Sequence record: PZ445437.1
Source of the DNA: a phage
Direction: 5' to 3' (one strand)
Length of the DNA stretch: 64,000 nt
In this document: piece after piece, positions 1-64,000 of the stretch
Position numbering within the stretch: the first letter of the stretch is position 1
Layout: each line of letters starts with the position of its first letter
Made by a program: the position numbers and the translations under genes
The notes under the pieces: generated by a model
Told to the model about the DNA's origin: nothing
Database searches by the model: none
Seen by the model: the letters and a program-made list of their open reading frames with translations, nothing else

Positions 1-84
1 ATGAGCAGGAAGGTCTTTAGGCGCCTTTGAGAAAACCACTTCACAGAAATTTTTGCGGGTATCAAAATAAGTAGTCATAAACAT
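1..84 (-). CDS. hypothetical protein, partial (start in window, runs off left edge)
   Basis: Hand translation: GAGGAAAA SD then ATG near 82-84, open frame continues to position 1; not in ORF track. Confidence 0.3.
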   Translation of the reverse strand, partial: MFMTTYFDTRKNFCEVVFSKAPKDLPAH

Positions 85-101
85 AATATTTTCCTCAGTA
101 A

Positions 102-117
102 GGGGCCGAAGCCCCTC
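102..117. other. GC hairpin GGGGCCGAAGCCCC (RNA structure, possible plus-sense terminator)
   Basis: Perfect inverted repeat followed on plus strand by TCATTTTATTTTT; no T-run in minus sense. Confidence 0.3.
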
Positions 118-126
118 ATTTTATTT

Positions 127-504
127 TTAAATATCAAATTCGTTAAGAACTACATCAAAGATTGCTTCCAAGTGCTCAGGTTTAGCTTTGTTACTCAGAA
201 TATGACGAATCCAAGTTTTAACTAAGAGTTTACGATTAGCACCATTCCAGCAAGGATGAGTCCCTAAATCGCGTTGGCGGAAATCATCATCCAGAGCGAT
301 TTTGAAGTTGGAACCTTTCATCGTGATTGAAACCGTGATACCGTTTTCAAATCGCATATAAACGTAGTTAGGAGTCATATACTGTTCAATTTCGCATACT
401 GATCCGTTTTGATGTTTCCAGAGGCAAATAGTATCAATAGAACCTGCAATACCATTAGAAACATATTTACGTTCAAAGTTGATGTAGTTCATTTTATTCT
501 CCAA
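127..504 (-). CDS. hypothetical protein (125 aa)
   Basis: ORF track; tightly packed in minus-strand early gene array. Confidence 0.6.
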   Translation of the reverse strand: MENKMNYINFERKYVSNGIAGSIDTICLWKHQNGSVCEIEQYMTPNYVYMRFENGITVSITMKGSNFKIALDDDFRQRDLGTHPCWNGANRKLLVKTWIRHILSNKAKPEHLEAIFDVVLNEFDI

Positions 505-559
505 GATGTTTAATTGCGGTACAGGTATATAATATCATATCCTGTACCAAAGTAAACAA

Positions 560-892
560 TTATTTTACTACTTTCCAATGCTGCATGTCAAGTTTACCAA
601 CTTTTTTCATCTTCTCAATTAAGCGTTCTGCACGTTGGCGAGCTGTAACATAATGCCATTCGCCTAATTCATTTTGTTCAATTTTTCCAACGATTACTGT
701 ATTCAATTCATAAATCCAACCAGTAAAGAAATTATGAACTTGAATTGTAAAGGTGAAATCTGTTCCCATACCTTCTGTTGTTTCTACTTCAATAATATCA
801 CCTTCAACTGCCATTAAGAACCACATAGTTTCATTATATTTACCATTGAAGCATTTAGTTTTAACTGCAGCGTTCAGATTAATCGTTTTCAT
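560..892 (-). CDS. hypothetical protein (110 aa)
   Basis: ORF track; co-oriented with neighbours. Confidence 0.6.
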   Translation of the reverse strand: MKTINLNAAVKTKCFNGKYNETMWFLMAVEGDIIEVETTEGMGTDFTFTIQVHNFFTGWIYELNTVIVGKIEQNELGEWHYVTARQRAERLIEKMKKVGKLDMQHWKVVK

Positions 893-973
893 TTTATTCT
901 CCTTTGTTTGTGTAAGATAATACTATCACAAAGGAACTATACTGTAAACAACTTTATGCAATCTTTGGAAAAT

Positions 974-997
974 AAAAAAGGACTCCCGAAGGAGTCC
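974..997 (-). terminator. rho-independent terminator
   Basis: Hairpin GGACTCC-TTCG-GGAGTCC followed by T-run in minus sense, directly after stop of ORF ending at 1003. Confidence 0.6.
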
Positions 998-1002
998 TCA
1001 AC

Positions 1003-1179
1003 TTATGCTTTCTGCTTACCAAAACGAGAAGCATCATCTCGAAGAACCGCACGTGCTCGGCGCATGATCTTCTCAACAGTTTGATTGATACGAGAGTTCG
1101 ACCCACGCTTGTAACCAGCGCGTTTAGAATCACCAACTTTCTTTTCAACTGCTTTCTTTGCTTTAACTTGTTTTGCCAT
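1003..1179 (-). CDS. small basic protein (about 58 aa; ORF extends to 1221 with alternative start)
   Basis: ORF track 1003..1221; internal Met (MAKQVKAKK...) preceded by AAGAGA; lysine/arginine rich. Confidence 0.5.
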   Translation of the reverse strand: MAKQVKAKKAVEKKVGDSKRAGYKRGSNSRINQTVEKIMRRARAVLRDDASRFGKQKA

Positions 1180-1211
1180 TATAAATTCTCTTTTAAATGA
1201 AAATGCAGGAC

Positions 1212-1400
1212 TTATTGGCATTGCCTGCGCAAGCCCTCAAAGGGGTACTTAGGTTTTGAATATTTACCGACAGGATAACCATAAACCTCGTCATCATACC
1301 ACCAAGACTTACACAGATAACACTTTTCTGACGCATGATAGTAACATTCAAGAGGTACACCATAAAACTGCCGGGGTCTTAAAACTATAATGATTCGCAA
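1212..1400 (-). CDS. hypothetical Cys/Tyr-rich small protein (62 aa)
   Basis: ORF track. Confidence 0.4.
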   Translation of the reverse strand: MRIIIVLRPRQFYGVPLECYYHASEKCYLCKSWWYDDEVYGYPVGKYSKPKYPFEGLRRQCQ

Positions 1401-1468
1401 ATCATTAATCAGACAGTTCGATGGCTCCTCGATTTTAGCTCACACTAAGGCAGTGAATCTCCAATAAA

Positions 1469-1717
1469 TTACTTCAATGTTACCACAAAGTGACGAACTG
1501 CTTTTCGTGCAGCAGAAGCCAGAGGCTTAGCATACTTAAGTTCATCTTTTTCCTGAAGCTCAGCAGCTAATGCAGTTTGAGCAGGATTCAGATGTTTGAA
1601 ATAACGCAGGATTTCAAGAGCTTCGGCTTCAACATCAATAGATGCGCCATAGTTTTCGTGACCATTATTCCATGCGTTTCGTTGCAGTTCAAGAGCGTGT
1701 TGTAATTGTTTAATCAT
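1469..1717 (-). CDS. rIII: rIII lysis-inhibition accessory protein (82 aa)
   Basis: Length and sequence match my memory of T4 rIII; position downstream of gene 31. Confidence 0.8.
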   Translation of the reverse strand: MIKQLQHALELQRNAWNNGHENYGASIDVEAEALEILRYFKHLNPAQTALAAELQEKDELKYAKPLASAARKAVRHFVVTLK

Positions 1718-1843
1718 TTAAAAATTCTCGTTAGAGATTAAAACTCGGTAGTCACGTTCTTCTGAATTTCATCTTCTTTCGACAGATCTCTCAGTTGTAG
1801 ACTACCACATAGAATTGAAACTCAATTCATATTATTATTTATA

Positions 1844-2179
1844 TCACTTATAAAGACACGGAATAGCTTTATAGTGACAAGTAACGAATTTTTGTTTAAT
1901 TTCTTTTGGCTGCTTAAGACCCAGAGCTACAAAAGGATGCGGAACATTTCGAATTTGACCAACTGGAAGAGAAGTCAAATCGCCAACTTCGCAGAAACCT
2001 TCAGGAACATCAGGACCAACAGAGTGAACTACACACAGTTCAGGAACTTCACCTTGAACACGTTTACCGATAATAAGTCCTGATTCTGTAACTTCTTCAT
2101 CACCGGCTTGTGCAGGTTCAGAAACTAAAATAACATATTCACCGACAGCACGAATTGGTAGCTGTTGTACTTCAGACAT
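1844..2179 (-). CDS. 31: gp31 co-chaperonin (GroES analogue), 111 aa
   Basis: Protein starts [30 protein letters not shown]..., recognised as T4 gp31; length 111 aa. Confidence 0.92.
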
Positions 2180-2235
2180 CGTTTTTCCTTTTTGTTAACA
2201 GATGAATTAATAATAACAAATAATTCTTAAAGCAT

Positions 2236-2544
2236 TTATTTACCAATAAATTGAAGCAAATGCTCAACTTTCATACCATTAACAGAAATCAATTTGTCAA
2301 TAGAAAAACCTCGCCATGCACCAAGCTCAACATCAAACACTGGAATCATGTCAGTAGATTCTTTCCGAGTAGATTCAGTCAATTTACCAGTTTGCATGGT
2401 TGGCATAAAGTCTGCATCACGAGTACCTTTCATAGTACGAATAGTACCATCAGACTTTTCAAAAACTACGTTTGAAACACCCATGGACAATTTAGTTTTC
2501 AAAATTTCACGAATTGCTACTTTCTGCTCAGTTGTCAGTTTCAT
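2236..2544 (-). CDS. hypothetical protein (102 aa)
   Basis: ORF track; between cd and 31. Confidence 0.6.
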   Translation of the reverse strand: MKLTTEQKVAIREILKTKLSMGVSNVVFEKSDGTIRTMKGTRDADFMPTMQTGKLTESTRKESTDMIPVFDVELGAWRGFSIDKLISVNGMKVEHLLQFIGK

Positions 2545-2781
2545 TTATTTACCTATTACAGTTTTAATATGAGTTGTTCCACGTTCTTTAAGGGTGGAAA
2601 GTAATTTTTGGCATTTTTCTAAATCAGATTTCCAACTATATGGTCTATCAATACTAGTCCAATCAGTTTTATAATACTGTTTCCATTTAGAGAAAAAATA
2701 TTTCTTATACTCTACAGCAAATGAGATGTTCTCGTTAGAATAAGAACTAATTGCTGTGAGCTTTACCAAACGAAATTTCAT
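2545..2781 (-). CDS. hypothetical protein (78 aa)
   Basis: ORF track; abuts cd stop. Confidence 0.55.
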   Translation of the reverse strand: MKFRLVKLTAISSYSNENISFAVEYKKYFFSKWKQYYKTDWTSIDRPYSWKSDLEKCQKLLSTLKERGTTHIKTVIGK

Positions 2782-3362
2782 TATTCACCACAGAATTCGT
2801 TGATATTTTCCCAGTTTAACTTATTCAAGTTTTTCTTGGGAACATTAAACACTTCAATACCTGCATTTCGCAGAATATCATCCCAGCCAGGTTTATTTTT
2901 ATCATATGTTTCGCAATAAACCAGCTTTTTAATACCAGATTGAGCTATCGCTTTTGCGCAATCTGGACAAGGAGAAAGTGTTACATACATAGTAGCACCT
3001 TCAATAGAAGAACCATTTCGTGCAGCAAACAAAATTGCATTTAGTTCAGCATGAATTTCATTTTTAGACGACCATTCAGAGTGAGCGCTACGGTGTTCTT
3101 TCGCCAAGACAAAGCGATCAGTTGAACCAAATGATACGCATTCAGGCTTATGGCCTTGGATGATAGTATGTTTAGGTTTATTCAGCAACCAACCTTGCTC
3201 AGCGGCATAATCACAACAGTTCACACCTCCTGCGGGTGAACCGTTATACCCAGTAGAAATAATACGTCCATTCTTTTCAATTACTGCTCCTACCTTCCAG
3301 GAGCAACATTTTGATTCTTGTGATACTAAATATGCAATTTGAAGTACTGTACTCGCTTTCAT
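2781..3362 (-). CDS. cd: dCMP deaminase (193 aa)
   Basis: HAE...PCPDC zinc-binding deaminase motifs; length equals T4 Cd. Confidence 0.9.
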   Translation of the reverse strand: MKASTVLQIAYLVSQESKCCSWKVGAVIEKNGRIISTGYNGSPAGGVNCCDYAAEQGWLLNKPKHTIIQGHKPECVSFGSTDRFVLAKEHRSAHSEWSSKNEIHAELNAILFAARNGSSIEGATMYVTLSPCPDCAKAIAQSGIKKLVYCETYDKNKPGWDDILRNAGIEVFNVPKKNLNKLNWENINEFCGE

Positions 3363-3697
3363 TTCATAATCACCAGATAAGCAGATTTAGCAGTTTCAAC
3401 ACGATAAATTTCATGACGAAGTTTAGTTATACTTTTAATAACAGAACTAATTATATTCTGTCCGTCTTTAAAGCGGTTTTTCTTATCAATAAAAATTGCG
3501 CCAACCATCTTTTTGTGAAGCTCAACTGGATACTTCGTCACAATAATAGCATCATATACAGAAGGATGAATACTATTTACTAGAGTGTCATTCATTAAAG
3601 TTATTCTAATGAACTGTGCTGTTTCAGAGTCAAGCGCTCTATGATCGCCAGTATCATTTTCAAGACAATTATCAATTATATCAGTTAAATTCATCAT
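3359..3697 (-). CDS. hypothetical protein (112 aa)
   Basis: ORF track; start/stop overlap with neighbours. Confidence 0.6.
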   Translation of the reverse strand: MMNLTDIIDNCLENDTGDHRALDSETAQFIRITLMNDTLVNSIHPSVYDAIIVTKYPVELHKKMVGAIFIDKKNRFKDGQNIISSVIKSITKLRHEIYRVETAKSAYLVIMK

Positions 3698-4029
3698 AGT
3701 ACGCCATACACCCTTTGTGCTTCAACTAATCCATCAAAATCCAGTTTAAGATGCGATATTTGATCGCCATCACCTGGATTCACAATTACTAATACTGAAC
3801 GAGGAGTTTCGGTAATAACACGAACCGATGTTTCAGGAAATCGTTCAGAAACCTTATTTACCAATTCCTGAGCAAATAGTTTAACTTTTTCTTGGAATTC
3901 TTTAACAGTAATTGGTTTTTCACTTAGCAGCATTTTGTTTTCCTCATTTGTTTGGTAGAGCCATAATATCACAACTCTACCGTAAAGTAAACTATTAAAT
4001 CGCTTTGAATTCCGCAGTTTGAGATTCAA
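3694..4029 (-). CDS. hypothetical protein (111 aa)
   Basis: ORF track. Confidence 0.55.
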   Translation of the reverse strand: MNLKLRNSKRFNSLLYGRVVILWLYQTNEENKMLLSEKPITVKEFQEKVKLFAQELVNKVSERFPETSVRVITETPRSVLVIVNPGDGDQISHLKLDFDGLVEAQRVYGVL

Positions 4030-4270
4030 AGCGAATGTCGCCTTTGATAACTAACTCAGCATCAAGACCGAATACGACAATGATATGCGCGGAACCTGGA
4101 TACAGCGTAATGGCAACAGAATCCACCTGGTCTGGAAGCAAAGTGTTTAATACATGAGTCACTTGAGCATGGATTCGAAGCTCGGCTGCGTTATCAAGCT
4201 TTTCAAACATATTATTAGCGATAATTTGACTAAACACTACTTCTACGATTTTAGAATAAGTCGGAAACAT
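3995..4270 (-). CDS. hypothetical protein (91 aa)
   Basis: ORF track. Confidence 0.55.
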   Translation of the reverse strand: MFPTYSKIVEVVFSQIIANNMFEKLDNAAELRIHAQVTHVLNTLLPDQVDSVAITLYPGSAHIIVVFGLDAELVIKGDIRFESQTAEFKAI

Positions 4271-4272
4271 AT

Positions 4273-4473
4273 TTACCTCACATAATTTTCTTCAAGCCAA
4301 TCAATAACATCCAAAGCGTTATCAAAAGTTGAACCATCTACTTTGTCTTCTGTTTCATAATCAAGAACATCTAAGCCTACTCTTCCGTCAACAATAGGCC
4401 ATAAACAAAATAGATATTTCTTTTCTTTTTCAATTTTATCACAAAGACGATAAATCTTTTCTATGTTATTCAT
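4273..4473 (-). CDS. hypothetical protein (66 aa)
   Basis: ORF track. Confidence 0.5.
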   Translation of the reverse strand: MNNIEKIYRLCDKIEKEKKYLFCLWPIVDGRVGLDVLDYETEDKVDGSTFDNALDVIDWLEENYVR

Positions 4474-4662
4474 AAGTTTTCCATGGTAAAGGCAGTTTAG
4501 TTTTCTTTACTGTTAGTTCAACATCAGGATTCTTTTCTCTCAATTTAAGACATTCCTCCCAAGCTCTGATTTCACTAGTGAATACACAAAATTGCCCATT
4601 ACTAGTACCGACTAAACCACTATTTACAATAATAATAGCCCAAGTTTCATGATGCCACGCCA

Positions 4663-4663
<1 letters not shown>
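4466..4663 (-). CDS. hypothetical protein (65 aa)
   Basis: ORF track. Confidence 0.5.
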
Positions 4664-5875
<1,212 letters not shown>

Positions 5876-5879
<4 letters not shown>

Positions 5880-6112
5880 TTATTTTTCTCAACTAATGAT
5901 TGAATATAATCATGCAGGTCTTTAGATGCTTTACCCCACTTATTTTGATATTCATTTTTGAGATTAGCACGTGATTGAGCTAATAAAACATCATTAGTTG
6001 GAGGTAAAGATTCTAACCGCTGAATCTGGCGTCCATAAATCATTGCAGCCATCTCGGATTCATAAATCAATCCTTTGAGATGTTCAAATTGATGCCATGA
6101 AATCATTTGCAT
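5876..6112 (-). CDS. hypothetical protein (78 aa)
   Basis: ORF track. Confidence 0.5.
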
Positions 6113-6402
6113 TTATCCTCTTTTAACTCTTGACGATAATAACATATCATAGTTTTCTGGTCATGTACATATCGTTTTACATCATTAAGCCAAATACGAA
6201 ATTCCTGGGAATCTTCAAATGGCATACCGACCCAAGCTTTACCATCAATAACTTTAACTTGCCAAGATAGTTTAGCTTCGTCATATGACTTTATTTGTAC
6301 AGGCCAGTTAGGATGAACTGTTTCTTTCTTTACTTCTAGAGGCTTTGTCGAACAACCAGCTAGAAGACCAATAGATAATATTACTGCGGATAGTTTAATC
6401 AT
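6103..6402 (-). CDS. predicted lipoprotein (99 aa)
   Basis: N-terminal signal peptide ending in lipobox LLAGC. Confidence 0.55.
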   Translation of the reverse strand: MIKLSAVILSIGLLAGCSTKPLEVKKETVHPNWPVQIKSYDEAKLSWQVKVIDGKAWVGMPFEDSQEFRIWLNDVKRYVHDQKTMICYYRQELKEDKCK

Positions 6403-6752
6403 TTAGAAAGATCCTGGATGTCTTCTGCGAACTTGTTGAAGGAGTTGTTGATTTGTTTTTCAACCAATCCTGGCTTATGAGCCACCACATCCGCCTTCTT
6501 TGCGTCTTTGCGCAGTTTTTCATTTTCACGCTCAATAGCAGCAATTGCCTCACGATTTTTATTATTCATCGCATCAATATAATTATACTGAATTCGCAAA
6601 TTATTTAATGCTAAAGCGTTTTCATTGGCTGTTTTTGTAATTTCAGTAACTGATGTTTCTAATCTTTCTACCTTATTTTTTAAAATAATAGATGTTCCGC
6701 CCAACGCAATTACAATTAATAACAAGCCTGCTGTCGTATTACTTAATTGCAT
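6399..6752 (-). CDS. membrane-anchored coiled-coil protein (117 aa)
   Basis: N-terminal hydrophobic helix then charged heptad-like region. Confidence 0.55.
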   Translation of the reverse strand: MQLSNTTAGLLLIVIALGGTSIILKNKVERLETSVTEITKTANENALALNNLRIQYNYIDAMNNKNREAIAAIERENEKLRKDAKKADVVAHKPGLVEKQINNSFNKFAEDIQDLSK

Positions 6753-7249
6753 AAAGTTTTAATAACCTCTATAATATCGTCTTGAGAAAGACCGTTAATT
6801 AAAATATGATGTTCAGCTGGAGATTTAGAAATTTTAAAGCATGCCGCAACATCTTCTGCCATATCTGATGCACTACGATTTGGATTACTAATTCCAAGAC
6901 GATGTTTTCCCGTCAAAGGATTAACGATGATATAACATTTGCAGCTATTGATATGAACATTAGGCTGAGTCTGATTAATGAATACTTCGCACTCATACTT
7001 AGCGAGTTGATTTTCTAAAAAGACTTTCATCTCCTCAACCGCATCAGGAAGCATATCACGGGCTTGCTCAAGACGACGATTTCGATATTCTTTAATGGTC
7101 GTTTTCCGCTTGACTTGCTTAGCTAAATCTTTCTTAAGATCGGTGATATATCCAACTCGACGATTTCCTTTGAATACAGAAATCCCATCTGTAGTATCAC
7201 CGTATGCTTCAACGACCATTTCAGTAGTAATAAGCTGTAAATCCATCAT
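6743..7249 (-). CDS. alc: Alc-like transcription terminator of host (cytosine-DNA) transcription, 168 aa
   Basis: Length and position (between pseT cluster and gene 63) as T4 alc; sequence recognised with moderate certainty. Confidence 0.7.
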   Translation of the reverse strand: MMDLQLITTEMVVEAYGDTTDGISVFKGNRRVGYITDLKKDLAKQVKRKTTIKEYRNRRLEQARDMLPDAVEEMKVFLENQLAKYECEVFINQTQPNVHINSCKCYIIVNPLTGKHRLGISNPNRSASDMAEDVAACFKISKSPAEHHILINGLSQDDIIEVIKTLCN

Positions 7250-7269
7250 AAAGTCCTCATGTTATGTCA

Positions 7270-7310
7270 GTAAAACTACTATAACACAACATGAGGGACT
7301 TGTAAACAGC
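7270..7310 (-). promoter_or_regulatory. T4-type early promoter (GTTTAC -35, TATAGT-like -10)
   Basis: Minus-sense GTTTACAAG...GTTATAGTAG upstream of alc start. Confidence 0.4.
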
Positions 7311-8898
<1,588 letters not shown>

Positions 8899-8904
8899 AA
8901 TAAA

Positions 8905-8922
8905 ATGGGCCTTGCGGCCCAC
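8905..8922 (-). terminator. hairpin terminator after nrdB
   Basis: GGGCCGCAAGGCCC followed by ATTTTATT in minus sense. Confidence 0.45.
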
Positions 8923-8925
8923 TCC

Positions 8926-9428
8926 TTAAAAGTATTTTTTAAAACTCATCATAACTTTATCATCAACATCATTATCAATCTGTGCAACAAGGTAAGATGA
9001 CAGTTCTACTTCTTGTGGCGCGGATTGAACATTATCAGAATTAAGATATTCACGAATCCAAGGATATGGATGTTTAACCGGAGCATCGGTAATTGGGCAT
9101 GGAAGACCACACTGTTTCATACGAGATACAGTTAAGTAATCAATAAAGCTCCACATGCTATTTGTATTTAATCCAGGAACATCGCCATCTTTAAATAAAT
9201 GAACTGCCCAATCTTTTTCTTGGCGGTTAACTTCCATAAAAATATCAACTGCTTCTTGTTCACACTCTTTGGCAATTTTAACCCATTCATCGCCGTCAGT
9301 GCCAAGTTGAAGTTGACGAATAATATATTGGGTGCCTTTAAGGTGAAGCTGTTCATCACGTGCAATGAACTTCATAATCTTGGCATTACCTTCCATGATT
9401 TCCATGTTCTTATGGAAGTTAAAGGTAC
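8926..9428 (-). CDS. nrdB: ribonucleotide reductase small subunit, exon 2
   Basis: Frame encodes TFNFHKNMEIMEGNAKIMKFIARDEQLH (R2 iron-ligand region); no in-frame ATG upstream (track used TTG); joined to exon 1 by inferred splice. Confidence 0.8.
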
Positions 9429-9563
9429 CGTATGTTCGATTGAGCTCGCTAATTCTCAACCCGTTCTCTTATGAACTGCTGCATGTTACCATGCAGTCCA
9501 GACTATATCACAATCCCGGAGGGATTCTCCCCATTTCGAGTCGCTTGACCCTACGTCCGAAGA

Positions 9564-10373
9564 CTAGTCGTTGAACCTTGTTTTGCAATTGTCGCCGTGC
9601 CATCGTTTATATGTTGATGGTGATAAATCTTTCTTACCACAATATGGACAATTCAATTGAATTCTATTTGGATTTAATTTACATCTGTCATTATGTTTTA
9701 GATAAAATCCAGGACCTTTACCAATGTGACCACAGAAATCACATGTGATTTCTTTTTGTGCAGGATGGGTCCCGTTCTTAACCATTTCTAATGTTTTTGC
9801 TGATGTTCTTTTCTTATGGTCTTCTGATAAGAAATGATGTGAACCGTCATTTACCCGTTTTGATTGAGTTTCTGACTGCATTTTACCACCGCAAAATACA
9901 TGAGTACCTTCTTTTATAGCTGCAATATTGCGTTCTTTAACTTTTGCAATATGCTCAGCTTGTTGAAAATTATGTATACCTAATGCAACTCTATTTAAAT
10001 TAGATTTACGCTGTATTTCACCATCTAAAAGATGAAATGTACCATTTTCTATCTTAGATTTAATAGAGGCAATATTTTTAGCTCGTACTTCAGGGATATT
10101 AAAAATCTGGATTTCTCTAGATTTTGCGGCTTTAGAAGCTAATTCAGAAATTTCTTCAGGAGAATATTTCATTCTAAGCTTTATAGCATGACAAGCCTGG
10201 TAATCTTTTTGAGCTAAATGTATATCATAATGTTCCTGTATAGAAAGGCACATCAAATTATCTAAATCATTATTTTCACGGTTACCGTCTTTATGATGGA
10301 TTTCGTATGTTCTTCCATCAGAATCTTTAGGTATAGGTCCGTTAGCATCTATCCAAATTTTTCTATAGTTCAA
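9564..10373 (-). CDS. intron-encoded HNH homing endonuclease (I-TevIII-like), 269 aa, apparent TTG start
   Basis: EIHHKDGNRENNDLDNLMCLSIQEHYDIH HNH motif plus C-terminal CxxC...CxxC zinc finger; lies wholly inside the inferred intron. Confidence 0.85.
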   Translation of the reverse strand: MNYRKIWIDANGPIPKDSDGRTYEIHHKDGNRENNDLDNLMCLSIQEHYDIHLAQKDYQACHAIKLRMKYSPEEISELASKAAKSREIQIFNIPEVRAKNIASIKSKIENGTFHLLDGEIQRKSNLNRVALGIHNFQQAEHIAKVKERNIAAIKEGTHVFCGGKMQSETQSKRVNDGSHHFLSEDHKKRTSAKTLEMVKNGTHPAQKEITCDFCGHIGKGPGFYLKHNDRCKLNPNRIQLNCPYCGKKDLSPSTYKRWHGDNCKTRFND

Positions 10374-10400
10374 TTGTGCATCCTCTTAAAAGTATAATCA

Positions 10401-10408
10401 TATTTATA
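10401..10408 (-). promoter_or_regulatory. late promoter TATAAATA upstream of intron endonuclease
   Basis: Minus-sense TATAAATA about 28 nt upstream of the ORF start, followed by AAGAGGA. Confidence 0.4.
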
Positions 10409-10517
10409 TTATACTAATTAAAGGTGCAAGCAAAACCTTGGCTGCTAGTTTTCCATAAAGGACTTTCCAGCAATTAAAGGAGTTTTCGATAAACGTTACC
10501 GTTTAAAGGCGCATTTT

Positions 10518-11193
10518 ACGCAAAAGATACATAAAAACGAATAGCTTCCAATGCGTTGATTGCATGGAGGCAAAGGTAAAGAGATTTCATTAAAGCACGT
10601 TTAGCTTCGGCTTCTTGTTTAATAGCTCGGTTTAAACGAAAGACAGCATCAGGAGATTCTTTAGCTAGTTCTACAAATTCTTTAGCGTTTTCCCAATAAC
10701 GAGTTTTAATCAGAACATCATCATAATAACGTCCAATGGATTCAGCACGTTTCATAATAGCTTCATCTAATACAATTTCATCAAATACCTTCGATGGATC
10801 AGTATAAAGATTTCGCATGATATGTGTATATGAACGGCTGTGAATAGTTTCACTAAAAGTCCATGTAGCAACCCATGTATCAAGGCTTGGGTCTGAAATT
10901 AACGACATAAGTACAGCAGACGGCGCACGACCCTGAATGCTATCCAAAAGTGATTGATACTTCAGATTATTAGTAAAAATATTTTGCTGATACTGAGGAA
11001 GCTTATTAAACTGTGCAGCATCCATCATCAAGTTTACTTCTTCAGGACGCCAGAAAAATGATAATTGCTTTTCGGTTAAATCTTCAAAAACTTTATGGCG
11101 TTGAATATCATAACGCGCAATACCAAGACCTGAACCAAAAAACATAGGTTCTTTTAAAACATCAACTGGATTTGTATTAAAAACTGTGCTCAT
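10518..11193 (-). CDS. nrdB: ribonucleotide reductase small subunit, exon 1
   Basis: N-terminal R2 sequence ending ...LEAIRFYVSFA then stop that is the first intron nucleotide. Confidence 0.8.
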
Positions 11194-11244
11194 AAATTTT
11201 CCACTTAGTTAATAGATAGTGACTCGTCCATGAGTCAAATTATA

Positions 11245-13509
11245 TCATAATTTACAGGATGAACAATCTTCAGCTTTTGGAGTTTCTATTTCATAATCAT
11301 CAGTACCAGAACCATCACGGGTATTATGATAATAGAAATTTTTTCCGCCAAAATACCAAAAATACAAAAGGTCATCAATCATTATTGACATTGGAACCTT
11401 TCCTTTTGGAAAAATCTGTGGGTCATAATATGTATTCGCTGAAGCTGATTGACATACCCATTTCAGCATAATAGCTACCTGCGTAAGATAAGGTTTATTA
11501 CCTTTCTTAGCTAATTTCCATGTATAATCATAGAGGTCTATGTTATGCTCAATATTGGGCACGACTTGATTAAAGGAGCCCTCTTTTGATTCTTTAACAG
11601 AGACTGGTCCACGTGGAGGCTCGATACCGTTTGTACTGTTAGAAACTTGGGAAGATGACTCACATGGCATAAGTGCTGATAATGTGCTATTACGGATGCC
11701 AAAGAGCTTAAGGTCTTCCCGCAGCGACGACCAGTCACAAACGTATTTTGGAGCTGCGATTTGGTCAATCTTTTTATTGTACCAGTCGATAGGTAATTCG
11801 CCTCGAGACCAACGAGTGTCTGAATAATATTCGCAAGGTCCTTTTTCTTTGGCGAGCTTAATGGATGCTTTAATGAGTCCATACTGTAATCTCTCAAATA
11901 GTTCATGTGTTAAATCGTTAGCATCTTCATAAGAAGCAAAGTTACTTGCCAGCCAAGCTGCATAGTTAGTAACACCTACACCAAGGTTTCGACGCTTTTT
12001 AGCTTTTTCTGCTTCAGGAACTGGATATCCTTGGTAATCCAAAAGATTATCAAGAGCACGAACTTGAACTTCTGCTAATTCATTAATTTTATCTTGGTCT
12101 TGCCAATCGAAGTTATCCAGCACAAATGCAGAGAGAGTGCACAATCCAATTTCAGCATCAGGGCTATTCACATCATTTGTTGGAATAGCAATTTCACAGC
12201 ACAAGTTACTCTGACGAATAGGTGCCTTTTCACGAATAAACGGAGTATAGTTATTCGTATTATCAATGAACTGCACATAAATCCTTGCTGTTCCTGAGCG
12301 TTCAGTCATGAGCAATTCAAATAGTTCACGGGCTTTAATGCGCTTTTTACGAATATTAGGGTCTTTTTCTGCTGCTTCGTATAATTCACGGAAACGGTCT
12401 TGGTCTTTAAAATAAGAATAATAAAGCTCGCCACCCATTTCATGCGGACTGAACAAAGTAATGTAATCGTTCTTTCCGAATCGTTCCATCATCAAATCAT
12501 TCAGCTGAACACCATAATCCATATGACGAATGCGGTTTTCTTCTACGCCTTTGTTATTTTTCAAAACGAGAAGATTTTCAACTTCCAAATGCCAAATAGG
12601 ATAATAAGCAGTAGCAGCGCCGCCACGAATTCCACCCTGTGAGCATGATTTAACTGCAGTCTGAAAATGTTTCCAAAAAGGAATAACACCAGTATGACGT
12701 ACTTCACCCATGCCAATCTTAGAACCTTCGGCACGAATCATACCAACATTAATACCAATTCCAGCGCGTTTAGAGATATATTCAACAATTGAAGCGGAAG
12801 CCTTATTGATAGACTTCAATGAATCACCTGCCTCAATAACAACGCATGAACTAAACTGTCGAGTCGGAGTACGACAACCAGCCATAATAGGAGTTGGCAA
12901 TGAAATCTGTCGAGTAGATACTGCTTCATAAAAACGAATAACGTGTTTTAATCTATCAACAGGTTCATCTTGATGCAAGGCCATTCCAATAGTCATAAAT
13001 GCAAACTGTGGAGTTTCATAAATTTGACCAGTGGTTTTATCTTTAACTAGATATTTTTCTTTTAATTGCATCGCCCCGGAATAAGTAAATTCCATATCAC
13101 GCTCGTGCTTAATTTTTGATTCTAAAAATGTAATTTCTTCTGCTGAATATTTTGACAATAATTCAGGGTCATATTTACCTGCATTTACACAATAAGAAAT
13201 ATGGTCAATAAATGAACGCGGTTCATACTGCCCATAAACATGCTTACGAAGAGCAAACATTAAACAACGTGCAGCTACATATTGGTAATCAGGCTCTTCA
13301 ACCGAAATAGAATTCGCAGCGGCCTTAATGACAATAGTCTGAATATCATCAGTTGTCATTCCATCACGGAGATAAGATTTAATATTTTCATATAATTCAT
13401 AAGGATCTACTGATGTTCCTTCAGCTGCCCAAGATAAAACTTTAATAATTTTTTGTGGGTCAAAGCTCTGAGAAACACCACTACTTTTGATAACATTAAT
13501 TAATTGCAT
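11245..13509 (-). CDS. nrdA: ribonucleotide reductase large subunit (754 aa)
   Basis: Class I RNR alpha: ATP-cone N-terminus, NLCCEI active-site cysteine region; length equals T4 NrdA. Confidence 0.95.
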   Translation of the reverse strand: MQLINVIKSSGVSQSFDPQKIIKVLSWAAEGTSVDPYELYENIKSYLRDGMTTDDIQTIVIKAAANSISVEEPDYQYVAARCLMFALRKHVYGQYEPRSFIDHISYCVNAGKYDPELLSKYSAEEITFLESKIKHERDMEFTYSGAMQLKEKYLVKDKTTGQIYETPQFAFMTIGMALHQDEPVDRLKHVIRFYEAVSTRQISLPTPIMAGCRTPTRQFSSCVVIEAGDSLKSINKASASIVEYISKRAGIGINVGMIRAEGSKIGMGEVRHTGVIPFWKHFQTAVKSCSQGGIRGGAATAYYPIWHLEVENLLVLKNNKGVEENRIRHMDYGVQLNDLMMERFGKNDYITLFSPHEMGGELYYSYFKDQDRFRELYEAAEKDPNIRKKRIKARELFELLMTERSGTARIYVQFIDNTNNYTPFIREKAPIRQSNLCCEIAIPTNDVNSPDAEIGLCTLSAFVLDNFDWQDQDKINELAEVQVRALDNLLDYQGYPVPEAEKAKKRRNLGVGVTNYAAWLASNFASYEDANDLTHELFERLQYGLIKASIKLAKEKGPCEYYSDTRWSRGELPIDWYNKKIDQIAAPKYVCDWSSLREDLKLFGIRNSTLSALMPCESSSQVSNSTNGIEPPRGPVSVKESKEGSFNQVVPNIEHNIDLYDYTWKLAKKGNKPYLTQVAIMLKWVCQSASANTYYDPQIFPKGKVPMSIMIDDLLYFWYFGGKNFYYHNTRDGSGTDDYEIETPKAEDCSSCKL

Positions 13510-13826
13510 AAGTCCTCAACTTGAAAATCGTCTTTAAACAATCGGTTAACTATATGAGCTATTATATCACCATGACACGGCTTTGGTTTACATGTGCATC
13601 CTAGCCTCATTCCACGTAAAGGCTCTAAATGTGCTTTAGTTATTTCTCCGGATTTAATTCGACGTATAAAATCTTTTTTGAATAATTCAATGGCAGCCTC
13701 CCGGCTGCCAGCATCTTTACCGACGTAATTTCCCCAAAATGTACCACGGTGAATATTAACATCAAAGTCGGATTTATATTTATTCACTACCCGGCATAGA
13801 CGGCCCGCGCGGTTGTAGGTGTTCAT
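13500..13826 (-). CDS. hypothetical Cys-containing protein (108 aa)
   Basis: ORF track; between nrdA and td. Confidence 0.55.
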
Positions 13827-14055
13827 ATTGTTCTTCCGTTAAAACAGTAATATCGTAGTAACAGTCAGAAGAAGTTTTAACTGTGGAAATTTTATTATCA
13901 AAATACTCACGAGTCATTTTATGAGTATAGTATTTTTTACCATAAATGGTAATAGGCTGTTCTGGTCCTGGAACTTCTAACTCGCTTGGGTTAGGAAGTG
14001 TAAAAAGAACAACGCCAGAAGTATCTTTAAATCGTAAAATCATACATCCTCGCAA
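13780..14055 (-). CDS. hypothetical protein (91 aa; start may be downstream Met)
   Basis: ORF track; 47-nt overlap with next ORF suggests one start is mis-set. Confidence 0.5.
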
Positions 14056-14063
14056 TAATAAAA

Positions 14064-14924
14064 TTACACCGCCATTTTTCCTTTAATTGGCAGATGAGAT
14101 ACATAGTTGTTAAGAACAAAATTATGAGGCTTTGCAAATTGACTCAACCAAAATACCTGCGATTCTGTGTCCCATTCATCAAATTCATCTGGAAATTTTA
14201 ATTGTAATTCGCATAAATCCATAGGTTCACGACGTAAAATTTCTTTACATTGTTCTACGTGATTCATATAGATATGAGTATTACCACCAGAAAATATCAA
14301 ATCTCCAGGAATAAGATTACACATTTTAGCTACAATATGAACTAACGTAGCATATGATGCAATATTAAATGGAAGACCGAGGAAAACATCTACCGAACGT
14401 TGATACCACTGCAAATCTAAATAGCCATTACGCACATTAAACTGATAGAACATATGACAAGGCGGTAATGCCATATATTTAAGTTCAGCTGGATTCCACG
14501 CAGAAACAATTTGACGCCTATCATTTGGCAGTTTTTTAATACGATCAACAACTTCTATAATTTGGTCTACACCGCCAAAATCACGCCACTGTTTTCCATA
14601 AATTGGACCAAGTTCACCACTATGGTATCCTAAATCTTTTGCCTGATTTTCGTAATTTTCATCCCAAACTGTTTTGCCTTGGATTAACGAATCGTGTTGA
14701 ATTAATCGTAAATCATTGACATTTGTGCTTCCCGATAAAAACCATATTAGCTCAGCAATGCATGCATTCCAGGCGAGCTTCTTAGTTGTTACTGCAGGAA
14801 AACCTTTGGTTAAATCCCATCGTAATTTAGTACCGAACAAAGCAATTGTTCCTGTGCCCGTTCGGTCATCGGTTTCATAGCCATTTTCAAAAATGTCTTT
14901 AATTAAATCTTGGTATTGTTTCAT
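14064..14924 (-). CDS. td: thymidylate synthase, uninterrupted (286 aa)
   Basis: Continuous ORF with ThyA motifs (active-site PPCH, DLGPIYG); no intron. Confidence 0.92.
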
Positions 14925-14969
14925 TTAGTACCTTATATAAATTATAATACATTTTATGAAGCTAAATAA

Positions 14970-15317
14970 TCAATACGATTTAGCATCAAATTTTCTCTCA
15001 ATTTCAGGCGTGAAATATAATTCTTTACCGCGTTTGGAAAAGCGACCAATAATATGATAATTATTCTCATCAAACGTGATATTACCAATATCCATAGCTT
15101 TCAACCAAATATCGATATTTCTATCCAGCTTTATATCAAAATTCCAATACGGAGAACTATTACCGAAAATAATGCAAGCGGATTCAGTGAAACAACTGCT
15201 ATAAATCTTGTCTTTAGGAACTACTAATTGATAGACACCTTTAATAAACTGAGGACCCTGCCACTTTGGCTGTTTCTCGTCTTTTTCTAACAGAATAGGG
15301 TAATAATTAAAATTCAT
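14970..15317 (-). CDS. hypothetical protein (115 aa) between td and frd
   Basis: ORF track. Confidence 0.55.
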   Translation of the reverse strand: MNFNYYPILLEKDEKQPKWQGPQFIKGVYQLVVPKDKIYSSCFTESACIIFGNSSPYWNFDIKLDRNIDIWLKAMDIGNITFDENNYHIIGRFSKRGKELYFTPEIERKFDAKSY

Positions 15318-15336
15318 ATTTCCGCCACGCGTTATT

Positions 15337-16163
<827 letters not shown>

Positions 16164-16174
16164 ATCATCTCCAA

Positions 16175-16507
16175 TTAAAAAGGATCAGGAACGTATCCGC
16201 TAGCTTTAATCATTTTAATTAACGTTAACATTCCTTTGTTAACTGCTCGTGAGATTTCATCAAAAGCTTCAGGATTAAAAAGTTCTAACACGCCCTTCTG
16301 AACTTTTAATTTACAGCCAACAATTTCTTCATCGCCTATAGTAAATTCATTACCACCAATTCCTCCGAAAAACTTAATTACACCAGTTAACTGTCTTCCA
16401 CGAGAATATGGGTCGTGTGATAAATTAATATGAGTCACCCCGGGTACAGTTTTAAATTGGCAGCGAATGTTTACTTGGGAAATTCCAGTTACATGAATAT
16501 CAGACAT
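16175..16507 (-). CDS. hypothetical protein (110 aa)
   Basis: ORF track. Confidence 0.55.
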   Translation of the reverse strand: MSDIHVTGISQVNIRCQFKTVPGVTHINLSHDPYSRGRQLTGVIKFFGGIGGNEFTIGDEEIVGCKLKVQKGVLELFNPEAFDEISRAVNKGMLTLIKMIKASGYVPDPF

Positions 16508-16517
16508 AATATTTTCC

Positions 16518-16817
16518 TCAAACAGACTTTTTCACAATTTTCCAATCAGCTTTAAACTGTTCAACGTCAGAATGGTAAATCCAGAATCCTGCGCTTTCTC
16601 CATCCTCATAAAGAGGGCATCCATCACATTCATCTTCCCATCCCATATCACGCAAAAGACGTTCAGCTTTTTCAACAAGTTCAGAATCTTTACCAATAAT
16701 ATTAAAATACCATTTACCTCTAACTTCTGAATCTTTGATACTCTGACGTTGTAATCTCATTTTATTCTCCTTAGTTGATAAGGCTATAGTATCACTACCA
16801 TAGCCTGTTGTAAACAA
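16518..16817 (-). CDS. hypothetical protein (99 aa)
   Basis: ORF track. Confidence 0.55.
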   Translation of the reverse strand: MFTTGYGSDTIALSTKENKMRLQRQSIKDSEVRGKWYFNIIGKDSELVEKAERLLRDMGWEDECDGCPLYEDGESAGFWIYHSDVEQFKADWKIVKKSV

Positions 16818-17120
16818 TTATTTTTGAATTTTATCGAGCCACTTACCAAGCTTAATCATTTCTTTAGTAGCCTTTTCCATACTTCTGAACTTAACCAATA
16901 GAGGATAGGTATCGACACCCATAACTAAACTGGTTACAAGACTGTGTTCACCCACAAGCCATAACGAATACGTTTGAATATCGAGCCCGTAATTTCTGTC
17001 TTTGTGGACCCGTACACCCATCACTTCAAATTTCTCACTAGCTTTTTCTACCGCATTCAGGAAATCATCTTTAGTCATATTAGGCCTTAAAAGTTTTTCG
17101 CAAAAGTTCAATGATTTCAT
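16818..17120 (-). CDS. hypothetical protein (100 aa)
   Basis: ORF track. Confidence 0.55.
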   Translation of the reverse strand: MKSLNFCEKLLRPNMTKDDFLNAVEKASEKFEVMGVRVHKDRNYGLDIQTYSLWLVGEHSLVTSLVMGVDTYPLLVKFRSMEKATKEMIKLGKWLDKIQK

Positions 17121-17460
17121 CTACATTGTTTTCGTCAACAATACAGTGAATTTTTGTTACGCCAGAAACCTTGTCTTTGACTTCATCTTTTTCAGAAGTC
17201 GGTTCTTTATACTCACGAAAACAATGAAATTCGTCTTCGCAAATTTCTAAAAGTCTATCTTTGAGGTAAAAATGCTTTCCATTTGCGCATTCAATGTGTT
17301 TTACTGCTTTATATCCATTAGCGACGGAAACTTCTTTAACTTCAAACCATCCGCCATTATCTCGAATCGCTTTAACTATTGATGAATTAGAACGTGGGCT
17401 ATAATTAATAAATGTATCAATAAGTCTTGGAACAAGCTCATACTTTTTACCGGTATACAT
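17080..17460 (-). CDS. hypothetical protein (126 aa)
   Basis: ORF track. Confidence 0.55.
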   Translation of the reverse strand: MYTGKKYELVPRLIDTFINYSPRSNSSIVKAIRDNGGWFEVKEVSVANGYKAVKHIECANGKHFYLKDRLLEICEDEFHCFREYKEPTSEKDEVKDKVSGVTKIHCIVDENNVDEIIELLRKTFKA

Positions 17461-17504
17461 TACGTTTTCCTCATTTTAATAGGGGCTTAATAGCCCCTTG
17501 ATAA

Positions 17505-17732
17505 TTATTGTTCAATCAGTCCCATGTAAAATTCTGCGTCTTCGGCATCCATGCCATCACAATATTCATTAGCCATAAAGCGGGTGAGGTCTTCAAGAGG
17601 ACCTTCAATAACGATTTGAATACTCCAAAACTTAGAATCTTGCACGCTTGTGATACTAAGTTCAGGATAACGATTACGAATAATTTCTTCGATATATTCA
17701 AAATCAACGATGTCAATATCAACTTTAGCCAT
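17505..17732 (-). CDS. hypothetical acidic protein (75 aa; tracked ORF extends to 17795)
   Basis: Internal Met MAKVDIDIV preceded by AAGAGGAAAATAAT; the upstream part of the tracked ORF overlaps the promoter. Confidence 0.5.
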
Positions 17733-17764
17733 ATTATTTTCCTCTTTAATCATCAGCAGTATTG

Positions 17765-17815
17765 CCGATAGTTGTATAGTACCATGGAAGGACAAGGATG
17801 TAAACCGTTTTGTGA
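17765..17815 (-). promoter_or_regulatory. T4-type early promoter
   Basis: Member of the repeated gtaaac...tatagtacca family; minus-sense GTTTAC then -10. Confidence 0.45.
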
Positions 17816-17830
17816 AAAAATTTTTGAAAT

Positions 17831-17856
17831 AAAAAAGGGGACCCTAGAGGTCCCCA
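17831..17856 (-). terminator. rho-independent terminator after gene 32
   Basis: GGGGACC-TCTA-GGGTCCCC hairpin followed by TTTTTT in minus sense. Confidence 0.7.
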
Positions 17857-17877
17857 ATTAATTAGTAATATAATCTA

Positions 17878-18783
17878 TTAAAGGTCATTCAAAAGGTCAT
17901 CTAGGTCCGTGTCATCAGCACTAGATGAACTGCCAGAGCTTGAGCTCATAAAATCATCTTCAGTTTTTGTATTGAAGTCATCAACATTGAATGCATCCAA
18001 ATCATCAGCAACTTTATCAGCTTTCTTAGCAGCAGTTGCAGCGGCACCGCCCATCACAGCAGTTCCCATGACTTGACCGAATTTAGTGCTCAGTTCTTCA
18101 AACGATTTGAATTTATCTTTAGAAGTCATTTCAGAAAGGTCAACCATTTGTTCGAACAGTTCTTTCTGGAAAGATTCATCGTCAATGTTTGGAATCGCAG
18201 ATTGATTTAGGAATTTAGATTCATCGTAGTTACTAAATCCAGAAACCTGTTTAACTTTCAGTACAAAGTTAGCACCTTCCCACGGACAAGTTACATCAAC
18301 TGGAGTTTCACCCATTTCAACATCAACCGCAATCATCGCGTTGATTTTATCCCAGATTTTCTTACCGAAACGATATTTAAATACTTTACCTTCATTTTCT
18401 GGAGCAGCTGGGTCTTTTACAACAAGAATATTAGCCCAGTAAGAAGTTTTACGTTTAACAAGACTGTACTCTTTATTGTCAGTGTTGTACAGATCATTTT
18501 TACTGATGTACTGACATACTGGGCAAGAATCGTAATCACCGTGGGTAGATGAACATGTTTCAATATACCATTTACCATTTTTCTTGAAACCGTGATTTAC
18601 AAGAATTGCGAATGGTGCTTGTTCATCATTTTTAGACGGAAGAAAACGAATTACTGCTTGACCGTTACCCGCATTATCGAGTTTCAGTTTCCACTCGCCT
18701 TTATCTTCAGAAGAAAAACCTTTATTGCCATTCAGTTTAGCCATTTGTGCAGCAAGTTCAGCAGTAGATTTACGTTTAAACAT
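17878..18783 (-). CDS. 32: single-stranded DNA-binding protein gp32 (301 aa)
   Basis: Protein [23 protein letters not shown]... with zinc-site cysteines and acidic C-terminal tail; recognised as T4 gp32. Confidence 0.95.
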
Positions 18784-18845
18784 TTTATTTCCTTTTTAAT
18801 TTAATTTAATTTAATTAACAGTTGGTGCTATGACACTTTACCTCA
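18784..18845 (-). promoter_or_regulatory. gene 32 autogenous translational operator
   Basis: Minus-sense ...GTGTCATAGCACCAACTG TTAATTAAATTAAATTAAATTAAAAAGGAAATAAA ATG: structured element plus UUAAA repeats before the start. Confidence 0.6.
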
Positions 18846-19475
18846 TAGCTGGCATAATTCGCAATACTCTGGGTCTTCGAGAGGTATCCAACCTGAGTTG
18901 AAATACTTTACCATCGATTTAGCAGTTGTATCAGTTATATTTATATTACCTTTAACTCTTCGCCATCCAGGAGTTTTACCGTACAGATTAGAGGATAATA
19001 ATAACACATAATTCTCGTAAGCAATATGAGATAATTTCCAAGACTCTATATTAGCTCGTGATGTTTTCCAAGGTCTAAAATCGTCACGGTTCATATAATT
19101 AGCCAATCTCATATGCTCTCTAACTTCCGGGTCTTTGGCTGGATGAGTTTCACCACTCACACCAAATCCACCACCAGCATATACCAGATTAAAATAGTCT
19201 GGATTATCTCTGGCATTTACTTCAAGTTGGTATTTTCGTTCTGCTTCAATAACATCCAAGTCATCATCAATTTGAATTATTTTAACGCTCGGTTTTTGAA
19301 GCATTAGCGCATTCAAAAATCTTTTTTGTTTACATGAGCTCCAGTATTCCTTTCCGGAAGAGTCATATATTATTCCGTTCTCAAATGAGCAATTTAATTT
19401 ACTACCGATATAGTAGTATGGCGGAGTCTTATTTTTGACACGGTCTTCAAATGTAAACCAATATACTATATTCAT
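18843..19475 (-). CDS. segG: free-standing GIY-YIG homing endonuclease (SegG-like), 210 aa
   Basis: N-terminal IVYWFTF...(11 aa)...YYYIGSK GIY-YIG motif; sits between 32 and 59. Confidence 0.65.
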   Translation of the reverse strand: MNIVYWFTFEDRVKNKTPPYYYIGSKLNCSFENGIIYDSSGKEYWSSCKQKRFLNALMLQKPSVKIIQIDDDLDVIEAERKYQLEVNARDNPDYFNLVYAGGGFGVSGETHPAKDPEVREHMRLANYMNRDDFRPWKTSRANIESWKLSHIAYENYVLLLSSNLYGKTPGWRRVKGNINITDTTAKSMVKYFNSGWIPLEDPEYCELCQL

Positions 19476-19476
19476 A

Positions 19477-20130
19477 TCAATACTTGCAAGATTTCACAGT
19501 TTCAATGAAAACATTTTTAGCTTTCTGTGAATCAATATTTAAAATTTTTCTATAAGCCTTTAACTTTATAGAATAATTATTCCAGACTAAATTATCAGTC
19601 TGTTCATCATGTTTATCAATTATATTTAAAAATGAATCAAGCAAGATAAACGTCTCAAACGAAATTATGTTCGACTGAAGCAGTTTAAAAATATAACTTG
19701 ATTGAACTTTTGGATTATATTCAAAGATTTCTTTAAAAGCAGAAACTTCAACTTTTTTACTAAAATAATAAATGTTGCGAATATCTTCTTCAAACTTAAA
19801 TTTAATTTGCTTTAAGCGTCCGATATATTCACGATAAAACACAAGTGCATCAGCGTCAGAGATGTCACCAATCCAAGCATCTTGGTTAGCAACCAAATTG
19901 CTTATAAAGATTAAAGCAAGTTCCTTTAATTTATATTTTTCTGATAACTTCTGGAAAAAATACTTATCCCTTCGCTTTTGATAAGCAGCATCAGACACCC
20001 GCATGCACCAATTATACTTAATAACATCATACTTTCCATTCATATGCTGTTTTATCATTAAGTATAATTTATAAACTGATTTACCATCAATGTATCTTTC
20101 ACCACCAGCAGGCATGCGGAGTTTAATCAT
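19477..20130 (-). CDS. 59: helicase loader gp59 (217 aa)
   Basis: Length and N-terminal sequence as T4 gp59; position between 32 and 33. Confidence 0.85.
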   Translation of the reverse strand: MIKLRMPAGGERYIDGKSVYKLYLMIKQHMNGKYDVIKYNWCMRVSDAAYQKRRDKYFFQKLSEKYKLKELALIFISNLVANQDAWIGDISDADALVFYREYIGRLKQIKFKFEEDIRNIYYFSKKVEVSAFKEIFEYNPKVQSSYIFKLLQSNIISFETFILLDSFLNIIDKHDEQTDNLVWNNYSIKLKAYRKILNIDSQKAKNVFIETVKSCKY

Positions 20131-20465
20131 AGCAGAAAATCTAATGTATTAGTTTTTTCACAACGAACAACAGAAGGACGTAAAAGATTTTCGTCAATAG
20201 CTTCTGACTGAATTTTTTCAATTATACCCGAAGGAATAAATTTAGCAAATTGAGTTTCAGGAATAGAGTTTTCTTCTAAGAATGCTGTCGTAGCTTCAAG
20301 ATAACTCATTCCAAACTCTTCTACCATTTTTTCAATAATAAATCCATTTTCTTGACGATCAAGAAGCTTTGCTATTTCATCCTTTTCTTTCTTGATTGAA
20401 AGTTCTTTTTCTGAAAGACCGGTCTCATCGACCGGGCGAATATCATTTAGAGAAAACTGTGTCAT
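20127..20465 (-). CDS. 33: late transcription co-activator gp33 (112 aa)
   Basis: Acidic small protein in conserved position; start placed at MTQFSLNDI. Confidence 0.75.
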   Translation of the reverse strand: MTQFSLNDIRPVDETGLSEKELSIKKEKDEIAKLLDRQENGFIIEKMVEEFGMSYLEATTAFLEENSIPETQFAKFIPSGIIEKIQSEAIDENLLRPSVVRCEKTNTLDFLL

Positions 20466-20712
20466 AAAGTTCAACTACCTCTTCAGTTTCAGCTTCAAAC
20501 ACATCACGGTTATCTTTATGATACAAAGCTAATAGACGATTAAACATCTTACCATCAACGCCAAGTTCATCTTTGGCACGAATTCGAATATCTTTAATCA
20601 GTTCATTATAACCGGAAATTTTCAGTTTATGATCAGATGCTTCTTTAATAAATTTAGCCAAGTCTTCGCCATGGATAGCTTCATCAAATTCAACCATTTC
20701 TTTTTTAGCCAT
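20443..20712 (-). CDS. dsbA: dsDNA-binding protein DsbA (89 aa)
   Basis: Length and position between rnh and 33 as in T4. Confidence 0.75.
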   Translation of the reverse strand: MAKKEMVEFDEAIHGEDLAKFIKEASDHKLKISGYNELIKDIRIRAKDELGVDGKMFNRLLALYHKDNRDVFEAETEEVVELYDTVFSK

Positions 20713-20720
20713 TATTCACC

Positions 20721-21638
20721 TCAAAATTCATTAATGCTATTAGTTAATTTAGAAAGACCCGCTTTTACAAAATATGAATAAATTTTGCCACGCGGTGGTA
20801 ATTTATATGAATTATAGTAATTCACAATGTTTGAAGCAATATTATCAGGAATATAATCAAAATCAATTAGAACTAAATTTTCTTTATAACGATTATATTC
20901 AGATTCTGTGAGAAGCACCTTAGCTTGCTCACGGTCATTAGCAATAGCTTCAACGATTGAAGTTTTCATTGAAGGAGTTCGTTCACCTTCAACTCTGGTA
21001 AACCAAAAGTCAGATCGTACTTTAACTGAAGCAACGTTATCCTTTTTGTCGCCTTTAAGGATTTTAGTCATGCAATCAATTTCAGCAGAACCGCTTTTAA
21101 TTTTAACCCATTTCTTATGCATCGGTGACCATTGCTTAACATTTGGATATTTGTGAAGCTGTGTAAAGTCACCATCCGATGAAATGATTAAAATCTTGTG
21201 TCCTTCTAAAGAGAACTTTTTAACAAGAACAGCAATGTGGTCATCCGCTTCATACTTATCAATATCCATAACAATGTATGGCATATAAGCTTTCAATTCA
21301 TCTATAACTTTATGGCTGGATTCAAAATAACCTTCCCAGTCCCAAGTAGATTCTTCTCGTGCTTTTCCACGGTTTTTCTTATAATAATAAGCGAAATCAC
21401 GACGCCAGTATCCAGATTTCGCGTTATCAATACACAGTACAATTTTAGTGTATCCAAGCGTTTTTGCTTTTTTGACATTAAACTTAATTGAGTTCAATAT
21501 CAAATGACGAACCATTGATAAATTAATTTTTTCTTTATCTGGGAAGTTTACTAAAGCAGTTGAAAGCGCAATTTGACTAAAGTCAATAAAGCAAATTCCT
21601 TCTTTGTAATCTTCATCCAACATCATTTCTAAATCCAT
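20721..21638 (-). CDS. rnh: RNase H / 5'-3' exonuclease (305 aa)
   Basis: FEN-family acidic motifs (CIDNAKSGYWRR, SSDGDFTQL); start placed at MDLEMMLDED. Confidence 0.88.
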   Translation of the reverse strand: MDLEMMLDEDYKEGICFIDFSQIALSTALVNFPDKEKINLSMVRHLILNSIKFNVKKAKTLGYTKIVLCIDNAKSGYWRRDFAYYYKKNRGKAREESTWDWEGYFESSHKVIDELKAYMPYIVMDIDKYEADDHIAVLVKKFSLEGHKILIISSDGDFTQLHKYPNVKQWSPMHKKWVKIKSGSAEIDCMTKILKGDKKDNVASVKVRSDFWFTRVEGERTPSMKTSIVEAIANDREQAKVLLTESEYNRYKENLVLIDFDYIPDNIASNIVNYYNSYKLPPRGKIYSYFVKAGLSKLTNSINEF

Positions 21639-21700
21639 ATGAACCTCGTTCAATTAGTGAGATTTCTATTATATACCATCCAAATCTTAAAGTAAACAAG

Positions 21701-21708
21701 TATAAATA
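21701..21708 (+). promoter_or_regulatory. late promoter TATAAATA for gene 34
   Basis: Exact TATAAATA about 35 nt upstream of gp34 ATG, then GGAG SD. Confidence 0.6.
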
Positions 21709-21742
21709 CTTATTATTGAAAACACAATAGGAGCCCGGGAGA

Positions 21743-24700
21743 ATGGCCGAGATTAAAAGAAAGTTCAGAGCAGAAGACGGTCTGGACGCAGGTGGCGATA
21801 AAATAATCAACGTAGCTTTAGCTGATCGTACCGTAGGAACTGACGGTGTTAACGTTGATTACTTAATTCAAGAAAACACAGTTCAACAATATGATCCAAC
21901 TCGTGGATATTTAAAAGATTTTGTAATCATTTATGATAACCGCTTTTGGGCTGCTATAAATGATATTCCAAAACCGGCAGGAGCTTTTAATAGCGGGCGC
22001 TGGAGAGCATTACGTACAGACGCAAACTGGATTACGGTTTCATCTGGTTCATATCAATTAAAATCCGGTGAAGCTATTTCGGTTAATACTGCAACTGGAA
22101 ATGACATCACGTTTACTTTACCATCTTCTCCAATTGATGGAGATACTATCGTTCTCCAAGATATTGGAGGAAAACCTGGAGTTAACCAAGTTTTAATTGT
22201 AGCTCCAGTACAAAGTATTGTAAACTTTAGAGGTGAACAAGTACGTTCAGTACTAATGACTCATCCAAAGTCACAGCTAGTTTTAATTTTTAGTAATCGT
22301 CTGTGGCAAATGTATGTCGCTGATTATAGTAGAGAAGCTGTAGTTGTAACACCAGCGAATACTTATCAAGCGCAATCTAATGATTTTATCGTGCGTAGAT
22401 TTACTTCTGCTGCACCAATTAATGTTAAACTTCCAAGATTTGCTAATCATGGCGATATTATTAATTTCGTCGATTTAGATAAACTGAATCCACTTTATCA
22501 TACAATTGTTACTACATACGATGAAACGACTTCAGTACAAGAAGTTGGAACTCATTCCATTGAAGGCCGTACATCGATTGACGGTTTCTTGATGTTTGAT
22601 GATAATGAGAAATTGTGGAGATTGTTTGACGGGGATAGTAAAGCACGTTTACGCATTATAACGACTAATTCTAATATTCGTCCAAACGAAGAAGTTATGG
22701 TATTTGGTGCGAATAACGGAACAACTCAGACAATTGAACTTCAGCTTCCTACTGATATTTCTGTTGGTGATACTGTTAAAATTTCCATGAATTACATGAG
22801 AAAAGGACAAACAGTTAAAATCAAAGCTGCAGGTGAAGATAAAATTGCTTCTTCAGTTCAATTGCTGCAATTCCCAAAACGCTCAGAATATCCACCTGAA
22901 GCTGAATGGGTTACAGTTCAAGAATTAGTTTTTAACGGTGAAACTAATTATGTTCCAGTTTTACAACTTGCTTATATAGAAGATTCTGATGGAAAATACT
23001 GGGTTGTACAGCAAAACGTTCCAACTGTAGAAAGAGTTGATTCTTTAAATGATTCTACTAGAGCAAGATTAGGCGTAATTGCTTTAGCTACACAAGCTCA
23101 AGCTAATGTCGATTTAGAAAATTCTCCACAAAAAGAATTAGCAATTACTCCAGAAACATTAGCTAACCGTACTGCTACAGAAACTCGTAGAGGTATCGCA
23201 AGAATAGCAACTACTGCTCAAGTGAATCAGAACACCACATTCTCTTTTGCTGATGATATTATCATCACTCCTAAAAAGCTGAATGAAAGAACTGCTACAG
23301 AAACTCGCAGAGGTGTCGCAGAAATTGCTACGCAGCAGGAAACTAATACAGGTACTGATGATACTACAATCATTACTCCTAAAAAGCTTCAAGCTCGTCA
23401 AGGTTCTGAATCATTATCTGGTATTGTAACTTTTGTATCTACTGCAGGTGCTACTCCAGCTTCTAGCCGTGAATTAAATGGTACGAATGTTTATAATAAA
23501 AACACTAATAATTTAGTTGTTTCACCTAAAGCTTTGGATCAGTATAAAGCTACTCCAACACAGCAAGGTGCAGTAATTTTAGCAGTTGAAAGTGAAGTAA
23601 TTGCTGGACAAAGCCAAGAAGGATGGGCAAATGCTGTTGTAACGCCAGAAACGTTACACAAAAAGACATCAACTGATGGAAGAATTGGTTTAATTGAAAT
23701 TGCTACACAAAGTGAAGTTAATACAGGAACTGATTATACTCGTGCAGTCACTCCTAAAACTTTAAATGACCGTAGAGCAACTGAAGGTTTAAGTGGTATA
23801 GCTGAAATTGCTACACAAGTTGAATTCGACGCAGGCGTCGACGATACTCGTATCTCTACACCATTAAAAATTAAAACCAGATTTAATAGTACTGATCGTA
23901 CTTCTGTTGTTGCTCTATCTGGATTGGTTGAATCAGGAACTCTCTGGGACCATTATACCCTTAATATTCTTGAAGCAAATGAGACACAGCGTGGCACACT
24001 TCGTGTAGCTACACAAGTTGAAGCTGCTGCAGGAACATTAGATAATGTTTTAATAACTCCTAAAAAGCTTTTAGGTACTAAATCTACCGAATCACAAGAA
24101 GGTGTTATTAAAGTTGCAACTCAGTCTGAAACTGTGACTGGAACATCAGCAAATACTGCTGTATCTCCAAAAAATTTAAAATGGATTGTGCAGAGTGAAC
24201 CTACCTGGGCAGCTACTACTGCGATAAGAGGTTTTGTTAAAACTTCATCTGGTTCAATTACATTCGTTGGTAATGATACAGTCGGTTCTACTCAGGATTT
24301 AGAGCTATATGAGAAAAATAGCTATGCAGTATCACCATATGAATTAAACCGTGTATTAGCAAATTATTTGCCGTTAAAAGCAAAAGCTGCTGATACAAAT
24401 TTATTGGATGGTCTAGATTCATCTCAGTTCATTCGTAGGGATATTGCACAGACGGTTAATGGTTCACTAACCTTAACCCAACAAACGAATCTGAGTGCCC
24501 CTCTTGTATCATCTAGTACTGCTGCGTTTGGTGGTTCAGTTTCGGCAAATAGTACATTAACTATTTCTAATACTGGAACGGCAACTCGTCTGATTTTTGA
24601 AAAAGGACCTCAAACTGGAACTAACCCAGCACAGACGATGACTATAAGAGTTTGGGGAAATCAGTTTGGTGGCGGATCAGATACAACACGTTCTACTGTA

Positions 24701-25612
24701 TTTGAAGTTGGTGATGAAACATCTAATCACTTTTATTCTCAACGTAATAAAGCTGGTAATATTACGTTTAGCATTAATGGTACTGTGATGCCAATAAATG
24801 TTAACGCTTCCGGTTCATTGAATGCGAATGGCGTAGCAACATTTGGTAGTTCAGTTACAGCCAATGGTGAATTCATTAGCAAGTCTGCAAATGCTTTCAG
24901 AGCAATAAACGGTGATTATGGATTCTTTATCAGGAATGATGGCGGCAGCACATATTTTATGCTTACTGCATCTGGTGATCAGACCGGTGGATTTAATGGA
25001 TTACGTCCATTATCAATTAATAATCAATCCGGTCAAGTCACAATTGGTGAAAGCTTAATCATTGCCAAAGGTGCTACTATAAATTCAGGCGGTTTAACTG
25101 TTAACTCGAGAATTCGTTCTCAGGGTACTAAAACATCTGATTTATATACCCGCGCACCAACAACTGATACTGTAGGATTCTGGTCAATTGATATTAACGA
25201 TTCAGCCACTTATAACCAGTTCCCGGGTTATTTTAAAATGGTTGAAAAAACTAATGAAGTGACTGGGCTTCCATACTTAGAACGTGGCGAAGAAGTTAAA
25301 TCTCCTGGTACACTGACTCAGTTTGGTAACACACTTGATTCGCTTTACCAAGATTGGATTACTTATCCAACGACGCCAGAAGCGCGTACCACTCGCTGGA
25401 CACGTACATGGCAGAAAACCAAAAACTCTTGGTCAAGTTTTGTTCAGGTATTTGACGGAGGTAACCCTCCTCAGCCGTCTGATATCGGTGCTTTACCATC
25501 TGATAATGCTACAATGGGGAATCTTACTATTCGTGATTTCTTACGAATTGGTAATGTTCGCATTATTCCTGACCCAGTGAATAAAACGGTTAAATTTGAA
25601 TGGGTTGAATAA
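21743..25612 (+). CDS. 34: long tail fibre proximal subunit gp34 (1289 aa)
   Basis: 1289 aa as T4 gp34; fibre-type internal repeats; first gene of the 34-38 block. Confidence 0.93.
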   Translation: MAEIKRKFRAEDGLDAGGDKIINVALADRTVGTDGVNVDYLIQENTVQQYDPTRGYLKDFVIIYDNRFWAAINDIPKPAGAFNSGRWRALRTDANWITVSSGSYQLKSGEAISVNTATGNDITFTLPSSPIDGDTIVLQDIGGKPGVNQVLIVAPVQSIVNFRGEQVRSVLMTHPKSQLVLIFSNRLWQMYVADYSREAVVVTPANTYQAQSNDFIVRRFTSAAPINVKLPRFANHGDIINFVDLDKLNPLYHTIVTTYDETTSVQEVGTHSIEGRTSIDGFLMFDDNEKLWRLFDGDSKARLRIITTNSNIRPNEEVMVFGANNGTTQTIELQLPTDISVGDTVKISMNYMRKGQTVKIKAAGEDKIASSVQLLQFPKRSEYPPEAEWVTVQELVFNGETNYVPVLQLAYIEDSDGKYWVVQQNVPTVERVDSLNDSTRARLGVIALATQAQANVDLENSPQKELAITPETLANRTATETRRGIARIATTAQVNQNTTFSFADDIIITPKKLNERTATETRRGVAEIATQQETNTGTDDTTIITPKKLQARQGSESLSGIVTFVSTAGATPASSRELNGTNVYNKNTNNLVVSPKALDQYKATPTQQGAVILAVESEVIAGQSQEGWANAVVTPETLHKKTSTDGRIGLIEIATQSEVNTGTDYTRAVTPKTLNDRRATEGLSGIAEIATQVEFDAGVDDTRISTPLKIKTRFNSTDRTSVVALSGLVESGTLWDHYTLNILEANETQRGTLRVATQVEAAAGTLDNVLITPKKLLGTKSTESQEGVIKVATQSETVTGTSANTAVSPKNLKWIVQSEPTWAATTAIRGFVKTSSGSITFVGNDTVGSTQDLELYEKNSYAVSPYELNRVLANYLPLKAKAADTNLLDGLDSSQFIRRDIAQTVNGSLTLTQQTNLSAPLVSSSTAAFGGSVSANSTLTISNTGTATRLIFEKGPQTGTNPAQTMTIRVWGNQFGGGSDTTRSTVFEVGDETSNHFYSQRNKAGNITFSINGTVMPINVNASGSLNANGVATFGSSVTANGEFISKSANAFRAINGDYGFFIRNDGGSTYFMLTASGDQTGGFNGLRPLSINNQSGQVTIGESLIIAKGATINSGGLTVNSRIRSQGTKTSDLYTRAPTTDTVGFWSIDINDSATYNQFPGYFKMVEKTNEVTGLPYLERGEEVKSPGTLTQFGNTLDSLYQDWITYPTTPEARTTRWTRTWQKTKNSWSSFVQVFDGGNPPQPSDIGALPSDNATMGNLTIRDFLRIGNVRIIPDPVNKTVKFEWVE
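23140..24140 (+). repeat. in-frame repeats within gp34
   Basis: Recurrent 20-aa units such as TATETRRGIARIATTAQ, TATETRRGVAEIATQQE, ATEGLSGIAEIATQVE, ETQRGTLRVATQVEAAAG. Confidence 0.5.
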
Positions 25613-25620
25613 GAGGTATT

Positions 25621-26736
25621 ATGGAAAAATTTATGGCAGAGTTTGGACAAGGATATGTCCAAACTCCATTTTTATCGGAAAGCAATTCAGTAAGATACAA
25701 AATAAGTATAGCGGGTTCTTGCCCGCTTTCTACTGCAGGACCATATGTTAAATTTCAGGATAATCCTGTAGGAAATCAAACATTTAGCGCAGGTCTTCAT
25801 TTAAGAGTTTTTGACCCTTTCACAGGAGCATTAGTTGATAGTAAGTCATATGCTTTTTCGACTTCAAATGATACTACATCAGCTGCTTTTGTTAGTTTCA
25901 TGAATTCTTTGACGAATAATCGAATTGTTGCTATATTAACTAACGGAAAGGTTAATTTTCCTCCTGAAGTAGTATCTTGGTTAAGAACCGCCGGAACGTC
26001 TGCCTTTCCATCTGATTCTATATTGTCAAGATTTGACGTATCATATGCTGCTTTTTATACTTCTTCTAAAAGAGCTATTGCATTAGAGCATGTTAAACTG
26101 AGTAATAGAAAAAGCACAGATGATTATCAAACTATTTTAGATGTTGTATTTGACAGTTTAGAAGACGTCGGAGCTACCGGATTTCCAAGAAGAACGTATG
26201 AAAGTGTTGAGCAATTTATGTCGGCAGTCGGTGGAACTAATAACGAAATTGCGAGATTGCCAACTTCAGCTGCTATAAGTAAATTATCTGATTATAATTT
26301 AATTCCTGGTGATGTTCTTTATCTTAAAGCACAGCTATATGCTGATGCTGATTTACTTGCTCTTGGAACTACGAATATATCCATTCGATTTTATAATGCA
26401 TCTAATGGATATATTTCCTCGACACAAGCTGAGTTTACTGGGCAAGCTGGGTCATGGGAATTAAAGGAAGATTATGTAGTTGTTCCAGAAAACGCAGTAG
26501 GATTTACGATATATGCACAAAGAACTGCGCAAGCTGGCCAAGGTGGCATGAGAAATTTAAGCTTTTCTGAAGTATCAAGAAACGGCGGTATTTCAAAACC
26601 TGCTGAATTTGGCGTCAATGGTATTCGTGTTAATTATATCTGTGAATCTGCTTCACCTCCGGATATAATGGTACTTCCTACGCAAGCATCGTCTAAAGCT
26701 GGTAAAGTGTTTGGACAAGAATTTAGAGAAGTTTAA
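25621..26736 (+). CDS. 35: long tail fibre hinge connector gp35 (371 aa)
   Basis: Length and position as T4 gp35. Confidence 0.9.
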   Translation: MEKFMAEFGQGYVQTPFLSESNSVRYKISIAGSCPLSTAGPYVKFQDNPVGNQTFSAGLHLRVFDPFTGALVDSKSYAFSTSNDTTSAAFVSFMNSLTNNRIVAILTNGKVNFPPEVVSWLRTAGTSAFPSDSILSRFDVSYAAFYTSSKRAIALEHVKLSNRKSTDDYQTILDVVFDSLEDVGATGFPRRTYESVEQFMSAVGGTNNEIARLPTSAAISKLSDYNLIPGDVLYLKAQLYADADLLALGTTNISIRFYNASNGYISSTQAEFTGQAGSWELKEDYVVVPENAVGFTIYAQRTAQAGQGGMRNLSFSEVSRNGGISKPAEFGVNGIRVNYICESASPPDIMVLPTQASSKAGKVFGQEFREV

Positions 26737-26741
26737 ATTGA

Positions 26742-26765
26742 GGGAGCCTTCGGGTTCCCTTTTTC
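26742..26765 (+). terminator. hairpin terminator after gene 35
   Basis: GGGAGCC-TTCG-GGTTCCC followed by TTTTTCTTT. Confidence 0.45.
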
Positions 26766-26767
26766 TT

Positions 26768-26775
26768 TATAAATA
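26768..26775 (+). promoter_or_regulatory. late promoter TATAAATA for gene 36
   Basis: Exact TATAAATA about 24 nt upstream of gp36 ATG. Confidence 0.55.
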
Positions 26776-26798
26776 CTATTAAAATAAAGGGGCATACA

Positions 26799-27464
26799 AT
26801 GGCTGATTTAAAAGTAGGTTCAACAACTGGAGGCTCTGTCATTTGGCATCAAGGAAATTTTCCATTGAATCCGGCCGGTGACGATGTACTCTATAAATCA
26901 TTTAAAATATATTCAGAATATAATAAACCACAAGCTGCTGATAACGATTTCGTTTCTAAAGCTAATGGTGGTACTTATGCATCAAAGGTAACATTTAACG
27001 GCGGTGTTCAAATACCATATGCTATAAACAATACAAATCAATCTGGTATTTATCCTGGTAATGGAGATGCAGCTACTTTTGTTACAGCAAATATTGATAT
27101 TGTTTCATGGTATGGCGTAGGATTTAAATCATCACAAGGATCTGCCGGTAGAACTGTAGTAATTAATACACGCAATGGTGATATTAGCACAAAAGGTGTT
27201 GTGTCGGCAGCTGGTCAAGTAAGAAGTGATGCGACTTCTCCTATAGCAGCGAATGACCTTACTAGAAAGGACTATGTTGATGGAGCAATAAATACTGTTA
27301 CAGCAAATGCGAACTCTAGAGTGTTGCGTTCTGGCGACACTATGACAGGTAATTTAACCGCGCCAAACTTTTTCTCACAGAATCCTGCATCTCAACCTTC
27401 ACATGTTCCACGATTTGACCAAATCGTAATTAAGGATTCTGTTCAAGATTTCGGCTATTATTAA
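26799..27464 (+). CDS. 36: long tail fibre distal connector gp36 (221 aa)
   Basis: 221 aa as T4 gp36; position. Confidence 0.9.
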
Positions 27465-27472
27465 GAGGACTT

Positions 27473-30400
27473 ATGGCTACTTTAAAACAAATACAATTTA
27501 AAAGAAGCAAAACCGCAGGTGCACGTCCTGCTGCTTCAGTATTAGCCGAAGGTGAATTGGCTATAAACTTAAAAGATAGAACAATTTTTACTAAAGATGA
27601 TACAGGAAATATCATTGATCTAGGTATTGCTAAAGGCGGTCAAATTGATGGAAATGTAACTATTGATGGAACTTTACGCGTCAATGGACCAATAAACAAC
27701 TTTGGAAATTTTTCTACAAGTGGTACTATTACGGCAAGTAATATTGTTTCTGCTACAGTATTCAGATCAACATCTGGTTCATTTTATACAAGAGCAATAA
27801 ATGATACTGCAAATGCCCATCTTTGGTTTGAAAATACAAATGGCTCAGAACGTGGCGTTTTATATTCAAAACCGCAGTCTGAAAATGAAGGCGTAATTAC
27901 AATGCGTGTTCGTCAAGGAACCGCTGCGGGAGCTCAAAATTCAGAATTTCATTTCATTTCTACTGATGGCGGTATCTTCCAGGCACGCAAGCTAACTGCT
28001 TTAACTTCTATTAGTACACCAACTATTAGTGTTAATTTAATTAATCATGATTCTAAATCATTTGGACAATACGATTCACAGTCTTTGGTTAACTATGTTT
28101 ATCCTGGAACCGGTGAAACAAATGGTGTAAACTATCTTCGTAAAGTTCGCGCTAAGTCCGGTGGTACAATTTATCATGAAATTGTTACTGCCCAAACAGG
28201 CCTGGCTGATGAAGTTTCTTGGTGGACTGGTAATACACCATTATTTAAACTATACGGTATTCGTAACGACGGCAGAATGATTATCCGCAATAGCTTGGCC
28301 ATTGGTACTGTGACGCAAGGGTTTCCGTCAAGCGATTATGGCAATGTTGGGGCACTAGGAAATATATTTCTTGCTTTAGGTGATAATGGAACTGGTCTAG
28401 TTTATAGAAAAACCGGGGTATTTGATTTCGTTGGTTCTGGTTTATCTTTGGCATCTATTACTCCTGATAGTTTCCGTAGTACCCGTAAAGCGATTTTTGG
28501 TCGTTCCGAGGACCAAGGTACAACATGGATTATGCCTGGAACGAACGCTGCATTTTTATCAGTTCAAACACAAGCTGATACTAACACTGCTGGCGACGGC
28601 CAGACGCATATTGGCTATAACTCAGGCGGAAAAATGAACCACTATTTCCGTGGTAAAGGCAAAACTAATATTAATACCCAAGAAGGCATGGAAGTTAACC
28701 CGGGTATTCTTAAACTAGTGACTGGCTCTAATAATGTAATGTTTTATGCTGATGGCGGTATTACATCTGTTAAGCAGCTTTCAATATATAACGGCATATA
28801 TTTAGCAGCTAATAATTCTACTGCTGGGCTAACATTCGCTCCAACTACTACAGTTGATGGCACTAAGCAAATTTTGTGGGAAGGTGGTACTCGTGCTGGG
28901 CAGAATAAAAGCTATGTAACTGTTAAAGCATGGGGTAATTCATTTAACGCATCTGGCGATCGTTCCCGTGAAACGGTTTTTGAAGTATCAGATGGGCAAG
29001 GTTACCATTTTTATTCTCAGCGAGTTGCTCCCGGATCAGGTTCTACTGTCGGACCTATTCAATTTCGAGTTAATGGTGGTTTATTAACTTCAGGTAGTAT
29101 TGTTGCTTCTGGTTCTATTACAACTGAATCTTCTTTAAATGTTAATAATGGATTGTCTGTAAATGGACAAGCTAAATTTGGTGGAACAGCAAACGCATTG
29201 AGAATTTGGAACGCCGAATATGGCGCTATTTTCCGTCGTTCAGAAAGTAATTTTTATATTATTCCAACCAATCAAAATGAAGGCGAAAGTGGAGACATTC
29301 ACAGCTCTTTAAGACCTGTGAGAATAGGATTAAGCGATGGCATGGTTGGGTTAGGAAGAGATTCTTTTATAGTAGATCAAAATAATGCTTTAACTACTAT
29401 AAACAGTAACTCTCGCATTAATGCCAACTTTAGAATGCAATTGGGGAAGTCGACATATATTGATGCAGAATGCACTGATGCCGTTAGACCCGCAGGGGCT
29501 GGTTCATTTGCTTCGCAAAATAATGAAAACGTCCGTGCTCCGTTCTATATGAATATTAATCGCACAGATACAAGTACTTACGTTCCAATTGTTAAACAGA
29601 GATACGTACAAAATAATAGTTGCTATTCTATTGGTACTTTAATTAATGGCGGTAATTTTAGAGTTCATTATCATGAAGGTGGTGATGGCGGTTCTACTGG
29701 CGCGATTATAAAGGATTTAGGTTGGGAATTTAATAAAAATGGTGATTTTTACTCTCCTGGTAAATTAGGTGCTGGAAATATTCGTATCGGAACAGACGGT
29801 AATATCACGGGTGGTTCTGGTAATTTTGCTAACTTGAATACCACATTAAACCGTAAGGTCAATTCCGGATTTGTAACATACGGTGCAACTGCTGGATGGT
29901 ATAAATTCGCTACAGTAACGATGCCACAATCTACTTCTACTGTTTCATTTACTATAACTGGTGGTAAAGGATTTAATACCGGACTGTTTACACAGTGTGC
30001 TATAACAGAAATTGTTCTTCGTACTGGCAATGACCGCCCAGCAGGTTTAAACGCCGTGATGTATACCAGAACAGCTGCAGGTCTTACTGATATTGCTGTA
30101 GTTAATACCTCAGGAAATACATATGATATCTATGTTGAATCGGGTACTTATGCCAACCAATTAGCTTATACTTGGCATACAGTTGATAATGCTACCGTAG
30201 AAGTTATCGGCGCTTTTGGTCCTACTCAAAACCCAGTAGATTCTTTGCCGGTTGATTATGTTAAAGGTCAAGTAGCTAACATGCTTAACAACCTGGTAGA
30301 CACTGGTAAAGTAAAACGCTATGTAGCAGAGTCGGAAATTGCTATTAATAACCCAACTGGTATTCGTATTACGAGTAATTCTGATAGATCAGGTTCTAAT

Positions 30401-31411
30401 TCCGTTTTATTTCGAAATGACGGTGGAAGCTTCTATATTTTACTGACCGACAAAAACTCTTCAGACGGCGATAATAAAGCAACTGAAGGTGATTGGAATG
30501 GAAAACGACCATTTTCAATTGATATGACTGCTGGTACTGTTCGTCTTGGCGAAAATACTTCTTTTGGTAAAGATGTTACTATTGATGGAAGCATTAATTC
30601 ACGAGTTAAAGTTGTCGGACAGTGGAATGTTAGCTTTTCTGATATTTCAGATGTGACTCGTGACCGTTCTGCATTTTTAGTGAATACGGGTGGCATTTCC
30701 AAGACAAGTCAATCTTATTACCCGCTATTTTCTGGATACAGTTTTTTAACTGACGCAGGTTATCGACAATCGTTTGAATTTGGATGGTTAGGTGTTTCTG
30801 GTACTTGGCGTCAAGGCATTATTCGCATGCGTGGTGACAACCCATCGGGGCAACAGGCTCGTTGGACTTTTGATATGGACGGAACATTTTATGCTCCTAT
30901 ACTATCATGCGGATCTGCGAGAGCATTCGGTGTCAATGCATCAAATGGTCTCGGTGGAAACAGTATAACATTTGGTGATAGCGATACTGGTATTAAGCAA
31001 AATGGCGATGGATTATTAGACATATATGCGAACAGCGTACAAGTGTTCCGTTTCCAAAACGGTGATTTGTACTCATACAAAAATATAAATGCTCCAAACG
31101 TTTATATTCGTTCTGATATTCGTTTAAAATCCAACTTCAAACCTATCGAAAATGCACTTGATAAAGTTGAAAAACTTAACGGTGTCATTTACGATAAAGC
31201 TGAATACATCGGTGGAGAGGCAATTGAAACTGAAGCTGGTATTATAGCTCAAACGTTACAAGACGTTTTACCAGAAGCTGTCCGTGAAACAGAAGACAGT
31301 AAGGGTAATAAAATACTCACTGTTTCTTCTCAAGCCCAGATTGCTCTTCTAGTTGAAGCTGTGAAAACACTTTCTTCTCGTGTAAAAGAACTTGAATCTA
31401 AACTTATGTAA
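27473..31411 (+). CDS. 37: long tail fibre distal subunit gp37, T2-type (1312 aa) with C-terminal chaperone-like domain
   Basis: Conserved N-terminus [13 protein letters not shown]; longer than T4 gp37; C-terminal about 110 aa ([27 protein letters not shown]...) resembles intramolecular-chaperone/self-cleaving domains. Confidence 0.9.
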
Positions 31412-31432
31412 AGGAGGGCTTCGGCCCTCTAA
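31412..31432 (+). other. GC hairpin between genes 37 and 38
   Basis: GAGGGC-TTCG-GCCCTC immediately after gp37 stop; weak T-run. Confidence 0.35.
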
Positions 31433-31441
31433 GGATTTTTA

Positions 31442-32233
31442 ATGGCAATTGTAGGTGTTCCTGGCTGGATTGGTGAATCTGCCGTGAATGAAACTGGACA
31501 ACGCTGGATGGACGCTGCGATGAAAGCTGTTCGTGTTTCAGTTCCCGGTTGGATGAGTTCAATGGCTGGGCAATCTAAAGAAGTATATTATAGCGTTGGT
31601 GCTAGCAATTCTTACAATAAAGACACACTAATAAATTGGATAAAAGCCCAAGGCAGTACTCCTGTTGTTATTACTATTACAGGAAATATTGTTTCTCAAT
31701 CTACTGGTGTTCCATGCTTAGATTTTCCTAGCTCATTAACTAATGCATATGTTACCTTAAATATTAATAGTGGGGTTCATGTATTAGGTCGGGGAGGAAA
31801 TGGCGGAAGTAACTCTGCTGGCGGAGCAGGAGGAACTGCAATAAATAACGGAATTGGAACTCGTTTAAGAATAAACAATAATGGTATTATTGGTGGCGGC
31901 GGAGGTGGCGGCGCTGGTGCTAGATACCATCCTTTCCCTCAAATGGATATGATATTTGGTGGCGGCGGAGGTCGTCCATTTGGCGCAGCTGGCGCAGCAG
32001 GAGGTGGCGCAGCGGCAGCATCCGCTGGTACAATTTCTGCTCCTGGTAAAGGTACTGTTTCTGGGGTTCACTATGGAGGAAATGGTGGAGATTTGGGAGC
32101 TGCTGGCAAATCTTCATATATTAAAGGTGGTACTGGAGGAACTGTTCACTCGGGTGGTGCAGCAGGTAAAGCTGTTACTGGTAATGCTCCAACTTGGACT
32201 AAAGTTGGCACAATATATGGTTCAAGAGTATAA
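31442..32233 (+). CDS. 38: receptor-recognising adhesin gp38, T2-type (263 aa) with glycine-rich motifs
   Basis: N-terminus MAIVGVPGWIG; several poly-Gly tracts (GGGGGGGAG, FGGGGGRPFGAAGAAGGG) bracketing short variable segments. Confidence 0.85.
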   Translation: MAIVGVPGWIGESAVNETGQRWMDAAMKAVRVSVPGWMSSMAGQSKEVYYSVGASNSYNKDTLINWIKAQGSTPVVITITGNIVSQSTGVPCLDFPSSLTNAYVTLNINSGVHVLGRGGNGGSNSAGGAGGTAINNGIGTRLRINNNGIIGGGGGGGAGARYHPFPQMDMIFGGGGGRPFGAAGAAGGGAAAASAGTISAPGKGTVSGVHYGGNGGDLGAAGKSSYIKGGTGGTVHSGGAAGKAVTGNAPTWTKVGTIYGSRV

Positions 32234-32265
32234 TTTTTGAATAAATATCCTTAAAAGGAGGGTCT

Positions 32266-32922
32266 ATGGCAGCACCTAGAATATCATTTTCGCCCTCTGA
32301 TATTCTATTTGGTGTTCTAGATCGCTTGTTCAAAGATAACGCTACCGGGAAGGTTCTTGCCTCCCGGGTAGCTGTCGTAATTCTTTTATTTATGATGGCG
32401 ATTGTTTGGTATAGGGGAGATAGTTTCTTTGAGTACTATAAGCAATCAAAGTATGAAACATACAGTGAAATTATTGAAAAGGAAAGAAATGCACGCTTTG
32501 AATCTGTCGCCCTGGAACAACTCCAGATAGTTCATATATCATCTGAGGCAGACTTTAGTGCGGTGTATTCTTTCCGCCCTAAAAACTTAAACTATTTTGT
32601 TGATATTATAGCATATGAAGGAAGATTACCTTCAACAATAACTGAAAAATCACTTGGAGGATATCCTGTTGATAAAACTATGGATGAATATACAGTTCAT
32701 TTAAATGGACGTCATTATTATTCCAATTCAAAATTTGCTTTTTTACCAACTAAAAAGCCTACTCCCGAAATAAACTACATGTACAGTTGTCCATATTTCA
32801 ATTTGGATAATATCTATGCTGGAACAATAACCATGTACTGGTATAGAAATGATCATATAAGTAATGACCGCCTTGAATCAATATGTGCTCAGGCGGCCAG
32901 AATATTAGGAAGGGCTAAATAA
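32266..32922 (+). CDS. t: holin T (218 aa)
   Basis: 218 aa; single N-proximal TM segment then large periplasmic domain; follows gene 38 as in T4. Confidence 0.9.
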   Translation: MAAPRISFSPSDILFGVLDRLFKDNATGKVLASRVAVVILLFMMAIVWYRGDSFFEYYKQSKYETYSEIIEKERNARFESVALEQLQIVHISSEADFSAVYSFRPKNLNYFVDIIAYEGRLPSTITEKSLGGYPVDKTMDEYTVHLNGRHYYSNSKFAFLPTKKPTPEINYMYSCPYFNLDNIYAGTITMYWYRNDHISNDRLESICAQAARILGRAK

Positions 32923-33195
32923 TTATTTGTTCGTATACATCTCTAGATATCGATATACACCCTCAAAACCCTCGTTGAATTCGTCGATGAGGGTTTTCTT
33001 ATCTTCTTGAGTTAATTCAGAAACAATTTTACGGAATGAATTCTGATTTAATTTTCTACCTTCATGCGTTACTCCAATCTCATTCAGAAATGCAATAAAA
33101 TTAGCACGATTTTCAACAATATCTTCTCTGGAAAATTTAATCAAAATAGACGCAACAGTAATAATTTCACGAACTGTATTAATGTTTTTATTCAT
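32923..33195 (-). CDS. asiA: anti-sigma70 factor AsiA (90 aa)
   Basis: 90 aa, MNKNINTVREIITVASILIKFSRED... recognised as T4 AsiA. Confidence 0.88.
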   Translation of the reverse strand: MNKNINTVREIITVASILIKFSREDIVENRANFIAFLNEIGVTHEGRKLNQNSFRKIVSELTQEDKKTLIDEFNEGFEGVYRYLEMYTNK

Positions 33196-33207
33196 TAACT
33201 ATACCAC

Positions 33208-33360
33208 TCAATTAGTTGACTTTGTTATAATATCATCAGACGTTTGATTTGTAAACTGGTCTGTGTTATTTTCTTCAAAAATTTTTTCTACGAATTCTTT
33301 GAACGACTCACGTTCCTGAGCTACATTATGCTCGATTACCATTTCAAGATTATGACTCAT
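33208..33360 (-). CDS. small acidic ORF (about 49 aa), not in ORF track
   Basis: Hand translation MSHNLEMVIEHNVAQERESFKEF...; ATGA overlap with arn stop. Confidence 0.3.
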   Translation of the reverse strand: MSHNLEMVIEHNVAQERESFKEFVEKIFEENNTDQFTNQTSDDIITKSTN

Positions 33361-33635
33361 TCGAAATAATCTTCAATTTCGTAATCATGGACATAAATCA
33401 TTATAGTTTTTAATACATCATCGATACTTTTTCCCGGAGCTGGAATTACGTAAAAATATCCTGCTTTTGAGAGGTCTTTATAAGTTCCAACCAAGAAATC
33501 ATTATTCTCAAGATGCAGTTCTTCAACTAATTCATTAACAATTGAACGGTATAAATTTGGTAAAAACTTATATAGCTTTTCTAGAATATCAATTTTGATT
33601 GTATATTGAACCACGGACTGAGAATCAATAATCAT
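33357..33635 (-). CDS. arn: anti-restriction nuclease Arn (92 aa)
   Basis: Length and position next to asiA as T4 arn; acidic protein. Confidence 0.8.
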   Translation of the reverse strand: MIIDSQSVVQYTIKIDILEKLYKFLPNLYRSIVNELVEELHLENNDFLVGTYKDLSKAGYFYVIPAPGKSIDDVLKTIMIYVHDYEIEDYFE

Positions 33636-33718
33636 AGACCTTCCCCTTATGTTTCTGTTTGCGATTAGATTCTTTAAACGCTTTCTTCTTATCCTTATGA
33701 ACAGAAGCTTTATTAAAA

Positions 33719-33937
33719 TTATGTTTTGCGACTAAATTGTTCATAGTGCTGAATTACCTCTCTTAAACATTTGCATGTGAATGAAAACTTTTTAGCTACA
33801 CCACATTCAAATATATGTTCTCTTAAATCGCGTGTATCGGTATATCCCATCTCAACAATAAAATGCCGTATTAGATTTTTATCTTTATCATTGAGAGAAT
33901 TAAAATAATCAGATTTTGAATTAATTTCCCTGGCCAA
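33719..33937 (-). CDS. hypothetical protein (72 aa)
   Basis: ORF track. Confidence 0.5.
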   Translation of the reverse strand: MAREINSKSDYFNSLNDKDKNLIRHFIVEMGYTDTRDLREHIFECGVAKKFSFTCKCLREVIQHYEQFSRKT

Positions 33938-34217
33938 ATTGAATCACCTTCAGTTGACGTTTTAATTCTTTTATCATTTCTTCGTTCATCGCAATATAAA
34001 GATCGCGTAAAGCAGGTTTTAGCATTCCATTTACCGGAGAACTAAATGGGCATACATAATCTTTTCCTACGAGCTTTTTAGTGAATTCCATATCACAGAA
34101 CTTAAATCCCGGCTCATTGGTATAAATTCCCCAATTAGTTGACATCATTTTATTGGCATATTCTAGTGCCTGGATTTGATTCATAATTCCATCAATTTGA
34201 AACTTTTTAATATTCAT
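33921..34217 (-). CDS. hypothetical protein (98 aa)
   Basis: ORF track. Confidence 0.55.
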   Translation of the reverse strand: MNIKKFQIDGIMNQIQALEYANKMMSTNWGIYTNEPGFKFCDMEFTKKLVGKDYVCPFSSPVNGMLKPALRDLYIAMNEEMIKELKRQLKVIQFGQGN

Positions 34218-34678
34218 TAGTAAAGGTCCTCAGAGTAAAGTTCTTTTTCACTACCACCACGTTCAATACGTACTTGTCCGGCATAAGTTGCAATAATCAT
34301 TGCTTCTTCACGTGTCCAATAATTACTATATTGGTCAATAAATCCTTGGTCATCATCACAAACTTGCTGAGTAACTAATTGAGGTTTAACTACATCTAAA
34401 ACTTCTGCCATATCTTTAGAATAATGACGAGCACCTGGAATAATAAGAGTTCGTCCATCTTTTAATTTAAAGCGATTTGCTGCACAGACAATTCGTCGTT
34501 GATACTTTTGGTTTTCATCCCAATATGCAGTCTGCCAACAGATTTCAGGAACTTCTTTCAGAATATCTTCTTCTGTGCATTTATAACCATGCGCTTTAAA
34601 TTTTTGAACAAGACTCTCCGGAGTCTCACGAGATAAAGGAACATTCAGCATTTTTAAACGATTGATAAATGGGTTCAT
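34217..34678 (-). CDS. hypothetical protein (153 aa)
   Basis: ORF track. Confidence 0.6.
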
Positions 34679-35004
34679 TTAAACCATCCTTTAATACGCT
34701 GCCACAAAGTTTTCTGTTGAGCTTTGTTAACACCAATTGAGCGAATAACTGGTTGAGATTCCTGGAATTCTTTATAATCAGCAAGGTAAATTTCGTAAGC
34801 TGCATCCGTAAATGAACTTATCGCTGCCATAAAATTATTGCGAATACCTACTGGAGCATCTTTACTTTCACGAATAATCATGTATTTACCAGTCTTAATC
34901 TTTACGATAGTTCCAAGATAAGCTCCATGATACCAGATGTCCCACCCCTCTTGAGTGGGTTCTGCACAACGACGAAGTTCATTGACAATTTCTAACTTGT
35001 TCAT
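34675..35004 (-). CDS. hypothetical protein (109 aa)
   Basis: ORF track. Confidence 0.55.
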
Positions 35005-35014
35005 TATTTATTCC

Positions 35015-35650
35015 TCACAGTTCAGATGCTACAGTGATTACAGCTTCAATGTTTTCTGCCGAGCGTTTAATGTCAAGATACACATTACCGTTTTTAGCGA
35101 TTTTACATGACATTCCGATATCAGTAAATTTCTGAATATGATGTTCCATCATTTTGTATCCAAAAATTCGCATATTTCCATTGTTGTTAATTTCAAAATT
35201 ACGAATTCCGTGAGTGCGTTTTTCTAAAATAGCGAGATAGTTACTGCGATAAGTTTCAACCTTTTTAAGAACAAATCCATTTTCATCTAAAAGTTTTAAC
35301 ATGAGGTCTTTATCTTCTTCCATATCGGAAGTAATCTCACGAGCTTTACGAGTTGCTCGTTTTTTCAGTAGTTCCGGAGCATTTTCCTGTGCGTATAAAG
35401 TTGCTGCATTTGAAATAATATCCTGAGCTTCACCTGTAATGATTAATCCATCACCAGATTTCTCCACCAGGCCTTTTTTAATCAATACCCCAATATTACT
35501 ATTAACTACTGCGTTACCTAAATCTGGATGCACCTCACGAACTTCTGCAGCTGTAATGAAATCTTTCTTAGCAATGGTAATTAAAATCGCAGCAGTTTTT
35601 TCATTCAGAACATCGTTAGAAGCTTTGATGATGTAAGTTACTTTAGACAT
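35015..35650 (-). CDS. motA: middle-transcription activator MotA (211 aa)
   Basis: 211 aa; sequence recognised as T4 MotA; position between arn cluster and 52. Confidence 0.9.
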   Translation of the reverse strand: MSKVTYIIKASNDVLNEKTAAILITIAKKDFITAAEVREVHPDLGNAVVNSNIGVLIKKGLVEKSGDGLIITGEAQDIISNAATLYAQENAPELLKKRATRKAREITSDMEEDKDLMLKLLDENGFVLKKVETYRSNYLAILEKRTHGIRNFEINNNGNMRIFGYKMMEHHIQKFTDIGMSCKIAKNGNVYLDIKRSAENIEAVITVASEL

Positions 35651-35684
35651 TTTCTAATCTCCGTAATTCTGTATCAGTAGTTGA

Positions 35685-35735
35685 TAGTTGTATAGTACCA
35701 CAGTATGCTTTGGTTGTAAACCGTTTTGTGAAAAA
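35685..35735 (-). promoter_or_regulatory. T4-type early promoter upstream of motA
   Basis: Repeat-family element gtagttgatagttgtatagtacca...ttgtaaac. Confidence 0.45.
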
Positions 35736-35753
35736 AATTTTAAAATAAAAAAA

Positions 35754-35773
35754 GGGAGAGCCTCGGCTCTCCC
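35754..35773 (-). terminator. rho-independent terminator
   Basis: GGGAGAGCC-GA-GGCTCTCCC followed by TTTTTTT in minus sense. Confidence 0.6.
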
Positions 35774-35778
35774 TAAAA

Positions 35779-35928
35779 TTACTGCATGACTGTGATAACT
35801 GTCATGATAACACGTTGAATTCCGAACGCAAGAAGACCTCCTGCTACAGCTGGAACAACGCCTAAACCCGCCAGTAAAATGCTACCGGATACTAATGCAG
35901 CGCTTGTAATACCAATGAATGGACTCAT
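35779..35928 (-). CDS. small hydrophobic membrane peptide (about 49 aa), not in ORF track
   Basis: Hand translation MSPFIGITSAALVSGSILLAGLGVVPAVAGGLLAFGIQRV...; GAGGAAATCAA SD; ATGA overlap with gene 52 stop. Confidence 0.35.
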   Translation of the reverse strand: MSPFIGITSAALVSGSILLAGLGVVPAVAGGLLAFGIQRVIMTVITVMQ

Positions 35929-37253
35929 TTGATTTCCTCTAAATCTTTAGTGTATTCAGTAACTACATCAGTAGTTTTCCAATATTCGTTTTCTTCTTTT
36001 TTAGCTTTAGCTTCTTCAGCAAGTTTCTTTGCTTCGTCGGAAGTCATATGAAAAATATTCATTCCGACTAGTTTATCAACATAAGAAGAATACATCTCAA
36101 TTTTAGAAAGTTCTTCGGTCAGTTCTTTACGAGTTTTACCCTGCACAACGATTTCACCTGAAATTACTTTCTTAATGAAATGTGCCTTGGCAAAGGCTAA
36201 ACGAAAAGCTGACTCAGTTTCTTTAATTTTGTTATCAATTCGTTTTTGGACATAAGTTTTACGAACTTCAACGAAATCTTTAATTAAATCAACTACGTTA
36301 TCGTAAACTTGTAGTTTTCCTTTCTCATTAATAACCGTAATATTCTGAGAACGACGCTCAATCAACCCGAAGTCTTTCATAATTTTTGCATGACGTTCTT
36401 CTTCATTATCGCTCAAAGAATATTCTTTGCGGAATTTAACTTTGAATCCAAAACCATGCTCACCACAAGCATCATCCCATGCAATGAAGCCTTTATCTTC
36501 AAGCGGGTCTAAGATTTTACTCACATAAGTTTCACGATCATACTTATACGGAATCTCAGTGATATGCATTTGAGTTCGTGAAGTAAACTTATATGTTCCA
36601 CGAATTTCATATTGCCCATCAATTTCAACGACTTCACCACGAAATTCTGGGAATTCTACTTTCGGTTTAGTTACTTTCTTTCCTTGAAGAGCTTGTAGTA
36701 CAGCTTTCTTAACAGAAGAAACACTATGAGGAAGAATGTAAGTTGCATAACCAGTTGCAATACCGGAAACGCCATTAAGAAGAACAGTAGGAATAATAGG
36801 CAAATAGAAAGCAGGCGGAATGTGTTCTTTATCTTGATGTACCGGAGCATATTCAGTATCTTTATATACGTTATAGAAATTTTTACTTACACGAGCAAAA
36901 ATATAACGACTTGCTGCTGCTTTTTGGACGGTACGAGAACCAAAGTTTCCTTGACCATCTAACAGAGGAAAGTTATTATTCCAAGTGTTAGCCATCAAAG
37001 CACCTGCATCTTGTGCAGAGTTTTCGCCATGGTGATATCCAAGGTCCGCTACACCACCTGCAATAGAAGCGAGTTTGTGAAACTTATCTTTATTTCCTCG
37101 TGCCAAATCAAGAGCTCGAGCAATAACAAATCGTTGAACTGGCTTAAATCCGTCAATCATATTTGGGATAGCACGATTTTCAACCGTGTACATAGCATAA
37201 GCCAATGCTTCATTATCAATGATACTTTTTAAATCGCGATTATTCAGTTGCAT
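35925..37253 (-). CDS. 52: DNA topoisomerase II medium subunit gp52 (442 aa)
   Basis: GyrA-like N-terminal cleavage-domain sequence; 442 aa as T4 gp52. Confidence 0.92.
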   Translation of the reverse strand: MQLNNRDLKSIIDNEALAYAMYTVENRAIPNMIDGFKPVQRFVIARALDLARGNKDKFHKLASIAGGVADLGYHHGENSAQDAGALMANTWNNNFPLLDGQGNFGSRTVQKAAASRYIFARVSKNFYNVYKDTEYAPVHQDKEHIPPAFYLPIIPTVLLNGVSGIATGYATYILPHSVSSVKKAVLQALQGKKVTKPKVEFPEFRGEVVEIDGQYEIRGTYKFTSRTQMHITEIPYKYDRETYVSKILDPLEDKGFIAWDDACGEHGFGFKVKFRKEYSLSDNEEERHAKIMKDFGLIERRSQNITVINEKGKLQVYDNVVDLIKDFVEVRKTYVQKRIDNKIKETESAFRLAFAKAHFIKKVISGEIVVQGKTRKELTEELSKIEMYSSYVDKLVGMNIFHMTSDEAKKLAEEAKAKKEENEYWKTTDVVTEYTKDLEEIK

Positions 37254-37257
37254 AAAT

Positions 37258-37398
37258 TTACCATACTAGTGAATGTAGTGCCATAATAACATCAGAAATG
37301 AAAAGCACGACTTGAATTAATCCGAACATTACTCCATAATATAGTGCTACCAATAAAGTAGCAAGGGCTAGTGAATAGCCCAAGATTTTCTTAATCAT
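37258..37398 (-). CDS. small hydrophobic peptide (about 46 aa), not in ORF track
   Basis: Hand translation MIKKILGYSLALATLLVALYYGVMFGLIQVV...; position of T4 52.1. Confidence 0.35.
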   Translation of the reverse strand: MIKKILGYSLALATLLVALYYGVMFGLIQVVLFISDVIMALHSLVW

Positions 37399-37549
37399 TA
37401 GTAGATAACAACACAAATGTTAAATATGCACACATACCCTGGGCTAAAGCTTGTGAAAACACACTGCTAGCATCGATACAGATAGTTAAAACACATGCTA
37501 CTATCCAACAAATAAATGAAATAACTCCTAATAATTTTGCAATATTCAT
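37391..37549 (-). CDS. small hydrophobic peptide (about 52 aa), ac-like, not in ORF track
   Basis: Hand translation MNIAKLLGVISFICWIVACVLTICIDASSVF...; between 52 and stp where T4 ac lies. Confidence 0.35.
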   Translation of the reverse strand: MNIAKLLGVISFICWIVACVLTICIDASSVFSQALAQGMCAYLTFVLLSTND

Positions 37550-37556
37550 ATTTTCC

Positions 37557-37637
37557 TCACTGGCGTCCGAAGACGCCTTTAGTTTTAAGATTATTACGAT
37601 AGAACTGCATCACGTGTTCGTTGTGGAAATTACTCAT
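37557..37637 (-). CDS. stp: Stp peptide (26 aa)
   Basis: Hand translation gives [26 protein letters not shown], matching the T4 Stp peptide as I recall it; ATG overlaps ndd stop (TAATG). Confidence 0.8.
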
Positions 37638-38095
37638 TAATATGCCTGCAAAACGAATTTAAAGTTATCAGCCAACATACGGTTCATTTCTTCAAGTGTT
37701 TGATACTCGGAATGATGATTACGGGTAAACGCCAAAGCTAACTGACCTTTACCAAATCCTGTCGTCAGAGGTTTCATCTTAGAAGCAGGCAGATAAAATA
37801 CTGTGTATACCATATTGTTATTTGCAATAGTACGTGCAAGCTGAGACCGACGTTGACGAATATGACTTAGAACTGCACTGAATCCTTGCTTAGAACGCTG
37901 ATTACCTACATAAAATCGTGCAGACACACATGGATTACTAAATGGACGACCATCTAATTTACTTACTAAAAAGTAAAATCCAGGTTTAGATAAAATATCT
38001 TTATGCGGAGTTCCCAAAAACCACTCACCACCCTTGATTGTACCAATAACAGTTGCGCCTGCATTATTCAGATCAGTAACAGTCATATATTTCAT
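37637..38095 (-). CDS. ndd: nucleoid disruption protein Ndd
   Basis: Sequence [26 protein letters not shown]... recognised; start placed at internal Met preceded by GAGGAAA. Confidence 0.8.
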
Positions 38096-38155
38096 ATTAA
38101 TTTCCTCTAAATTATTTTCTACTCCAAGGTCGCATGAATACACGCGGCCATTAAA

Positions 38156-38371
38156 TTAATCGTCGCAGTCGACGCTCAATTCCCAAAACTCTTCTACGGT
38201 ATAAGTTTCAGTATCATTTTCAATACAAAAACGTTCATTACTGTTATTTGCTAAAGTAGCATTAACTGTCGGTTTCTCGCTAGTGCTCTTAAGAGGTGAA
38301 ATGCGAATTAACTGATCACCGTTATCTAAACAGAAAATTTCACCAACTTTTACATCTTTAAAACTTTTCAT
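38156..38371 (-). CDS. hypothetical acidic protein (71 aa)
   Basis: ORF track. Confidence 0.5.
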   Translation of the reverse strand: MKSFKDVKVGEIFCLDNGDQLIRISPLKSTSEKPTVNATLANNSNERFCIENDTETYTVEEFWELSVDCDD

Positions 38372-38486
38372 AATTCACCTCAAGGAGTATAAAATCCAAA
38401 TGCAGTTGTTGACCATCCCATCCAATATGGAAAATTTGCACCAATGTAAAACATAAGAATATAAAACCAAATGTTTAGTAAATTCA

Positions 38487-38705
38487 TTATTTTACACCAT
38501 TCCAAATTGTTTCAACTACAGATTTTAAGCCATTTTGATGAATGTCCATTCCGACTACCGCCATCAAATAGATTCCAACTACAACTGAACCTAAGGCAAA
38601 AATCAGCATGAAAATGAATAAAGCCGGAAAAATATTATCGAAAAACCATTCAATAAATGTAAAAGCACTGCGTTTACGCTTCATATTTTCCTCACATAAA
38701 TCCAA
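38487..38705 (-). CDS. small membrane protein (72 aa)
   Basis: ORF track; two hydrophobic segments. Confidence 0.45.
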   Translation of the reverse strand: MDLCEENMKRKRSAFTFIEWFFDNIFPALFIFMLIFALGSVVVGIYLMAVVGMDIHQNGLKSVVETIWNGVK

Positions 38706-38805
38706 AGTAAACGTTTAATACATCAATCATTAAAACGATTGGGAATATACTCAAAACTATTAGTATTATAACTACATTCCATATAGCTTTAACAATCTTT
38801 TTCAT
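38692..38805 (-). CDS. small membrane peptide (37 aa; tracked ORF extends to 38901)
   Basis: Internal Met MKKIVKAIWNVVIILIV... preceded by GGAGG; the upstream part of the tracked ORF overlaps the promoter repeat. Confidence 0.4.
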   Translation of the reverse strand: MKKIVKAIWNVVIILIVLSIFPIVLMIDVLNVYFGFM

Positions 38806-38819
38806 TTTCTGTTCCTCCG

Positions 38820-38870
38820 TAGTTGATAGGGTAATAGTACCACGGAAGAACAGTCTTGTAAACAACTTTT
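38820..38870 (-). promoter_or_regulatory. T4-type early promoter
   Basis: Repeat-family element ccgtagttgatagggtaatagtaccac...ttgtaaac. Confidence 0.4.
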
Positions 38871-39047
38871 TAAAAATATTCGTAATAAATGTGAATACCA
38901 ACTACTACCGCTGAAACCTGTGCAACCCACCACGCACAAGCAATAAGTACAGAATTCAAAATTTTCATAATAACCTCATCACAAAAGTAAATGTTAAACA
39001 AATTACTGGAATACTAATTAACCAAACAAAACACCACCATAATGAAC

Positions 39048-39311
39048 TCATAGTTCAATCTCAATGATTTCAAGATTATTTTCTTTAATAGCTTTCTTTA
39101 AATCATCGTAAATAAGAACTTCCCAAGAATTGTTTAAATCACCATTCAACAAACGCTCTTGTTGCAATTTATCAGTAAGATACGGTTGATCTGATTCATA
39201 TTTAGACAATCCCAATGAAATAAATGATGTTGCATCGTCAATTTCAGAATATTGTACATGAACAAATTCACCTGTGATTTTATGTTTAGCGTAATAAAAT
39301 TTAAATTTCAT
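39048..39311 (-). CDS. hypothetical protein (87 aa; tracked ORF extends to 39404)
   Basis: Internal Met MKFKFYYAKHK... preceded by GGAGGAG; the upstream part overlaps the promoter repeat. Confidence 0.5.
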   Translation of the reverse strand: MKFKFYYAKHKITGEFVHVQYSEIDDATSFISLGLSKYESDQPYLTDKLQQERLLNGDLNNSWEVLIYDDLKKAIKENNLEIIEIEL

Positions 39312-39319
39312 TTTTACTC

Positions 39320-39375
39320 CTCCGTAGCTGATAGTTGTATAGTACCACGGTCCTTGTGGTATGTAAACCATTTTG
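39320..39375 (-). promoter_or_regulatory. T4-type early promoter
   Basis: Repeat-family element ccgtagctgatagttgtatagtaccac...gtaaac. Confidence 0.4.
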
Positions 39376-39385
39376 TGAAATTTTT

Positions 39386-39943
39386 TTAAATGGAAAGATA
39401 CCATCCGTTGTAGTTGCTTTTTCTTACAACCTTACGAAGGTCTTCTCTGTCACCGATGAACTTCGGAGTGTACTGGATGACACCTGGATGAATTTCTTTA
39501 GTGTTGAATATAATTATACAGTCAGCGACTTGATGATTTAGAATGGGCCCTAGATTTATTCCAGAACCGTATGGATACTCTCCGCTGCATCCTGTTGTTA
39601 CAGAAATCCAACGTGAGTCAGTTTGGTGTGTCTTAACTTCTACACGAAGCCCGCAGTATCTTGGATGCGCCAATACATCCCATGCGTATGTATACGGGTC
39701 ATTAACATCTTCTTGACCTTTATTAACATATCCGCTTAGCCAATCTGCCACAAAAAACTCTGCGTACACAGCGATACGGCATCTTTCGATAACTTCTGCT
39801 TTATCCTGGTTCGGGTTTTGTTTTAAAGAGTATCTTGCTGTATCAGCAATTTTGACCTTCATTTCAGTAGTCAAGTCACTGTTCGATAGGGTAAATGTCG
39901 GAATCTGAAATAGTCTCTGTAAACCCGGATTCGTTTTCTGCAT
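39386..39943 (-). CDS. denB: endonuclease IV (185 aa)
   Basis: 185 aa; position between ndd cluster and rIIB as in T4. Confidence 0.75.
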   Translation of the reverse strand: MQKTNPGLQRLFQIPTFTLSNSDLTTEMKVKIADTARYSLKQNPNQDKAEVIERCRIAVYAEFFVADWLSGYVNKGQEDVNDPYTYAWDVLAHPRYCGLRVEVKTHQTDSRWISVTTGCSGEYPYGSGINLGPILNHQVADCIIIFNTKEIHPGVIQYTPKFIGDREDLRKVVRKSNYNGWYLSI

Positions 39944-40205
39944 TTAAACTTTCCTTTTTACCGCTGAGATAAGCGTTATACACTTTAAGAGTACCGTAGT
40001 AAATTCGGTCATTTTCATCTAAAGACACACGGTCAAGTTCATCAAGTTCCTTTTTATCCATGACTATAACATCATTGCAATAAAGAAACCCAAGTTTTTC
40101 GTGACCAAACTCAAATTTATTACAGTACACAATATTAGCGTGATGATTTCCGTGCAGTTTAATCTCTTTTATGTCGGAATCACCGATATTCATACAATAA
40201 ATCAT
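39876..40205 (-). CDS. hypothetical protein (109 aa)
   Basis: ORF track; overlaps denB start by 68 nt so one boundary is uncertain. Confidence 0.5.
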   Translation of the reverse strand: MIYCMNIGDSDIKEIKLHGNHHANIVYCNKFEFGHEKLGFLYCNDVIVMDKKELDELDRVSLDENDRIYYGTLKVYNAYLSGKKESLNAENESGFTETISDSDIYPIEQ

Positions 40206-40243
40206 AATTTTTCCTTAAAACAAAAGGGCCGAAGCCCTTTATT

Positions 40244-40438
40244 TTACTTGAATTGTGCAATTCTTTTCTCTAGACATTCAGCATAAGATTTCATTGAGAT
40301 GAACTGTGAAAGCAGCAGTTCTTGCTCAACTGCACTAACCGTTAGAAACTTTGTGCTTTCTAAAAATTTGCTCAGTGCATTAATTTTGAGCATTAATTGA
40401 TCGTATTCTTCTTTTACTCGTGCTTGATAACCTAACAT
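40244..40438 (-). CDS. hypothetical coiled-coil protein (64 aa)
   Basis: ORF track; bracketed by GGGCCGAAGCCC hairpins. Confidence 0.5.
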   Translation of the reverse strand: MLGYQARVKEEYDQLMLKINALSKFLESTKFLTVSAVEQELLLSQFISMKSYAECLEKRIAQFK

Positions 40439-40466
40439 AATTTTCCTTAGTTAAGGGCCGAAGCCC

Positions 40467-41405
40467 TTATTTAAATTGCTCAGTAACGTCTTCAACTACT
40501 TCGTATTGGCAAGTACGCATTTTAGCATCGTTGTAATCAATCGGAATTGATACTACATCACGCGGATGTACTTTAACTTTTACGACTCGGCTGGTTGAAC
40601 TGCCAAAGTGACGAATATAAGATTTAGAACACACATGCAGACCACGAGAACAAGTTTGTGTATCATCGTCATTCACACGAGTACGCGGCATTTTAACTAC
40701 TTTACCAGGACTGTTATCAAAGGTGTTTGAGTGACAGTCAAAGTAGTTGTCACGAACTACTTTCCAAGCATAGAAGTAACCATCTTCTGTAATTTCAATA
40801 TCGTTTGCTACCAAGAAATCAAAGAGTCGAGATACCGCTTTTTGGCTTGGGTTTTCCAACAGATTTTCCAAGAACGGAAAATAAAATTCAAAGTTTTCGC
40901 CTTTTTCCATCGAGTCAAGAATACGATCAACCAAACCAGACCGCAATTCAATATTTTGATAGAACAAGCTTCCACCTTCAATTCGAACATCGCCGGAAAT
41001 ATATTTTTCAACAGCACGACGAACATTAATTTTTTGTGCCGCTTCTTCCAGCTTATCTGCTACAAGCAGATTAAGAATTTCCTGGAAGTTTGAATGAGTA
41101 TTAGGAGTTGCGTTATAAGTTACACCGTCAACAGTAATTGAAATGAATTTTTTAGATGCATTCCAAATAATGTCAGATTTAGCAACTGGAGCAATAACTG
41201 CATCGCTATTAACTTTAATTGTAATATCACCGCTAATAGTAACTTTAGAGCGTTTAGCTTCTTCAGCATTTTTCAAAACACGACGAATTGTGTCAACCGA
41301 TACACCTTGCCAATCAGCCAATTCCTGTTGGGTGTAATTACCACTTGAATACAGCTTAACAATTTCAGCTTGTTCGTTTTTGGTCAGGCATTTAATATTG
41401 TACAT
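40467..41405 (-). CDS. rIIB: rIIB (312 aa)
   Basis: 312 aa; MYNIKCLTKNEQAEIVKLYSSG... recognised as T4 rIIB. Confidence 0.92.
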   Translation of the reverse strand: MYNIKCLTKNEQAEIVKLYSSGNYTQQELADWQGVSVDTIRRVLKNAEEAKRSKVTISGDITIKVNSDAVIAPVAKSDIIWNASKKFISITVDGVTYNATPNTHSNFQEILNLLVADKLEEAAQKINVRRAVEKYISGDVRIEGGSLFYQNIELRSGLVDRILDSMEKGENFEFYFPFLENLLENPSQKAVSRLFDFLVANDIEITEDGYFYAWKVVRDNYFDCHSNTFDNSPGKVVKMPRTRVNDDDTQTCSRGLHVCSKSYIRHFGSSTSRVVKVKVHPRDVVSIPIDYNDAKMRTCQYEVVEDVTEQFK

Positions 41406-41416
41406 AATTTTCCTTA

Positions 41417-43594
41417 TTAGGCCGCAAGGGCCTTCATAGTTTTAGCGATTTGGGAAACTTCATCATCACTTAAAGAGTTGCGATAACCGATGAAGTCGGA
41501 AACAATACGGAATTTCTTGGTAAACTCAGCAACCATTTTATCACTGTTTTTTGAAGCATTATTTGATAGTACATCAAAAAGATTAGTTACTGTCCAGATG
41601 TCATGACCGATGGTATCTTTTCCACCATTAAAATATACGCCGCGCAATGAACTAACTATATTAGCGAGTCGTGTATATTCTTCAGAAACTTCATCTGTAC
41701 TGAAGTACTTCATCATAAAATCTAGTTCAGGATACTTGATAATTTTATCAATATATCGTTGAGCTGAACTTGAATAACCTACATACTTATCATAATCTAC
41801 ATCATCAAAAGCATCTACATATAAATCACGCAAAGCTTCAAAAATACATTGGCACTGACCGAGTTCTTTTACCTTTTTCTGTAAAAGCGGACGAATAACA
41901 TAAAATTCATTAATGCCAATAAGATTAGCCATACGAATCAAAATATTCATAGATGGATGACAAAGCGATGTAGTACCATCCATAGAGAAAATATCAGAAC
42001 GATGCATATACGCTACATAACCAGTAATTTCATCTGCTTCTGACGTGAGTGTAAATAGTTCCTCTTTTTCCCATCGCCCATCTTTAATTTCAAATTTAAA
42101 TGCTGTAGCAGCTTTAGGACGAGGAGCTTTACTTTTAACTACCTTTGGAATATAGCTTTTAACTAAAGCTTCAATTTCTGACAAATAATGAATGTTAACT
42201 TCATCACTTTCAAACATTGCCATAATATCAGGTAGTAAATCAATCTGCGATTCTACTTCCGGATTAATAAACAGAAGACGCTCATTGTGATGAATATTTA
42301 AGGTGTTATTAAATTCACTATCATCTAATGCACGTGCTAATCCACGGACAATATTAACACGATTTTTAATATTATCAATAACAATATTAATTTTTGTCGT
42401 ATTAATACCAAACAGACGATAACTTGATGCAACGGCTGAAGTTTCATGACTTTGCTTAATACGCTTCAGTCGAGGGTCAAGATTTACTTCATACACAACT
42501 CCTGCATTGCATAACTTACTGTCAGGTTCAAACATGCTCTGCATCTTCTTATATGACAGATTTTTAGTCGTGAATTTGACTGAATTACTAATCATATAAT
42601 CTCGAGCAGAATACCCCATCTTCATCAATTCACGATATGTATGACGAGGAGATGTAGATTCTTTAAATCGTTTTACATCTTCATTAAATGCTTTCTCACT
42701 GAGTTCTTTAACTCGTTCAATAATATTTTTACGAGTACGATCATCTAGTGAAAGAGCCTCACGAGATGGAGCAATATCAAGTGAACCCATTGGAAACTTA
42801 ATGTAATTCACTTCATTGCGGATGCTTAGCCAGTTACGGTCTCTAATAACACCATCGATAGGATAAACAATACCGCCATAGATAGCATATAATCCACCAC
42901 GATCTGGCCAGTATCTTTCTGGATTTACGCCATAATAATCATCAAAATCCGGAAAATAATCAATTTCGCGGTCAAGACCATTAATGATAGCCAAATCTTT
43001 GAACGGTCGCATGATATAAGAAACTTCATAAGCAAAGTTTCTAAAGTCTTTTTCTTCAACTGGAACTACGATTTCAATACCAGTTTTATCATCTGGACCC
43101 ATTTCTTTTACGAATGTAGGTTTAATCTGTGGGCCATCACCATCCATGTAAGCTACATAACCACGAATTTCACCTTTATGATACGAAGTAATACTAAACG
43201 TATCAGTATAACTAAACGGAGATTTAGAACCTAAACCAAATCCGCCAATGAAATCGTTAGATTCAGCCTTAGATGAACTGAAGTATGAATTATACAGTCC
43301 AGGAGAATTATCATCACCCTGAATATCAAAATCACTCATACCCGGACCAAAATCTCGGCAAACAAATCGCGGGTCTAATCGTCCTGGAACTTGAATGATA
43401 AATTTTTCAGGATTTCCATTGAGAGCATGGGCATCAATCATGTTAGTAATCAATTCACGAACTACTGCGCGAATCTTGTTTGTATACAAATCAGATGACA
43501 GAATTTTAAATACTTTAGGAGACGCTGTGATGCTAAATGCTTTTGATTTAGAACCATTACCAAGAATTGTTTCTTTTTCAGTGGTGATAATCAT
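41417..43594 (-). CDS. rIIA: rIIA (725 aa)
   Basis: 725 aa; GHKL-type ATPase-like N-terminus; recognised as T4 rIIA. Confidence 0.95.
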
Positions 43595-43604
43595 AATTTC
43601 CTCA

Positions 43605-43808
43605 TTAATTCATATTACGCTTAATAACTTCAGCAACTTCTAGTAGTTCATCTTTAGTTGCGGTGTCGGATTGAATTTTATCTCTAATATCTTTAAAGCG
43701 GTTTTTAAATTCTTCGGCTTCTCCCATATCGAAAAAGCGTTGAATGATTCTATATTCTCGATGAACTGCTTTATCAAAAAGCTCTAAATTTACTTTATAT
43801 GATTTCAT
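43605..43808 (-). CDS. hypothetical protein (67 aa), rIIA.1 position
   Basis: ORF track. Confidence 0.6.
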
Positions 43809-43824
43809 TTCAATATCCTCATTT

Positions 43825-43862
43825 GCCCAATTAATTATACCACATCCTTGTGGTAAAGTAAA
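43825..43862 (-). promoter_or_regulatory. T4-type early promoter
   Basis: attataccac...ggtaaagtaaac element upstream of the rIIA.1-position ORF. Confidence 0.35.
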
Positions 43863-45683
43863 CTACTGGCTCATCCATTCTTTACGAAGGTCAGCATTAT
43901 CTCCCATGAGCATTTCAAAAAGCTCTTTCCAGTTCTCAGGAAGTTTAACAACATCATATACTGGGTTTTGAATCATCTCACGATATTCAGATTTTTCCAA
44001 AGAGCCAAGTCCCTTAATATAACGGATGCTATGTTTAGGTAGAGCATCTTTGGCACTCTCATATTCAGCGACTGTATAAAACCATTCTTGTTTTTTACCG
44101 ACCTGAGCGATGATTACAGGAGTTTTGACAAAGCGAATTCGTCCTTGCTCAAACAATTCTGGCCAATTACTAAAAAACCCGAGCAGAGAAGGATAAATGC
44201 TTCCTAGACCATCATGGTCAGCATCAGTCATAATAGCAATATTATGATAATTCAAGTTTTCAGCTTTTTCACCAAGAACTAATCCAGTGATTGCGCAAAT
44301 ATCAAATAGTTCTTTATTTTTAAGCATATCAGCATATGACATACCCCAACTGTTGAGAACTTTACCACGCAATGGATAACCACCATGAAGTTCTTTATCA
44401 CGAACATCAATAAGATATCCGATAGCAGAATCACCCTCAGTCAAGAAAAGAGTAGTATCAGCATCTTTACCGCAAAGATTCGCTTTGATATGTTTATGAA
44501 CCTTAGCTTTAGAAGCCTTTTTAGCTGCTTTAGTTTCTGCTGCTTTTTCTGCCGCCAATTTACGAGCCAAAGCAGCTTCAATAATCGGCATTAGAATTGC
44601 TTCATTATTTAGAATAGCACGTGAAATCTTTTTAGCATCAAGTTGAATATGACTACGGATTTCACCAAATGGAGAAGTCAAACGCTCTTTAGTTTGAGAA
44701 TCAAATCGCATGTTTTTCATATCACGGACAAACATAACGATAGTCAAACATTCTTTGACACGTGCTTTAGTTACATCAATTTTGAACTTACGTTTGATTT
44801 GTGGAATAAGGTCTTCACAAATATCATCCATAACACAGTCAATGTGATGGCCACCATTCTTAGTATGAATGTTATTGACGTATGTTAATTGACGAAAACC
44901 ATCTGGTGAACGACCAACCGCAATAGAACAATTTTCTTGTTCTTGAACGATAGCATGTTCATCATACTGTCGTGCGTATTTCTTAAAATTACCCTGAACC
45001 TTTTTACCATTAAAGGTAAATTGAATATCAGGATAAACAACAGCAAGTGTCTGGAGACGATCCAGTGTAATGTCAAGATAAACTTGGGACAGCTCATTAG
45101 TTTCAAATGACATAAAATCTGGAATGAAAGTAACACGAGTTCCTTTCCATTTTCCAGGAATAGTTTCCCAGGATTTATTTTCCATGCCATTTGAACAACG
45201 AACTACAATATTATTTTGACCATCGCCAGTTTCACCGACAAACATCACAGAAAAAATGTTAGTTAAACTAGAACCAACACCATTCATACCACCGGTGACA
45301 CGTTCTTTATCATCACCAAAGTTACCACCCGCTTTTGGAATAGTCCAAGCAGCAACTGGACCAGGAATTTCTTCACCGGTAGGTGTTTTAACCATCGCTT
45401 GTGGAATACCACGACCGTTATCTTCAACTGTTACTTGATTGTTTTTGATAGTAACATTAATTTTATTTGCGAATTTAAACTTAGTACGAATACCTTCATC
45501 TACTGAGTTATCGATAATTTCATCAATAAGCTTAACAAGACCAGGTACATACTGAACACTTTCCCATTTACCAAACAGAAAGCGCTCATGCATTTCATTA
45601 GCAGAAGAGCCAATATACATGCCGCTACGCTTTTTGATATGTTCAATATCGCTCAGAATTTTAATTTCATTCTTAATCATCAC
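43863..45683 (-). CDS. 39: DNA topoisomerase II large (ATPase) subunit, unsplit gene 39 (606 aa)
   Basis: GyrB-like GHKL ATPase plus TOPRIM region in one continuous ORF; equals T4 gp39 plus gp60 fused. Confidence 0.92.
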   Translation of the reverse strand: MMIKNEIKILSDIEHIKKRSGMYIGSSANEMHERFLFGKWESVQYVPGLVKLIDEIIDNSVDEGIRTKFKFANKINVTIKNNQVTVEDNGRGIPQAMVKTPTGEEIPGPVAAWTIPKAGGNFGDDKERVTGGMNGVGSSLTNIFSVMFVGETGDGQNNIVVRCSNGMENKSWETIPGKWKGTRVTFIPDFMSFETNELSQVYLDITLDRLQTLAVVYPDIQFTFNGKKVQGNFKKYARQYDEHAIVQEQENCSIAVGRSPDGFRQLTYVNNIHTKNGGHHIDCVMDDICEDLIPQIKRKFKIDVTKARVKECLTIVMFVRDMKNMRFDSQTKERLTSPFGEIRSHIQLDAKKISRAILNNEAILMPIIEAALARKLAAEKAAETKAAKKASKAKVHKHIKANLCGKDADTTLFLTEGDSAIGYLIDVRDKELHGGYPLRGKVLNSWGMSYADMLKNKELFDICAITGLVLGEKAENLNYHNIAIMTDADHDGLGSIYPSLLGFFSNWPELFEQGRIRFVKTPVIIAQVGKKQEWFYTVAEYESAKDALPKHSIRYIKGLGSLEKSEYREMIQNPVYDVVKLPENWKELFEMLMGDNADLRKEWMSQ

Positions 45684-45728
45684 TTATCCTCGTTTGGTTT
45701 CGGGAATATTATACTCCGGTAATCATAA

Positions 45729-45748
45729 AGCTAAAGGCCCGAAGGCCT
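45729..45748. other. GC hairpin GGCCCGAAGGCC (terminator-like)
   Basis: Inverted repeat flanked by A/T runs between gene 39 start and upstream ORF stop. Confidence 0.35.
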
Positions 45749-45749
45749 T

Positions 45750-46019
45750 TTATTTAAAACGAATAGTTGAATCCTTAAAGAACAGCCCAGAACATACTGT
45801 TCCTTCTACTTTCTGCCCAGTAGGTCCAACAGCACGAAATCCAGTATGTTGGAAATCATTTTCAGAGCAACCGAACCAGTTATATCCAGTGATTTCAATA
45901 TTCGTAAAACCACTTGATGATAAAATTTTAGTTGCATTATCAGCATCAGTGCATCCTACTAAAGATACTGCTAATACTAATGCTGCGATAGAACGATTAA
46001 CATATTTCATAATTTTCAC
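45750..46019 (-). CDS. predicted lipoprotein (89 aa)
   Basis: Signal peptide with lipobox LVGC. Confidence 0.55.
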   Translation of the reverse strand: MKIMKYVNRSIAALVLAVSLVGCTDADNATKILSSSGFTNIEITGYNWFGCSENDFQHTGFRAVGPTGQKVEGTVCSGLFFKDSTIRFK

Positions 46020-46387
46020 TTAAATTTAATGGCTTGAAGGAGACTAATAATTCTTAAACGGCTTCTTTCATCTTTAACTGTAAAAGAAAGAGGGTCGCCA
46101 GATTTCATAGTAATAGTGCATTCAAAATCAAAATCTTCTGTGACTTCTTCGAAGAAGTCAAATTCTTCATCATAAATTAGAACACTACTTTGCAGACTGT
46201 GGAGAGTTTTTCCAGCATTTCCAGATGCTGTACCAATCATTGTAACATTATGACCTTTCATATCTTCAACGATAAATTCGTTTGTCAATATTACAGCATT
46301 AATAGAACTATTCCTATTACTAACAGAAAGTAGAAATTTCTGTTCTTCACCTTCACGAATACGATATTTCTTACCAATTTTAAACAT
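46016..46387 (-). CDS. hypothetical protein (123 aa)
   Basis: ORF track. Confidence 0.55.
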   Translation of the reverse strand: MFKIGKKYRIREGEEQKFLLSVSNRNSSINAVILTNEFIVEDMKGHNVTMIGTASGNAGKTLHSLQSSVLIYDEEFDFFEEVTEDFDFECTITMKSGDPLSFTVKDERSRLRIISLLQAIKFK

Positions 46388-46389
46388 AA

Positions 46390-46566
46390 TTACCCTTTAA
46401 GTAAGTCGTAAAAACCACCATTCACATGCTTAGGAGCAGAAGGCCGACGAGTAGACAGACGATGACATTTAGGGCAAACATCATTTTCTCGTTCAGAAAT
46501 CTTTTTAATTTTTTCATATTCATGCCCGCAATCTTCGGATTGGCATTTATAATCATACATTGGCAT
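46390..46566 (-). CDS. small zinc-ribbon protein (about 58 aa), not in ORF track
   Basis: Hand translation MPMYDYKCQSEDCGHEYEKIKKISERENDVCPKCHRLS...: CxxC...CxxC. Confidence 0.35.
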   Translation of the reverse strand: MPMYDYKCQSEDCGHEYEKIKKISERENDVCPKCHRLSTRRPSAPKHVNGGFYDLLKG

Positions 46567-46568
46567 AA

Positions 46569-46994
46569 TTATTCCTTAAAATGTGCTTTCAACATCTGAT
46601 ACAAGGACCATGCATGTTCATTATTTTCAATAGTAACTTTCATGACCGGGAATTCTGTGAAATCTTCTATTTGTTCTTGCTCTTTCTCTTCCTGCTCTTG
46701 CTCTTCGGCTGCCTGGTATGGATTTTCCACTTCATCAAAGAATACAGCTTCGCTCGTTGAAAGCCAGATAAAATCTTCATCCAAAATATCTTTACCAGAA
46801 GATAACGCCAATTTTCCACTAGATGTCACAAGTTTAGTAGGACGACCAAGATAGTCAATATCTGTAACTCTAAAAGGTTCCATACCAAGACGACGTGCAT
46901 AAATTCCGTTTTCAGTATGGTCCTTGATAAAATCTTCTTGAGCTTGTTTATTTTTAAATTGATACCATTTATTAACTTCAAATTTAATAGCCAT
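46569..46994 (-). CDS. hypothetical acidic protein (141 aa), goF-position
   Basis: ORF track; length equals T4 goF but identity not verified. Confidence 0.5.
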
Positions 46995-47209
46995 TAATAA
47001 GTTTCCTTCCAGTAAGTTGTGCCATCTTCAGTAATTTCACGAAATACACCGTAAATTGGTTGTTTATCACCAACCTTTTCATACACATAAACCGAAGTCA
47101 AGTGAGTAAACTTAACGGTATGTTCTTTTTGAACTACTACCAAATCTGGATCGAATAGTACATCTTCAAATTCGTCATTAGTGCAATTCTGAACAATTTT
47201 ACGTTTCAT
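46994..47209 (-). CDS. hypothetical protein (71 aa), cef-position
   Basis: ORF track; length equals T4 cef but identity not verified. Confidence 0.45.
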
Positions 47210-47222
47210 TACAATTTCCTCA

Positions 47223-47504
47223 TTAATTGAACAGTGGAGCGATGCGTTTCAGAAGAGTAGCAGCACCTTTAGCGAATTTTACATCATGAAAAACAGTTTC
47301 TTCTTCCGTTACAACACGAGCTTTAATGTTTTCACAATCCCAATTTTTGCGAACAATCTTCAAAAGCTGCAGTAAATCTTTACATTCAGCAATATCGATA
47401 ACACATCCACGAGAATCTTCCATTATCGCACGATAACCGTAAGCCATACCATAATCATTGAAAGATTGCTCGATGATAATTAAATTTTCCATTTTATTCT
47501 CCAA
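47223..47504 (-). CDS. hypothetical protein (93 aa)
   Basis: ORF track. Confidence 0.5.
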   Translation of the reverse strand: MENKMENLIIIEQSFNDYGMAYGYRAIMEDSRGCVIDIAECKDLLQLLKIVRKNWDCENIKARVVTEEETVFHDVKFAKGAATLLKRIAPLFN

Positions 47505-47589
47505 GTTGTTTTCTGTATCAGTAGTTGATATTGATATAGTACCATAATCAACTACTGATGTATATAGTTTTATGAAAAAATTTTAAACT

Positions 47590-48081
47590 TTATGCATAGC
47601 GAGCTTTGCTATAGTGTTTAATCCAACTTTCAGGAATGACTTTGTATGTTCCTAAAAATACCGCGTTGTATAACTTAACGCCATCTTCTACCCATTGATC
47701 AGTAATGTATGCACACATAGCGCGAGTACGGTTAACAACACCTTCCTCACCTTCAGTAAATTCAAACTCATAAGGAGCAACGAACTTAATAGCCTGACCG
47801 AGTTTCCACTTAAAGTCTACACCTACATGCGAAGTATCAATCGTTTCAATTCCTTTAGCAGGAACAGCTTTCAAAAACGCAGATTCAAGAAATTTCGCAC
47901 GAACATAGCCAAACTGAGGTTTAGACTTTCCATCTTTAGGAATGATACGCACTTTTACTTCAGAATCTTCATCTTTAACACCGTGTTTAAGCTGAATGCT
48001 TACAACTTCGACCAATTTTCCTGCCGCTTTAGAGCGGGATTTATCAGATACACGAGCTAATTCACCAATATTAATAATCAT
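47590..48081 (-). CDS. motB: MotB-like protein (163 aa)
   Basis: Length and position as T4 motB. Confidence 0.65.
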   Translation of the reverse strand: MIINIGELARVSDKSRSKAAGKLVEVVSIQLKHGVKDEDSEVKVRIIPKDGKSKPQFGYVRAKFLESAFLKAVPAKGIETIDTSHVGVDFKWKLGQAIKFVAPYEFEFTEGEEGVVNRTRAMCAYITDQWVEDGVKLYNAVFLGTYKVIPESWIKHYSKARYA

Positions 48082-48094
48082 AGTTATCTCTCAC

Positions 48095-48160
48095 TTGTTA
48101 AAAAGATTTTATACTCCACGGGACCATTATACTCTGGTCCCAAGAGTTTGTAAACTAGCT
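48095..48160 (-). promoter_or_regulatory. T4-type early promoter upstream of motB
   Basis: ccattatactc...tttgtaaac element. Confidence 0.4.
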
Positions 48161-48592
48161 TACACGAACATTAATCACTGCGCTGCGAGGAACTACAGAG
48201 TACTCTCCAGCATGAACTACGTTCAGAAGTTCAACACCATCTTCAATCCACTGATCAGTCACCCATCCACCCACAGGATTCGCGAATGGACGACGAATAT
48301 AAACTGCCTTACACAGTAGATCAGTTGGATCTTCAGGTTTTTCAATTTCTGTCAATAGACTAAAATCTTTTTCATAAATAATAAGCGGTGATACCATTCC
48401 ATAATAGTTTCTAATTTCAATATACATCATACCGATAAGAATTCCGCTATTAACACTAATAACAGTAAAAGGATATCCGCCAGTTAAACCAAGAAGTTCA
48501 CAAAACTTATTATGAGCTGTATTAGACAGTACCGAAAAATTCTTAATTTCATCAAATTTTTTCAATTGATAAACAGCATTATTTTTAATCAT
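48155..48592 (-). CDS. hypothetical protein sharing C-terminal domain with MotB (145 aa)
   Basis: C-terminus WVTDQWIEDGVELLNVVHAGEYSVVP parallels MotB YITDQWVEDGVKLYNAVFLGTYKVIP. Confidence 0.6.
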   Translation of the reverse strand: MIKNNAVYQLKKFDEIKNFSVLSNTAHNKFCELLGLTGGYPFTVISVNSGILIGMMYIEIRNYYGMVSPLIIYEKDFSLLTEIEKPEDPTDLLCKAVYIRRPFANPVGGWVTDQWIEDGVELLNVVHAGEYSVVPRSAVINVRVS

Positions 48593-48602
48593 AATTTTCT
48601 CT

Positions 48603-49154
48603 TTAATCTAAGGTAATAAAGCCTTTTAATTCGGCATGTGACTTGCGGAACATTACTTGATGCCCACCAATGATAACTTGGTCATCTGGCACTTCATAAA
48701 TCGCAATGTACATTCCACGTTCTTTTAAGTCTTCACGCTCTTCTCGAGTGAACCATCTCATCATATCATATTCGCTAGCGAAAGCAAAATGATATAATGC
48801 AATAAACCACAATGGAATATAATTTTCAATTCGTGAATAATCTTTATTCCATTTAGTTTTAATAACATCATTAGCATTTTCAACTAATAACTTATCATCG
48901 TGTGGAATAGGAATACTTTCATGGCTTTCATAATTATCGCTATGATGATGAAATGACGATGAATTAATACCGCAAAATTTTAGCCAAGTTCGAGTTTTCA
49001 TAGAATCAAATCCACGATAAGGAGTTGATTGAACGCATAACTCTTGCCTAATTTTGACTATACCACTATCATCATTTAATGCGCTAAACGATGATTCAAC
49101 ACGATAAATTTTCATTTTATTATCCTCAGTAGCTATGGTGTTATAATACCACAA
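48603..49154 (-). CDS. hypothetical protein (183 aa)
   Basis: ORF track. Confidence 0.55.
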   Translation of the reverse strand: MWYYNTIATEDNKMKIYRVESSFSALNDDSGIVKIRQELCVQSTPYRGFDSMKTRTWLKFCGINSSSFHHHSDNYESHESIPIPHDDKLLVENANDVIKTKWNKDYSRIENYIPLWFIALYHFAFASEYDMMRWFTREEREDLKERGMYIAIYEVPDDQVIIGGHQVMFRKSHAELKGFITLD

Positions 49155-49178
49155 CTAACCGAGGAAGTAAACAACTTT
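49125..49178 (-). promoter_or_regulatory. T4-type early promoter
   Basis: gttataatacc...aagtaaac element. Confidence 0.35.
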
Positions 49179-49862
49179 TTATCGTTTTGTTGGAAGAGAT
49201 AGAGGATCGCACTCTTCCTCTGACGGAGCATCTTCAAGACCCATAGCATAGCGCAAAGCATACTTCATCATCAGGATGTCTTTCGCACAGTCATGAATAG
49301 AATCATGTGCAACGAATCCATCTAAAGTTCCCTTTGGAAGAGGACATGTGGTCATATCACGAACAAGCAGAAGTGCTTCAATTCTGGTACGAATATCACG
49401 CTGATTCCAGAATTTACAAGGTTCTAACTTAAACGTATCAAGCTCATTCTCGGAAACGCCGTTAAGACGTTGAATATCGCGAATGAGATCGACTAAAATT
49501 GGAAAATCAAACGACATTCCACGGCACCAACCTTGAGATTTCCAAGGATCGATATTATGTGCATTGATGTAATCATTAAATTTTGCAATACCATCGATAG
49601 TGCTTACATCTTCATCGGATGGTGCAATATTTTTTCGAGCTTCAGGAGACTGATTTTTCCACCATTCGATAGTGCTTTTAGTAAAAAGACGGTGTCCTTT
49701 TTGACTTTTTAAGTCAAATTTAATTTTAATGCCACGTGAAACTAATTCATCAAATGTTTCAACGACTTCTGGATTAGGGTCAAAAGCAATTACAGCCAAA
49801 TCAATAACAGCTGCTTTTTCACCGCTTCCCATTGTTTCAAAATCTATAATAAAATCAAACAT
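49179..49862 (-). CDS. dexA: exonuclease A (DEDDh 3'-5' exonuclease), 227 aa
   Basis: N-terminal DFETMG exo motif; 227 aa as T4 DexA. Confidence 0.85.
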   Translation of the reverse strand: MFDFIIDFETMGSGEKAAVIDLAVIAFDPNPEVVETFDELVSRGIKIKFDLKSQKGHRLFTKSTIEWWKNQSPEARKNIAPSDEDVSTIDGIAKFNDYINAHNIDPWKSQGWCRGMSFDFPILVDLIRDIQRLNGVSENELDTFKLEPCKFWNQRDIRTRIEALLLVRDMTTCPLPKGTLDGFVAHDSIHDCAKDILMMKYALRYAMGLEDAPSEEECDPLSLPTKR

Positions 49863-50119
49863 TAAACTTTCCTCGCTAAATCGCGAATTTGGCCTACAGT
49901 ATAGTCTTGAATATAAACTTTATTAATAGGCTCATCAATAAATTTTGCCATAGATTCAATATCTTTTTGTATCTCTTTAAGACTGTATACTATCTTTGAA
50001 GCTTTTTCGCGAATAGTAATATTTTCAGGACCTGGATTTTCTTCAATGACAGCTTTAACATTTGTCATAAGAGATTTAAACTGGTACCAACTCAACTCAA
50101 TCATTAATAATCGCCTCAT
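49862..50119 (-). CDS. hypothetical protein (85 aa)
   Basis: ORF track; paralogous to next ORF. Confidence 0.55.
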   Translation of the reverse strand: MRRLLMIELSWYQFKSLMTNVKAVIEENPGPENITIREKASKIVYSLKEIQKDIESMAKFIDEPINKVYIQDYTVGQIRDLARKV

Positions 50120-50357
50120 AAAGATAGCTAATTTCGCCTAAAACGTAATCATTGATTGTAACAGTTTTCACTTCACCGCAAAAGAATTCTAACGCAATTA
50201 AATCTCGTTCAATTTCTTCTAATTGAAGCATCAACTTATTAGATTCAATTTTTACAGTTTCACGATTTTTACCATGAGCAATTTCATAAATTTCGCTAAC
50301 TTTATCCTGAAGAAGATAAAACTGATCTTTAGTTATTTCCACGAATAGCTTCCTCAA
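50097..50357 (-). CDS. hypothetical protein (86 aa)
   Basis: ORF track; paralogous to previous ORF. Confidence 0.55.
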   Translation of the reverse strand: MRKLFVEITKDQFYLLQDKVSEIYEIAHGKNRETVKIESNKLMLQLEEIERDLIALEFFCGEVKTVTINDYVLGEISYLYEAIIND

Positions 50358-50589
50358 ATTTAATTAGTAATTTACAGACACTTTCATCTAGTGTAATTAC
50401 CGTATCTGTATTACTGTGATATGATTGTTTTTCAATTCGTTTAATTGCTAATATAGTATCACTTATAAGATAAAGCTTATGAAGGAGCTCAGCTCCTGTT
50501 ACCATAACATTAAGATTATCTTGCTTATTAGTATGCTTCCTTATACCATCTATTAGACGATTTAAATATTTTGAATTGATGTTAATCAT
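50329..50589 (-). CDS. hypothetical protein (86 aa)
   Basis: ORF track. Confidence 0.5.
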   Translation of the reverse strand: MININSKYLNRLIDGIRKHTNKQDNLNVMVTGAELLHKLYLISDTILAIKRIEKQSYHSNTDTVITLDESVCKLLIKFEEAIRGNN

Positions 50590-50595
50590 ATAACC

Positions 50596-51915
50596 TCACA
50601 CATAAAACACATCATAACGACCACGGGTAACACCAACATAAAGAAGTTGTTGGGCCAATTCAGCATCTGCATAATGAATACAAGGCGTATAAATGAAAGC
50701 ACGGTCTACAGACATACCCTGAGCTTTATGGAATGTTGATGCAGGAAGTGCTTTCACTTTACTAAACTGTGATTTAGCATCCCAAAAATCACTCCACGGA
50801 GCTTTTCCGCCTTTGTTCCAATTTTTATAAGTTTCTGCCGTTTTACCTAAAAATAGGTTAAACTTATACAATTCTTCATCGGATGAAATTATTTTAATCT
50901 TTTCACGATAATATTCATCATCGCCGTAAGTTTCTACTGTTAAATCCCAATGACGAATTAGATATTCTCCAGGAACACCACGAGCTTTAACAAACGTCGA
51001 TGTATACTCTGCTTCTATAATACGAACTAATTGTCCGTTATTAAAAATAATTTCTGACACAGGCTTTCCATCAATTTTATATGTTTTAATTAATGGTTCC
51101 TGCATTACAATAATTTCACCGACAATAAAATCTTTATCAGTTTCAAAAATCTTTTTACGAATAATGCTATTTAACTTGTCAACAGATTTATTCGTAAATG
51201 CCATTACGCGATTTTCAAACAAATCATCTAAAGATTTGACGATTGAAAAATAATTTACCATAAAATCGCGTAAAGCGGTATCACCAGTAAATCCACGTAC
51301 TCCATGCCCGTCAACAACTTTATCATAAATCCACTTACCGTTACGAACGTCAGTAGCTACATCAATAATAGGAGCATTACTGCGTTTAACTTCAGTGAGT
51401 TCACACTGATAAAAATCTTTGTGTGTAAAGAACGGACTGATATAAGCAGTGTTTTCTCCTGGGTCAACAGGTCTAATTTGCTTATTATCGCCTATTCCAA
51501 TTATAGTACACCATGGTGGAATAGTTGAAAGCAGAATTTTAAATAGCTTTCTATCATACATTGACACTTCGTCGCAGATTAATACCCTGCATTTAGCTAA
51601 ATCTGGTACTTCCTTCTGCTCAAAAAGAACATTTTCTTCATATGTTACTGGGTTAATTTTAAGAATACTATGAATAGTACTTGCTTCTTTCCCTGATAGT
51701 TTTGAAAGAATCTTTTTAGCTGCATGAGTAGGAGCTGCTAAAATAATACCAGTTTCACCCGTAGATATTAAAGCTTCAATGATGAACTTAGTAAGAGTAG
51801 TCTTACCGGTACCGGCAGGTCCATTAATAGTTACATGGTGTTTCTTTTCTTTAATAGCCTTCATAACAATGTTAAAGGCATTTTTCTGGCCTTCGGTCAA
51901 ATCATCAAATGTCAT
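50596..51915 (-). CDS. dda: Dda DNA helicase (SF1B), 439 aa
   Basis: Walker A GPAGTGKTT, DEVSM Walker B; recognised as T4 Dda. Confidence 0.93.
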   Translation of the reverse strand: MTFDDLTEGQKNAFNIVMKAIKEKKHHVTINGPAGTGKTTLTKFIIEALISTGETGIILAAPTHAAKKILSKLSGKEASTIHSILKINPVTYEENVLFEQKEVPDLAKCRVLICDEVSMYDRKLFKILLSTIPPWCTIIGIGDNKQIRPVDPGENTAYISPFFTHKDFYQCELTEVKRSNAPIIDVATDVRNGKWIYDKVVDGHGVRGFTGDTALRDFMVNYFSIVKSLDDLFENRVMAFTNKSVDKLNSIIRKKIFETDKDFIVGEIIVMQEPLIKTYKIDGKPVSEIIFNNGQLVRIIEAEYTSTFVKARGVPGEYLIRHWDLTVETYGDDEYYREKIKIISSDEELYKFNLFLGKTAETYKNWNKGGKAPWSDFWDAKSQFSKVKALPASTFHKAQGMSVDRAFIYTPCIHYADAELAQQLLYVGVTRGRYDVFYV

Positions 51916-52223
51916 CGTAAATTCCCTGCAATTGGTATACTAACAATACGCCCAGTATCTAAAATTCGCTGATATAATCTTTGCGTGTCTACATCAGGCT
52001 TAACATGTTTAACTTCTATTTTATTAAACCAAAATTTACGTGGGGTCTCAACTAATCTCGGAATTCCCTTACCTAAAGCTAGTCGATACTGCTCTTTAAG
52101 AGTAGTAAATACTTTATCAGCAATCTCCCTTTCAAAAAATACAGCAGGACGATGTTCATCAAGTGGAACTGGCGCTGTAAATCCGTCTTTGTCTCGGTAA
52201 ACTATCGCATATACATAAACCAT
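51912..52223 (-). CDS. hypothetical protein (103 aa)
   Basis: ORF track. Confidence 0.55.
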   Translation of the reverse strand: MVYVYAIVYRDKDGFTAPVPLDEHRPAVFFEREIADKVFTTLKEQYRLALGKGIPRLVETPRKFWFNKIEVKHVKPDVDTQRLYQRILDTGRIVSIPIAGNLR

Positions 52224-52224
52224 A

Positions 52225-52971
52225 TTATCCTCGGATAAGTTTAAAAATTGAACAATTTAGCGGATATCCTCTTTTCAGTTTAAGTTTATCAATAAAAGAC
52301 AAGTTTTGATACCGCTCTACACCTTGAATAATTTTATCACACATATCATATTGCATTTCTGCTTCTGACAACTTTTTCACAGTTTTCCAATCCGAGCCTT
52401 TAAGAAGAACGTTCAATTTAACAACTTCAGCGCCTTCAGCTATGCGAGAACCATCAATACGAGCTTTAAGTGCTATAATCCTCAGCTTAATGTCAGAGGT
52501 CTGTTTTGATTTAGAAAGCTGAGAAATGTGTTCAATTCGGTTTTCACGTTTTTTCTGTATAGCTTTAATTTGATTATAAGTCTTTTTTATTTTAGCCCAT
52601 TTCTTTTCATCTAAATTTAGTTTATGAACTTTTTTCGCAGATGAACGACCAATTCGCAAAGCAAATAAATCACGCTTTTCAATCAACTCTTCTAAAGTAT
52701 AATCAGAACGAAATGTATTATACTTTTTCTTTACTGCAATAACATTCCCTTTAATGTATCCAACGTTATTATCAAAACGTTCTAATGATAATTTCTCTCC
52801 TTCAACACGATTATCAAAAGGTTCTCCTGAGTAAGCACAAACTTTCTGATCTAAAATGTTCTTAATGTAATTGAAGTCTAAGTTAAAATCTTTAGAACGT
52901 CTTTTTGCAGATGCCTGGGTATGCTCTAGACGACGTTTAATTTTACGAATTTGGTTATTAGACAGCTTCAT
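52225..52971 (-). CDS. srd: Srd-like protein (248 aa)
   Basis: Length and position between dda and modA as in T4; basic protein. Confidence 0.65.
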   Translation of the reverse strand: MKLSNNQIRKIKRRLEHTQASAKRRSKDFNLDFNYIKNILDQKVCAYSGEPFDNRVEGEKLSLERFDNNVGYIKGNVIAVKKKYNTFRSDYTLEELIEKRDLFALRIGRSSAKKVHKLNLDEKKWAKIKKTYNQIKAIQKKRENRIEHISQLSKSKQTSDIKLRIIALKARIDGSRIAEGAEVVKLNVLLKGSDWKTVKKLSEAEMQYDMCDKIIQGVERYQNLSFIDKLKLKRGYPLNCSIFKLIRG

Positions 52972-52999
52972 ATTTTTCTCACATCTTACGGACGGTTAA

Positions 53000-53040
53000 C
53001 TACTTATACTATAACATTTTTACTTTAACTTGTAAACAAC
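53000..53040 (-). promoter_or_regulatory. T4-type early promoter upstream of srd
   Basis: tatactataac...ttgtaaac element. Confidence 0.4.
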
Positions 53041-53093
53041 TTTATGAAAAATGCTTTAAAACTTTCATGGTATAATGAATCTAAGTCCTTCCA

Positions 53094-53696
53094 TTATAGA
53101 TTAAATCCTTCAAAATCAAGAGTATAGATAGTGTATGTTGAATACTTTTTGTATTCATATCTATCTGCAATTCTAAATACACTTCCAGCTGGTATCATTA
53201 CTTCTTGTTCATCTGAAACTAATTCCATATTACGATAACGATGACTATCCGGAAACTTAAAGTTTGGATTGTATTCTTTACAGCGCAGAGCTTTTATAGC
53301 ATACTCCTGGAAATTGAATACCATAGGAGCTTTGAATTCAAAAATAACCTGTGTGTTATACTCTAAACCAGAAGCAAAATGTAGAGCTATATTTTTATCA
53401 TATGAAGCTGATACGACTTTATCAAATGTAATAATATCAATTCCTTGATTTAACACCTGCTTAGTCTCAGCTGGAACACCTCTCCAAAGAGGTTTATCGT
53501 TTGGAACCAAACGAGATTTGATTATTTCATTTAACCAAGTATGGTCATCTGGCTTATTAGTAATACAATGAATTAAAAGTTCAATTTCAGATAAATTAAA
53601 CCCTTCAGAAAGCAATTCTTCACGAATAGAAGCACGCACCGATGCATCCATTGATTTTATTTTAAAATCTTTTAGTTGCATTACTGAGTATTTCAT
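53094..53696 (-). CDS. modA: ADP-ribosyltransferase ModA (200 aa)
   Basis: R-S-E ART signature (LWRG, SAS, EQEVMIP); 200 aa. Confidence 0.85.
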   Translation of the reverse strand: MKYSVMQLKDFKIKSMDASVRASIREELLSEGFNLSEIELLIHCITNKPDDHTWLNEIIKSRLVPNDKPLWRGVPAETKQVLNQGIDIITFDKVVSASYDKNIALHFASGLEYNTQVIFEFKAPMVFNFQEYAIKALRCKEYNPNFKFPDSHRYRNMELVSDEQEVMIPAGSVFRIADRYEYKKYSTYTIYTLDFEGFNL

Positions 53697-54316
53697 TCAA
53701 CTACCTCAATATCATAAACTTTAAATGTTCCAAATGAATCGTGTAATTTTTCTTTTGAAATAGAAGTTATTTTATACTTTCCAATTGGAATCATCCATTC
53801 TTGTTCATGCACAATCATCATTAAGTTATCAGTACGCTCTGAATCTAATCCATCAGTATCTTCATATGTATACTTAAACTCAGTATTAGGAGAAGAAAGT
53901 ATAATATCGCTGATATGGTCAGAATAATTAAAAGCTTTATCAGTTTTTAAACGAAGTATTGTTTCAGTGAAATATTCAGCATAAGAAAAAGAACACGCTG
54001 TGTGTAAACTAGTAGTAAATGAATCTACCCTGTTCGTTGAAAACACTTCTCCAACCTGTAAATCTTTAATAAGTTCTTTTGTCGATTTTGATATACCACG
54101 ATATAATTGATAAGGCGATTTAGTTAAATGCTTTTTAATGATTTTATTCAACTGTCTGTGAAGAGCTTCATTCTTTTTGGCTTCCATACATTGCCAAAGA
54201 ACAGACTGCTCGAAGTCAGTAAATTTTTCACAGACTTTTTTATACATATCATATTGAAAATCAACGCTTTCAGCTTTTATAGATAACTGTTCAACATCTG
54301 CAGGATTAATAATCAT
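53693..54316 (-). CDS. modB: ADP-ribosyltransferase ModB (207 aa)
   Basis: Paralogue of ModA with LYRG...EQEWMIP; 207 aa. Confidence 0.85.
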   Translation of the reverse strand: MIINPADVEQLSIKAESVDFQYDMYKKVCEKFTDFEQSVLWQCMEAKKNEALHRQLNKIIKKHLTKSPYQLYRGISKSTKELIKDLQVGEVFSTNRVDSFTTSLHTACSFSYAEYFTETILRLKTDKAFNYSDHISDIILSSPNTEFKYTYEDTDGLDSERTDNLMMIVHEQEWMIPIGKYKITSISKEKLHDSFGTFKVYDIEVVE

Positions 54317-54334
54317 GATAGCCTCCGTATACTT

Positions 54335-54380
54335 CAGAAGCTATCATATCATCGTTAGAAAGGAAAGTAAACAACTTTTT
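54335..54380 (-). promoter_or_regulatory. T4-type early promoter upstream of modB
   Basis: ctatcatatcatc...aagtaaac element. Confidence 0.4.
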
Positions 54381-54383
54381 GAA

Positions 54384-54566
54384 TTATTTTGCCCAGGGAG
54401 CCCAAGGCGGAGGGTCAAGATGGTATGAAGCTAGTTCTTCTAGAAGAGCATCTGGGGCTTCAATTCCATAATTCTGTAATACTATACGGTATTCTTTCTT
54501 ATAATCACTAGAATCATTCTGGATATTCGTAGAATGATTATCTTCTAACATCTCAAATAAATCCAT
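54384..54566 (-). CDS. hypothetical protein (60 aa)
   Basis: ORF track. Confidence 0.45.
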   Translation of the reverse strand: MDLFEMLEDNHSTNIQNDSSDYKKEYRIVLQNYGIEAPDALLEELASYHLDPPPWAPWAK

Positions 54567-54574
54567 ACTAATTC

Positions 54575-55045
54575 CTAGCGATAAAAACCAAATTGACGAT
54601 TAGCTTCAATAATCTTTCTTTCTTCTTCGGACATTCTCCAGCGTAGTCCAACATCAAAATGAGCCCAGACCATCTTAACAAATGCATTTATATCTTTAAT
54701 ATCTTCAATAATGAATGTTTTACTTTTAGAAGGTTGACTCGCTAATTTAACTTTATCGTCTTCAAACATGTCAAAAAGACCATATTCATGAGCTCTTTTA
54801 TAGCCTTTAATAGTTAAAGCTTCGGAAGAAGAAAACGGTGAATCAGTATTCTGCAAAATATCTTCAGTATGCTTTATAATTAGAATAACATTTTCTGGAT
54901 ATTTTCTTTCTTTTATATCTTTAATTAAAATATCCGGATTTTCTGCTAAAGGAATAATTAACGAGCATTTTTTATCAAGTGTATTTACTGATTTACCTTC
55001 TTTAGACATAAATTCTATTGAATAGTGTTTTGCTACTTCAATCAT
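54575..55045 (-). CDS. hypothetical protein (156 aa)
   Basis: ORF track. Confidence 0.55.
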
Positions 55046-55198
55046 GTGATTTCCTTTTGCCTACTAATGGACCGTCAGGAATTTTGTTTTCCTGAATGTA
55101 TTTCTCATTTTCTTCCATCATTTTACTGCCAATTTTAAGAAGCAAATCCATTGCTTCATTTGCTTTAGCTTTAGCCTCTTCTAACGTCATATCTCTGT

Positions 55199-55402
55199 TC
55201 ACGATTTATCCCCATAGATGTCTCTCATTAATTTAAGCGCTGAGCGTTCTAATTTCTTTTCTTTCTCAGCACTAATCATTGATTTCATCCATTCTTCTGA
55301 TTCGTTCTGCATTTCTTTATTTGCTTGTTCAACCCAACCATCATCAATATACATTGAGTTTGGTCTATTGAACCATTCAAGCATCTTCTTCAGAACTTTC
55401 AT
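55199..55402 (-). CDS. hypothetical protein (67 aa)
   Basis: ORF track. Confidence 0.5.
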
Positions 55403-55874
55403 CTGTTTTACCTAAAACAACAGTAGGAGCATCATCAAACTCATGAATTTTTAGCAAATTTGGATGTAAACTATTCCATACAGAAGAAATAAAGTATGAT
55501 AAAGCATCTTCGTCCACAATTATAAATTTATTTCCTTTATCTATTTTCCAACTATATACTGAATCGTACGAATAAAAAGATAAAGGTTCATCATTATATT
55601 TTTCTGTGTTAACATTAATGTATTCTGATTTAGTAAATGCTTCAATTGCTCTAAATGGAATATTTGGCACAGTTTCAATAATACCAATCTTTTTAAGTTT
55701 TATTTCAGCATCTTCTGGAACTGGCATTGAAACGAAATTTTCTACGAGATACATTGGGTCACAATAACCCTTATCAATCATTACCGCTACGGTAATTGGA
55801 ACATCTTTAGCAAACGACAAACTATTACTGCTAATATACATTTCAAACAAAATCGCTTCCATAATTTTCCTCAA
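55377..55874 (-). CDS. hypothetical protein (165 aa)
   Basis: ORF track. Confidence 0.55.
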
Positions 55875-56104
55875 TCACAAGATGTAGATGAACAACTAGA
55901 ATCACAAGAACTTCCGCATGAATCGCCCGTCCATACATGAACAGGAACATTAGTATCATATGAATCAGAACTAGACTGTGTATTCTGCGTATTAGATGAT
56001 GTAGGTGTTGACCAACGCCAAGGATTTTTATAATATTCCTGGGCTTCTTCATAAGTCATAGTAACTGCTTCTACTGTTCCATCTCCCATATAAACCATAT
56101 TCAA
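55871..56104 (-). CDS. hypothetical Cys/Ser-rich protein (77 aa)
   Basis: ORF track. Confidence 0.5.
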
Positions 56105-56209
56105 CTACAGTTAAAGGAAGGTAGTCATTTGAAATAGGAACTACACCTTCTCCGGGAGTTGTAGAGAAAAAATCCGTAAAGAAACTTTTAAACCAATTAA
56201 AGATAAACA

Positions 56210-56416
56210 TTACAAAAAGCCTCTTTTGAATTCGACTTGCTTTTCGCCATAATCATATCGAATCTCTGCATTAAATTCGACAGAACCATCTGCGTACATC
56301 ATAAATGAATGCACAACAACTTCTGTAGACCATGGCTGTAGTTCATATTTCTTCATTACATGCCGTGAAATGATAATATCTAAATCTTCATTTGGTTTAA
56401 TCCAGCGATTTAACAT
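56210..56416 (-). CDS. hypothetical protein (68 aa)
   Basis: ORF track. Confidence 0.5.
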   Translation of the reverse strand: MLNRWIKPNEDLDIIISRHVMKKYELQPWSTEVVVHSFMMYADGSVEFNAEIRYDYGEKQVEFKRGFL

Positions 56417-56439
56417 AGTGCTCTCCTCTATAAGATAAT

Positions 56440-56480
56440 TCTATTATACCATACTCATTTTGGAAAGTAAACCATTTAAA
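56440..56480 (-). promoter_or_regulatory. T4-type early promoter
   Basis: ctattataccatac...aagtaaac element. Confidence 0.35.
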
Positions 56481-56487
56481 TGAAAAA

Positions 56488-56505
56488 GGACTCCCGAAGG
56501 AGTCC
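56488..56505 (-). terminator. rho-independent terminator after soc
   Basis: GGACTCC-TTCG-GGAGTCC then TTTTT in minus sense; same hairpin as at 980-997. Confidence 0.6.
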
Positions 56506-56513
56506 TTGAATTA

Positions 56514-56750
56514 TTAACCACCTATTTCTGTAGGTGTAAACATTGCAGCATTCTTAGTTTTCCAAGTTGCTGCATCGGAAACTACATCAGAATAAGCTGC
56601 TTTTTCTGACGGAAAGATTTGATAATGAGAATCTGCAATACGGTGTTCATTTGAATATACATCAAATGCTACAGAAACTTCCATACCTTTAACTTCTTTG
56701 CCTTCACCTGCTGGATGAGTAAAGGTCTTGATGTTAACGAAACCACCCAT
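56514..56750 (-). CDS. soc: small outer capsid protein Soc (78 aa)
   Basis: Motifs VNIKTF, VSVAF, HYQIFPSEKAAY as in T4 Soc. Confidence 0.8.
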   Translation of the reverse strand: MGGFVNIKTFTHPAGEGKEVKGMEVSVAFDVYSNEHRIADSHYQIFPSEKAAYSDVVSDAATWKTKNAAMFTPTEIGG

Positions 56751-56782
56751 AATAAACTCCTTTATTGTTTAATTACAGGTGT

Positions 56783-56790
56783 ATTTATAT
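56783..56790 (-). promoter_or_regulatory. late promoter TATAAATA for soc
   Basis: Minus-sense TATAAATA about 33 nt upstream of soc ATG. Confidence 0.5.
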
Positions 56791-56934
56791 CAGTCTTCAA
56801 TGAAAACTTGTGCCAGGAATTCGTGTTCATCTTGAATTTGTTTATATAAAGCCATTACAGCATTTATATTAGAGCTATCTACTTTAAGTTGATAGGCATA
56901 CCACTCGTGTAAATTAATTAAAGCTTTTTGTCGT

Positions 56935-57159
56935 CTAATAAATTCTTCTTTGGATATTTTCATTTGAATGCTCTATAATTAATTTTAAGGCTTCTTTACT
57001 GACAAAAATTTCATCAAGACCTTCTTCTACACCCCAATCAACTGCACGAAGCTGATTAGATAAGAGCTCGTATGTGAGCTCTTTGTCATAATTTTTAAAT
57101 AGCTGGTCAATACGTTTCTTGTGGGCTTTCTTAAGCTGGCGTTTATTTAAACGAGCCAT
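56935..57159 (-). CDS. hypothetical basic protein (74 aa)
   Basis: ORF track. Confidence 0.5.
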   Translation of the reverse strand: MARLNKRQLKKAHKKRIDQLFKNYDKELTYELLSNQLRAVDWGVEEGLDEIFVSKEALKLIIEHSNENIQRRIY

Positions 57160-57677
57160 TAATAACCTCGGTCTTGACGAGCGAAGTTTTCAGCATTTTT
57201 CAAATAATAAAGTTTAAAGATTTCTTCAGCCGTAAGACCGAGACCTTGGAACATGTTCAGAACGAAATGAAGAATATCAATCATTTCGAATTTAATTTCC
57301 AACTGGTCTTGTGGAGACAAATCAGTAATCAGAGTTTCACGTCGTTCACCATGTTGAGCTTTCCAAGGCTTCCATACAGCAGATGCATCTTTTTCACCAT
57401 TGCTCATACCACCAAGAGAAGTCAATAGTTCGCGGAATTCATCATCAATATAATCTTTCTGATTACGCAACCAATCAACAACTTCGCCTGCGGTAGCCAA
57501 ATCATCAGGATGACGGTTATATTCAGGTTTATCTTTAGCTAAACGAACCTGAAGAGATTTCTGCATATCAAGCATAACTTGCAGCGGGTCTTTTTCATCA
57601 CCGAGAATATCCCAGTATTCATTTTGAGCTTTATCAGCGCCTTCAATCAGTTGTGAACATTCATTAAAGTATGCCAT
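57159..57677 (-). CDS. 56: dCTPase/dCDPase gp56 (172 aa)
   Basis: MazG-like pyrophosphatase; start placed at MAYFNECSQL; length as T4 gp56. Confidence 0.82.
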   Translation of the reverse strand: MAYFNECSQLIEGADKAQNEYWDILGDEKDPLQVMLDMQKSLQVRLAKDKPEYNRHPDDLATAGEVVDWLRNQKDYIDDEFRELLTSLGGMSNGEKDASAVWKPWKAQHGERRETLITDLSPQDQLEIKFEMIDILHFVLNMFQGLGLTAEEIFKLYYLKNAENFARQDRGY

Positions 57678-57748
57678 TATTTTTCCTTTCAATTCATGGG
57701 TTAGTAGATTAATTATACAATAAATATATAAAGCAATAAGGAGGACAT

Positions 57749-57949
57749 ATGGTACAAAAATTAATGGCACTTGTTAATGCCATAAAAGGTAATAAAAAAC
57801 GTATAGCTTTTACTATTTCTGCTACGGTAGGAATTTTACTCTGGAATTTTGTTTTATCACCAATTGCTATTGCTCATGGTGTTAATATTCCAGTAATTAC
57901 TCTTGATACATTCGTAGATTTATCATTTGCTTTGGTTGGGTTAATTTAA
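57749..57949 (+). CDS. small hydrophobic protein (66 aa) on opposite strand
   Basis: ORF track; AGGAGG SD 5 nt upstream of ATG; stop overlaps gene 61 stop. Confidence 0.4.
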   Translation: MVQKLMALVNAIKGNKKRIAFTISATVGILLWNFVLSPIAIAHGVNIPVITLDTFVDLSFALVGLI

Positions 57950-58974
57950 ATCTTAGCATATTTAGATAGCCGCATTTTAGCCATCAACCCTTGGGCAATA
58001 TTATTTTTCATATATTCCATAATTTGTTCAGGGGTTGCACCTTCCTTTCTAATCATATCATTAACATCTTTTGATTTCCAGGGAGATTTGTCCCAAAACA
58101 TAACCCTTTCTCCTGCATCAACCAATTTAGTCATTCGTTTAATAGTGTCAGGATGACGAGGTTCATTATCTAAAACCCATACACGTCTATCTTTAAATGG
58201 AACAATTTCTAGGTCTAATTGACCACCCGTAATAGCTATACCATTTTCAATAAAAAGTGAATCTATAGGTCCTTCTAGAACATATACATCACCATCTTTG
58301 ACTCGTTCGACTCCATAGATTTTTGTTGCCTCAGGATAAGCTTTGATGGTGATATATTTTTGAGGAGCATCTTTCTTTAATGCACGTCCTTGAAAAGACT
58401 CAGCTTTTCCATTAGCATTATAAATTGGAATAACAAGACGAGGCTCAGAAATTTCCTTTTTGTATGTTCCCGGTGCTATGCTATTAACTAATTTAGGCCA
58501 TTCGGTTGTAAACCAAAGATATTTCCATTTATCCTTTGGAATACAACGAGCTTTTACATATTTTATAATTGGATGGTCTTCCGCCAGTTTATCTAATCTA
58601 ACACATGACGGAAGAGATTTAATTATTTTCTTCTCAGGTTGCTTAGGAAGTTCTTTAGGTTTTTCTACTGGACGACTTTTACCTTTTTCTTTTCTTATTT
58701 CAAAGATATACTCACGATATAAATCAGGTTCAAACTCCTTTAAATATATTCCGATTGGTGCATGATAATTACAGTTATAACAATGAATATTTCCTTCATT
58801 ATTATCACCATAATACCATCCACGAGCTTTATTCTGGTCGGTTTTTGAATCTCCACAAACAGGACATCTAAACCGCAATTTAAAAGTTGAACTATTATTT
58901 ACTTGTGTGAATTTAGGTAAATGAGCTAATGCACGGTATGCAAACTCATTATCAATCCAAGGTATTGATGACAT
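57946..58974 (-). CDS. 61: DNA primase gp61 (342 aa)
   Basis: N-terminal zinc ribbon CPVC...CYNC and TOPRIM EGPIDSL; 342 aa as T4 gp61. Confidence 0.92.
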   Translation of the reverse strand: MSSIPWIDNEFAYRALAHLPKFTQVNNSSTFKLRFRCPVCGDSKTDQNKARGWYYGDNNEGNIHCYNCNYHAPIGIYLKEFEPDLYREYIFEIRKEKGKSRPVEKPKELPKQPEKKIIKSLPSCVRLDKLAEDHPIIKYVKARCIPKDKWKYLWFTTEWPKLVNSIAPGTYKKEISEPRLVIPIYNANGKAESFQGRALKKDAPQKYITIKAYPEATKIYGVERVKDGDVYVLEGPIDSLFIENGIAITGGQLDLEIVPFKDRRVWVLDNEPRHPDTIKRMTKLVDAGERVMFWDKSPWKSKDVNDMIRKEGATPEQIMEYMKNNIAQGLMAKMRLSKYAKI

Positions 58975-58976
58975 TT

Positions 58977-59141
58977 TTACTCTTCTTTTTCTTTAGATTC
59001 CTCTTTTTTCTTTTTAGGAATCTGTTCAGGACCTTTATTTACTACAGCGCCTGATGTTATTCCAGTAGAGATATTTTCAGGATTACCACCTGAATCTCCA
59101 GCGACCATATCTTCTTTGATAAATTCTTTATATGTTTTCAT
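58977..59141 (-). CDS. small ORF (about 54 aa), not in ORF track
   Basis: Hand translation MKTYKEFIKEDMVAGDSGGNPENI...KKKKEESKEKEE. Confidence 0.3.
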   Translation of the reverse strand: MKTYKEFIKEDMVAGDSGGNPENISTGITSGAVVNKGPEQIPKKKKEESKEKEE

Positions 59142-59142
59142 A

Positions 59143-59499
59143 TTAACCTCTATTCATAAAAGCATTAAAAATTTGGTCATCAATAGATGGTGCAGTAATA
59201 TTTTCTGCATCATTTAGCAAATCATTAATTTCATCAGATAGCATAACACATGTACCTTTATTTCCTGTAATTGTTACTGCGCAATTACGAACGTTTTCTT
59301 TATTAAATTTTAGGTTAATATTTTCGTAATGAAAATCCTTTAATGCCGAATATATCTTTAAAATGAAATTGTCTTTTACTACAATAAACCCAACCTCACT
59401 ATTAAAACGTGGTTCATGGAAACTGTAATAAACCTTTTCATCTATAAAATCGTATGAAATTTTTTCCATTTTTAAATATGAAAATTCAGAACTATACAT
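59143..59499 (-). CDS. hypothetical protein (118 aa)
   Basis: ORF track. Confidence 0.55.
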   Translation of the reverse strand: MYSSEFSYLKMEKISYDFIDEKVYYSFHEPRFNSEVGFIVVKDNFILKIYSALKDFHYENINLKFNKENVRNCAVTITGNKGTCVMLSDEINDLLNDAENITAPSIDDQIFNAFMNRG

Positions 59500-59511
59500 A
59501 CTAACCTCTAA

Positions 59512-59805
59512 TTACTCACCTACCACTTCAGCGATGATATTTTTATTATTAAAGTTTTTATCACAATACAGAACATAATTATACTGCATTACACCACCAG
59601 ACTTAAGCTGTTTTTGCACTTCAGCTTTCATTTCAGGGCGATCGCGCTCAACGATATTCATAATATCTGCTTCAATTTGAGTTTCAACCTCAGTCTGATC
59701 TGCCGTCATAGACCATTCGCACAAATCTTTATCATAACCTGCCATAGCAGGCTGAGCAGCACAAGAAGCTAAAGCAAAAATTGCGGCAAAGATAAATTTT
59801 TTCAT
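59512..59805 (-). CDS. predicted lipoprotein (97 aa)
   Basis: Signal peptide with lipobox LASC. Confidence 0.55.
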   Translation of the reverse strand: MKKFIFAAIFALASCAAQPAMAGYDKDLCEWSMTADQTEVETQIEADIMNIVERDRPEMKAEVQKQLKSGGVMQYNYVLYCDKNFNNKNIIAEVVGE

Positions 59806-59865
59806 GATAATCTCCTCAGTAGTTTATGTTTATATAGTATCTCAATTTCCAACAAAAGTAAACAG

Positions 59866-60123
59866 TTATTTTAAAACTTCTGCGTAATCACATGTTACAA
59901 ACTGTTTCTCTAGCTTGACGATTTTACGAAAGTATCTTTTACATTGACGAATCTGCCTCTTCGTAGGGCGAACAGCAAACTTAATAAATTCCACTCGACC
60001 AAATGGAGGGCTTTCTTCTGCTGGAATATCTAACACCAATTCCCACGTATCTGCAATAAGTGCTTTGAATTGCGTATTTTTCCTGACGTTATACGGAGTA
60101 GGTTTAAATAAAACAATATGCAT
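59866..60123 (-). CDS. hypothetical protein (85 aa)
   Basis: ORF track. Confidence 0.5.
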   Translation of the reverse strand: MHIVLFKPTPYNVRKNTQFKALIADTWELVLDIPAEESPPFGRVEFIKFAVRPTKRQIRQCKRYFRKIVKLEKQFVTCDYAEVLK

Positions 60124-60124
60124 A

Positions 60125-60307
60125 TTATCCTCGGCAATCTACTTCACATACTTTCTTGTCATCAATGAAAGCTTTAACTAATGCTTTATTAACTTCAGCA
60201 TATTGAGTAGTAGCCCATTGAACGTCATCTTTCATCATTGTGGTTTCTTTAGTAAACATGCTTTCATTCTTAAACCACCCCATAAAAACTACCTTTACCA
60301 ATTCCAT
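60125..60307 (-). CDS. dmd: Dmd-like antitoxin (60 aa)
   Basis: 60 aa ORF immediately downstream of gene 41 (gene 61.5 position); identity from position and length. Confidence 0.65.
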   Translation of the reverse strand: MELVKVVFMGWFKNESMFTKETTMMKDDVQWATTQYAEVNKALVKAFIDDKKVCEVDCRG

Positions 60308-60324
60308 AACAATCTCCTCATTTA

Positions 60325-60366
60325 ACCAACAAGACTACTATACCATAGTCTTGTCAGCTTGTAAAC
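60325..60366 (-). promoter_or_regulatory. T4-type early promoter upstream of dmd
   Basis: ctactataccat...cttgtaaac element overlapping gene 41 stop. Confidence 0.4.
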
Positions 60367-61793
60367 TAAAATTTTAATTCATTTGCCAAAGCATCTAACT
60401 GAGCTCGAGTGGATTCATTTCTTTGATAGCGATTCTGCTCAGCCTGAATCTGTTGTGAACCTGCTACTTCACTCACTTCAGTTGGAGTAGAATCTTGTTC
60501 AATTTCTACCCATTTTTGATTTCCTTTTTGAACACCCATCAAAAACTTATTCCATTTGTTCTTATCACCATATCGTGATTTGATTTGCTTAATGAGTTGT
60601 TGTTCAGCAGCTGCTAGCTCCTCGGTTTCAATGACCGCAAGCATAAAATCGGCTGTTGCTGGAAGACCAGCAGATTCTGCAATATCGCTCATGTTAACAT
60701 CAGAAGAATCCCAAGCCTGTTTACCAACCTGTGCTGCAGTCCAAAGAACAGTTTCGGTTTCAACAGCAAGAGCACGCAATTCCTCTGCAATAGCTTTAAC
60801 AGTTGTGTAACTATTTTCTGAATAAACTCTGATGCGGCAAGATTTACAAATACCTAGATAGTCGACAATAATGATTGTTGGAACAAAATTTTTCTTGAGC
60901 TTCAATTCATTCAAGAGAGACCTGAATGTGTTAGCATCTGCCCCACCAGTAGGATACTGTTTAACGATTAAACGACCGAGAGTAGATTTCTCACGCCATT
61001 TTTCCATTTTTCCTTTATACTCAGCGTAAGAAATATGCCCATCATCAATGTCATCAAGAGAAACATCAAGCATATTAGCATCAATACGCTTAGCACAGAC
61101 TTCTTCTGCCATTTCCATGGAGATGTAAAGAACATTATGTCCGAGCTGCAAATAATCTGCTGCCAATGAACACAATCCTAATGACTTACCAACGTTAACG
61201 CCAGCCATTAAAACGTTCAGTGTTCCAGTCTCAGCTCCGCCTTTAGTAATTTTGTTCAGAATTCTGAGTTTAAATGGAACCTTACGAGCTTTATTCATAT
61301 AAGATAGCCAACGTGCTTCGTAGTCATCCATCCAATCATGACCAACGTAGCTATCAAATGAAATTGATAATGCTTGACGCATAATGTCAGGAATAGCACC
61401 AACATCCGGCATTTTCTTATTTCGTTTTTCCGGAGGAAGCTCAGCATTAGTTTGAATTTCGATTATTTTAGACGTAGCATTAAACATCGCCCTTTGCTGA
61501 ACATATTTTTCTGTTTCTTTTATTAACCAGCTGTGGTCTTCTGGAGAATCAGCCAGTTTTGAAATAAGTGTTTTTACACCAGAATATTCTGTTTCAGTAA
61601 ATGAACTATTTTCTAATGCAACATTTAACGCATTAATAGATGGAACGCTATGATACTCATTAACATGAGATTTAATTAATTTGAACGTATTTTTAGCTGG
61701 ACCACTTTCAAAATATTCTGAATCCATATATGGCCAAACTTTTGAAAAATAAGCTTGATCAAATATAAGATGAGAAAGAATAATTTCTACCAC
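60366..61793 (-). CDS. 41: replicative DNA helicase gp41 (475 aa)
   Basis: DnaB-family Walker A GVNVGKS; 475 aa as T4 gp41. Confidence 0.95.
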   Translation of the reverse strand: MVEIILSHLIFDQAYFSKVWPYMDSEYFESGPAKNTFKLIKSHVNEYHSVPSINALNVALENSSFTETEYSGVKTLISKLADSPEDHSWLIKETEKYVQQRAMFNATSKIIEIQTNAELPPEKRNKKMPDVGAIPDIMRQALSISFDSYVGHDWMDDYEARWLSYMNKARKVPFKLRILNKITKGGAETGTLNVLMAGVNVGKSLGLCSLAADYLQLGHNVLYISMEMAEEVCAKRIDANMLDVSLDDIDDGHISYAEYKGKMEKWREKSTLGRLIVKQYPTGGADANTFRSLLNELKLKKNFVPTIIIVDYLGICKSCRIRVYSENSYTTVKAIAEELRALAVETETVLWTAAQVGKQAWDSSDVNMSDIAESAGLPATADFMLAVIETEELAAAEQQLIKQIKSRYGDKNKWNKFLMGVQKGNQKWVEIEQDSTPTEVSEVAGSQQIQAEQNRYQRNESTRAQLDALANELKF

Positions 61794-61802
61794 ACTTACT
61801 CC

Positions 61803-62165
61803 TTAAAAGAATTTAAACTTTTTCTTTGATCTTTTATTAAATGCATCTTGTAGTTGCATTGTAATACATTTTTCTACATGAGGAGCTAACTCAGCTTTTC
61901 TTTCTTGGTCAAGAACAGCAAAGTCCATTACAACCTTTCCATCAACCCAATCCAGTTTAGTTACATACACTATATGCGTAGAACCATCTTCTAGTTTAAT
62001 GACAATCTCCTGGATAACATTTTCCATAGCAGATTTAATTATCTTAAGAGACTCATTAAAAAGACGTTCTTTTCTTTCTTCTTCCCCCTCCGAAGAGGGG
62101 GATTCATCGATAATTTCTAGATCTAAATCTAAATCATCTTTATTCATTAAATTCTTCCATATCAC
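61803..62165 (-). CDS. 40: gp40-position acidic protein (120 aa)
   Basis: Position between 41 and uvsX. Confidence 0.55.
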   Translation of the reverse strand: MIWKNLMNKDDLDLDLEIIDESPSSEGEEERKERLFNESLKIIKSAMENVIQEIVIKLEDGSTHIVYVTKLDWVDGKVVMDFAVLDQERKAELAPHVEKCITMQLQDAFNKRSKKKFKFF

Positions 62166-63321
62166 TTAACTGTTCGAGGTCAGTTTCTAAATCAGCAGCT
62201 GATTTACTTTTACTTTCTGGAGATTTAAATTTTTCAACCTTTGAGTTAATCAATTCATCAACTTCAGCTTCAACAATTTCATTACTATCAATAGCACCTA
62301 ACTGATAAGCACGTTTAATAGCATCTCGGAATGGTTGATGCTTAAATAAAGGACCCCAGAATGTAGTGCAGTTGGTATCTTTTGCACGCCAAGATTTTTC
62401 TTCGCGAATCATCTCACCGGTTTCTTCATCAAGAAATTCACGGGCATACCAGCCATTTTTAGGTTTTACTACAAATCCTAATTCTAGAGCCATATCTAAC
62501 AATCCAGAATAAGGATCGATACCACCGTCAAATTTAACATCAATAAAGAATTTACTTTTTTCTTTAACGGTACGAGATTTTTCTACATTTAGAACAAATT
62601 GATACCCCTGAAGATCAGAACCATCTTTAATCTGGCGTTTACCGATAATGAATACAGTATCAGCCGAATACATTACGCCTGTACCACCTGTCATCACGGT
62701 TTTACTAAACATTTCAATTGTTTCAATTGTATGGTTAACCGCAACACATGGAATATTTTTAATGCTAAAATAAGGAGTAACAATACGGAATAATGACTTC
62801 AGTGATTTAGCACGAGTCATATCTGCCACAGATTTTTCATTCAAGGCGTCTTCCGTTTCTTTCTTAGAAGCCATATTACCAATTGAGTCGATGAATACAA
62901 TAACCTTTTCACCGCGCTCAATAGCTTCAAGCTGGTTCACCATATCAATTTTCAGCTGTTCAACTGACTGAATTGGCGTATGAATTACTCGTTCTGGGTC
63001 AACTCCCATGGATCGTAAATAAGCTGGAGTAATACCAAATTCACTATCATAGAATAGACAAACCGCGTCAGGATATTTGTTCAAATATGCCGCAACCATA
63101 GTCAAAGACATATTTGATTTAAAGTGTTTAGAAGGCCCTGCGAAAATAGTTAAACCAGACTGCATGCCGCCATCAATCGCACCAGAAATAGCAATATTAA
63201 GCATTGGGATTTTTGTACGGATTACATCCTTTTCATTAAAGAATTTAGATGTAGTCAGTTCAGCAGTCATTTTAGAAGTGGAAGCTTTAATCAAACGGGA
63301 TTTTAAATCTGCAATAGACAT
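62140..63321 (-). CDS. uvsX: UvsX RecA-like recombinase (393 aa)
   Basis: Walker A GPSKHFKS; sequence recognised as T4 UvsX. Confidence 0.95.
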   Translation of the reverse strand: MSIADLKSRLIKASTSKMTAELTTSKFFNEKDVIRTKIPMLNIAISGAIDGGMQSGLTIFAGPSKHFKSNMSLTMVAAYLNKYPDAVCLFYDSEFGITPAYLRSMGVDPERVIHTPIQSVEQLKIDMVNQLEAIERGEKVIVFIDSIGNMASKKETEDALNEKSVADMTRAKSLKSLFRIVTPYFSIKNIPCVAVNHTIETIEMFSKTVMTGGTGVMYSADTVFIIGKRQIKDGSDLQGYQFVLNVEKSRTVKEKSKFFIDVKFDGGIDPYSGLLDMALELGFVVKPKNGWYAREFLDEETGEMIREEKSWRAKDTNCTTFWGPLFKHQPFRDAIKRAYQLGAIDSNEIVEAEVDELINSKVEKFKSPESKSKSAADLETDLEQLSDMEEFNE

Positions 63322-63398
63322 TCATTTTTTCCATAGGCATCATTATATTTTCCTCACTGGTTAAAGATAGAGTAATTATAACACAATAAATTTAGGCA

Positions 63399-64000
63399 TT
63401 AATCAACTGCTATTGGATGAATAGCATTAAACTTATGAAATGCTTCTGATTTTTCTTTGCGCGAAACACACATGCGAAGAACCTTTAATGGCTCGTCTTC
63501 TTCACCCAACGATTTTCGTTTTTCAATATTAGAAGTTTTCCAACGAGCTTGCTCTGGAAACTCTATATTGATTTGCTCAAGCGCTCTATTATGTTTAGAA
63601 TTACTGCGAATTGAACTGCACCCGCCAGGAGCTTGTGCTTTTCCAGATACAACTAGATATTTGAACAAGGCCAAATGCGGATAACCTTGATTAATTAAAT
63701 TGAGAAATGCATACATATCTTCGCATAAATCAATTTTTCCATACCCAATTTGTTCTGTAGTAAGTTTTCCAAGGTCATACCATGTATTCGTGAATCCATA
63801 TGAATTTTCACGATAATTACCCCAAGATGAAGTAATTTTAAAAATAGGTAGACGAGCATGGCCATGATAATACCCACAATCCATGGCATCCTCAACATAT
63901 TGAATCAATTCATAGAACTGTTCACGAGTCAATTGATTGACTTTATCTACGCAACGACGATCATCTCTTTTTCGCATTGAACTCATACGAATAGTAGTAT
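63399..64000 (-). CDS. hypothetical protein, probably partial (frame open to right edge)
   Basis: ORF track 63399..63986, but no in-frame stop between 63986 and 64000; does not resemble T4 beta-glucosyltransferase as I recall it. Confidence 0.5.
   Translation of the reverse strand, partial: TTIRMSSMRKRDDRRCVDKVNQLTREQFYELIQYVEDAMDCGYYHGHARLPIFKITSSWGNYRENSYGFTNTWYDLGKLTTEQIGYGKIDLCEDMYAFLNLINQGYPHLALFKYLVVSGKAQAPGGCSSIRSNSKHNRALEQINIEFPEQARWKTSNIEKRKSLGEEDEPLKVLRMCVSRKEKSEAFHKFNAIHPIAVD

Follow-up and report, generated by a model that had tools for sequence, protein, structure and literature searches.

We report here that the interrupted nrdB gene of a phage (sequence record PZ445437.1) almost certainly holds the full-length, endonuclease-proficient T-even nrdB group I intron, in the form first described in RB3. 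The DNA analyzed is a stretch of 64,000 nt, referred to as the window, in which the region of interest occupies positions 8926..11193 on the minus strand. A sequence-only reading of the window had proposed that nrdB is split by a group I intron of about 1.1 kb with an intact HNH endonuclease, and the 1089-nt insert, its set of helices and the presence of I-TevIII bear this out. We document the anatomy and boundaries of the locus and the conservation of its structure and of its residues. The kind of intron and endonuclease, their mechanism and their arrangement were all known before, and nothing in them is new; the RB3-type configuration has been published (PMC1865063, PMC2988022) and is frequent among Tequatrovirus genomes. 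The value of the locus as a discovery is small: the intron in nrdB, its full-length version in RB3, the biochemistry of I-TevIII and the control by late promoter and hairpin all appeared in print between 1991 and 2010.

The locus lies in a T4-like (Tequatrovirus) block of minus-strand genes, td, nrdA.2, nrdA.1, nrdA, nrdB, denA, rnlA and alc, an order taken from the list of ORFs and from the colinear annotated genomes of RB3, WilhelmHis and T4. Over the 2268-nt region, identity is 98.2% to phage WilhelmHis and 97.3% to RB3, and at least 80% of the whole region is covered in 77 phage records. Taken apart, the nrdB exons share 98.2% identity with their best-matching phage, and the intron reaches 99.8% with other phages. 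The spacer between nrdA and nrdB, put at about 50 bp in the earlier reading, measures 51 nt. The main features are these:

8926..9428, minus strand: nrdB exon 2, 503 nt including the stop
9429..10517, minus strand: group I intron, IA2-type, 1089 nt, with its final G (G9429)
9564..10373, minus strand: predicted I-TevIII homing endonuclease ORF, 269 aa, 810 nt, UUG start, in the P6a loop
10518..11193, minus strand: nrdB exon 1, 676 nt, ending in U; holds codons 1-225 and base 1 of Cys226
11244..11194, minus strand: nrdA-nrdB spacer, 51 nt, without mobE or nrdB.1 in the ORF list

Three minus-strand ORFs mark the locus, one of 225 aa (10516..11193), one of 269 aa that starts at TTG (9564..10373) and one of 177 aa (8926..9459), as expected from the claim that nrdB fragments of 225 and 177 aa flank a 269-aa ORF. 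Unspliced, the frame of exon 1 reads on into GCG TAA, so that a stop stands straight after ...RFYVSFA, where it had been placed. Joining T10518 to G9428 yields 676 + 503 = 1179 nt and 392 aa, the same joining (after the U of the stop, onto about 9428) and the same exon total as in the sequence-only reading; the intron interrupts codon Cys226 past its first base (T/GT). The joined product reads ...AIRFYVSFA-C-TFNFHKNMEIMEGNAK... (in short form, ...RFYVSFA-C-TFNFHKNMEIMEG...), and the predicted junction of the spliced RNA, with a slash at the joint, is ...UUUGCGU/GUACCUUU.... This junction was placed by a separate alignment of the window with the intron-less allele of phage Solly, which reads ...TTTCGCATGTACCTTT... 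across the same point. The boundaries are unambiguous because the Solly allele is colinear across the junction. The spliced junction sequence is present in one place, with at least 80% coverage, in 145 phage records.

The conceptually spliced protein aligns contiguously to NrdB proteins, a comparison proposed together with the splice site. It is identical to the product of the uninterrupted 1179-nt nrdB of Solly at 383 of 392 positions (98%), without gaps, and it aligns to E. coli R2 (7ai8) in one stretch over residues 3-388 (E=1.5e-127), the junction being colinear (VSFACTFNF vs VSFACSFAF). Exon 1 matches the N-terminal part of the Pfam family Ribonuc_red_sm (PF00268; profile positions 9-142) and exon 2 its C-terminal part (171-271). 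The counterparts of the E. coli R2 iron ligands E204 and E238/H241 are E216 and E251/H254 in the alignment, and the split codon 226 falls between E216 and E251/H254. By its ferritin-like fold sequence with di-iron ligand motifs, the predicted spliced product belongs to the class Ia ribonucleotide reductase beta subunits (NrdB/R2).

The insert can be drawn as a complete group I intron whose core is divided by the endonuclease ORF. Its parts are listed here, in the order of the RNA:

10430..10521, minus strand: 5' core, with P1, P2, the 5' strand of P3, P4-P5, and the 5' strands of P6 and P6a
10521..10518 with 10512..10509, minus strand: P1, GCGU/GCGC, 4 pairs, invariant in 6 sequences
10504..10491, minus strand: P2, three compensatory pairs
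10482..10477, minus strand: 5' strand of P3, in the 5' core
10472..10443, minus strand: P4-P5, in the 5' core
10442..10430, minus strand: 5' strands of P6 and P6a, in the 5' core
9438..9586, minus strand: 3' core, with P6a'/P6', P7, P7.1, P7.2, P3', P8, P9, P9.1 and P9.2
9586..9575, minus strand: P6a'/P6', in the 3' core
9569..9565 with 9505..9501, minus strand: P7, in the 3' core, part of the P3/P7 pseudoknot
9564..9538, minus strand: P7.1 and P7.2, GUC-UUCG-GAC and GGGUC-AAGC-GACUC
9532..9527, minus strand: P3', in the 3' core
9526..9512, minus strand: P8, in the 3' core
9496..9479, minus strand: P9, one compensatory pair
9476..9463, minus strand: P9.1, in the 3' core
9461..9438, minus strand: P9.2, two compensatory pairs

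These helices were drawn by hand on the introns of the window, RB3, S16 and HY03 after deletion of the ORF, cut at PD112's own deletion end points, and aligned with the naturally short introns of PD112 and DCP80. The resulting six-intron alignment holds 88 pairs in 16 helices, namely 14 ribozyme helices (P1-P9.2) and two segments of the hairpin at the ribosome-binding site (17 pairs). Standard pairs fill 99.8% of its cells (88 pairs, six introns), against 37-44% in controls with a slid 3' partner. Seven pairs are compensatory (P2 has three of them, P9.2 two, and P7.2 and P9 one each) and the slid controls have none, in a sample made up of six closely related introns only. The change in P7.2 is from U-A to C-G. 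The core helices P3-P8, with the P3/P7 pseudoknot, are 100% paired and invariant in the six introns; the covariation comes from peripheral helices, and the invariant catalytic core neither supports nor weakens it. In P1, the exon-terminal U10518 pairs with G10512 as a U.G wobble. The sequences of J6/7-P7 (UCAACGACUA) and J8/7-P7' (GAUAUAGUC) agree with the Rfam consensus. Subgroup IA2, in the scheme of Michel and Westhof from 1990, is distinguished by P7.1 and P7.2 between P7 and P3', and the window intron has both helices at this place. Against the reading stand the short P1, with only 4 pairs, and the outcome of a search for a P10 helix joining exon 2 to the guide region, which gave nothing convincing. 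The T4 nrdB intron has been described as self-splicing (PMC2790892), and by analogy the window intron is probably a self-splicing group I ribozyme as well.

In the covariance-model search that had been proposed as a check (Rfam Intron_gpI, RF00028), the window falls short of expectation. At gathering scores there was no intron match anywhere in it. In E-value mode the model aligns to 9479..9719 with 35.6 bits (E=4.3e-7), below the gathering score of 50, and the alignment is convincing for the 3' half only (J6/7-P7, P3', P8, P7' and P9). The 5' half is forced into the ORF sequence, and the assignment of P1-P6 from this match was rejected. The RB3 and T4 nrdB loci likewise give no match at gathering scores, whereas the natural ORF-less intron of PD112, 304 nt long and with about 97% identity to the window over the core that both have, matches the entire model with 68.6 bits; we therefore do not read the miss as evidence against an intron. 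The window is missed because the 810-nt ORF occupies the P6a loop. That phage introns bearing ORFs escape the Rfam gathering score calls for caution in scans of phage genomes.

The ORF in that loop is, by its sequence, I-TevIII and appears to be an intact homing endonuclease with an HNH nuclease at the N terminus. A comparison with I-TevIII had been suggested, and 266 of the 269 residues are identical to the RB3 protein; the differences are D23Y, D246G and A265T, of which Y23 and T265 are common to other phages. Pfam finds an HNH_3 domain (E=6e-13), and the HNH residues H26, H27, N39 and H48 are all kept, with the same numbering as in RB3. In RB3 I-TevIII, the alanine mutants H26A, H27A, N39A and H48A lose cleavage (Robbins et al. 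2007, PMC1865063). The same work gives the zinc-finger motif as CX2CX12-13HX3C and shows that the pairs C211/C214 and C242/C245 bind zinc and are required for DNA binding (PMC1865063). Two such fingers lie at the C terminus of the window protein, C211-x2-C214-x12-H227-x3-C231 and C242-x2-C245-x13-H259-x3-C263, so that the claimed HNH motif and zinc finger are both found, the latter in duplicate, with their residues conserved. The final nine codons of the ORF overlap P6a', P6', J6/7 and P7, and in P6a the A265T polymorphism shows as either a U.G or a U-A pair.

The UUG start that had been assigned to this ORF was upheld. The UUG at 10373 is the TTG that opens the CDS in RB3 record X59078, with which the ORF is colinear, and the agreement in residue numbering confirms this codon as the start of published I-TevIII. 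An in-frame TAA lies five codons upstream. It had also been stated that the ORF has no in-frame AUG, which holds for its 5' end but not overall: codon 41 is an AUG in frame, the earliest in the ORF, and starting there would delete the catalytic H26, H27 and N39. Annotation is inconsistent among phages, the WilhelmHis endonuclease, for example, being begun at the internal Met41 (229 aa). Proper annotation of nrdB consists of one joined CDS together with an intron-encoded I-TevIII starting at UUG, and many public records are wrong.

Signals that may govern expression of the ORF lie immediately upstream of it:

10401..10408, minus strand: TATAAATA, sequence of the T4 late-promoter consensus, in the hairpin loop
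10377..10428, minus strand: Shine-Dalgarno hairpin, with AGAGG (10386..10382) paired with CCUUU (10424..10420)
10404..10433, minus strand: operator-like copy of the homing site, 21/30 identical, overlapping the late promoter

The motif AAGAGGA is read at 10387..10381, with the UUG (10373) 7 nt past it, precisely the spacing given before; the late promoter that had been placed about 28 nt upstream of the start was also found, with 27 nt separating TATAAATA from the UUG. In T4, middle and late promoters of the intron ORFs were mapped experimentally, and a late promoter combined with a hairpin that hides the ribosome-binding site is a published arrangement (PMC2988022). The window hairpin has a minimum free energy of -17.9 kcal/mol (z=-3.76; none of 200 shuffles was as stable), and its 17 pairs are conserved in the six introns. 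By contrast, an RNA that begins at 10395, about where late transcription is expected to start, is without the 5' arm and is unstructured around the Shine-Dalgarno sequence (-3.1 kcal/mol, z=+1.05). Autorepression by I-TevIII through a homing-site-like operator over the promoter has been proposed (PMC2988022). Apart from the site itself, no stretch on either strand of the window matches the homing-site 30-mer better than positions 10433..10404 do, though their 21/30 lies only slightly above a background of 20/30; this stretch might conceivably serve as such an operator. A scan of the region for sigma-70 promoters returned 13 sites against 11.2 expected, which is background level, and was set aside as uninformative for T4 late promoters.

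For splicing, cleavage, homing and the timing of expression in the PZ445437.1 phage we infer the following course from what has been published for T4 and RB3. The nrdB pre-mRNA would fold into the group I ribozyme, and exogenous guanosine would attack after U10518; the freed exon 1 would then attack after the terminal G9429, ligating the exons within Cys226 and yielding the 392-aa NrdB. A break made by I-TevIII in an intron-less nrdB would be repaired by copying the intron into that gene. On early and middle transcripts that read through the intron, the hairpin would hide the Shine-Dalgarno sequence. Late transcripts from TATAAATA would be without the 5' arm of the hairpin, because the promoter sits in its loop, and could be translated from the UUG. 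The hairpin on early and middle RNA and the late promoter in its loop would therefore delay expression of I-TevIII to late infection.

It is possible in principle that the intron splices while its copy of I-TevIII is inactive or barely expressed, leaving the intron immobile on its own, as in T4. We consider this unlikely. Among the six ORF-carrying sequences compared, G246, which adjoins the zinc ligand C245, is found in the window only, the residue being D in RB3, WilhelmHis, T4, S16 and HY03; the start codon is UUG; even the purified RB3 enzyme is weakly active (PMC1865063); and the locus has no mobE to mobilize the intron in trans. However, all 269 codons are intact and the catalytic and zinc residues tested in RB3 are conserved. 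Finger 1 has a glycine at the equivalent position (C214-G215), the active RB3 gene likewise begins with UUG, and the remaining differences from RB3, Y23 and T265, also occur in other phages.

Far less probable, in our view, is that nrdB is dead, disrupted by a free-standing HNH endonuclease cassette with nothing being spliced. Such a reading would fit the many database records that annotate two nrdB fragments and a "hypothetical protein", as well as the lack of an Rfam match at the gathering score in the window. Yet a complete group I core with compensatory changes flanks the ORF, and it differs by one mismatch in 598 nt from the T4 intron, which has been described as self-splicing. The exons are evidently constrained, with 98% protein identity to intact NrdB and an undamaged frame, and the exon-terminal U and the intron-terminal G are both present. 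Least credible of all, and close to negligible, is an assembly chimera of an intron-bearing and an intron-less phage. Nothing specific points to it beyond the closest relatives of exons (98.2% identical) and intron (99.8%) being different phages, and such mosaicism is expected from homing with co-conversion; moreover, 77 independent records, in which at least 80% of the 2268 nt is covered, show this arrangement in one contiguous piece.

The RB3 nrdB intron with I-TevIII (Eddy and Gold 1991, record X59078; Robbins et al. 2007, PMC1865063) agrees with the window in gene, insertion point, 269-codon ORF, UUG start, promoter, Shine-Dalgarno hairpin and core helices. The two introns are 98.9% identical, with 11 substitutions and two single-base indels; a compensatory pair in P9 and the three amino acid changes are among these differences. 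RB3 carries mobE between nrdA and nrdB, whereas the window does not. A search with just the intron found 80% or more of it in 84 phage records, some of which also lack mobE; AV119 and G2285 match best, at 99.8%, and identities to RB3, AV119 and G2285 are 98.9-99.8%. Full-length introns, such as those of AV119, G2285, WilhelmHis, HY03 and S16, range from 99.8% to 89% identity over the 1089 nt, and the other full-length nrdB introns of Tequatrovirus and Gelderlandvirus differ from that of the window by point changes only. T4-type introns cover 54-56% of the window intron and ORF-less forms 28%. WilhelmHis resembles the window in combining the full intron with a 51-nt nrdA-nrdB spacer that lacks mobE; a spacer of this length is also found in PD112 and Solly.

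Beyond nrdB, the T4 introns in td (encoding I-TevI) and nrdD (encoding I-TevII) are likewise of the IA2 type, reside in genes of nucleotide metabolism and have their ORFs looped out of the core (PMC2988022). Expression of these ORFs is gated by a late promoter and a hairpin at the ribosome-binding site, an arrangement also present in the window (PMC2988022). The enzymes differ, I-TevI and I-TevII belonging to the GIY-YIG family and I-TevIII being an HNH enzyme that cuts as a dimer.

The nrdB intron of T4 itself (598 nt) has a single mismatch to the window in the shared 598 nt. All variants that set T4 apart from RB3 are present in the window: the shorter P5, the C in the P8 loop, a G-C pair in P9, and a 3' end reading ...CAUACG. 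The segment lost by T4 corresponds to the following:

9819..10309, minus strand: 491 nt, between the direct repeats GAAGAACATA and GAAGACCATA

These repeats of 10 nt match at 9 of 10 positions and bound the 491-nt deletion of T4 exactly. With this segment gone, T4 is without the HNH motif, its reading frame is shifted and its I-TevIII is defective. Between its nrdA and nrdB, T4 has mobE and nrdB.1, neither of which is present in the window's 51-nt spacer; the truncation of T4 I-TevIII and the position of mobE, both asserted in the sequence-only reading, are confirmed by the T4 record. There, mobE mobilizes the dead nrdB intron in trans (Wilson & Edgell, PMC2790892). We judge the chances to be even that the window intron corresponds to the T4 nrdB intron without its deletion, and not to an RB3 allele, a suggestion that rests on one mismatch in 598 nt to T4 against 11 substitutions and two indels to RB3. 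If this is correct, the two introns would form a natural test pair for asking whether T4 tolerated losing I-TevIII because mobilization had passed to mobE. A presumably live I-TevIII without mobE would be the natural state complementary to T4's dead intron with mobE, and the combination of a T4-type core, an intact endonuclease and no mobE would make the PZ445437.1 phage a convenient natural control for models of homing in cis and in trans.

The 3' domain of the nrdB intron, from P7' through P9.2 (window 9509..9431; intron nt 1009..1087), has matches in the unannotated DNA of unrelated phages, with 84-96% identity over 50-80 nt. In all four of the loci inspected (L010-L013, from four comparison phage records), a seemingly split gene has its 3' fragment just downstream of the match, and in three of these an endonuclease ORF lies between the halves.

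Split-looking genes with a match to the 3' domain of the nrdB intron
td, Pseudomonas phage PspYZU05: endonuclease ORF between the halves
structural-gene region, Pectobacterium phage Slant: endonuclease ORF between the halves
DNA polymerase gene, Klebsiella phage NDO71: endonuclease ORF between the halves
nrdA, Vibrio phage S4-7: the fourth match, upstream of the 3' fragment

The four loci probably represent sister group I introns that have gone unannotated.

The nrdB intron itself occurs in shortened forms. In T4, the 491-nt deletion (window 10309..9819) has a 10-nt direct repeat at either end, GAAGAACATA and GAAGACCATA, identical at 9 of 10 positions, which suggests a loss by slippage or mediated by microhomology. 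Phages PD112, BYEP01 and DCP80 possess nrdB introns of about 304 nt that naturally lack an ORF, at the following positions in two of them.

ORF-less nrdB intron loci
1634..1903, PD112 (L003)
801..1106, DCP80 (L007)

By comparison to the window, the PD112 intron has lost exactly 785 nt (window 10377..9593), flanked by two copies of ACAATTG, one across the UUG start of the endonuclease I-TevIII and the other directly before P6a'. The promoter and the Shine-Dalgarno hairpin are retained in PD112 as an orphan. At the start of I-TevIII in the window, we also observed an out-of-frame AUG, the A of which doubles as the final nucleotide of AAGAGGA, the Shine-Dalgarno sequence. This AUG begins a mini-ORF of three codons, AUG CAC AAU UGA (10381..10370, minus strand), with a stop that overlaps the UUG start (AAUUGA).

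Public records annotate the nrdB locus inconsistently. Many present nrdB as two separate CDS and not as a join, and some name the endonuclease ORF "hypothetical protein". In phage WilhelmHis (L002, 4442..5131), the endonuclease is begun at the internal Met41, giving 229 amino acids without H26, H27 and N39.

The 51-nt nrdA-nrdB spacer contains a 6-bp hairpin, TGACTC-ATGGAC-GAGTCA (11237..11220, minus strand), which is not followed by a T-run. On the other side of nrdA, two small ORFs with a 47-nt overlap separate it from td.

Genes between nrdA and td, and two genes that are split in T4
13500..13826, minus strand, nrdA.1 homologue (Pfam DUF4326)
13780..14055, minus strand, nrdA.2 homologue (Pfam DUF5496)
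14064..14924, minus strand, td (thymidylate synthase), 286 amino acids, unbroken
43863..45683, minus strand, GyrB-like topoisomerase subunit, one 606-amino-acid ORF

The td ORF spans the whole NCBIfam model without a break, and the td intron and I-TevI, both present in T4, are therefore absent from the window phage, which nevertheless carries a live nrdB intron. In T4, the topoisomerase gene exists as two parts, 39 and 60, which are separated by mobA and the translational bypass element. By contrast, this split appears to be absent from the window phage, in which a single GyrB-like ORF spans the whole model.

Follow-up and report, generated by a model that had tools for sequence, protein, structure and literature searches.

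The frd-td region of this phage very probably represents the standard nucleotide-metabolism module of the Tevenvirinae, in which dihydrofolate reductase (frd) is followed by a small conserved ORF and an intron-less thymidylate synthase gene (td); T4 would be the derived form, having gained an intron and lost 416 bp, and the I-TevI target in the td described here would be an ordinary one. The sequence analysed, which we call the window, is a 64,000-nucleotide stretch of phage DNA (PZ445437.1). It comes from a Tequatrovirus (T4-like) phage, and the region is 96-98% identical to that of many Escherichia and Shigella T-even phages. The frd-ORF115-td arrangement, where ORF115 denotes the 115-aa ORF, is already known, being annotated in hundreds of T-even genomes.

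The genes of this locus lie on the minus strand and, by increasing coordinate, are nrdA (11245-13509), nrdA.1, nrdA.2, td, ORF115, frd, further small ORFs, and gene 32. The 193-aa frd (15337-15918, minus) was identified by PF00186 (E 3.6e-19) and phrog_316 (E 3.4e-56). ORF115, predicted from the letters alone to sit between td and frd, is indeed found there (14970-15317, minus); the ORF list and a profile match assign it to the RB32ORF229c/phrog_1928 family of small, beta-rich proteins. The original statement that frd and td are directly adjacent in T4 was likewise accurate, as the two genes overlap (ATGA) in NC_000866 with nothing between them. Upstream of frd are two ORFs that T4 does not have, an 81-aa ORF resembling RB32ORF231c (15918-16163, minus) and a 110-aa ORF matching Pfam DUF7247 with an E of 1.5e-42 (16175-16507, minus). 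T6 has both of these, T2 has just the 81-aa ORF, and at T4 frd, frd.1 comes after 71 bp.

A 45-bp spacer (14925-14969, minus) separates ORF115 from td, and it is conserved in T6 and missing from T4. On inspection it contains a Shine-Dalgarno-like AAGG, and TTAGCTTCA followed by the promoter-like TATTATAAT, an arrangement similar to a MotA-box middle promoter or to the -10 element of a sigma-70 promoter; a sigma-70-like match, TTGATT-18-TATTAT, spans 14973-14944. Because a promoter scan of the region found promoter-like sites to be no commoner than in shuffled sequence, we take the resemblance upstream of td as a lead and nothing further.

The td gene (14064-14924, minus) is a single continuous ORF of 286 aa, as originally predicted, and the coordinates and segment sequence given with that prediction are exact. 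The ORF list and PF00303 identify it as thymidylate synthase, the profile matching residues 2-286 over positions 1-266 (E 1.2e-92, 310.3 bits against a cutoff of 24.3). In an alignment of ten phage thymidylate synthases including that of the window, C156 (in the PPCH motif), H157, R176, and R21 are invariant. T4 td is split, as originally stated, by a group I intron carrying I-TevI, which measures 1017 bp in NC_000866. The T4 and T6 td exons align without a gap across nt 549 of the window td, and apart from one cassette they are 96% identical to it in nucleotide sequence. A scan of the whole 64-kb window against Rfam returned no family at gathering threshold, be it tRNA, group I intron, or any other, and we conclude that the window is without a group I intron.

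Intron-less td is the majority state among td-bearing records. At least 80% of the T4 td intron is present in 197 records, with shorter intron remnants in some others. Of the 529 records with td, up to 345 have the gene in one contiguous place, a figure that slightly overestimates the intron-less state because short introns without an endonuclease merge into one place. Published surveys give a similar picture of T4, which has been called "an oddity" with its 15 homing endonucleases (PMC2988022), and list intron-encoded endonucleases among the sequenced T-even-type phages in T4, T6, RB3, and LZ2 only (PMC2993671, Table 5). T6 carries both the td intron and ORF115, indicating that intron state and the presence of ORF115 are independent of one another.

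The one cassette in which td departs from T4 was delimited by alignment to T4 and lies at 14122-14221 (minus), corresponding to residues of about 235-268 of thymidylate synthase. Over these 100 nt the identity to T4 is 34%, whereas the flanks are more than 92% identical. The window shares its cassette (type 1) with T6 and RB32, and a second type (VISGLPYKFRYLSTKEQLKYVLKLRPKD) is found in T4, T2, and fFiEco06. Both types recur in other genera, type 1 being like the thymidylate synthases of Jiaodavirus and S16 and type 2 like that of Moonvirus. This pattern in the sequences suggests either an old polymorphism or exchange between genera, in what would be a surface segment of an essential enzyme.

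ORF115 is a real gene. A profile search places it in the phrog_1928/RB32ORF229c family, with a match over residues 4-111 (E 3.2e-36) and the same genomic slot, and the exact protein is already deposited as QXV84805.1 from Escherichia phage TadeuszReichstein. Its pN/pS is 0-0.22 in five Tequatrovirus copies, and 11 residues (D13, Q16, W19, G27, L31, G91, R92, K95, G97, F102, and P104) are invariant among homologues of about 30% identity, values that indicate purifying selection. One could suppose that ORF115 is instead a chance or decaying reading frame without a protein product, as it matches no known domain (Pfam, NCBIfam, and PADLOC gave zero matches to ORF115 and 12 homologues) and is dispensable, T4 being without it. 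This supposition can be given next to no probability and is refuted by the conservation data: the selection and the invariant columns just described are joined by a reading frame kept in hundreds of genomes and a confident AF2 model (pLDDT 82.6). An exhaustive profile search among 1.84 billion proteins yielded 40 cluster representatives of the family, 38 of which are stand-alone proteins of about 95-140 aa. Within the window, the family HMM run against all six-frame ORFs finds ORF115 alone and no paralogue.

The same slot is occupied widely. The 412-bp segment carrying ORF115 is present in 362 phage records with an identity of at least 88%, which in 348 of them is 90% or higher, and T2, T6, RB14, RB27, RB32, and RB33 are among the 362. 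At the protein level, tblastn found 590 records, 228 of them distant (less than 60% identity); the distant copies listed are 31-47% identical and come from phages of Klebsiella, Enterobacter, Salmonella, Citrobacter, and other hosts. In each of the five genomes from other genera that were inspected (Kanagawavirus IME523, Jiaodavirus M12a, Gelderlandvirus S16, Marfavirus P545, and Moonvirus Moon), a homologue of ORF115 lies directly after frd and upstream of td, its start usually overlapping the frd stop codon, and two metagenomic contigs have the same gene order. Identity to the window in these genera is 31-44% for ORF115, 45-49% for Frd, and 68-75% for thymidylate synthase, so the divergence of ORF115 scales with that of its neighbors as expected for vertical descent of the block. 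A sporadic distribution among close relatives, as of a mobile gene, was not what we found.

The description of ORF115 as an "extra" gene, then, does not hold. It is the common occupant of the frd-td slot and apparently the ancestral one, and it is the T4-type junction that is narrowly distributed. With a 39-nt probe that can match the direct frd/td junction only, we found this junction in 32 records, all of them T4 isolates or close relatives, among them RB55, RB59, vB_EcoM_112, HY03, and SG1.

The slot holds other small genes as well. In several genera a second ORF of 115-119 aa lies between the ORF115 homologue and td (in coordinates of the retrieved loci, L006 2309-2659, L004 2317-2676, L008 2287-2634, and, for Marfavirus P545, L007 2290-2643). 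The second ORF of S16 (gp154) is a paralogue of ORF115, with an hhalign probability of 96%, an E of 2e-9, and a common GRFxKxG motif, which indicates that the family has been tandemly duplicated in several genera; most Tequatrovirus phages have one member of it, and T4 has none. In some intron-bearing Tequatrovirus phages, represented by fFiEco06, an unrelated ORF of 68 aa (L009 2558-2764) takes the place of ORF115 in the slot. A relationship of this ORF to ORF115 was considered and rejected, as BLASTP shows no similarity. It is 79% identical to an ORF of Marfavirus P545 located just upstream of td (L007 2648-2854), a pattern that, read from sequence, suggests that cassettes were exchanged, or differentially lost, at the slot. 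Of the three small genes, lineages thus retain different combinations, and none is left in T4.

How T4 came to have an empty slot can be approached through a 9-bp direct repeat, TAAATGAAA. Copy 1 (15335-15343, minus) covers the frd stop and copy 2 (14919-14927, minus) covers the td start; the remark "flanked by 9 bp repeat" already stands in the RB32 GenBank record. T4 carries TAAATGAAA once, at its frd/td overlap, exactly as a 416-bp deletion between copies 1 and 2 would leave it. By themselves the repeats do not tell which way the change went, because an insertion with target-site duplication leaves the same repeat, and copy 1 contains ATGAAA, resembling a vestigial td start (Met-Lys), which counts against a deletion. 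Gene order in the outgroups and the restriction of the empty site to so few records, however, favor a deletion in the T4 lineage, and this is the direction that we infer.

The opposite direction would make ORF115 mobile: a degenerate free-standing homing endonuclease, or a cassette of the moron type, would have inserted into a T4-like frd/td junction and duplicated 9 bp of target, with T4 as the ancestral empty site. The perfect repeat flanking the segment, on which the RB32 annotators had remarked, is compatible with such an insertion, as is the variability of the slot, with its 68-aa ORF in fFiEco06. In T-even phages, genes for free-standing endonucleases do occur in between conserved ones (PMC2988022), and records from the BASEL collection label ORF115 a "putative homing endonuclease." We nevertheless consider a mobile origin very unlikely. 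The slot holds homologues in five further genera and in metagenomic contigs, with divergence that tracks the flanking genes, and the empty site is restricted to 32 records of the T4 clade. The protein, moreover, shows neither a nuclease domain, whether GIY-YIG, HNH, LAGLIDADG, His-Cys, or another, nor a nuclease fold, is at 115 aa about half the length of the 211-246-aa homing endonucleases annotated in the T4 region (SegG and I-TevI), and is under purifying selection. We also considered and rejected the idea that the T4-type junction was, as a rule, co-converted with the intron: T6, RB3, and RB9 have the intron together with ORF115, and FL12 has the T4-type junction together with a contiguous homing site.

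Searches for a nuclease fold in ORF115 found none, and a profile search of the PDB returned nothing below an E of 0.08. The endonuclease label is therefore unfounded. One other record names the protein a "putative glucose-1-phosphate adenylyltransferase" (the records behind the two labels are MZ501052, MZ501067, MZ501089, and MZ501113), and the domain and fold searches gave no support to either name. A literature search found no paper naming RB32ORF229c. The AlphaFold model of ORF115 has weak matches only, all of them OB-fold-like, to nucleic-acid-binding domains of the kind found in RPA, S1, HIN, and telomere-end-binding proteins. This possible OB-like fold suggests that ORF115 binds nucleic acid or a partner protein, and the conserved aromatic and basic residues fit such binding without proving it. 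Our best guess, held with low confidence, is that ORF115 is an OB-like binding protein that the phage can dispense with, as T4 does. A more specific reading, which is doubtful, is that ORF115 and its tandem paralogue form a family of small OB-like proteins, kept between frd and td throughout the T4-like phages, that may serve the folate and thymidylate enzymes, perhaps by acting as an adaptor within the dNTP-synthesizing complex or by regulating td translation through RNA binding. Were this so, T4, the model in which the dNTP-synthesizing complex was defined, would have lost this component. A conserved family under selection between two enzymes of thymidylate synthesis is, in any case, a reasonable and low-cost target for functional work in T2 or T6.

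Alignment to the spliced td of T4, T6, fFiEco06, T2, and RB32 locates the equivalent of the I-TevI homing site as a 53-mer at 14350-14402 (minus), with the T4 intron position between 14376 and 14375, after td nt 549. The several synonymous differences from T4 that had been noticed are seven when the quoted segment is aligned to the T4 exon junction (-22, -19, -6, -4, +3, +6, and +18 relative to the intron insertion site), and all seven are synonymous. I-TevI recognizes about 38 bp; it binds a 20-bp region that has the insertion site at its center, and its cut, at CAACG, lies 23/25 nt upstream (PMC2988022, PMC5009752). In its CNNNG motif C1 and G5 are critical (PMC5009752), and the enzyme otherwise tolerates substitutions (PMC2988022, PMC5009752). 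The window has CAACG at -27 to -23 (14398-14402, minus), at the native distance and with no indel relative to T4. The 15-bp spacer differs from T4 at positions 1 and 4 only (C-22T and A-19G), and the sensitive positions in a scan of single substitutions were 2, 6, and 8 (PMC4065259). By sequence comparison, the 20-bp primary binding region is identical to T4 at 16 of 20 positions, the changes being those at -6, -4, +3, and +6; the I-TevI operator, identical at 15 of 20, is bound with an affinity equal to that of the homing site (PMC2988022).

The original prediction had raised the possibility that these differences reduce cleavage by I-TevI from a co-infecting T4. With the cleavage motif intact, the sensitive spacer positions unchanged, and the identical 53-mer present in 93 phage records, reduced cleavage is unsupported, and the window site most likely remains cleavable, judging from its sequence. 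A stronger version, that the synonymous changes are adaptations that lower cleavage and shield td from intron invasion, would draw on the density of silent change (seven differences in 53 nt) and on the stretch between -7 and -4, where none of the intron-less alleles examined matches any of the intron-bearing ones, with -6 and -4 inside the primary binding region. It would also draw on RB32: on the cleavage site and spacer of its td, the nuclease and linker of I-TevI were less active (PMC4065259), and resistance-like alleles may therefore exist. We regard this as unlikely for the window. C1 and G5 are unchanged and no indel shifts the motif, the spacer changes avoid positions 2, 6, and 8, an operator matching at 15 of 20 positions is bound as well as the homing site by an enzyme that accepts many substitutions, and a td divergence from T4 of about 4-5% outside the cassette suffices for seven silent changes. 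Nor does the window site (CAACGTTCGGTAGATGTTTT) resemble that of RB32 (CAAAGAAGTGTTGACGTGTT), which is heavily recoded, with 8 of 20 nt differing in the cleavage site and spacer, including codon-family switches for Arg and Ser. RB32 is the sole natural phage td site with reported reduced activity (PMC4065259), so that of the two sites RB32's is the stronger candidate for a resistant allele.

The contrast between intron-bearing and intron-less alleles, moreover, is what co-conversion alone predicts. All intron-bearing alleles examined are identical from -21 to -1, and the +3 and +6 variants of the window, along with variation at -22, also occur in intron-bearing exons (T6 and fFiEco06). Repair from a break at -23/-25 must yield a uniform -21 to -1 tract, so the differences seen in intron-less alleles need no selective explanation. 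This account draws on the known mechanism of homing, in which the donor would be copied from the break through the intron, leaving intron-bearing alleles with a shared, T4-like tract.

Taken as a whole, we propose that two events would separate T4 from the standard module. In one, the td group I intron with I-TevI would have been gained by homing. In the other, 416 bp comprising the small ORF and its spacer would have been lost by recombination or slippage between the TAAATGAAA repeats, so that the stop of frd became fused with the start of td. The silent changes in the I-TevI target of the window would then be ordinary drift in an allele without an intron, and in a mixed infection the window phage would be expected to act as an intron recipient and not as a resistant partner.

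Comparison with named phages bears on each part of this proposal. RB32ORF229c/phrog_1928, found in T2, T6, RB14, RB32, and most Tequatrovirus phages, is the same gene as ORF115 in the same position, with 95-99% protein identity and, according to the RB32 record, the same flanking 9-bp repeats; the T2/T6 copy differs from that of the window at three amino acids, with nothing material among them. T4 shares with the window orthologous frd and td of about 96% nucleotide identity, the downstream nrdA.2, nrdA.1, and nrdA, and an intact CAACG, but the window has neither intron nor I-TevI, has 416 bp more between frd and td, and has a different cassette for thymidylate synthase residues 235-268. In intron-homing crosses between T4 and T2, the classical recipient is T2. 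Its architecture is identical to that of the window, with an intron-less td and ORF115, although its thymidylate synthase cassette is of the T4 type and it uses a different Leu codon at -6/-4. Within -27 to +13 the T2 homing site has six differences from T4, at four positions shared with the window, whose seventh difference (+18) falls outside the range of this comparison. As a reference for the family to which it belongs, T4 is atypical, and differing from it at this locus is normal rather than novel.

Follow-up and report, generated by a model that had tools for sequence, protein, structure and literature searches.

The open reading frame between genes 59 and 32 of the T4-like phage (Tequatrovirus) DNA analysed here, a stretch of 64,000 nucleotides from record PZ445437.1 (hereafter the window), is almost certainly segG, the free-standing GIY-YIG homing endonuclease gene of T4-type phages. 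Specifically, i) the product is identical at 210/210 residues to T4 SegG (QPI17468, from MT984581) by BLASTP, and tblastn finds 100% identity to the segG of T4T and RB55; ii) the gene order on the - strand is 33-59-segG-32-frd.3, as in T4, with one base between the gene 59 stop and the segG ATG, and 59 nt between the segG stop and the gene 32 ATG; iii) the T4 record annotates the corresponding CDS as segG, "GIY-YIG family; site-specific DNA endonuclease"; and iv) PHROG 7504 "homing endonuclease" matches the product over its full length (E 1e-133).

Identity and setting of the gene

The initial annotation had reported a 210-residue frame at this place, likened its position to that of T4 segG, and called it a Seg-type homing endonuclease. 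The frame is there, on the - strand with an ATG start, its N-terminus reads MNIVYWFTFEDRVKNKTPPYYYIGSK as quoted, and it is segG itself, with a product 100% identical to a published free-standing GIY-YIG enzyme; coordinates are collected in Table 1. The phage resembles T4 in the SegG protein, its 59/32 position, the overlap with the gene 32 operator pseudoknot, and an internal late-promoter consensus; the differences from T4 are confined to silent or flanking DNA (~98.4% nucleotide identity over 2.4 kb), the gene 32 leader of the phage having an additional UUAAA unit and lacking one A ahead of the ATG. A megablast search with 17800..20200 matched 725 phage records, the best at 98.9% and T4 at 98.4%. 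For the first 25 kb of the window the best match in any record is ~97%, and the phage is therefore a distinct mosaic T4 relative that carries the same segG. No second SegG-like copy was found in the 64-kb window.

Table 1. Features of the 59-segG-32 region, with coordinates in the window
Feature	Position	Strand	Detail or basis
gene 59	19477..20130	-	ORF list
segG coding sequence	18843..19475	-	210 codons + TGA stop; ORF list
gene 32, single-stranded DNA-binding protein	17878..18783	-	ORF + T4 counterpart annotation
N-terminal GIY-YIG-type nuclease domain, residues 1-102	19170..19475	-	conserved Y5, Y22/G24, Y44/S47, E79, N96
flexible interdomain linker, residues 103-108	19152..19169	-	sole segment with pLDDT <50
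C-terminal helical domain, residues 109-210	18846..19151	-	confidently predicted structure
candidate MotA-type middle promoter in 3' part of gene 59	19619..19643	-	TGCTTGA-N12-TATAAT; pattern scan
candidate MotA-type middle promoter in segG	19279..19303	-	TGCTTCA-N12-TAAAAT; consensus match only
late-promoter consensus TATAAATA inside segG	18938..18945	-	155-162 nt upstream of gene 32 ATG
GAAUUAUGCC, counterpart of T4 RNase E site upstream of gene 32	18851..18860	-	identical to T4; last segG codons
gene 32 operator pseudoknot, T4 type	18827..18854	-	stem 1 UGCC/GGUA, stem 2 GCUAUGA/UCAUAGC
unstructured operator part, UUAAA/UAAA repeats + Shine-Dalgarno	18784..18826	-	sequence; role from PMC535899
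cluster of T4/T2 differences in gene 32 (+207, +222, +227, +228, +231)	18553..18577	-	~300 bp from insertion point

Much of the biology of this element was already known: segG, its gene 32 target, T2/T4 marker exclusion, and the operator overlap were all published between 2003 and 2010. For gene 32 cleavage, homing, marker exclusion, the embedded promoters, and RNase E processing we rely on publications about the identical protein; the present analysis contributes the finding that the product equals T4 SegG, its fold, the patchy occurrence of the gene, the footprint of replacement, the linkage with the pseudoknot variant and the gene 32 5' region, and the decayed copies. In the compilation of PMC2988022 (Table 1 there) segG is listed as free-standing, GIY-YIG, of demonstrated activity, inserted between 32 and 59, and with gene 32 as its target. 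According to PMC2988022, transcription of the gene, formerly named 32.1, is driven by a promoter within the 3' part of the gene upstream; segG in turn contains the middle and late promoters for gene 32; and RNase E processes the segG-32 transcript. Given the protein identity with T4 SegG, we infer that SegG of the PZ445437.1 phage would likewise be an active nuclease.

Elsewhere in the window, nrdB (8926-11193, - strand) consists of two exon-like ORFs, at 10516-11193 and 8926-9459, each with a match to Ribonuc_red_sm. Between them is a 269-residue HNH ORF (9564-10373). PHROG 12324 "intron-like DNA endonuclease" matches the whole of this ORF (E 2e-192), and a short T4-type relic family matches the last 97 residues; the ORF looks like a full-length I-TevIII of the RB3 type and unlike the truncated form in T4. 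The gap between nrdA (11245-13509) and the first nrdB exon is ~50 nt (11193-11245), and so nrdA.1, nrdA.2, and mobE of T4 appear to be absent. An uninterrupted 286-codon ORF (14064-14924, - strand) occupies the td position beside frd and, by position and length, is probably thymidylate synthase; td is interrupted in the T4 record, where I-TevI is annotated alongside, and thus the phage seems to lack both the td intron and I-TevI. The large topoisomerase subunit is a single 606-residue ORF (43863-45683, - strand) with HATPase_c, DNA_gyraseB, and TOPRIM_C, whereas in T4 it is divided between genes 39 and 60, which flank mobA. The ORF at 63399-63986 (- strand), immediately upstream of uvsX (62140-63321), matches positions 94-269 of the PHROG 842 profile, "beta-glucosyl-HMC-alpha-glucosyltransferase" (E 2.5e-49), which we take to be a T2/T6-type glucosylation gene; no segA-like GIY-YIG gene was seen in the uvsX neighbourhood. 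A 100-residue ORF (16818-17120, - strand) between the frd.1-like and frd.2-like genes, where the T4 record has a 139-nt gap, matches PHROG 4423 (unknown function) over its full length and has no Pfam match. Finally, the N-terminal ~100-160 residues of a Srd-like protein (52225-52971, - strand; PHROG 1400, E 4e-108) have secondary matches among endonuclease, HNH, and endonuclease VII PHROGs.

A divergent nuclease domain

Generic sequence profiles fail to recognise SegG. A Pfam search with the protein returned no family at E<=10, PF01541 included; an NCBIfam search returned no match; and PDB gave no relevant match either to the single sequence or to a 29-sequence profile, while a 105-sequence profile recovered only the DNA-binding domain of I-TevI, by way of the NUMOD3 tails of the relatives. 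Nor did hhalign of the family profile against I-TevI, alone or with its close homologues, find a nuclease-domain match. The proposal that a profile search would reveal a GIY-YIG domain thus failed for generic profiles and was supported by a fold search and by a profile alignment with T4 SegE. The former used an alignment of 28 SegG homologues from which a structure was predicted, with a mean pLDDT of 90.7 and two domains (residues 1-~100 and ~110-210): the first has the GIY-YIG core of a motif beta-hairpin, a third strand, and flanking helices, and Foldseek ranks the I-TevI catalytic domain first, but with a non-significant E of 0.83. In the latter, hhalign of the N-domain profile with T4 SegE gave Prob 70% and E 4e-5 over 83 columns, a modest link.

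The SegE alignment sets IVY(3-5) against FVY, YIG(22-24) against YIG, Y44-W-S-S against Y-L-G-S, E79 against E67, and N96 against N83. E79 and N96 would thereby supply the metal-binding Glu and the structural Asn of the fold (E75 and N90 in I-TevI). A 12-column I-TevI match had hinted instead that GKEYWSS (41-47) might be the "YIG" strand; because the SegE alignment puts IVY and YIG in their canonical places, with Y-x-G-S separate and downstream, we rejected that register. Between IVY and YIG there are sixteen residues (6-21), and the GIY-(11)-YIG spacing of the initial annotation was therefore wrong.

A profile search of 1.84 billion representatives yielded 460 clusters at E<=1e-3. Six residues, Y5, Y22, G24, Y44, S47, and N96, do not vary among 105 relatives, and E79 is almost invariant. 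NUMOD3, a type of DNA-binding motif characteristic of homing endonucleases, is present in 76 of 104 relatives; 4 of the 104 match PF19835 (SegE_GIY-YIG; best E 3.3e-4), and none match PF01541. No invariant Arg that could be a counterpart of I-TevI R27 was found among the 105: R52 starts helix 51-59 in SegG, the same column holds I, D, L, or Q in relatives, and T4 SegE has no Arg in the stretch aligned to SegG.

By profile comparison the nearest characterised nuclease domain is that of T4 SegE (PF19835), and membership of SegG in a SegE-like branch of the GIY-YIG fold is supported. Both proteins are free-standing and both have their target in a neighbouring gene. SegG differs from SegE in having 6 more residues and a short helix between GIY and YIG (16 residues, compared with 10 in SegE and I-TevI), and a 9-residue beta-hairpin insertion at residues 35-43; SegE has another C-terminal domain, insertion site, and target (the uvsW region, as opposed to gene 32). 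I-TevI (PDB 1LN0/1MK0) is more remote: it is intron-encoded, cuts close to its own insertion site, has a conserved R27 and 10 residues from GIY to YVG, binds DNA through a zinc finger, a NUMOD3 helix, and an HTH, and has no sequence-level match to SegG. We tentatively raise the possibility, in which our confidence is low, that the SegG-type domain stands for a large unmodelled GIY-YIG branch (at least 460 clusters at 50% identity) in which the Arg is not conserved and Y-x-(G/S)-S (Y44, S47) partly substitutes for it; the members are mostly proteins of 270-450 residues with NUMOD3 tails, and the Y44/S47 motif is common to SegE.

The C-terminal domain is probably the one that recognises and binds target DNA; its residues ~109-210 cross-match other homing-endonuclease PHROG families. 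The view that the protein has no other recognisable domain stands as far as Pfam is concerned, but not for the structure, where a helical domain is confidently predicted at ~109-210.

Replacement of the gene 32 leader

A comparison of the 32-59 spacer with that of segG- relatives, as the initial annotation had proposed, reveals an insertion footprint. In T2 and RB27 the spacer is 99 nt long and reads TAA-TTGCTTATTATAAATAGATTATAATTATCTCACTGA-CCAGCTATGAGGTCATACATCGTCATAGCACC..., with the UUAAA repeats and the ATG coming next; the spacer contains a MotA-box-like TGCTTA, the late-promoter TATAAATA, and TATAAT. Homology between the T2-type spacer and both the window and T4 ends just after the gene 59 stop and resumes at CCAGCTATGAGG, which is the last two segG codons plus the stop. 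Rather than simply being inserted, segG therefore took the place of ~36 nt of T2-type spacer, including the MotA box, TATAAATA, and TATAAT. Spacer length is bimodal across 23 Tequatrovirus loci, with one mode at 99 nt (HY03 has 113) and the other at 680-693 nt. The T4-type pseudoknot (UGCC...GGUA, loop AAGUG) occurs in all 11 segG+ loci and the T2-type (UGACC...GGUCA, loop UACAUCG) in all 12 segG- loci, the two types differing by coordinated changes in both arms of stem 1. The segG insertion brought its own pseudoknot variant.

As had been claimed, the 3' end of segG overlaps the gene 32 translational operator: the codons TGC CAG CTA TGA (18854..18843) provide the 5' arm of stem 1 and the whole 5' arm of stem 2, so that the end of the gene is the 5' half of the pseudoknot, as it is in T4 (PMC535899). 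The MFE fold recovers stem 2, and Rfam returned no family at E<=1 over the pseudoknot region. Borjac-Natour et al., who described the overlap of the 5' part of the pseudoknot with the segG frame, suggested that segG is a chimera that extended into a pre-existing pseudoknot (PMC535899). The unstructured part of the operator varies in its number of UUAAA units (2 in the T2 type, 3 in T4, 4 in the window and ES12, 4-5 in HY03), and this number could tune gp32 autoregulation; close relatives also differ by one base in the length of the A run preceding the gene 32 ATG. Within the RNase E site counterpart the cut presumably falls between GA and AUUAUG, the T4 "-71" site.

Promoter-like signals are likewise partitioned by the presence of segG. 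The TATAAATA at 18938..18945 is one of only 6 matches in 64 kb; segG+ genomes have exactly one such match upstream of gene 32, at -152..-162 (11/11), while in segG- genomes the sole TATAAATA is in the short spacer at -91, or -105 in HY03 (12/12). A pattern scan finds TGCTTCA-N12-TAAAAT in 11/11 segG+ loci, and the published statement that segG harbours a gene 32 middle promoter (PMC2988022) makes this element a candidate for it. The TGCTTGA-N12-TATAAT in the 3' part of gene 59 is present in 21/23 loci, the pattern being unmatched in RB27 and AugustSocin, and could be a promoter driving segG and gene 32.

Distribution, homing, and retention

The gene is variably present among close relatives, as the initial annotation held, and not found in all of them: by tblastn 140 records encode a protein with >=95% identity to SegG, and at the DNA level 140 of the 725 matching records span the insertion, ~28% of the ~498 records at >=95% identity. 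It is absent from T2, RB27, RB51, AR1, and others. Of 31 diverse T4-like loci, 3 have a SegG-family gene at 59/32, one of them a 58%-identical paralogue; more distant N-domain paralogues occupy other intergenic sites, beside gene 49 and beside rpbA. Two segG copies are frameshifted, in AugustSocin (~codon 22) and in IMGVR_UViG_3300045988_128797 (~codon 54), and both keep the internal TATAAATA and the T4-type pseudoknot. The segG of AREG1 has a one-codon deletion in the C-terminal domain.

Between segG+ and segG- groups, nucleotides 1-150 of gene 32 are differentiated (dxy 0.025 versus pi ~0.010) and nucleotides 151-300 partly so, with nothing beyond ~+300; this 5' differentiation, a population-level signal from 23 loci, is consistent with co-conversion tracts whose starting point is a few hundred bp into gene 32. 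There are also recombinants: in HY01 and AugustSocin segG accompanies a T2-type gene 32 5' end, and the segG- phage ESh25 has one of the T4 type. No gene 32 nucleotide is fully diagnostic of segG presence in the 23 loci, and therefore neither the target nor the basis of self-immunity is located by sequence. One weak lead to a possible SegG recognition region is the cluster of T4/T2 differences from +207 to +231, within which CA at +227/228 is found in 11/11 segG+ loci, and AT or AC in 9/12 segG- loci (Fisher p 3e-4, relatedness ignored). The primary SegG paper is that of Liu, Belle, Shub, Belfort & Edgell (2003, J Mol Biol 334:13); the cleavage site lies, we assume, ~330 bp from the insertion point, and no published distance was found in a literature search not covering that primary paper.

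The cleavage sites of free-standing endonucleases lie hundreds of bp away from the genes that encode them, and inheritance therefore needs resection that reaches the endonuclease gene (PMC2988022); cleavage by SegA and by intron-encoded GIY-YIG enzymes leaves 2-nt 3' overhangs (PMC2988022). Upon co-infection with a segG-less relative, SegG would cut the gene 32 of that relative a few hundred bp from the 59/32 junction; the break would be resected and then repaired from the segG-carrying genome; and repair would copy the 5' region of the donor gene 32, together with segG whenever resection reached the junction. The outcome would be both homing of segG and local exclusion of the gene 32 markers of the other phage. 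Such exclusion, which the initial annotation had also ascribed to the element, is published for T4 SegG, the identical protein: the SegB paper (PMC2330249) names SegG as the cause of T2L gene 32 exclusion when T4 is crossed with T2L. T4 SegF exemplifies the same process, intronless homing from a site in a neighbouring essential gene with local exclusion of T2 markers, at another locus (56/soc) and with another target (gene 56); the likeness is one of process, not of sequence. Because the insertion replaced a spacer that held gene 32 promoters, segG now carries a late and probably a middle promoter for that gene, as well as the RNase E site and half of the operator pseudoknot, and these embedded signals would make clean loss of the element costly.

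Were segG a domesticated element, maintained chiefly because its DNA regulates gene 32 and encoding an incidental or dispensable endonuclease, one could point to the sole TATAAATA upstream of gene 32 in segG+ genomes, which lies inside segG and persists in the two frameshifted copies, to the constant linkage of the T4-type pseudoknot with the insertion, and to the argument that embedded promoters favour retention (PMC2988022). We nonetheless consider this quite unlikely: the frame is intact and the protein 97.6-100% identical in ~140 records, which would be unexpected if only ~200 nt of regulatory DNA mattered; published crosses demonstrate endonuclease-dependent high-frequency inheritance and marker exclusion (PMC2988022, PMC2330249); and segG-less phages express gene 32 with a spacer of 99 nt.

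It is slightly less improbable, though still unlikely, that SegG is not purely a selfish passenger but chiefly a competition weapon by which its phage breaks gene 32 of a co-infecting relative, a gene essential for replication and recombination, and the attribution of T2 gene 32 marker exclusion in T4 x T2 crosses to SegG (PMC2330249) would accord with such a role. Gene conversion repairs the break, however (PMC2988022), so that the competitor genome is converted and not destroyed, and carriage by ~28% of close records together with decayed copies fits a selfish cycle of gain and decay better than a fixed advantage. That the ORF is an inactive relic, or that GIY...YIG is a chance resemblance without nuclease function, we regard as extremely improbable: despite the lack of any Pfam, NCBIfam, or PDB sequence match, the unusual 16-residue spacing, and the lack of a conserved arginine, site-specific cleavage has been published for the identical T4 sequence. 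For segG as a homing endonuclease gene, the sporadic and frameshifted copies fit a cycle of invasion and decay in which the embedded signals hinder clean loss.

In current genome collections, then, about one Tequatrovirus genome in four has segG; the gene is always accompanied by its own pseudoknot variant, and some copies are frameshifted relics. The case illustrates that a divergent homing endonuclease can be recognised from sequence alone where Pfam and NCBIfam fail. The sole point that is even mildly new is the existence of a large SegG/SegE-like clade that current generic profile libraries do not see; pipelines that use generic GIY-YIG models would miss the entire clade.

Follow-up and report, generated by a model that had tools for sequence, protein, structure and literature searches.

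The receptor-recognising tip of the long tail fibre in T-even phages is an already known system, for which some designs have been studied in detail. In T2, which serves as the experimental reference for both gp37 processing and the gp38 adhesin, gp37 is reported to be proteolytically processed (Drexler 1986, as cited in PMC3157838), and gp38 is known to be located at the fibre tip of the virion. The same location is known for gp38 of the Salmonella phage S16, where the cleavage site of gp37, its autocatalytic release, the exposed gp38 docking surface and the tryptophan prongs of gp38 that act in attachment have all been described (PMC7917993). In T4, by contrast, the tip of gp37 is itself the adhesin (the HxH needle) and gp38 is an unrelated chaperone. 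A phage carrying exactly the two proteins studied here has been published, TadeuszReichstein (BASEL Bas43, MZ501106), whose authors label them "long tail fiber distal subunit" and "adhesin tip for distal long tail fiber" and which needs the Escherichia coli protein Tsx.

The stretch of phage DNA analysed here (64,000 nucleotides of record PZ445437.1, hereafter the window) contains a locus that almost certainly encodes the distal part of a T-even (Tequatrovirus) long tail fibre, the end that recognises the receptor, built to the T2/T6/S16 design and with a Tsx allele; no sequence features contradicting this reading were seen. Gene 37 (27473..31411, + strand) encodes the long tail fibre distal subunit, of 1312 aa plus stop, which is a full-length match to phrog_1699 in the profile search, and gene 38 (31442..32233, + strand) encodes the tail-fibre tip adhesin, of 263 aa plus stop. 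Both reading frames are thus present with the lengths and positions originally given, and the T4 lengths used for comparison (1026 aa for gp37 and 183 aa for gp38) are also correct. The long gp37 is normal for the T2 type, since T2 gp37 has 1341 aa and its gp38 262 aa. The two genes are flanked by g36 (26799-27464) and by the holin gene t (32266-32922), in the order 34-35-36-37-38-t of a Tequatrovirus tail-fibre operon, where 37 and 38 are adjacent late genes. All other large ORFs in the window belong to the opposite strand, where they sit among early and middle genes, so that this is the only receptor-binding locus within it and, as had been proposed, its most likely host-specificity determinant.

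Just 5' of gene 36 we located a box, TATAAATA (26768..26775, + strand), which probably marks where the late transcript of 36-37-38(-t) begins. Near the locus, the only + strand copies are at 21701 (before g34) and at 26768 (before g36). Over the whole window the number of copies shows no excess above chance, so it is from its position and from the known T4 late-promoter consensus, rather than from the count, that we take the box to be a late promoter. Between genes 37 and 38 there is a GC-rich hairpin with a UUCG tetraloop (GGAGGGC-UUCG-GCCCUCU; 31413..31430, + strand), with a folding energy of -13.4 kcal/mol although its z is only -1.5 against shuffled sequences, followed by an AAGGA Shine-Dalgarno sequence (31431-31435, + strand) placed 6 nt 5' of the g38 ATG.

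The product of gene 38 matches the family PF05268 GP38 along the complete profile (positions 1-218 of 218; E 7e-69, 232 bits against a curated cut-off of 25 bits), as well as PF21721 Gp38_N (positions 1-40 of 40; E 7e-18, 64.7 bits) and phrog_2056 in full (1-267 of 267). It aligns to the crystallised gp38 adhesins of S16 (6F45_D; E 1e-48, 42% identity) and PP01 (9V85; E 7e-32), and its AlphaFold (AF2) model, with a pLDDT of 93.3 and a pTM of 0.87, retrieved the same two structures with Foldseek (6F45_D, E 1.9e-23, TM 0.77/0.81; 9V85, E 2e-19, TM 0.82) and no other significant fold in the PDB. The predicted fold, a model and not a solved structure, is that of 6F45 chain D, with an attachment domain, a beta-helix and a polyglycine-II sandwich. 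The N-terminal attachment domain (aa 1-45, 31442..31576, + strand; Gp38_N) carries W9, W22 and W37, invariant in six phages and all three aligned to S16 tryptophans; W9 and W22 reach a conservation of at least 90% among 88 homologues. It is joined to the specificity domain by the N-terminal part of the beta-helix in the model (aa 46-115, 31577..31786, + strand), where residues 48-115 form strands with pLDDT above 90. Sequence and model together identify gp38 as a full-length adhesin of the T2/T6/S16 type, confirming what had been predicted, and by analogy with T2 and S16 it would sit at the tip of the fibre in the virion.

On the map the gene stands where T4 has its gene 38, and several database records call its homologues "tail assembly protein" or "distal long tail fiber assembly catalyst", which would suit a T4-type arrangement in which gp38 is an assembly chaperone absent from the virion and the gp37 tip binds the receptor. 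However, BLASTP against T4 gp38 gave a best E of 8.6, that is, no similarity, the full-length matches of gp38 are to adhesin families and adhesin crystal structures, and none of the tail-fibre-assembly families was matched by gp38 in the Pfam search. Moreover, T6 g38 amber mutants give normal-looking virions that are unable to adsorb (PMC3157838). The distal fibre protein speaks against T4 too: gp37 aa 1-844 (27473..30004, + strand) form a shaft region colinear with T4 gp37 aa 1-848, at 69% identity, but the alignment stops there, HxH needle motifs number zero in the last 220 mature residues compared to seven in T4, and gp37 gave no PDB match to the T4 gp37 tip structure (2XGF). A T4-type distal fibre (needle gp37 plus chaperone gp38) was rejected on these grounds, and we regard it as extremely improbable; the chaperone-only gp38 that the original prediction had set against itself is not what this gene encodes.

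At the proximal end of gp37, the first ~60 aa are near-invariant over T2, T6, AV114 and Kha5h and, judging from what is known of the T4 fibre, are presumably the end that joins gp36. Further along, aa 451-707 (28823..29593, + strand) make up a domain that shares homology with the trimerisation region at the C-terminus of gp34 (Gp34_trimer in Pfam; PDB 4UXE/5NXF), with 32% identity to aa 949-1144 of the window's own gp34. Gene 37 is also a mosaic. Bases 28073..29200 (+ strand) were delimited by windows of nucleotide identity as a segment 96% identical to phage ADUt, while their identity to Kelasse/Kha5h is 41-86% (ungapped 150-nt windows, in which small indels explain the lowest values); outside this segment the module is Kelasse/Kha5h-like, with mostly 91-100% identity to Kelasse. 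The distal part, aa 845-1213 (30005..31111, + strand), is of the T2 type and has no T4 gp37 counterpart by BLASTP. Its last ~65 aa before the predicted cut are nearly identical to those of T2, AV114 and Kha5h, and it ends in an NVYIR strand (aa 1209-1213, 31097-31111, + strand) that, by analogy with S16/fPS, is predicted to form, once the chain is cut, the C-terminus of gp37 and the face on which gp38 docks.

The remaining segment of gp37 (aa 1214-1312, 31112..31408, + strand) is a C-terminal intramolecular chaperone of the Peptidase_S74 family. The profile PF13884 is matched over all its 58 positions at aa 1214-1271 (E 4.9e-16, 59.2 bits against a cut-off of 22 bits), far above chance and at the very C-terminal end of a fibre protein. 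The chaperone-like nature proposed for this end is therefore right, but its length is 99 aa counted from R1213|S1214 and not the roughly 110 aa first suggested. The C-terminus aligns to that of S16 gp37 (6F45_A) and to the autoprocessing domain of MYRF (7DC3), with SDIRLK placed over SDRRIK and ADLRAK, respectively. It is evident that the Ser-Lys dyad is intact (NVYIR|S1214-DIRL-K1219), at the canonical i/i+5 spacing, and S1214, D1215 and K1219 do not vary among six phages that include T2, T6, AV114, Kha5h and Kelasse. From this alignment we predict S1214 as the nucleophile and K1219 as the general base of an autocleavage between R1213 and S1214. Cleavage is not visible in a sequence, and processing of this gp37 is argued by analogy, which leaves room for a degenerate, non-cleaving chaperone kept in the mature fibre, with gp38 bound elsewhere. 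The conserved dyad goes against such a retained segment, and so do its 97 of 99 residues (98%) identical to the domain of T2, whose gp37 is processed, and the homologous S16 cut, which makes the gp38 docking face (PMC7917993). We consider retention very unlikely and hold instead that, as homology indicates, gp37 very probably removes its folding chaperone by self-cleavage.

Compared with the named systems, architecture and gene order are those of T2, with 68% identity over the whole gp37, 159/170 identical residues in its last 170 aa and 43/45 in the N-terminal domain of gp38. S16 shares the three-tryptophan attachment domain, beta-helix and polyglycine-II sandwich of gp38 and a gp37 C-terminus with an S|SDRRIK-type cleavage motif. 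It differs in binding OmpC, in a chaperone of 113 aa versus 99 aa here, in a serine instead of an arginine preceding the cut and in a far shorter, otherwise dissimilar, gp37 shaft. The chaperone of gp37 resembles endosialidase-type Peptidase_S74 domains (also the MYRF ICA domain, 7DC3) in matching the HMM along its full length, in having the Ser and Lys of the dyad spaced by five residues and in forming the very C-terminus of a trimeric fibre, although in the present fibre, as in S16, the predicted cut would also create the docking site of an adhesin and not just a mature spike.

The specificity domain of gp38 (aa 116-247, 31787..32182, + strand), with 36% Gly, contains five glycine-rich motifs (GRM1 116-122, GRM2 151-159, GRM3 173-184, GRM4 212-222 and GRM5 238-247) that alternate with four hypervariable segments; the names follow PMC3157838, and the limits were set from the entropy and Gly conservation of alignment columns in 88 sequences. 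The hypervariable segments, all on the + strand, are HVS1 (aa 123-150, 31808..31891; most variable at 123-129, SNSAGGA), HVS2 (aa 160-172, ARYHPFPQMDMIF, 31919..31957), HVS3 (aa 185-211, 31994..32074) and HVS4 (aa 223-237, KSSYIKGGTGGTVHS, 32108..32152). The Gly-rich blocks hardly vary among the 88 homologues, and column entropy peaks in the segments that separate them, which also carry most of the indels. The poly-glycine tracts separating variable segments that had been noticed in the sequence are thus real, and alignment with T2, T6 and other homologues does delimit the latter, as HVS1-4. These loops are where specificity changes: one or a few HVS substitutions can be enough to shift the receptor in this family, as in PST versus T6 (PMC3157838) and, with Q206L, in RB51/RB68.

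It is in these loops that the likeness to T2 ends. The T2-type label holds for the architecture but not for the specificity, as T2, which uses FadL/OmpF, shares only 1/13 residues in HVS2, 4/27 in HVS3 and 1/15 in HVS4. In TadeuszReichstein, on the other hand, both proteins are identical in amino acids (gp37 to QXV84822.1 and gp38 to QXV84823.1), with no detectable difference, and the window almost certainly comes from this phage; this identification consists of exact protein matches and not of whole-genome identity. The BASEL S5 Table gives Tsx as the primary receptor of this phage and the LPS deep core as the terminal one. An exact match of gp38 is also found in Kelasse (QXN69785.1). AV114 and AV115, from the genus Mosigvirus, cannot infect a tsx deletion mutant (PMC10844046), and their gp38 is 98.5% identical to ours, with the four HVSs the same save K228Q in HVS4 (82/83 HVS residues identical to AV114). 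T6, also a Tsx phage, belongs to the same gp38 family and shares 7/13 residues of HVS2, including a PFPQM core present in only 6 of the 88 homologues sampled, together with GTIS-PG-G in HVS3 (10/27 residues identical). It is nonetheless a different Tsx-binding allele group, with a gp38 only 56% identical, 3/15 residues in HVS4, 30/45 in the N-terminal domain and 30% identity in gp37; the group of the present sequence is AV114/AV115/Bas43/Kha5h/slur07/RB18-like.

A T2-type adhesin that binds another protein, either OmpA or, as in T2, FadL/OmpF, has some points in its favour. In the Kha5h record, gp38, which is 99.2% identical to ours, is annotated as "similar to bacteriophage K3", OmpA "type 1" adhesins are phylogenetically near the Tsx binders, and the transfer of specificity from AV114 taken singly is uncertain, since K228 of HVS4 is unlike the Tsx-typed AV114 and one or few HVS substitutions can change the receptor in this family. 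The exact-sequence match to Bas43, listed as Tsx-dependent with identical gp37 and gp38, removes most of this doubt, and AV114 and AV115 depend on Tsx as well. In HVS2, the two OmpA-typed adhesins compared share only 2/13 (PaulHMueller) and 0/13 (M1) residues, well short of the T6 value. A receptor other than Tsx is very unlikely, and sequence identity indicates that the receptor of this gp38 allele is Tsx and not the FadL/OmpF of T2. The typing is genetic (plating lost on tsx mutants), so the loops would be expected, rather than seen, to contact Tsx directly, and the structure matches for gp38 included no solved gp38-Tsx complex. Tentatively, the Bas43/AV114-type adhesin might be a second structural solution for Tsx, with PFPQM as the minimal determinant and HVS4 (K228/Q228) setting the range of Tsx variants or strains that it binds, a possibility to which we give less than even weight.

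Gene order, families, dyad conservation, the predicted fold, the loops, the identity to receptor-typed phages and the exclusion of the T4 type are established in this work, while the Tsx dependence of the phage with the exact proteins, the processing of T2 gp37 and the geometry of the S16 tip come from the literature. Put together, they suggest how this fibre may work, cleavage and capping in the present phage being drawn from its homologues. Genes 36-37-38 would be transcribed late and gp37 would trimerise into a long beta-structured fibre, aided by its own C-terminal chaperone (aa 1214-1312). After folding, Ser1214, activated by Lys1219, would cut the R1213/S1214 bond and the 99-aa chaperone would depart, leaving a new trimeric tip of ...NVYIR strands to be capped by one copy of gp38, whose N-terminal domain would insert its three tryptophans (W9, W22 and W37) into it. 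The C-terminal domain, a polyglycine-II sandwich of five glycine-rich motifs, would then present its four hypervariable loops to a host outer-membrane protein, for this allele the nucleoside channel Tsx, and binding of the long fibres would trigger that of the short fibres to the LPS core and contraction of the tail. The near-identical gp38 of AV114/AV115 is found in another genus on a gp37 that is only 59% identical to ours, which shows that the adhesin moves between fibre backbones.

The window carries, on its plus strand, a long-tail-fibre block in the canonical T-even layout. The ORF listing gives g34 (21743–25612, 1289 aa), g35 (25621–26736, 371 aa), g36 (26799–27464, 221 aa), g37 (27473–31411, 1312 aa), g38 (31442–32233, 263 aa) and the holin gene t (32266–32922, 218 aa), with the identities of gp34, gp36 and the holin supported by Pfam. 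All the remaining ORFs of at least 120 aa are early or middle genes on the minus strand (e.g., asiA, arn, motA, gene 52, rIIB/A, and gene 39), which leaves the fibre block as the sole receptor-binding locus of the window, in agreement with the original prediction that the host-specificity determinant lies here. That prediction had the coordinates and lengths of g37 and g38 exactly right, and also the lengths used for comparison (1026 aa for T4 gp37 and 183 aa for T4 gp38). The T2 proteins have 1341 aa (gp37) and 262 aa (gp38), so the "long" gp37 is ordinary for the T2 type. Beyond the fibre block, the DNA is 96–97% identical to many Tequatrovirus genomes. Two side observations come from this part of the analysis. 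Residues 58–127 of the hinge protein gp35 (25621–26736, plus strand) gave an above-threshold Pfam match to ILEI, an interleukin-like EMT inducer or FAM3-like domain that is unexpected in such a protein (E 2.4e-8, 34.8 bits, cut-off 27). On the minus strand (43863–45683), a single 605-aa ORF with GyrB, HATPase_c, and TOPRIM_C looks, from its Pfam domains alone, like a topoisomerase II large subunit (gene 39) in one piece, unlike the split 39 plus 60 of T4. The unsplit arrangement is that of T2 and T6.

The gp38 of this phage is of the adhesin type and not the T4 chaperone type, showing no similarity to T4 gp38 when aligned to it (best E 8.6). It matches PF05268 (E 7e-69), PF21721 (E 7e-18), and phrog_2056 ("tail fiber protein; host specificity") over its full length and, among solved structures, its sequence matches the adhesin of Salmonella phage S16 (6F45_D, E 1.3e-48) and the receptor-binding domain of the PP01 adhesin (9V85, E 6.7e-32). 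The AlphaFold2 model built with 88 homologues is confident (pLDDT 93.3, pTM 0.87), and the same two structures are its sole matches in the PDB (E 1.9e-23 and 1.8e-19, TM 0.77–0.82). The attachment-domain tryptophans W9, W22, and W37 are conserved.

Column entropy across the 88 homologues delimited five glycine-rich motifs (GRM) alternating with four hypervariable segments (HVS), bearing out the anticipated pattern of glycine tracts separating variable segments. From the N-terminal side these are GRM1 (residues 116–122), HVS1 (123–150, with a hot spot at 123–129), GRM2 (151–159), HVS2 (160–172), GRM3 (173–184), HVS3 (185–211), GRM4 (212–222), HVS4 (223–237), and GRM5 (238–247), followed by a conserved C-terminal strand (248–263), the same layout as described by Trojet/Drexler (PMC3157838). 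Glycine makes up 36% of residues 116–247, and the GGN glycine codons of these motifs account for the local rise over g38 (31500–32500, plus strand) in G+C (0.42–0.44 vs. ~0.35 elsewhere) and in GC skew (+0.21 to +0.24). Out-of-frame ORFs within g38 (among them 31956–32240 on the plus strand, 31865–32071 and 31920–32117 on the minus strand) were considered as embedded genes and rejected for lack of support, long ORFs of this kind being expected by-products of GGN-rich sequence.

The partner protein gp37 matches phrog_1699 ("long tail fiber protein distal subunit") over its full length. Its residues 1–844 are colinear with residues 1–848 of T4 gp37 at 69% identity, and the alignment to T4 gp37 shows no similarity beyond residue 844. 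The last 220 residues contain none of the T4 needle's HxH motifs (0 vs. 7 in T4), and a PDB search with gp37 did not match any T4 gp37 tip structure. Residues 451–707 duplicate the trimerisation region at the C-terminus of gp34 (Pfam Gp34_trimer, PDB 4UXE/5NXF), and within it residues 466–671 (28868–29485, plus strand) retain 32% identity to residues 949–1144 of the gp34 encoded in the window (24587–25174), as a diverged copy. This gp34-like region is an old internal duplication common to both half-fibres. A second short echo of the same gp34 stretch was seen at residues 979–1049 (30407–30619, plus strand).

At the extreme C-terminus of gp37, Peptidase_S74 covers its full profile at residues 1214–1271 (E 4.9e-16), the C-terminus of S16 gp37 (6F45_A) aligns with the last ~155 aa, and the MYRF autoprocessing domain (7DC3) aligns with the chaperone part. 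In S16, gp37 is described as being cut between two serines, freeing a 113-aa chaperone and exposing the docking face for gp38 (PMC7917993). The S16 site DLNVS/SDRRIKK is aligned to NVYIR/SDIRLK in our gp37 (the slash marking the cut), where S1214, D1215, and K1219 are invariant across T2, T6, AV114, Kelasse, and Kha5h. From this alignment the piece released is predicted to be residues 1214–1312. The C-terminal chaperone-like domain proposed originally is thus upheld by the profile match, while its length, counted from the predicted cut, is 99 aa rather than ~110. Against its T2 counterpart, 97 of these 99 residues are identical, and proteolytic processing has been reported for T2 gp37 (Drexler 1986, cited in PMC3157838).

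Exact-sequence look-up identified gp37 as QXV84822.1 and gp38 as QXV84823.1, both of Escherichia phage TadeuszReichstein, the 1312-aa gp37 forming a singleton cluster among a collection of 15 billion proteins. This phage is listed in the BASEL S5 Table as Bas43 (MZ501106, 166,115 bp, closest relative RB18), with Tsx as its primary receptor and the LPS deep core as its terminal receptor. The Kelasse adhesin is 100% identical to our gp38, which shares 97–99.6% identity with a group including those of Kha5h, Geo, JLBYU24, RB18, Shfl2, slur07, and the Mosigvirus phages AV109, AV114, and AV115. Deletion of tsx abolishes the infectivity of AV114 and AV115 (PMC10844046), and their gp38 differs from ours by V48I, Y49H, and V52I in the beta-helix part and, in the loops, solely by K228Q in HVS4.

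Comparison of the HVS2, HVS3, and HVS4 loops with receptor-typed adhesins gave identities of 7/13 (including a PFPQM core), 10/27, and 3/15 to T6 (Tsx), 2/13, 12/27, and 3/15 to PaulHMueller (OmpA), 0/13, 8/27, and 2/15 to M1 (OmpA), and only 1/13, 4/27, and 1/15 to T2 (FadL/OmpF). With so few residues in common with T2, the designation "T2-type" fits the architecture of the module and not its specificity. As for existing labels, the Kha5h record (KT184312, 6970–7761) calls its gp38 "similar to bacteriophage K3", an OmpA binder, and several other records name the adhesin "tail assembly protein" or "assembly catalyst"; such names mislead anyone predicting the receptor.

At the DNA level, g38 is essentially identical to that of Kelasse, and together with most of g37 it is mostly 91–100% identical to this phage. 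Within g37, a stretch of ~1.1 kb (28073–29200, plus strand, residues ~200–575 of gp37) shows 41–86% identity to Kelasse and Kha5h in ungapped 150-nt windows, with small indels behind the lowest values, and phage ADUt is 96% identical over the same stretch. Gene 37 is a recombinant, with an ADUt-like stretch within mostly Kelasse-like flanks. In T2, AV114 (of a different genus), and the window, the sequence is near-identical over the final ~65 aa of mature gp37, the chaperone, and residues 1–45 of gp38, with divergence in the shaft that precedes this conserved junction and in the HVS region that follows it. Conserved junctions around exchangeable specificity cassettes are a familiar pattern (PMC3157838; 2026 preprint). 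The best full-length DNA relative of the module in the annotated phage collection is Kha5h (92.8%), and no match above 95.5% was found there because the collection does not contain MZ501106. An "attP prophage attachment site" annotated in gene 37 of Kha5h (KT184312, 4489–4501) was rejected, since the phage is virulent and the match 13 bp long. The OmpA-typed Krischvirus AV108 has only a 240-nt ORF and no adhesin gene between g37 and the holin (OR352938, 19887–20126), consistent with the Krischvirus gp38 reported ~55 kb away, and AV108 was for this reason left out of the adhesin comparison.

Late-promoter boxes TATAAATA are located directly upstream of g34 (21701) and g36 (26768), and by this positional evidence they would be late promoters; the motif shows no enrichment across the window, with 6 copies against 9.7 expected. 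GC-rich hairpins with a UUCG tetraloop occur in the g35/g36 gap (26740–26761, plus strand) and in the g37/g38 gap (31413–31430, plus strand), the latter (-13.4 kcal/mol) overlapping a GGAGG and directly preceding the AAGGA Shine-Dalgarno of g38. They could possibly act as mRNA stabilisers, partial terminators, or translation-coupling elements. Since the g37/g38 hairpin folded only a little more stably than shuffled sequence (z -1.5) and the promoter and terminator scans were not better than shuffles, we make no regulatory claim. The best sigma-70-like match of the 13-kb scan (32205–32234, plus strand, TTGGCA-18-TATAAT, 11/12) falls in the last codons of g38, ~30 nt upstream of holin t, and may be due to chance, given the overall result of the scan.

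The T-even fibre tip is textbook biology: knowledge of its architecture goes back to the 1980s and of its structure to 2018, receptor-to-allele maps appeared between 2011 and 2026, and the receptor of TadeuszReichstein was published in 2021. The g37/g38 module is thus already characterised: both proteins have been published for the same phage, along with the receptor and the annotation of the pair as fibre and adhesin tip. What we present is a correct annotation and not a discovery, with the observation confirmed and its interpretation supported. Because the fibre-tip block determines the E. coli surface protein that the phage has to find, it is a practical handle on the prediction and re-engineering of host range.

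Follow-up and report, generated by a model that had tools for sequence, protein, structure and literature searches.

Stp of phage T4 is the classic case of an anti-restriction peptide that is made by a phage and sensed by a host abortive-infection nuclease. Its gene, together with ac and 52.1, has been annotated in T4 since the 1980s. In prr+ E. coli, activation of the latent tRNA-Lys anticodon nuclease requires T4 Stp, and Stp alone suffices for it (PMC3014915; PMC1484252); the peptide relieves restriction by type IC enzymes (EcoprrI, EcoR124I), not by type IA enzymes (PMC3014915). The peptide is active when expressed from a plasmid and when made synthetically, its suppressor mutations cluster at residues 4-14, and removing the last eight codons affects it only moderately (PMC3014915). 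Once cleaved, the tRNA is repaired by Pnk and Rnl1, whose genes are, like stp, delayed-early (PMC3014915; PMC1484252). A T4 time course classes stp, ac and 52.1 as early RNAs and, at the protein level, detects Ndd while giving no protein class (NA) for Stp, Ac and 52.1 (PMC9697503, supplementary file 4; the three genes are absent from the main text). Such missing classes are expected for very small or hydrophobic peptides.

We examined how this gene group is represented in a 64,000-nucleotide stretch of phage DNA (record PZ445437.1), which we call the window. The list of open reading frames (ORFs) made for it left a gap between gene 52 and ndd, and the original prediction, read from the letters, was that three short genes including stp had been missed there. 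The window belongs to a Tequatrovirus. In this 1.3-kb region it is about 98% identical to its best relatives, teqhal, UFV13, KAW1E185 and RB14, and the region is matched by 566 phage records; the inner 501 nt are 99.6% identical to Yersinia phage phiD1. When we repeated ORF calling on the minus strand with a minimum of 20 codons and inspected positions 36900-38100, all three short ORFs appeared, and their absence from the earlier list was traced to its length cut-off.

The gap is bounded on both sides by well-recognized minus-strand genes. Upstream lies ndd, encoding the nucleoid disruption protein of 152 aa (37637-38095; PF06591 at 314 bits and alignment to T4 Ndd), and downstream lies gene 52, encoding the medium subunit of topoisomerase II (35925-37253; PF00521 at 258.6 bits). 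Between them, all on the minus strand, we place stp (37557-37637, ATG start, 26 aa), ac, the acridine sensitivity/resistance locus (37391-37549, ATG start, 52 aa), and 52.1 (37258-37398, 46 aa). For the last of these, the ORF list opens the frame at a TTG (37258..37416), and the conserved ATG at 37398 gives the 46-residue product. We are highly confident that the interval contains orthologs of the T4 early genes stp, ac and 52.1, arranged head to tail in the string ndd-stp-ac-52.1-52. These are genes that have already been described, and their absence from the ORF track is a length-threshold artifact rather than a discovery. For the window itself, the result is thus an annotation correction only, which returns three real genes to a gap that a length-filtered track had emptied.

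The junctions between these genes are extremely tight. The TAA stop of ndd and the ATG of stp have one base in common (TAATG; junction GCATATTAATGAGT), just as the original prediction had described. At its other end, the TGA stop of stp overlaps the GAGG Shine-Dalgarno sequence of ac (37555-37558, minus strand), which sits 5 nt ahead of the ac ATG (CAGTGAGGAAAATATG), so that the stop and the ribosome-binding site have TGAGG in common, followed by AAAATATG. Except in T2, the string TGAGGAAAA(T/C)ATG at this stp-ac junction is conserved in Straboviridae loci, regardless of which ac allele comes next. Farther downstream, the ac stop overlaps the 52.1 ATG by eight bases (ATGATTAA), and a gap of only 4 nt separates the 52.1 stop from the start of gene 52 (TAA-ATTT-ATG; junction TGGTAAATTTATG). 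Gene order and junctions match those annotated in T4, RB32, RB14, AugustSocin and JS10, and the record of T4 strain 147 lists ndd, stp (81 nt), ac (156 nt), 52.1 (141 nt) and 52 in identical order and with identical overlaps. Because the junctions overlap or nearly abut, we expect that ndd, stp, ac, 52.1 and 52 would be transcribed together and that they are probably coupled in translation.

The identification of stp rests on an exact match. The original prediction had matched the 26-codon ORF to T4 Stp, and a pairwise alignment to the annotated T4 protein bore this out with 26 of 26 residues identical. A tblastn search with the 26-mer returned 422 records at 99% identity or more, T4 included, and full-length family matches were obtained both to PF08133 (residues 1-26 of 26; 75.3 bits, cut-off 25) and to phrog_6763 (E = 4.4e-21). 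With a net charge of +3 and a GRAVY of -1.03, the peptide is basic and hydrophilic. Its N-terminal 18 residues, which include the region of the T4 loss-of-function suppressor mutations (residues 4-14, PMC3014915), are intact and identical to those of T4. NCBIfam models cover none of Stp, Ac, 52.1 and Ndd, and a search of PDB sequences with Stp at E values up to 10 gave no match. Compared with T4 Stp (UniProt P62765, the anticodon nuclease activator family of PF08133), the protein does not differ at all, and the overlap with the ndd stop, the hairpin at the 3' end and the partner genes pseT and rnlA are likewise present. At the DNA level, the window differs from stp of T4 strain 147 by two synonymous changes, in codon 5 (CAC; CAT in T4) and codon 15 (AAT; AAC in T4).

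The product of the next gene, ac, corresponds to the 51-residue T4 Ac (UniProt P18924) with which it has its slot, its start context and 51 residues in common; it differs by a single Thr (codon ACT) inserted before the C-terminal Asn-Asp, giving 52 aa. This longer form is also found in teqhal and Solly. It matches phrog_2501 over its full length (E = 3.7e-25), and we found no match for it among the Pfam or NCBIfam models. Across phages, the ac slot holds four very dissimilar allele families (T4-type, RB32/RB69-type, JS10/AugustSocin-type and dhaeg-type), all of which encode hydrophobic products of 48-54 aa and are flanked by conserved junctions. Deletion of ac makes T4 acriflavine-resistant and expression of Ac sensitizes E. 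coli (bioRxiv 10.1101/2025.06.30.662393; PMC13250531). By analogy, Ac of the window would be a small inner-membrane peptide whose presence renders infection acridine-sensitive. A 2025 preprint proposes that Ac acts by interfering with AcrAB-TolC efflux (bioRxiv 10.1101/2025.06.30.662393; PMC13250531), and the efflux-pump model is best treated as a proposal on that preprint basis.

The third peptide, 52.1, is identical to T4 gp52.1 (UniProt P18922) at 45 of its 46 positions. The two have the same length, an ATG that overlaps the ac stop and the slot directly upstream of gene 52; the one difference, A14T, also occurs in teqhal, Solly, AugustSocin and others. It matches phrog_3595 over its full length and PF24129 (DUF7396) across residues 1-46 of 46 (81.9 bits, cut-off 27). 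With GRAVY values of 1.42 and 1.68, Ac and 52.1 are both strongly hydrophobic, in keeping with small membrane peptides, and they occupy the positions annotated for ac and 52.1 in T4; the original prediction, which had described two hydrophobic ORFs of about 52 and 46 aa in these slots, was therefore accurate.

We next compared substitution patterns in phages that carry these genes. Across this interval, the window was set beside 13 other Straboviridae (T4, teqhal, Solly, T2, RB32, AugustSocin, JS10, Yersinia P8, IME341, dhaeg, Shfl2, SA35RD and SQ17) and one Kagunavirus. Within stp codons 1-18, third positions account for 10 of the 13 variable alignment columns, and pN/pS summed over pairs of 13 sequences is 0.054 (pN 0.026, pS 0.48), compared with 1.4 and 6.7 when the same DNA is read in its two shifted frames. 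For 52.1, pN/pS is 0.205 in a set of 14 phages comprising Tequatrovirus, Dhakavirus, Mosigvirus and an unclassified Yersinia phage. Taken together, the shifted frames of stp and 52.1 give values of 0.8-6.7. From the third-position pattern and the low in-frame ratios, we conclude that stp and 52.1 bear the signature of translated, constrained coding sequences with purifying selection on the peptides, and that 52.1 is a very strongly conserved 46-residue peptide with the predicted character of a membrane protein.

The 3' end of stp has a second feature, which the original prediction had also placed correctly. A hairpin, GGCGUC-UUCG-GACGCC, lies at 37562-37577 on the minus strand, where it takes up codons 21-25 of stp plus the first base of codon 26. 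Its 6-bp GC-rich stem and its UUCG loop, closed by a C-G pair, form in the minimum-energy structure as well as in the centroid, and the 71-nt context has a minimum free energy of -15.8 kcal/mol (z = -2.81) that none of 200 shuffled sequences equaled. Every Straboviridae stp we examined has the hairpin except that of T2, in which the Stp C-terminus differs. Four variants are seen among these genes: a UUUG loop, a stem that reads GGUGUC, a 3' arm with an A-to-G change, and a terminal C-to-U change. The second and third each give a U-G wobble and the last a G-U wobble. All of the stem changes retain pairing, and no compensatory double change was present among the Straboviridae stp genes examined. 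Because the variants consist only of loop changes or one-sided wobble changes, selection on the hairpin structure is suggested rather than proven. In the Kagunavirus copies, KGVFG is encoded by other codons and the hairpin is absent, so the peptide sequence does not by itself force the RNA structure.

These observations allow us to weigh other explanations for the interval. Frames of 26-52 codons could arise by chance in an AT-rich non-coding spacer between ndd and gene 52; the same 2 kb, read in all six frames, contains 31 ORFs of 20 codons or more, and many public annotations omit some of the three genes. However, chance frames would not be expected to match curated families from end to end, to vary at third positions with pN/pS of 0.05-0.2 in frame and 0.8-6.7 out of frame, or to keep their start and stop junctions across three genera, and the stp and ac genes of T4 were defined genetically by mutations (PMC3014915; PMC13250531). 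We regard this explanation as practically untenable, the substitution pattern having already refuted it. It is also very improbable, if slightly less so, that what is conserved in the stp segment is an RNA element, made up of the hairpin and the ac leader, and not a peptide. That idea draws on the near invariance of the hairpin and the downstream TGAGGAAAATATG in Straboviridae and on a region that folds better than its shuffles. Yet residues 1-18, the most conserved part of the protein, are encoded upstream of the hairpin, where synonymous sites vary freely, and phages of Kagunavirus, Drexlerviridae and Skatevirus retain the peptide motif with other codons and without an equivalent hairpin; in Kagunavirus it is the T4-type peptide that is kept in this way. 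The activity of plasmid-expressed and synthetic Stp (PMC3014915) argues in the same direction, as does an Rfam scan of 36900-38700, in which no RNA family was matched at E values up to 1, so the hairpin corresponds to no catalogued element. We retain the reading of stp as a gene whose peptide is under selection.

What the hairpin does is a separate question. Several records annotate a terminator here on the gene strand, the one in KAW1E185 being given -10.3 kcal/mol, and a GC-rich stem with a UUCG loop is compatible with a rho-independent terminator that would end the ndd-stp transcript. The sense strand does not continue in the way such a terminator would: the tail after the stem is AGUGAGGAAAAUAUG, which has no U-tract and instead contains the ac ribosome-binding site, so that this site and the ac ATG lie only 3-12 nt away. 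Three further genes, ac, 52.1 and 52, follow downstream, and there is no space for a new promoter ahead of ac. On the plus (antisense) strand, the palindrome is followed by TTTAGTTTTA, a T-rich tail, and a simple terminator scan was positive on that strand only. A U-tract directly after the stem on the transcribed strand defines a rho-independent terminator, and because the stp hairpin has none, a classical sense-strand terminator is unlikely. C(UUCG)G hairpins are reportedly abundant in T4 mRNAs, a finding said to go back to Tuerk et al. in PNAS in 1988. The window fits this general feature of T4 mRNA, since CTTCGG occurs 29 times in it against 13.3 expected, an approximately 2-fold over-representation. 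The stp hairpin resembles the T4 hairpins in its GC-rich 6-bp stem, its C(UUCG)G closure and its position at a gene boundary, and differs from them in lying inside a coding sequence, in the last five to six codons. Its most probable role lies in RNA stability or processing, or in modulating ac translation, and termination is less likely.

The same searches, by tblastn and blastn, also matched siphoviruses. Stp-like ORFs of 25-27 aa are present in Drexlerviridae (T1-like), Skatevirus and Kagunavirus phages, with good ribosome-binding sites, and nearly all of them are unannotated. In the Kagunavirus Ro145c2YLVW, an unannotated ORF of 25 aa has 86% DNA identity to stp of the window and lies downstream of a terminator-like hairpin, with a GGAG ribosome-binding site. 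Genomes of Tunavirus, Henuseptimavirus and Skatevirus have ORFs of 26-27 aa with a common N-terminal motif of 18 residues. The Skatevirus-type peptide is MSNWHNEHIMQWYRRRIKAITNSYEVQ and the Drexlerviridae-type peptide has 26 aa; the motif common to the Stp-like peptides is M-S-x-[FW]-H-N-E-H-[VI]-M-Q-[FW]-[YH]-R-x-x-[LI]-K. In one record, U136B, the copy is already annotated as 'putative activator of host endonuclease'. Within the library searched, we found no paper that links Stp to Drexlerviridae, Tunavirus, Guernseyvirinae or T1-like phages.

We also scanned IMG/VR with degenerate codons for H-N-E-H-[VI]-M-Q-[FW...] and obtained 57 loci, where about one match would be expected by chance according to our own estimate, for which we guessed a collection size of about 1e11 bases. 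They comprise 24 loci of Skatevirus type, 14 of Drexlerviridae type, 13 of Straboviridae type and 6 of Kagunavirus type. In 56 of the 57, a start codon is found four codons ahead of the motif match, and the ORF has 25-27 codons in nearly all. Four loci depart from this pattern: the ORFs of L049 and L055 are shorter, that of L050 runs on into the downstream gene, and the start of L069 is changed. In L049, a substitution removed the ATG and left only a TTG one codon upstream. The N-terminal part shared by the Stp-like peptides coincides with the functional region known from the literature. The 86% identity of the Kagunavirus copy to stp of the window points to recent horizontal transfer, and Stp may be part of a wider, almost wholly unannotated family of 25-27-residue peptides that extends beyond the T-even phages. 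That the siphovirus peptides are homologs of Stp is, taken by itself, very probable; the joint claim that they are both true homologs and functional restriction inhibitors we consider evenly balanced. If it is true, they would provide natural variants with which to map how so small a peptide disables a type I enzyme. The ORFs in the three siphovirus groups could merit a short experimental follow-up.

Public records of T4-like phages show how easily these genes are overlooked. In the 30 Straboviridae rows of a spread sample of Stp tblastn matches, stp is named in five, an unnamed CDS stands at the site in three, and one calls it 'naphthalene 1,2-dioxygenase'; the remainder have ndd only, a 'terminator' or nothing. 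A CDS of any kind is found at stp in only about a quarter of the sampled public T4-like records. The 'naphthalene 1,2-dioxygenase' label occurs at stp in two records in all among the tblastn and blastn matches. The RB32 record states of stp and 52.1 that they were 'not predicted by GeneMarkS or Glimmer'. Because only about a quarter of the sampled records have a CDS at stp and two are mislabeled, we conclude that annotation pipelines systematically under-call genes of this class.

The window also encodes the enzymes that repair the tRNA damage associated with Stp, as had been predicted, and both are full length against T4 structures. On the minus strand at 4663-5571, pseT encodes the polynucleotide 5'-kinase/3'-phosphatase (PF25109 and PF13671, phrog_505), for which the alignment to the T4 Pnk structure 1LTQ scores 690 bits and pairs residues 2-302 with 1-301. 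Since the ORF opens with MMKKIIL, translation would start at either 5571 or 5568. Gene 63 (rnlA), for RNA ligase 1, lies on the minus strand at 7311-8435 and encodes 374 aa from an ATG at 8435; it matches TIGR02308 at 631.9 bits and the T4 Rnl1 structure 2C5U at 844.7 bits. Between the two is alc (6743-7249).

We infer the biochemical functions of Stp, Pnk, Rnl1 and Ac in the phage of the window from the T4 literature. If they carry over, Stp, as a basic and hydrophilic 26-mer, would bind and inhibit type IC enzymes through its N-terminal 18 residues. In hosts that have prrC inside the EcoprrI locus, this inhibition would free latent PrrC, the anticodon loop of tRNA-Lys would be cut, and phage Pnk (pseT) and RNA ligase 1 (gene 63) would then heal and reseal the cut tRNA. 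The original prediction described Stp as the peptide that triggers PrrC. This stands as an outcome in prr+ hosts and falls as a description of the direct target, which according to the literature is the type IC enzyme EcoprrI, and also EcoR124I, with PrrC activation being the response of the host (PMC3014915, PMC12707154). Because PrrC activation is the host's answer to the inhibition of EcoprrI, triggering it is a consequence in prr+ hosts and not the purpose of the phage.

The conservation of stp raises a question of its own. The DNA of T4-type phages is modified with glucosyl-HMC and should need no protection from type I restriction, so the strong conservation of stp in Straboviridae is not fully accounted for. 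To our knowledge, the siphoviruses of Drexlerviridae, Skatevirus and Kagunavirus do not have T4-type hypermodified DNA. If so, the distribution of Stp-like ORFs would fit inhibition of type I(C) restriction as the ancestral function and PrrC activation as a host counter-measure.

Stp can also be compared with better-known inhibitors of type I enzymes. Ocr of phage T7 is a DNA mimic of 116 aa that acts against many type I and BREX systems, whereas Stp, which has no sequence relationship to it, is a basic peptide of 26 aa that is specific for type IC (PMC3014915, PMC12707154). Despite these differences, Stp and PrrC follow a logic in common with T7 Ocr and PARIS and with ArdA/ArdB, in which a small inhibitor of type I restriction also triggers a back-up abortive system that cuts tRNA (PMC12409349).

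Stp-like ORFs of 25-27 aa, almost all of them unannotated, also occur in three groups of siphoviruses: Kagunavirus, Skatevirus and the Drexlerviridae (Tunavirus, Henuseptimavirus and others). We located them at 2501-2578 of the Kagunavirus Ro145c2YLVW locus (L009), at 1201-1281 of both L015 and L016 (the latter from Klebsiella phage Samwise), and among loci L017-L020 and L023-L078. Among the pattern matches in IMG/VR, 44 of 57 belong to non-Straboviridae types. The siphovirus ORFs share the motif M-S-x-[FW]-HNEH-[VI]-MQ-[FW]-[YH]-R-x-x-[LI]-K, and most are preceded by a ribosome-binding site (AAGGAG, GGAG or GAGG). This motif corresponds to the N-terminal 18 residues of Stp, the region that genetic analysis in T4 identified as functional (PMC3014915). 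Some 480 nt further downstream in Samwise, the genome encodes a 178-aa protein (L016:1758-2294) whose match to polynucleotide kinase-phosphatase is limited to the phosphatase (HAD) domain (PF25109, 76 bits); this might reflect a connection with tRNA repair.

The Ro145c2YLVW copy (L009:2501-2571) is 85.9% identical in DNA sequence to stp in the window (37567-37637), and it lacks the 3' hairpin. This identity suggests that stp moved horizontally, and fairly recently, between a myovirus and a siphovirus lineage.

JS98-type Dhakavirus genomes carry a second copy of stp without a start codon (reverse strand of the JS98 locus, L071, at about 4316-4450; also L064), in which a 5' fragment of 52.1 runs in frame into codon 3 and the remainder of stp. 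The two are joined across the microhomology AGTAAT, and downstream of the fusion lies another ac allele. Together, the fusion and the additional ac allele indicate that the stp-ac-52.1 cassette has been duplicated or recombined in these genomes. In the T2 record PV958097 (L004, locus positions 364-610), ac has an ochre codon at codon 11 (TCA to TAA), and Stp is 27 aa long with a replaced C-terminus (…LKNFGILGFKK); its stp has no hairpin. When the corresponding interval was compared, stp was wholly missing from the Mosigvirus genomes SA35RD and SQ17.

An additional ORF encoding a 57-aa cysteine-rich membrane protein (MKALFVMGYLLVLALF...CKMCGVYE) occupies the ndd-stp interval in the T4-like phages Solly, Shfl2, IME341, dhaeg and JS98 (L003:1064-1237 in the reverse-complemented locus, L010:363-536, L011:365-538, L013:364-537, and L071). 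Its 3' end overlaps the stp ATG, and it is present neither in the window nor in T4. On the other side of stp, ac (37391-37549 in the window; L005-L008 and L010-L014 elsewhere) is hypervariable: its one slot is filled by four or more families of alleles that differ greatly from each other. Across families the alleles encode 48-54 hydrophobic residues between conserved junctions, and the flanking stp and 52.1 are almost invariant. Such a pattern resembles what exchange of cassettes or diversifying selection would leave.

The public records of T4 (OL964745.1) and vB_Eco_F25 (OP870144.1) have a CDS at the position of stp named "naphthalene 1,2-dioxygenase", an evident automated misannotation. Among the matches sampled, the majority of the remaining T4-like records show no CDS at this site.

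A simple sequence scan returned a promoter-like site, TTGCTA-17-TATTAT, at 37336-37364 on the minus strand, within 52.1 and upstream of gene 52. T4 has TGCTGCTTTA at this position, which we take to resemble a MotA box; in the window it is altered by the A14T codon change of 52.1. The scan also scored the stp palindrome (37562-37577) as terminator-like on the plus (antisense) strand, where TTTAGTTTTA comes next. Antisense transcription arriving from the gene 52 side could be stopped there. Over both strands of the whole window CTTCGG occurs 29 times, compared to 13.3 ± 3.6 expected from shuffles, none of 100 of which reached 29. This excess fits the general enrichment of C(UUCG)G hairpins in T4.
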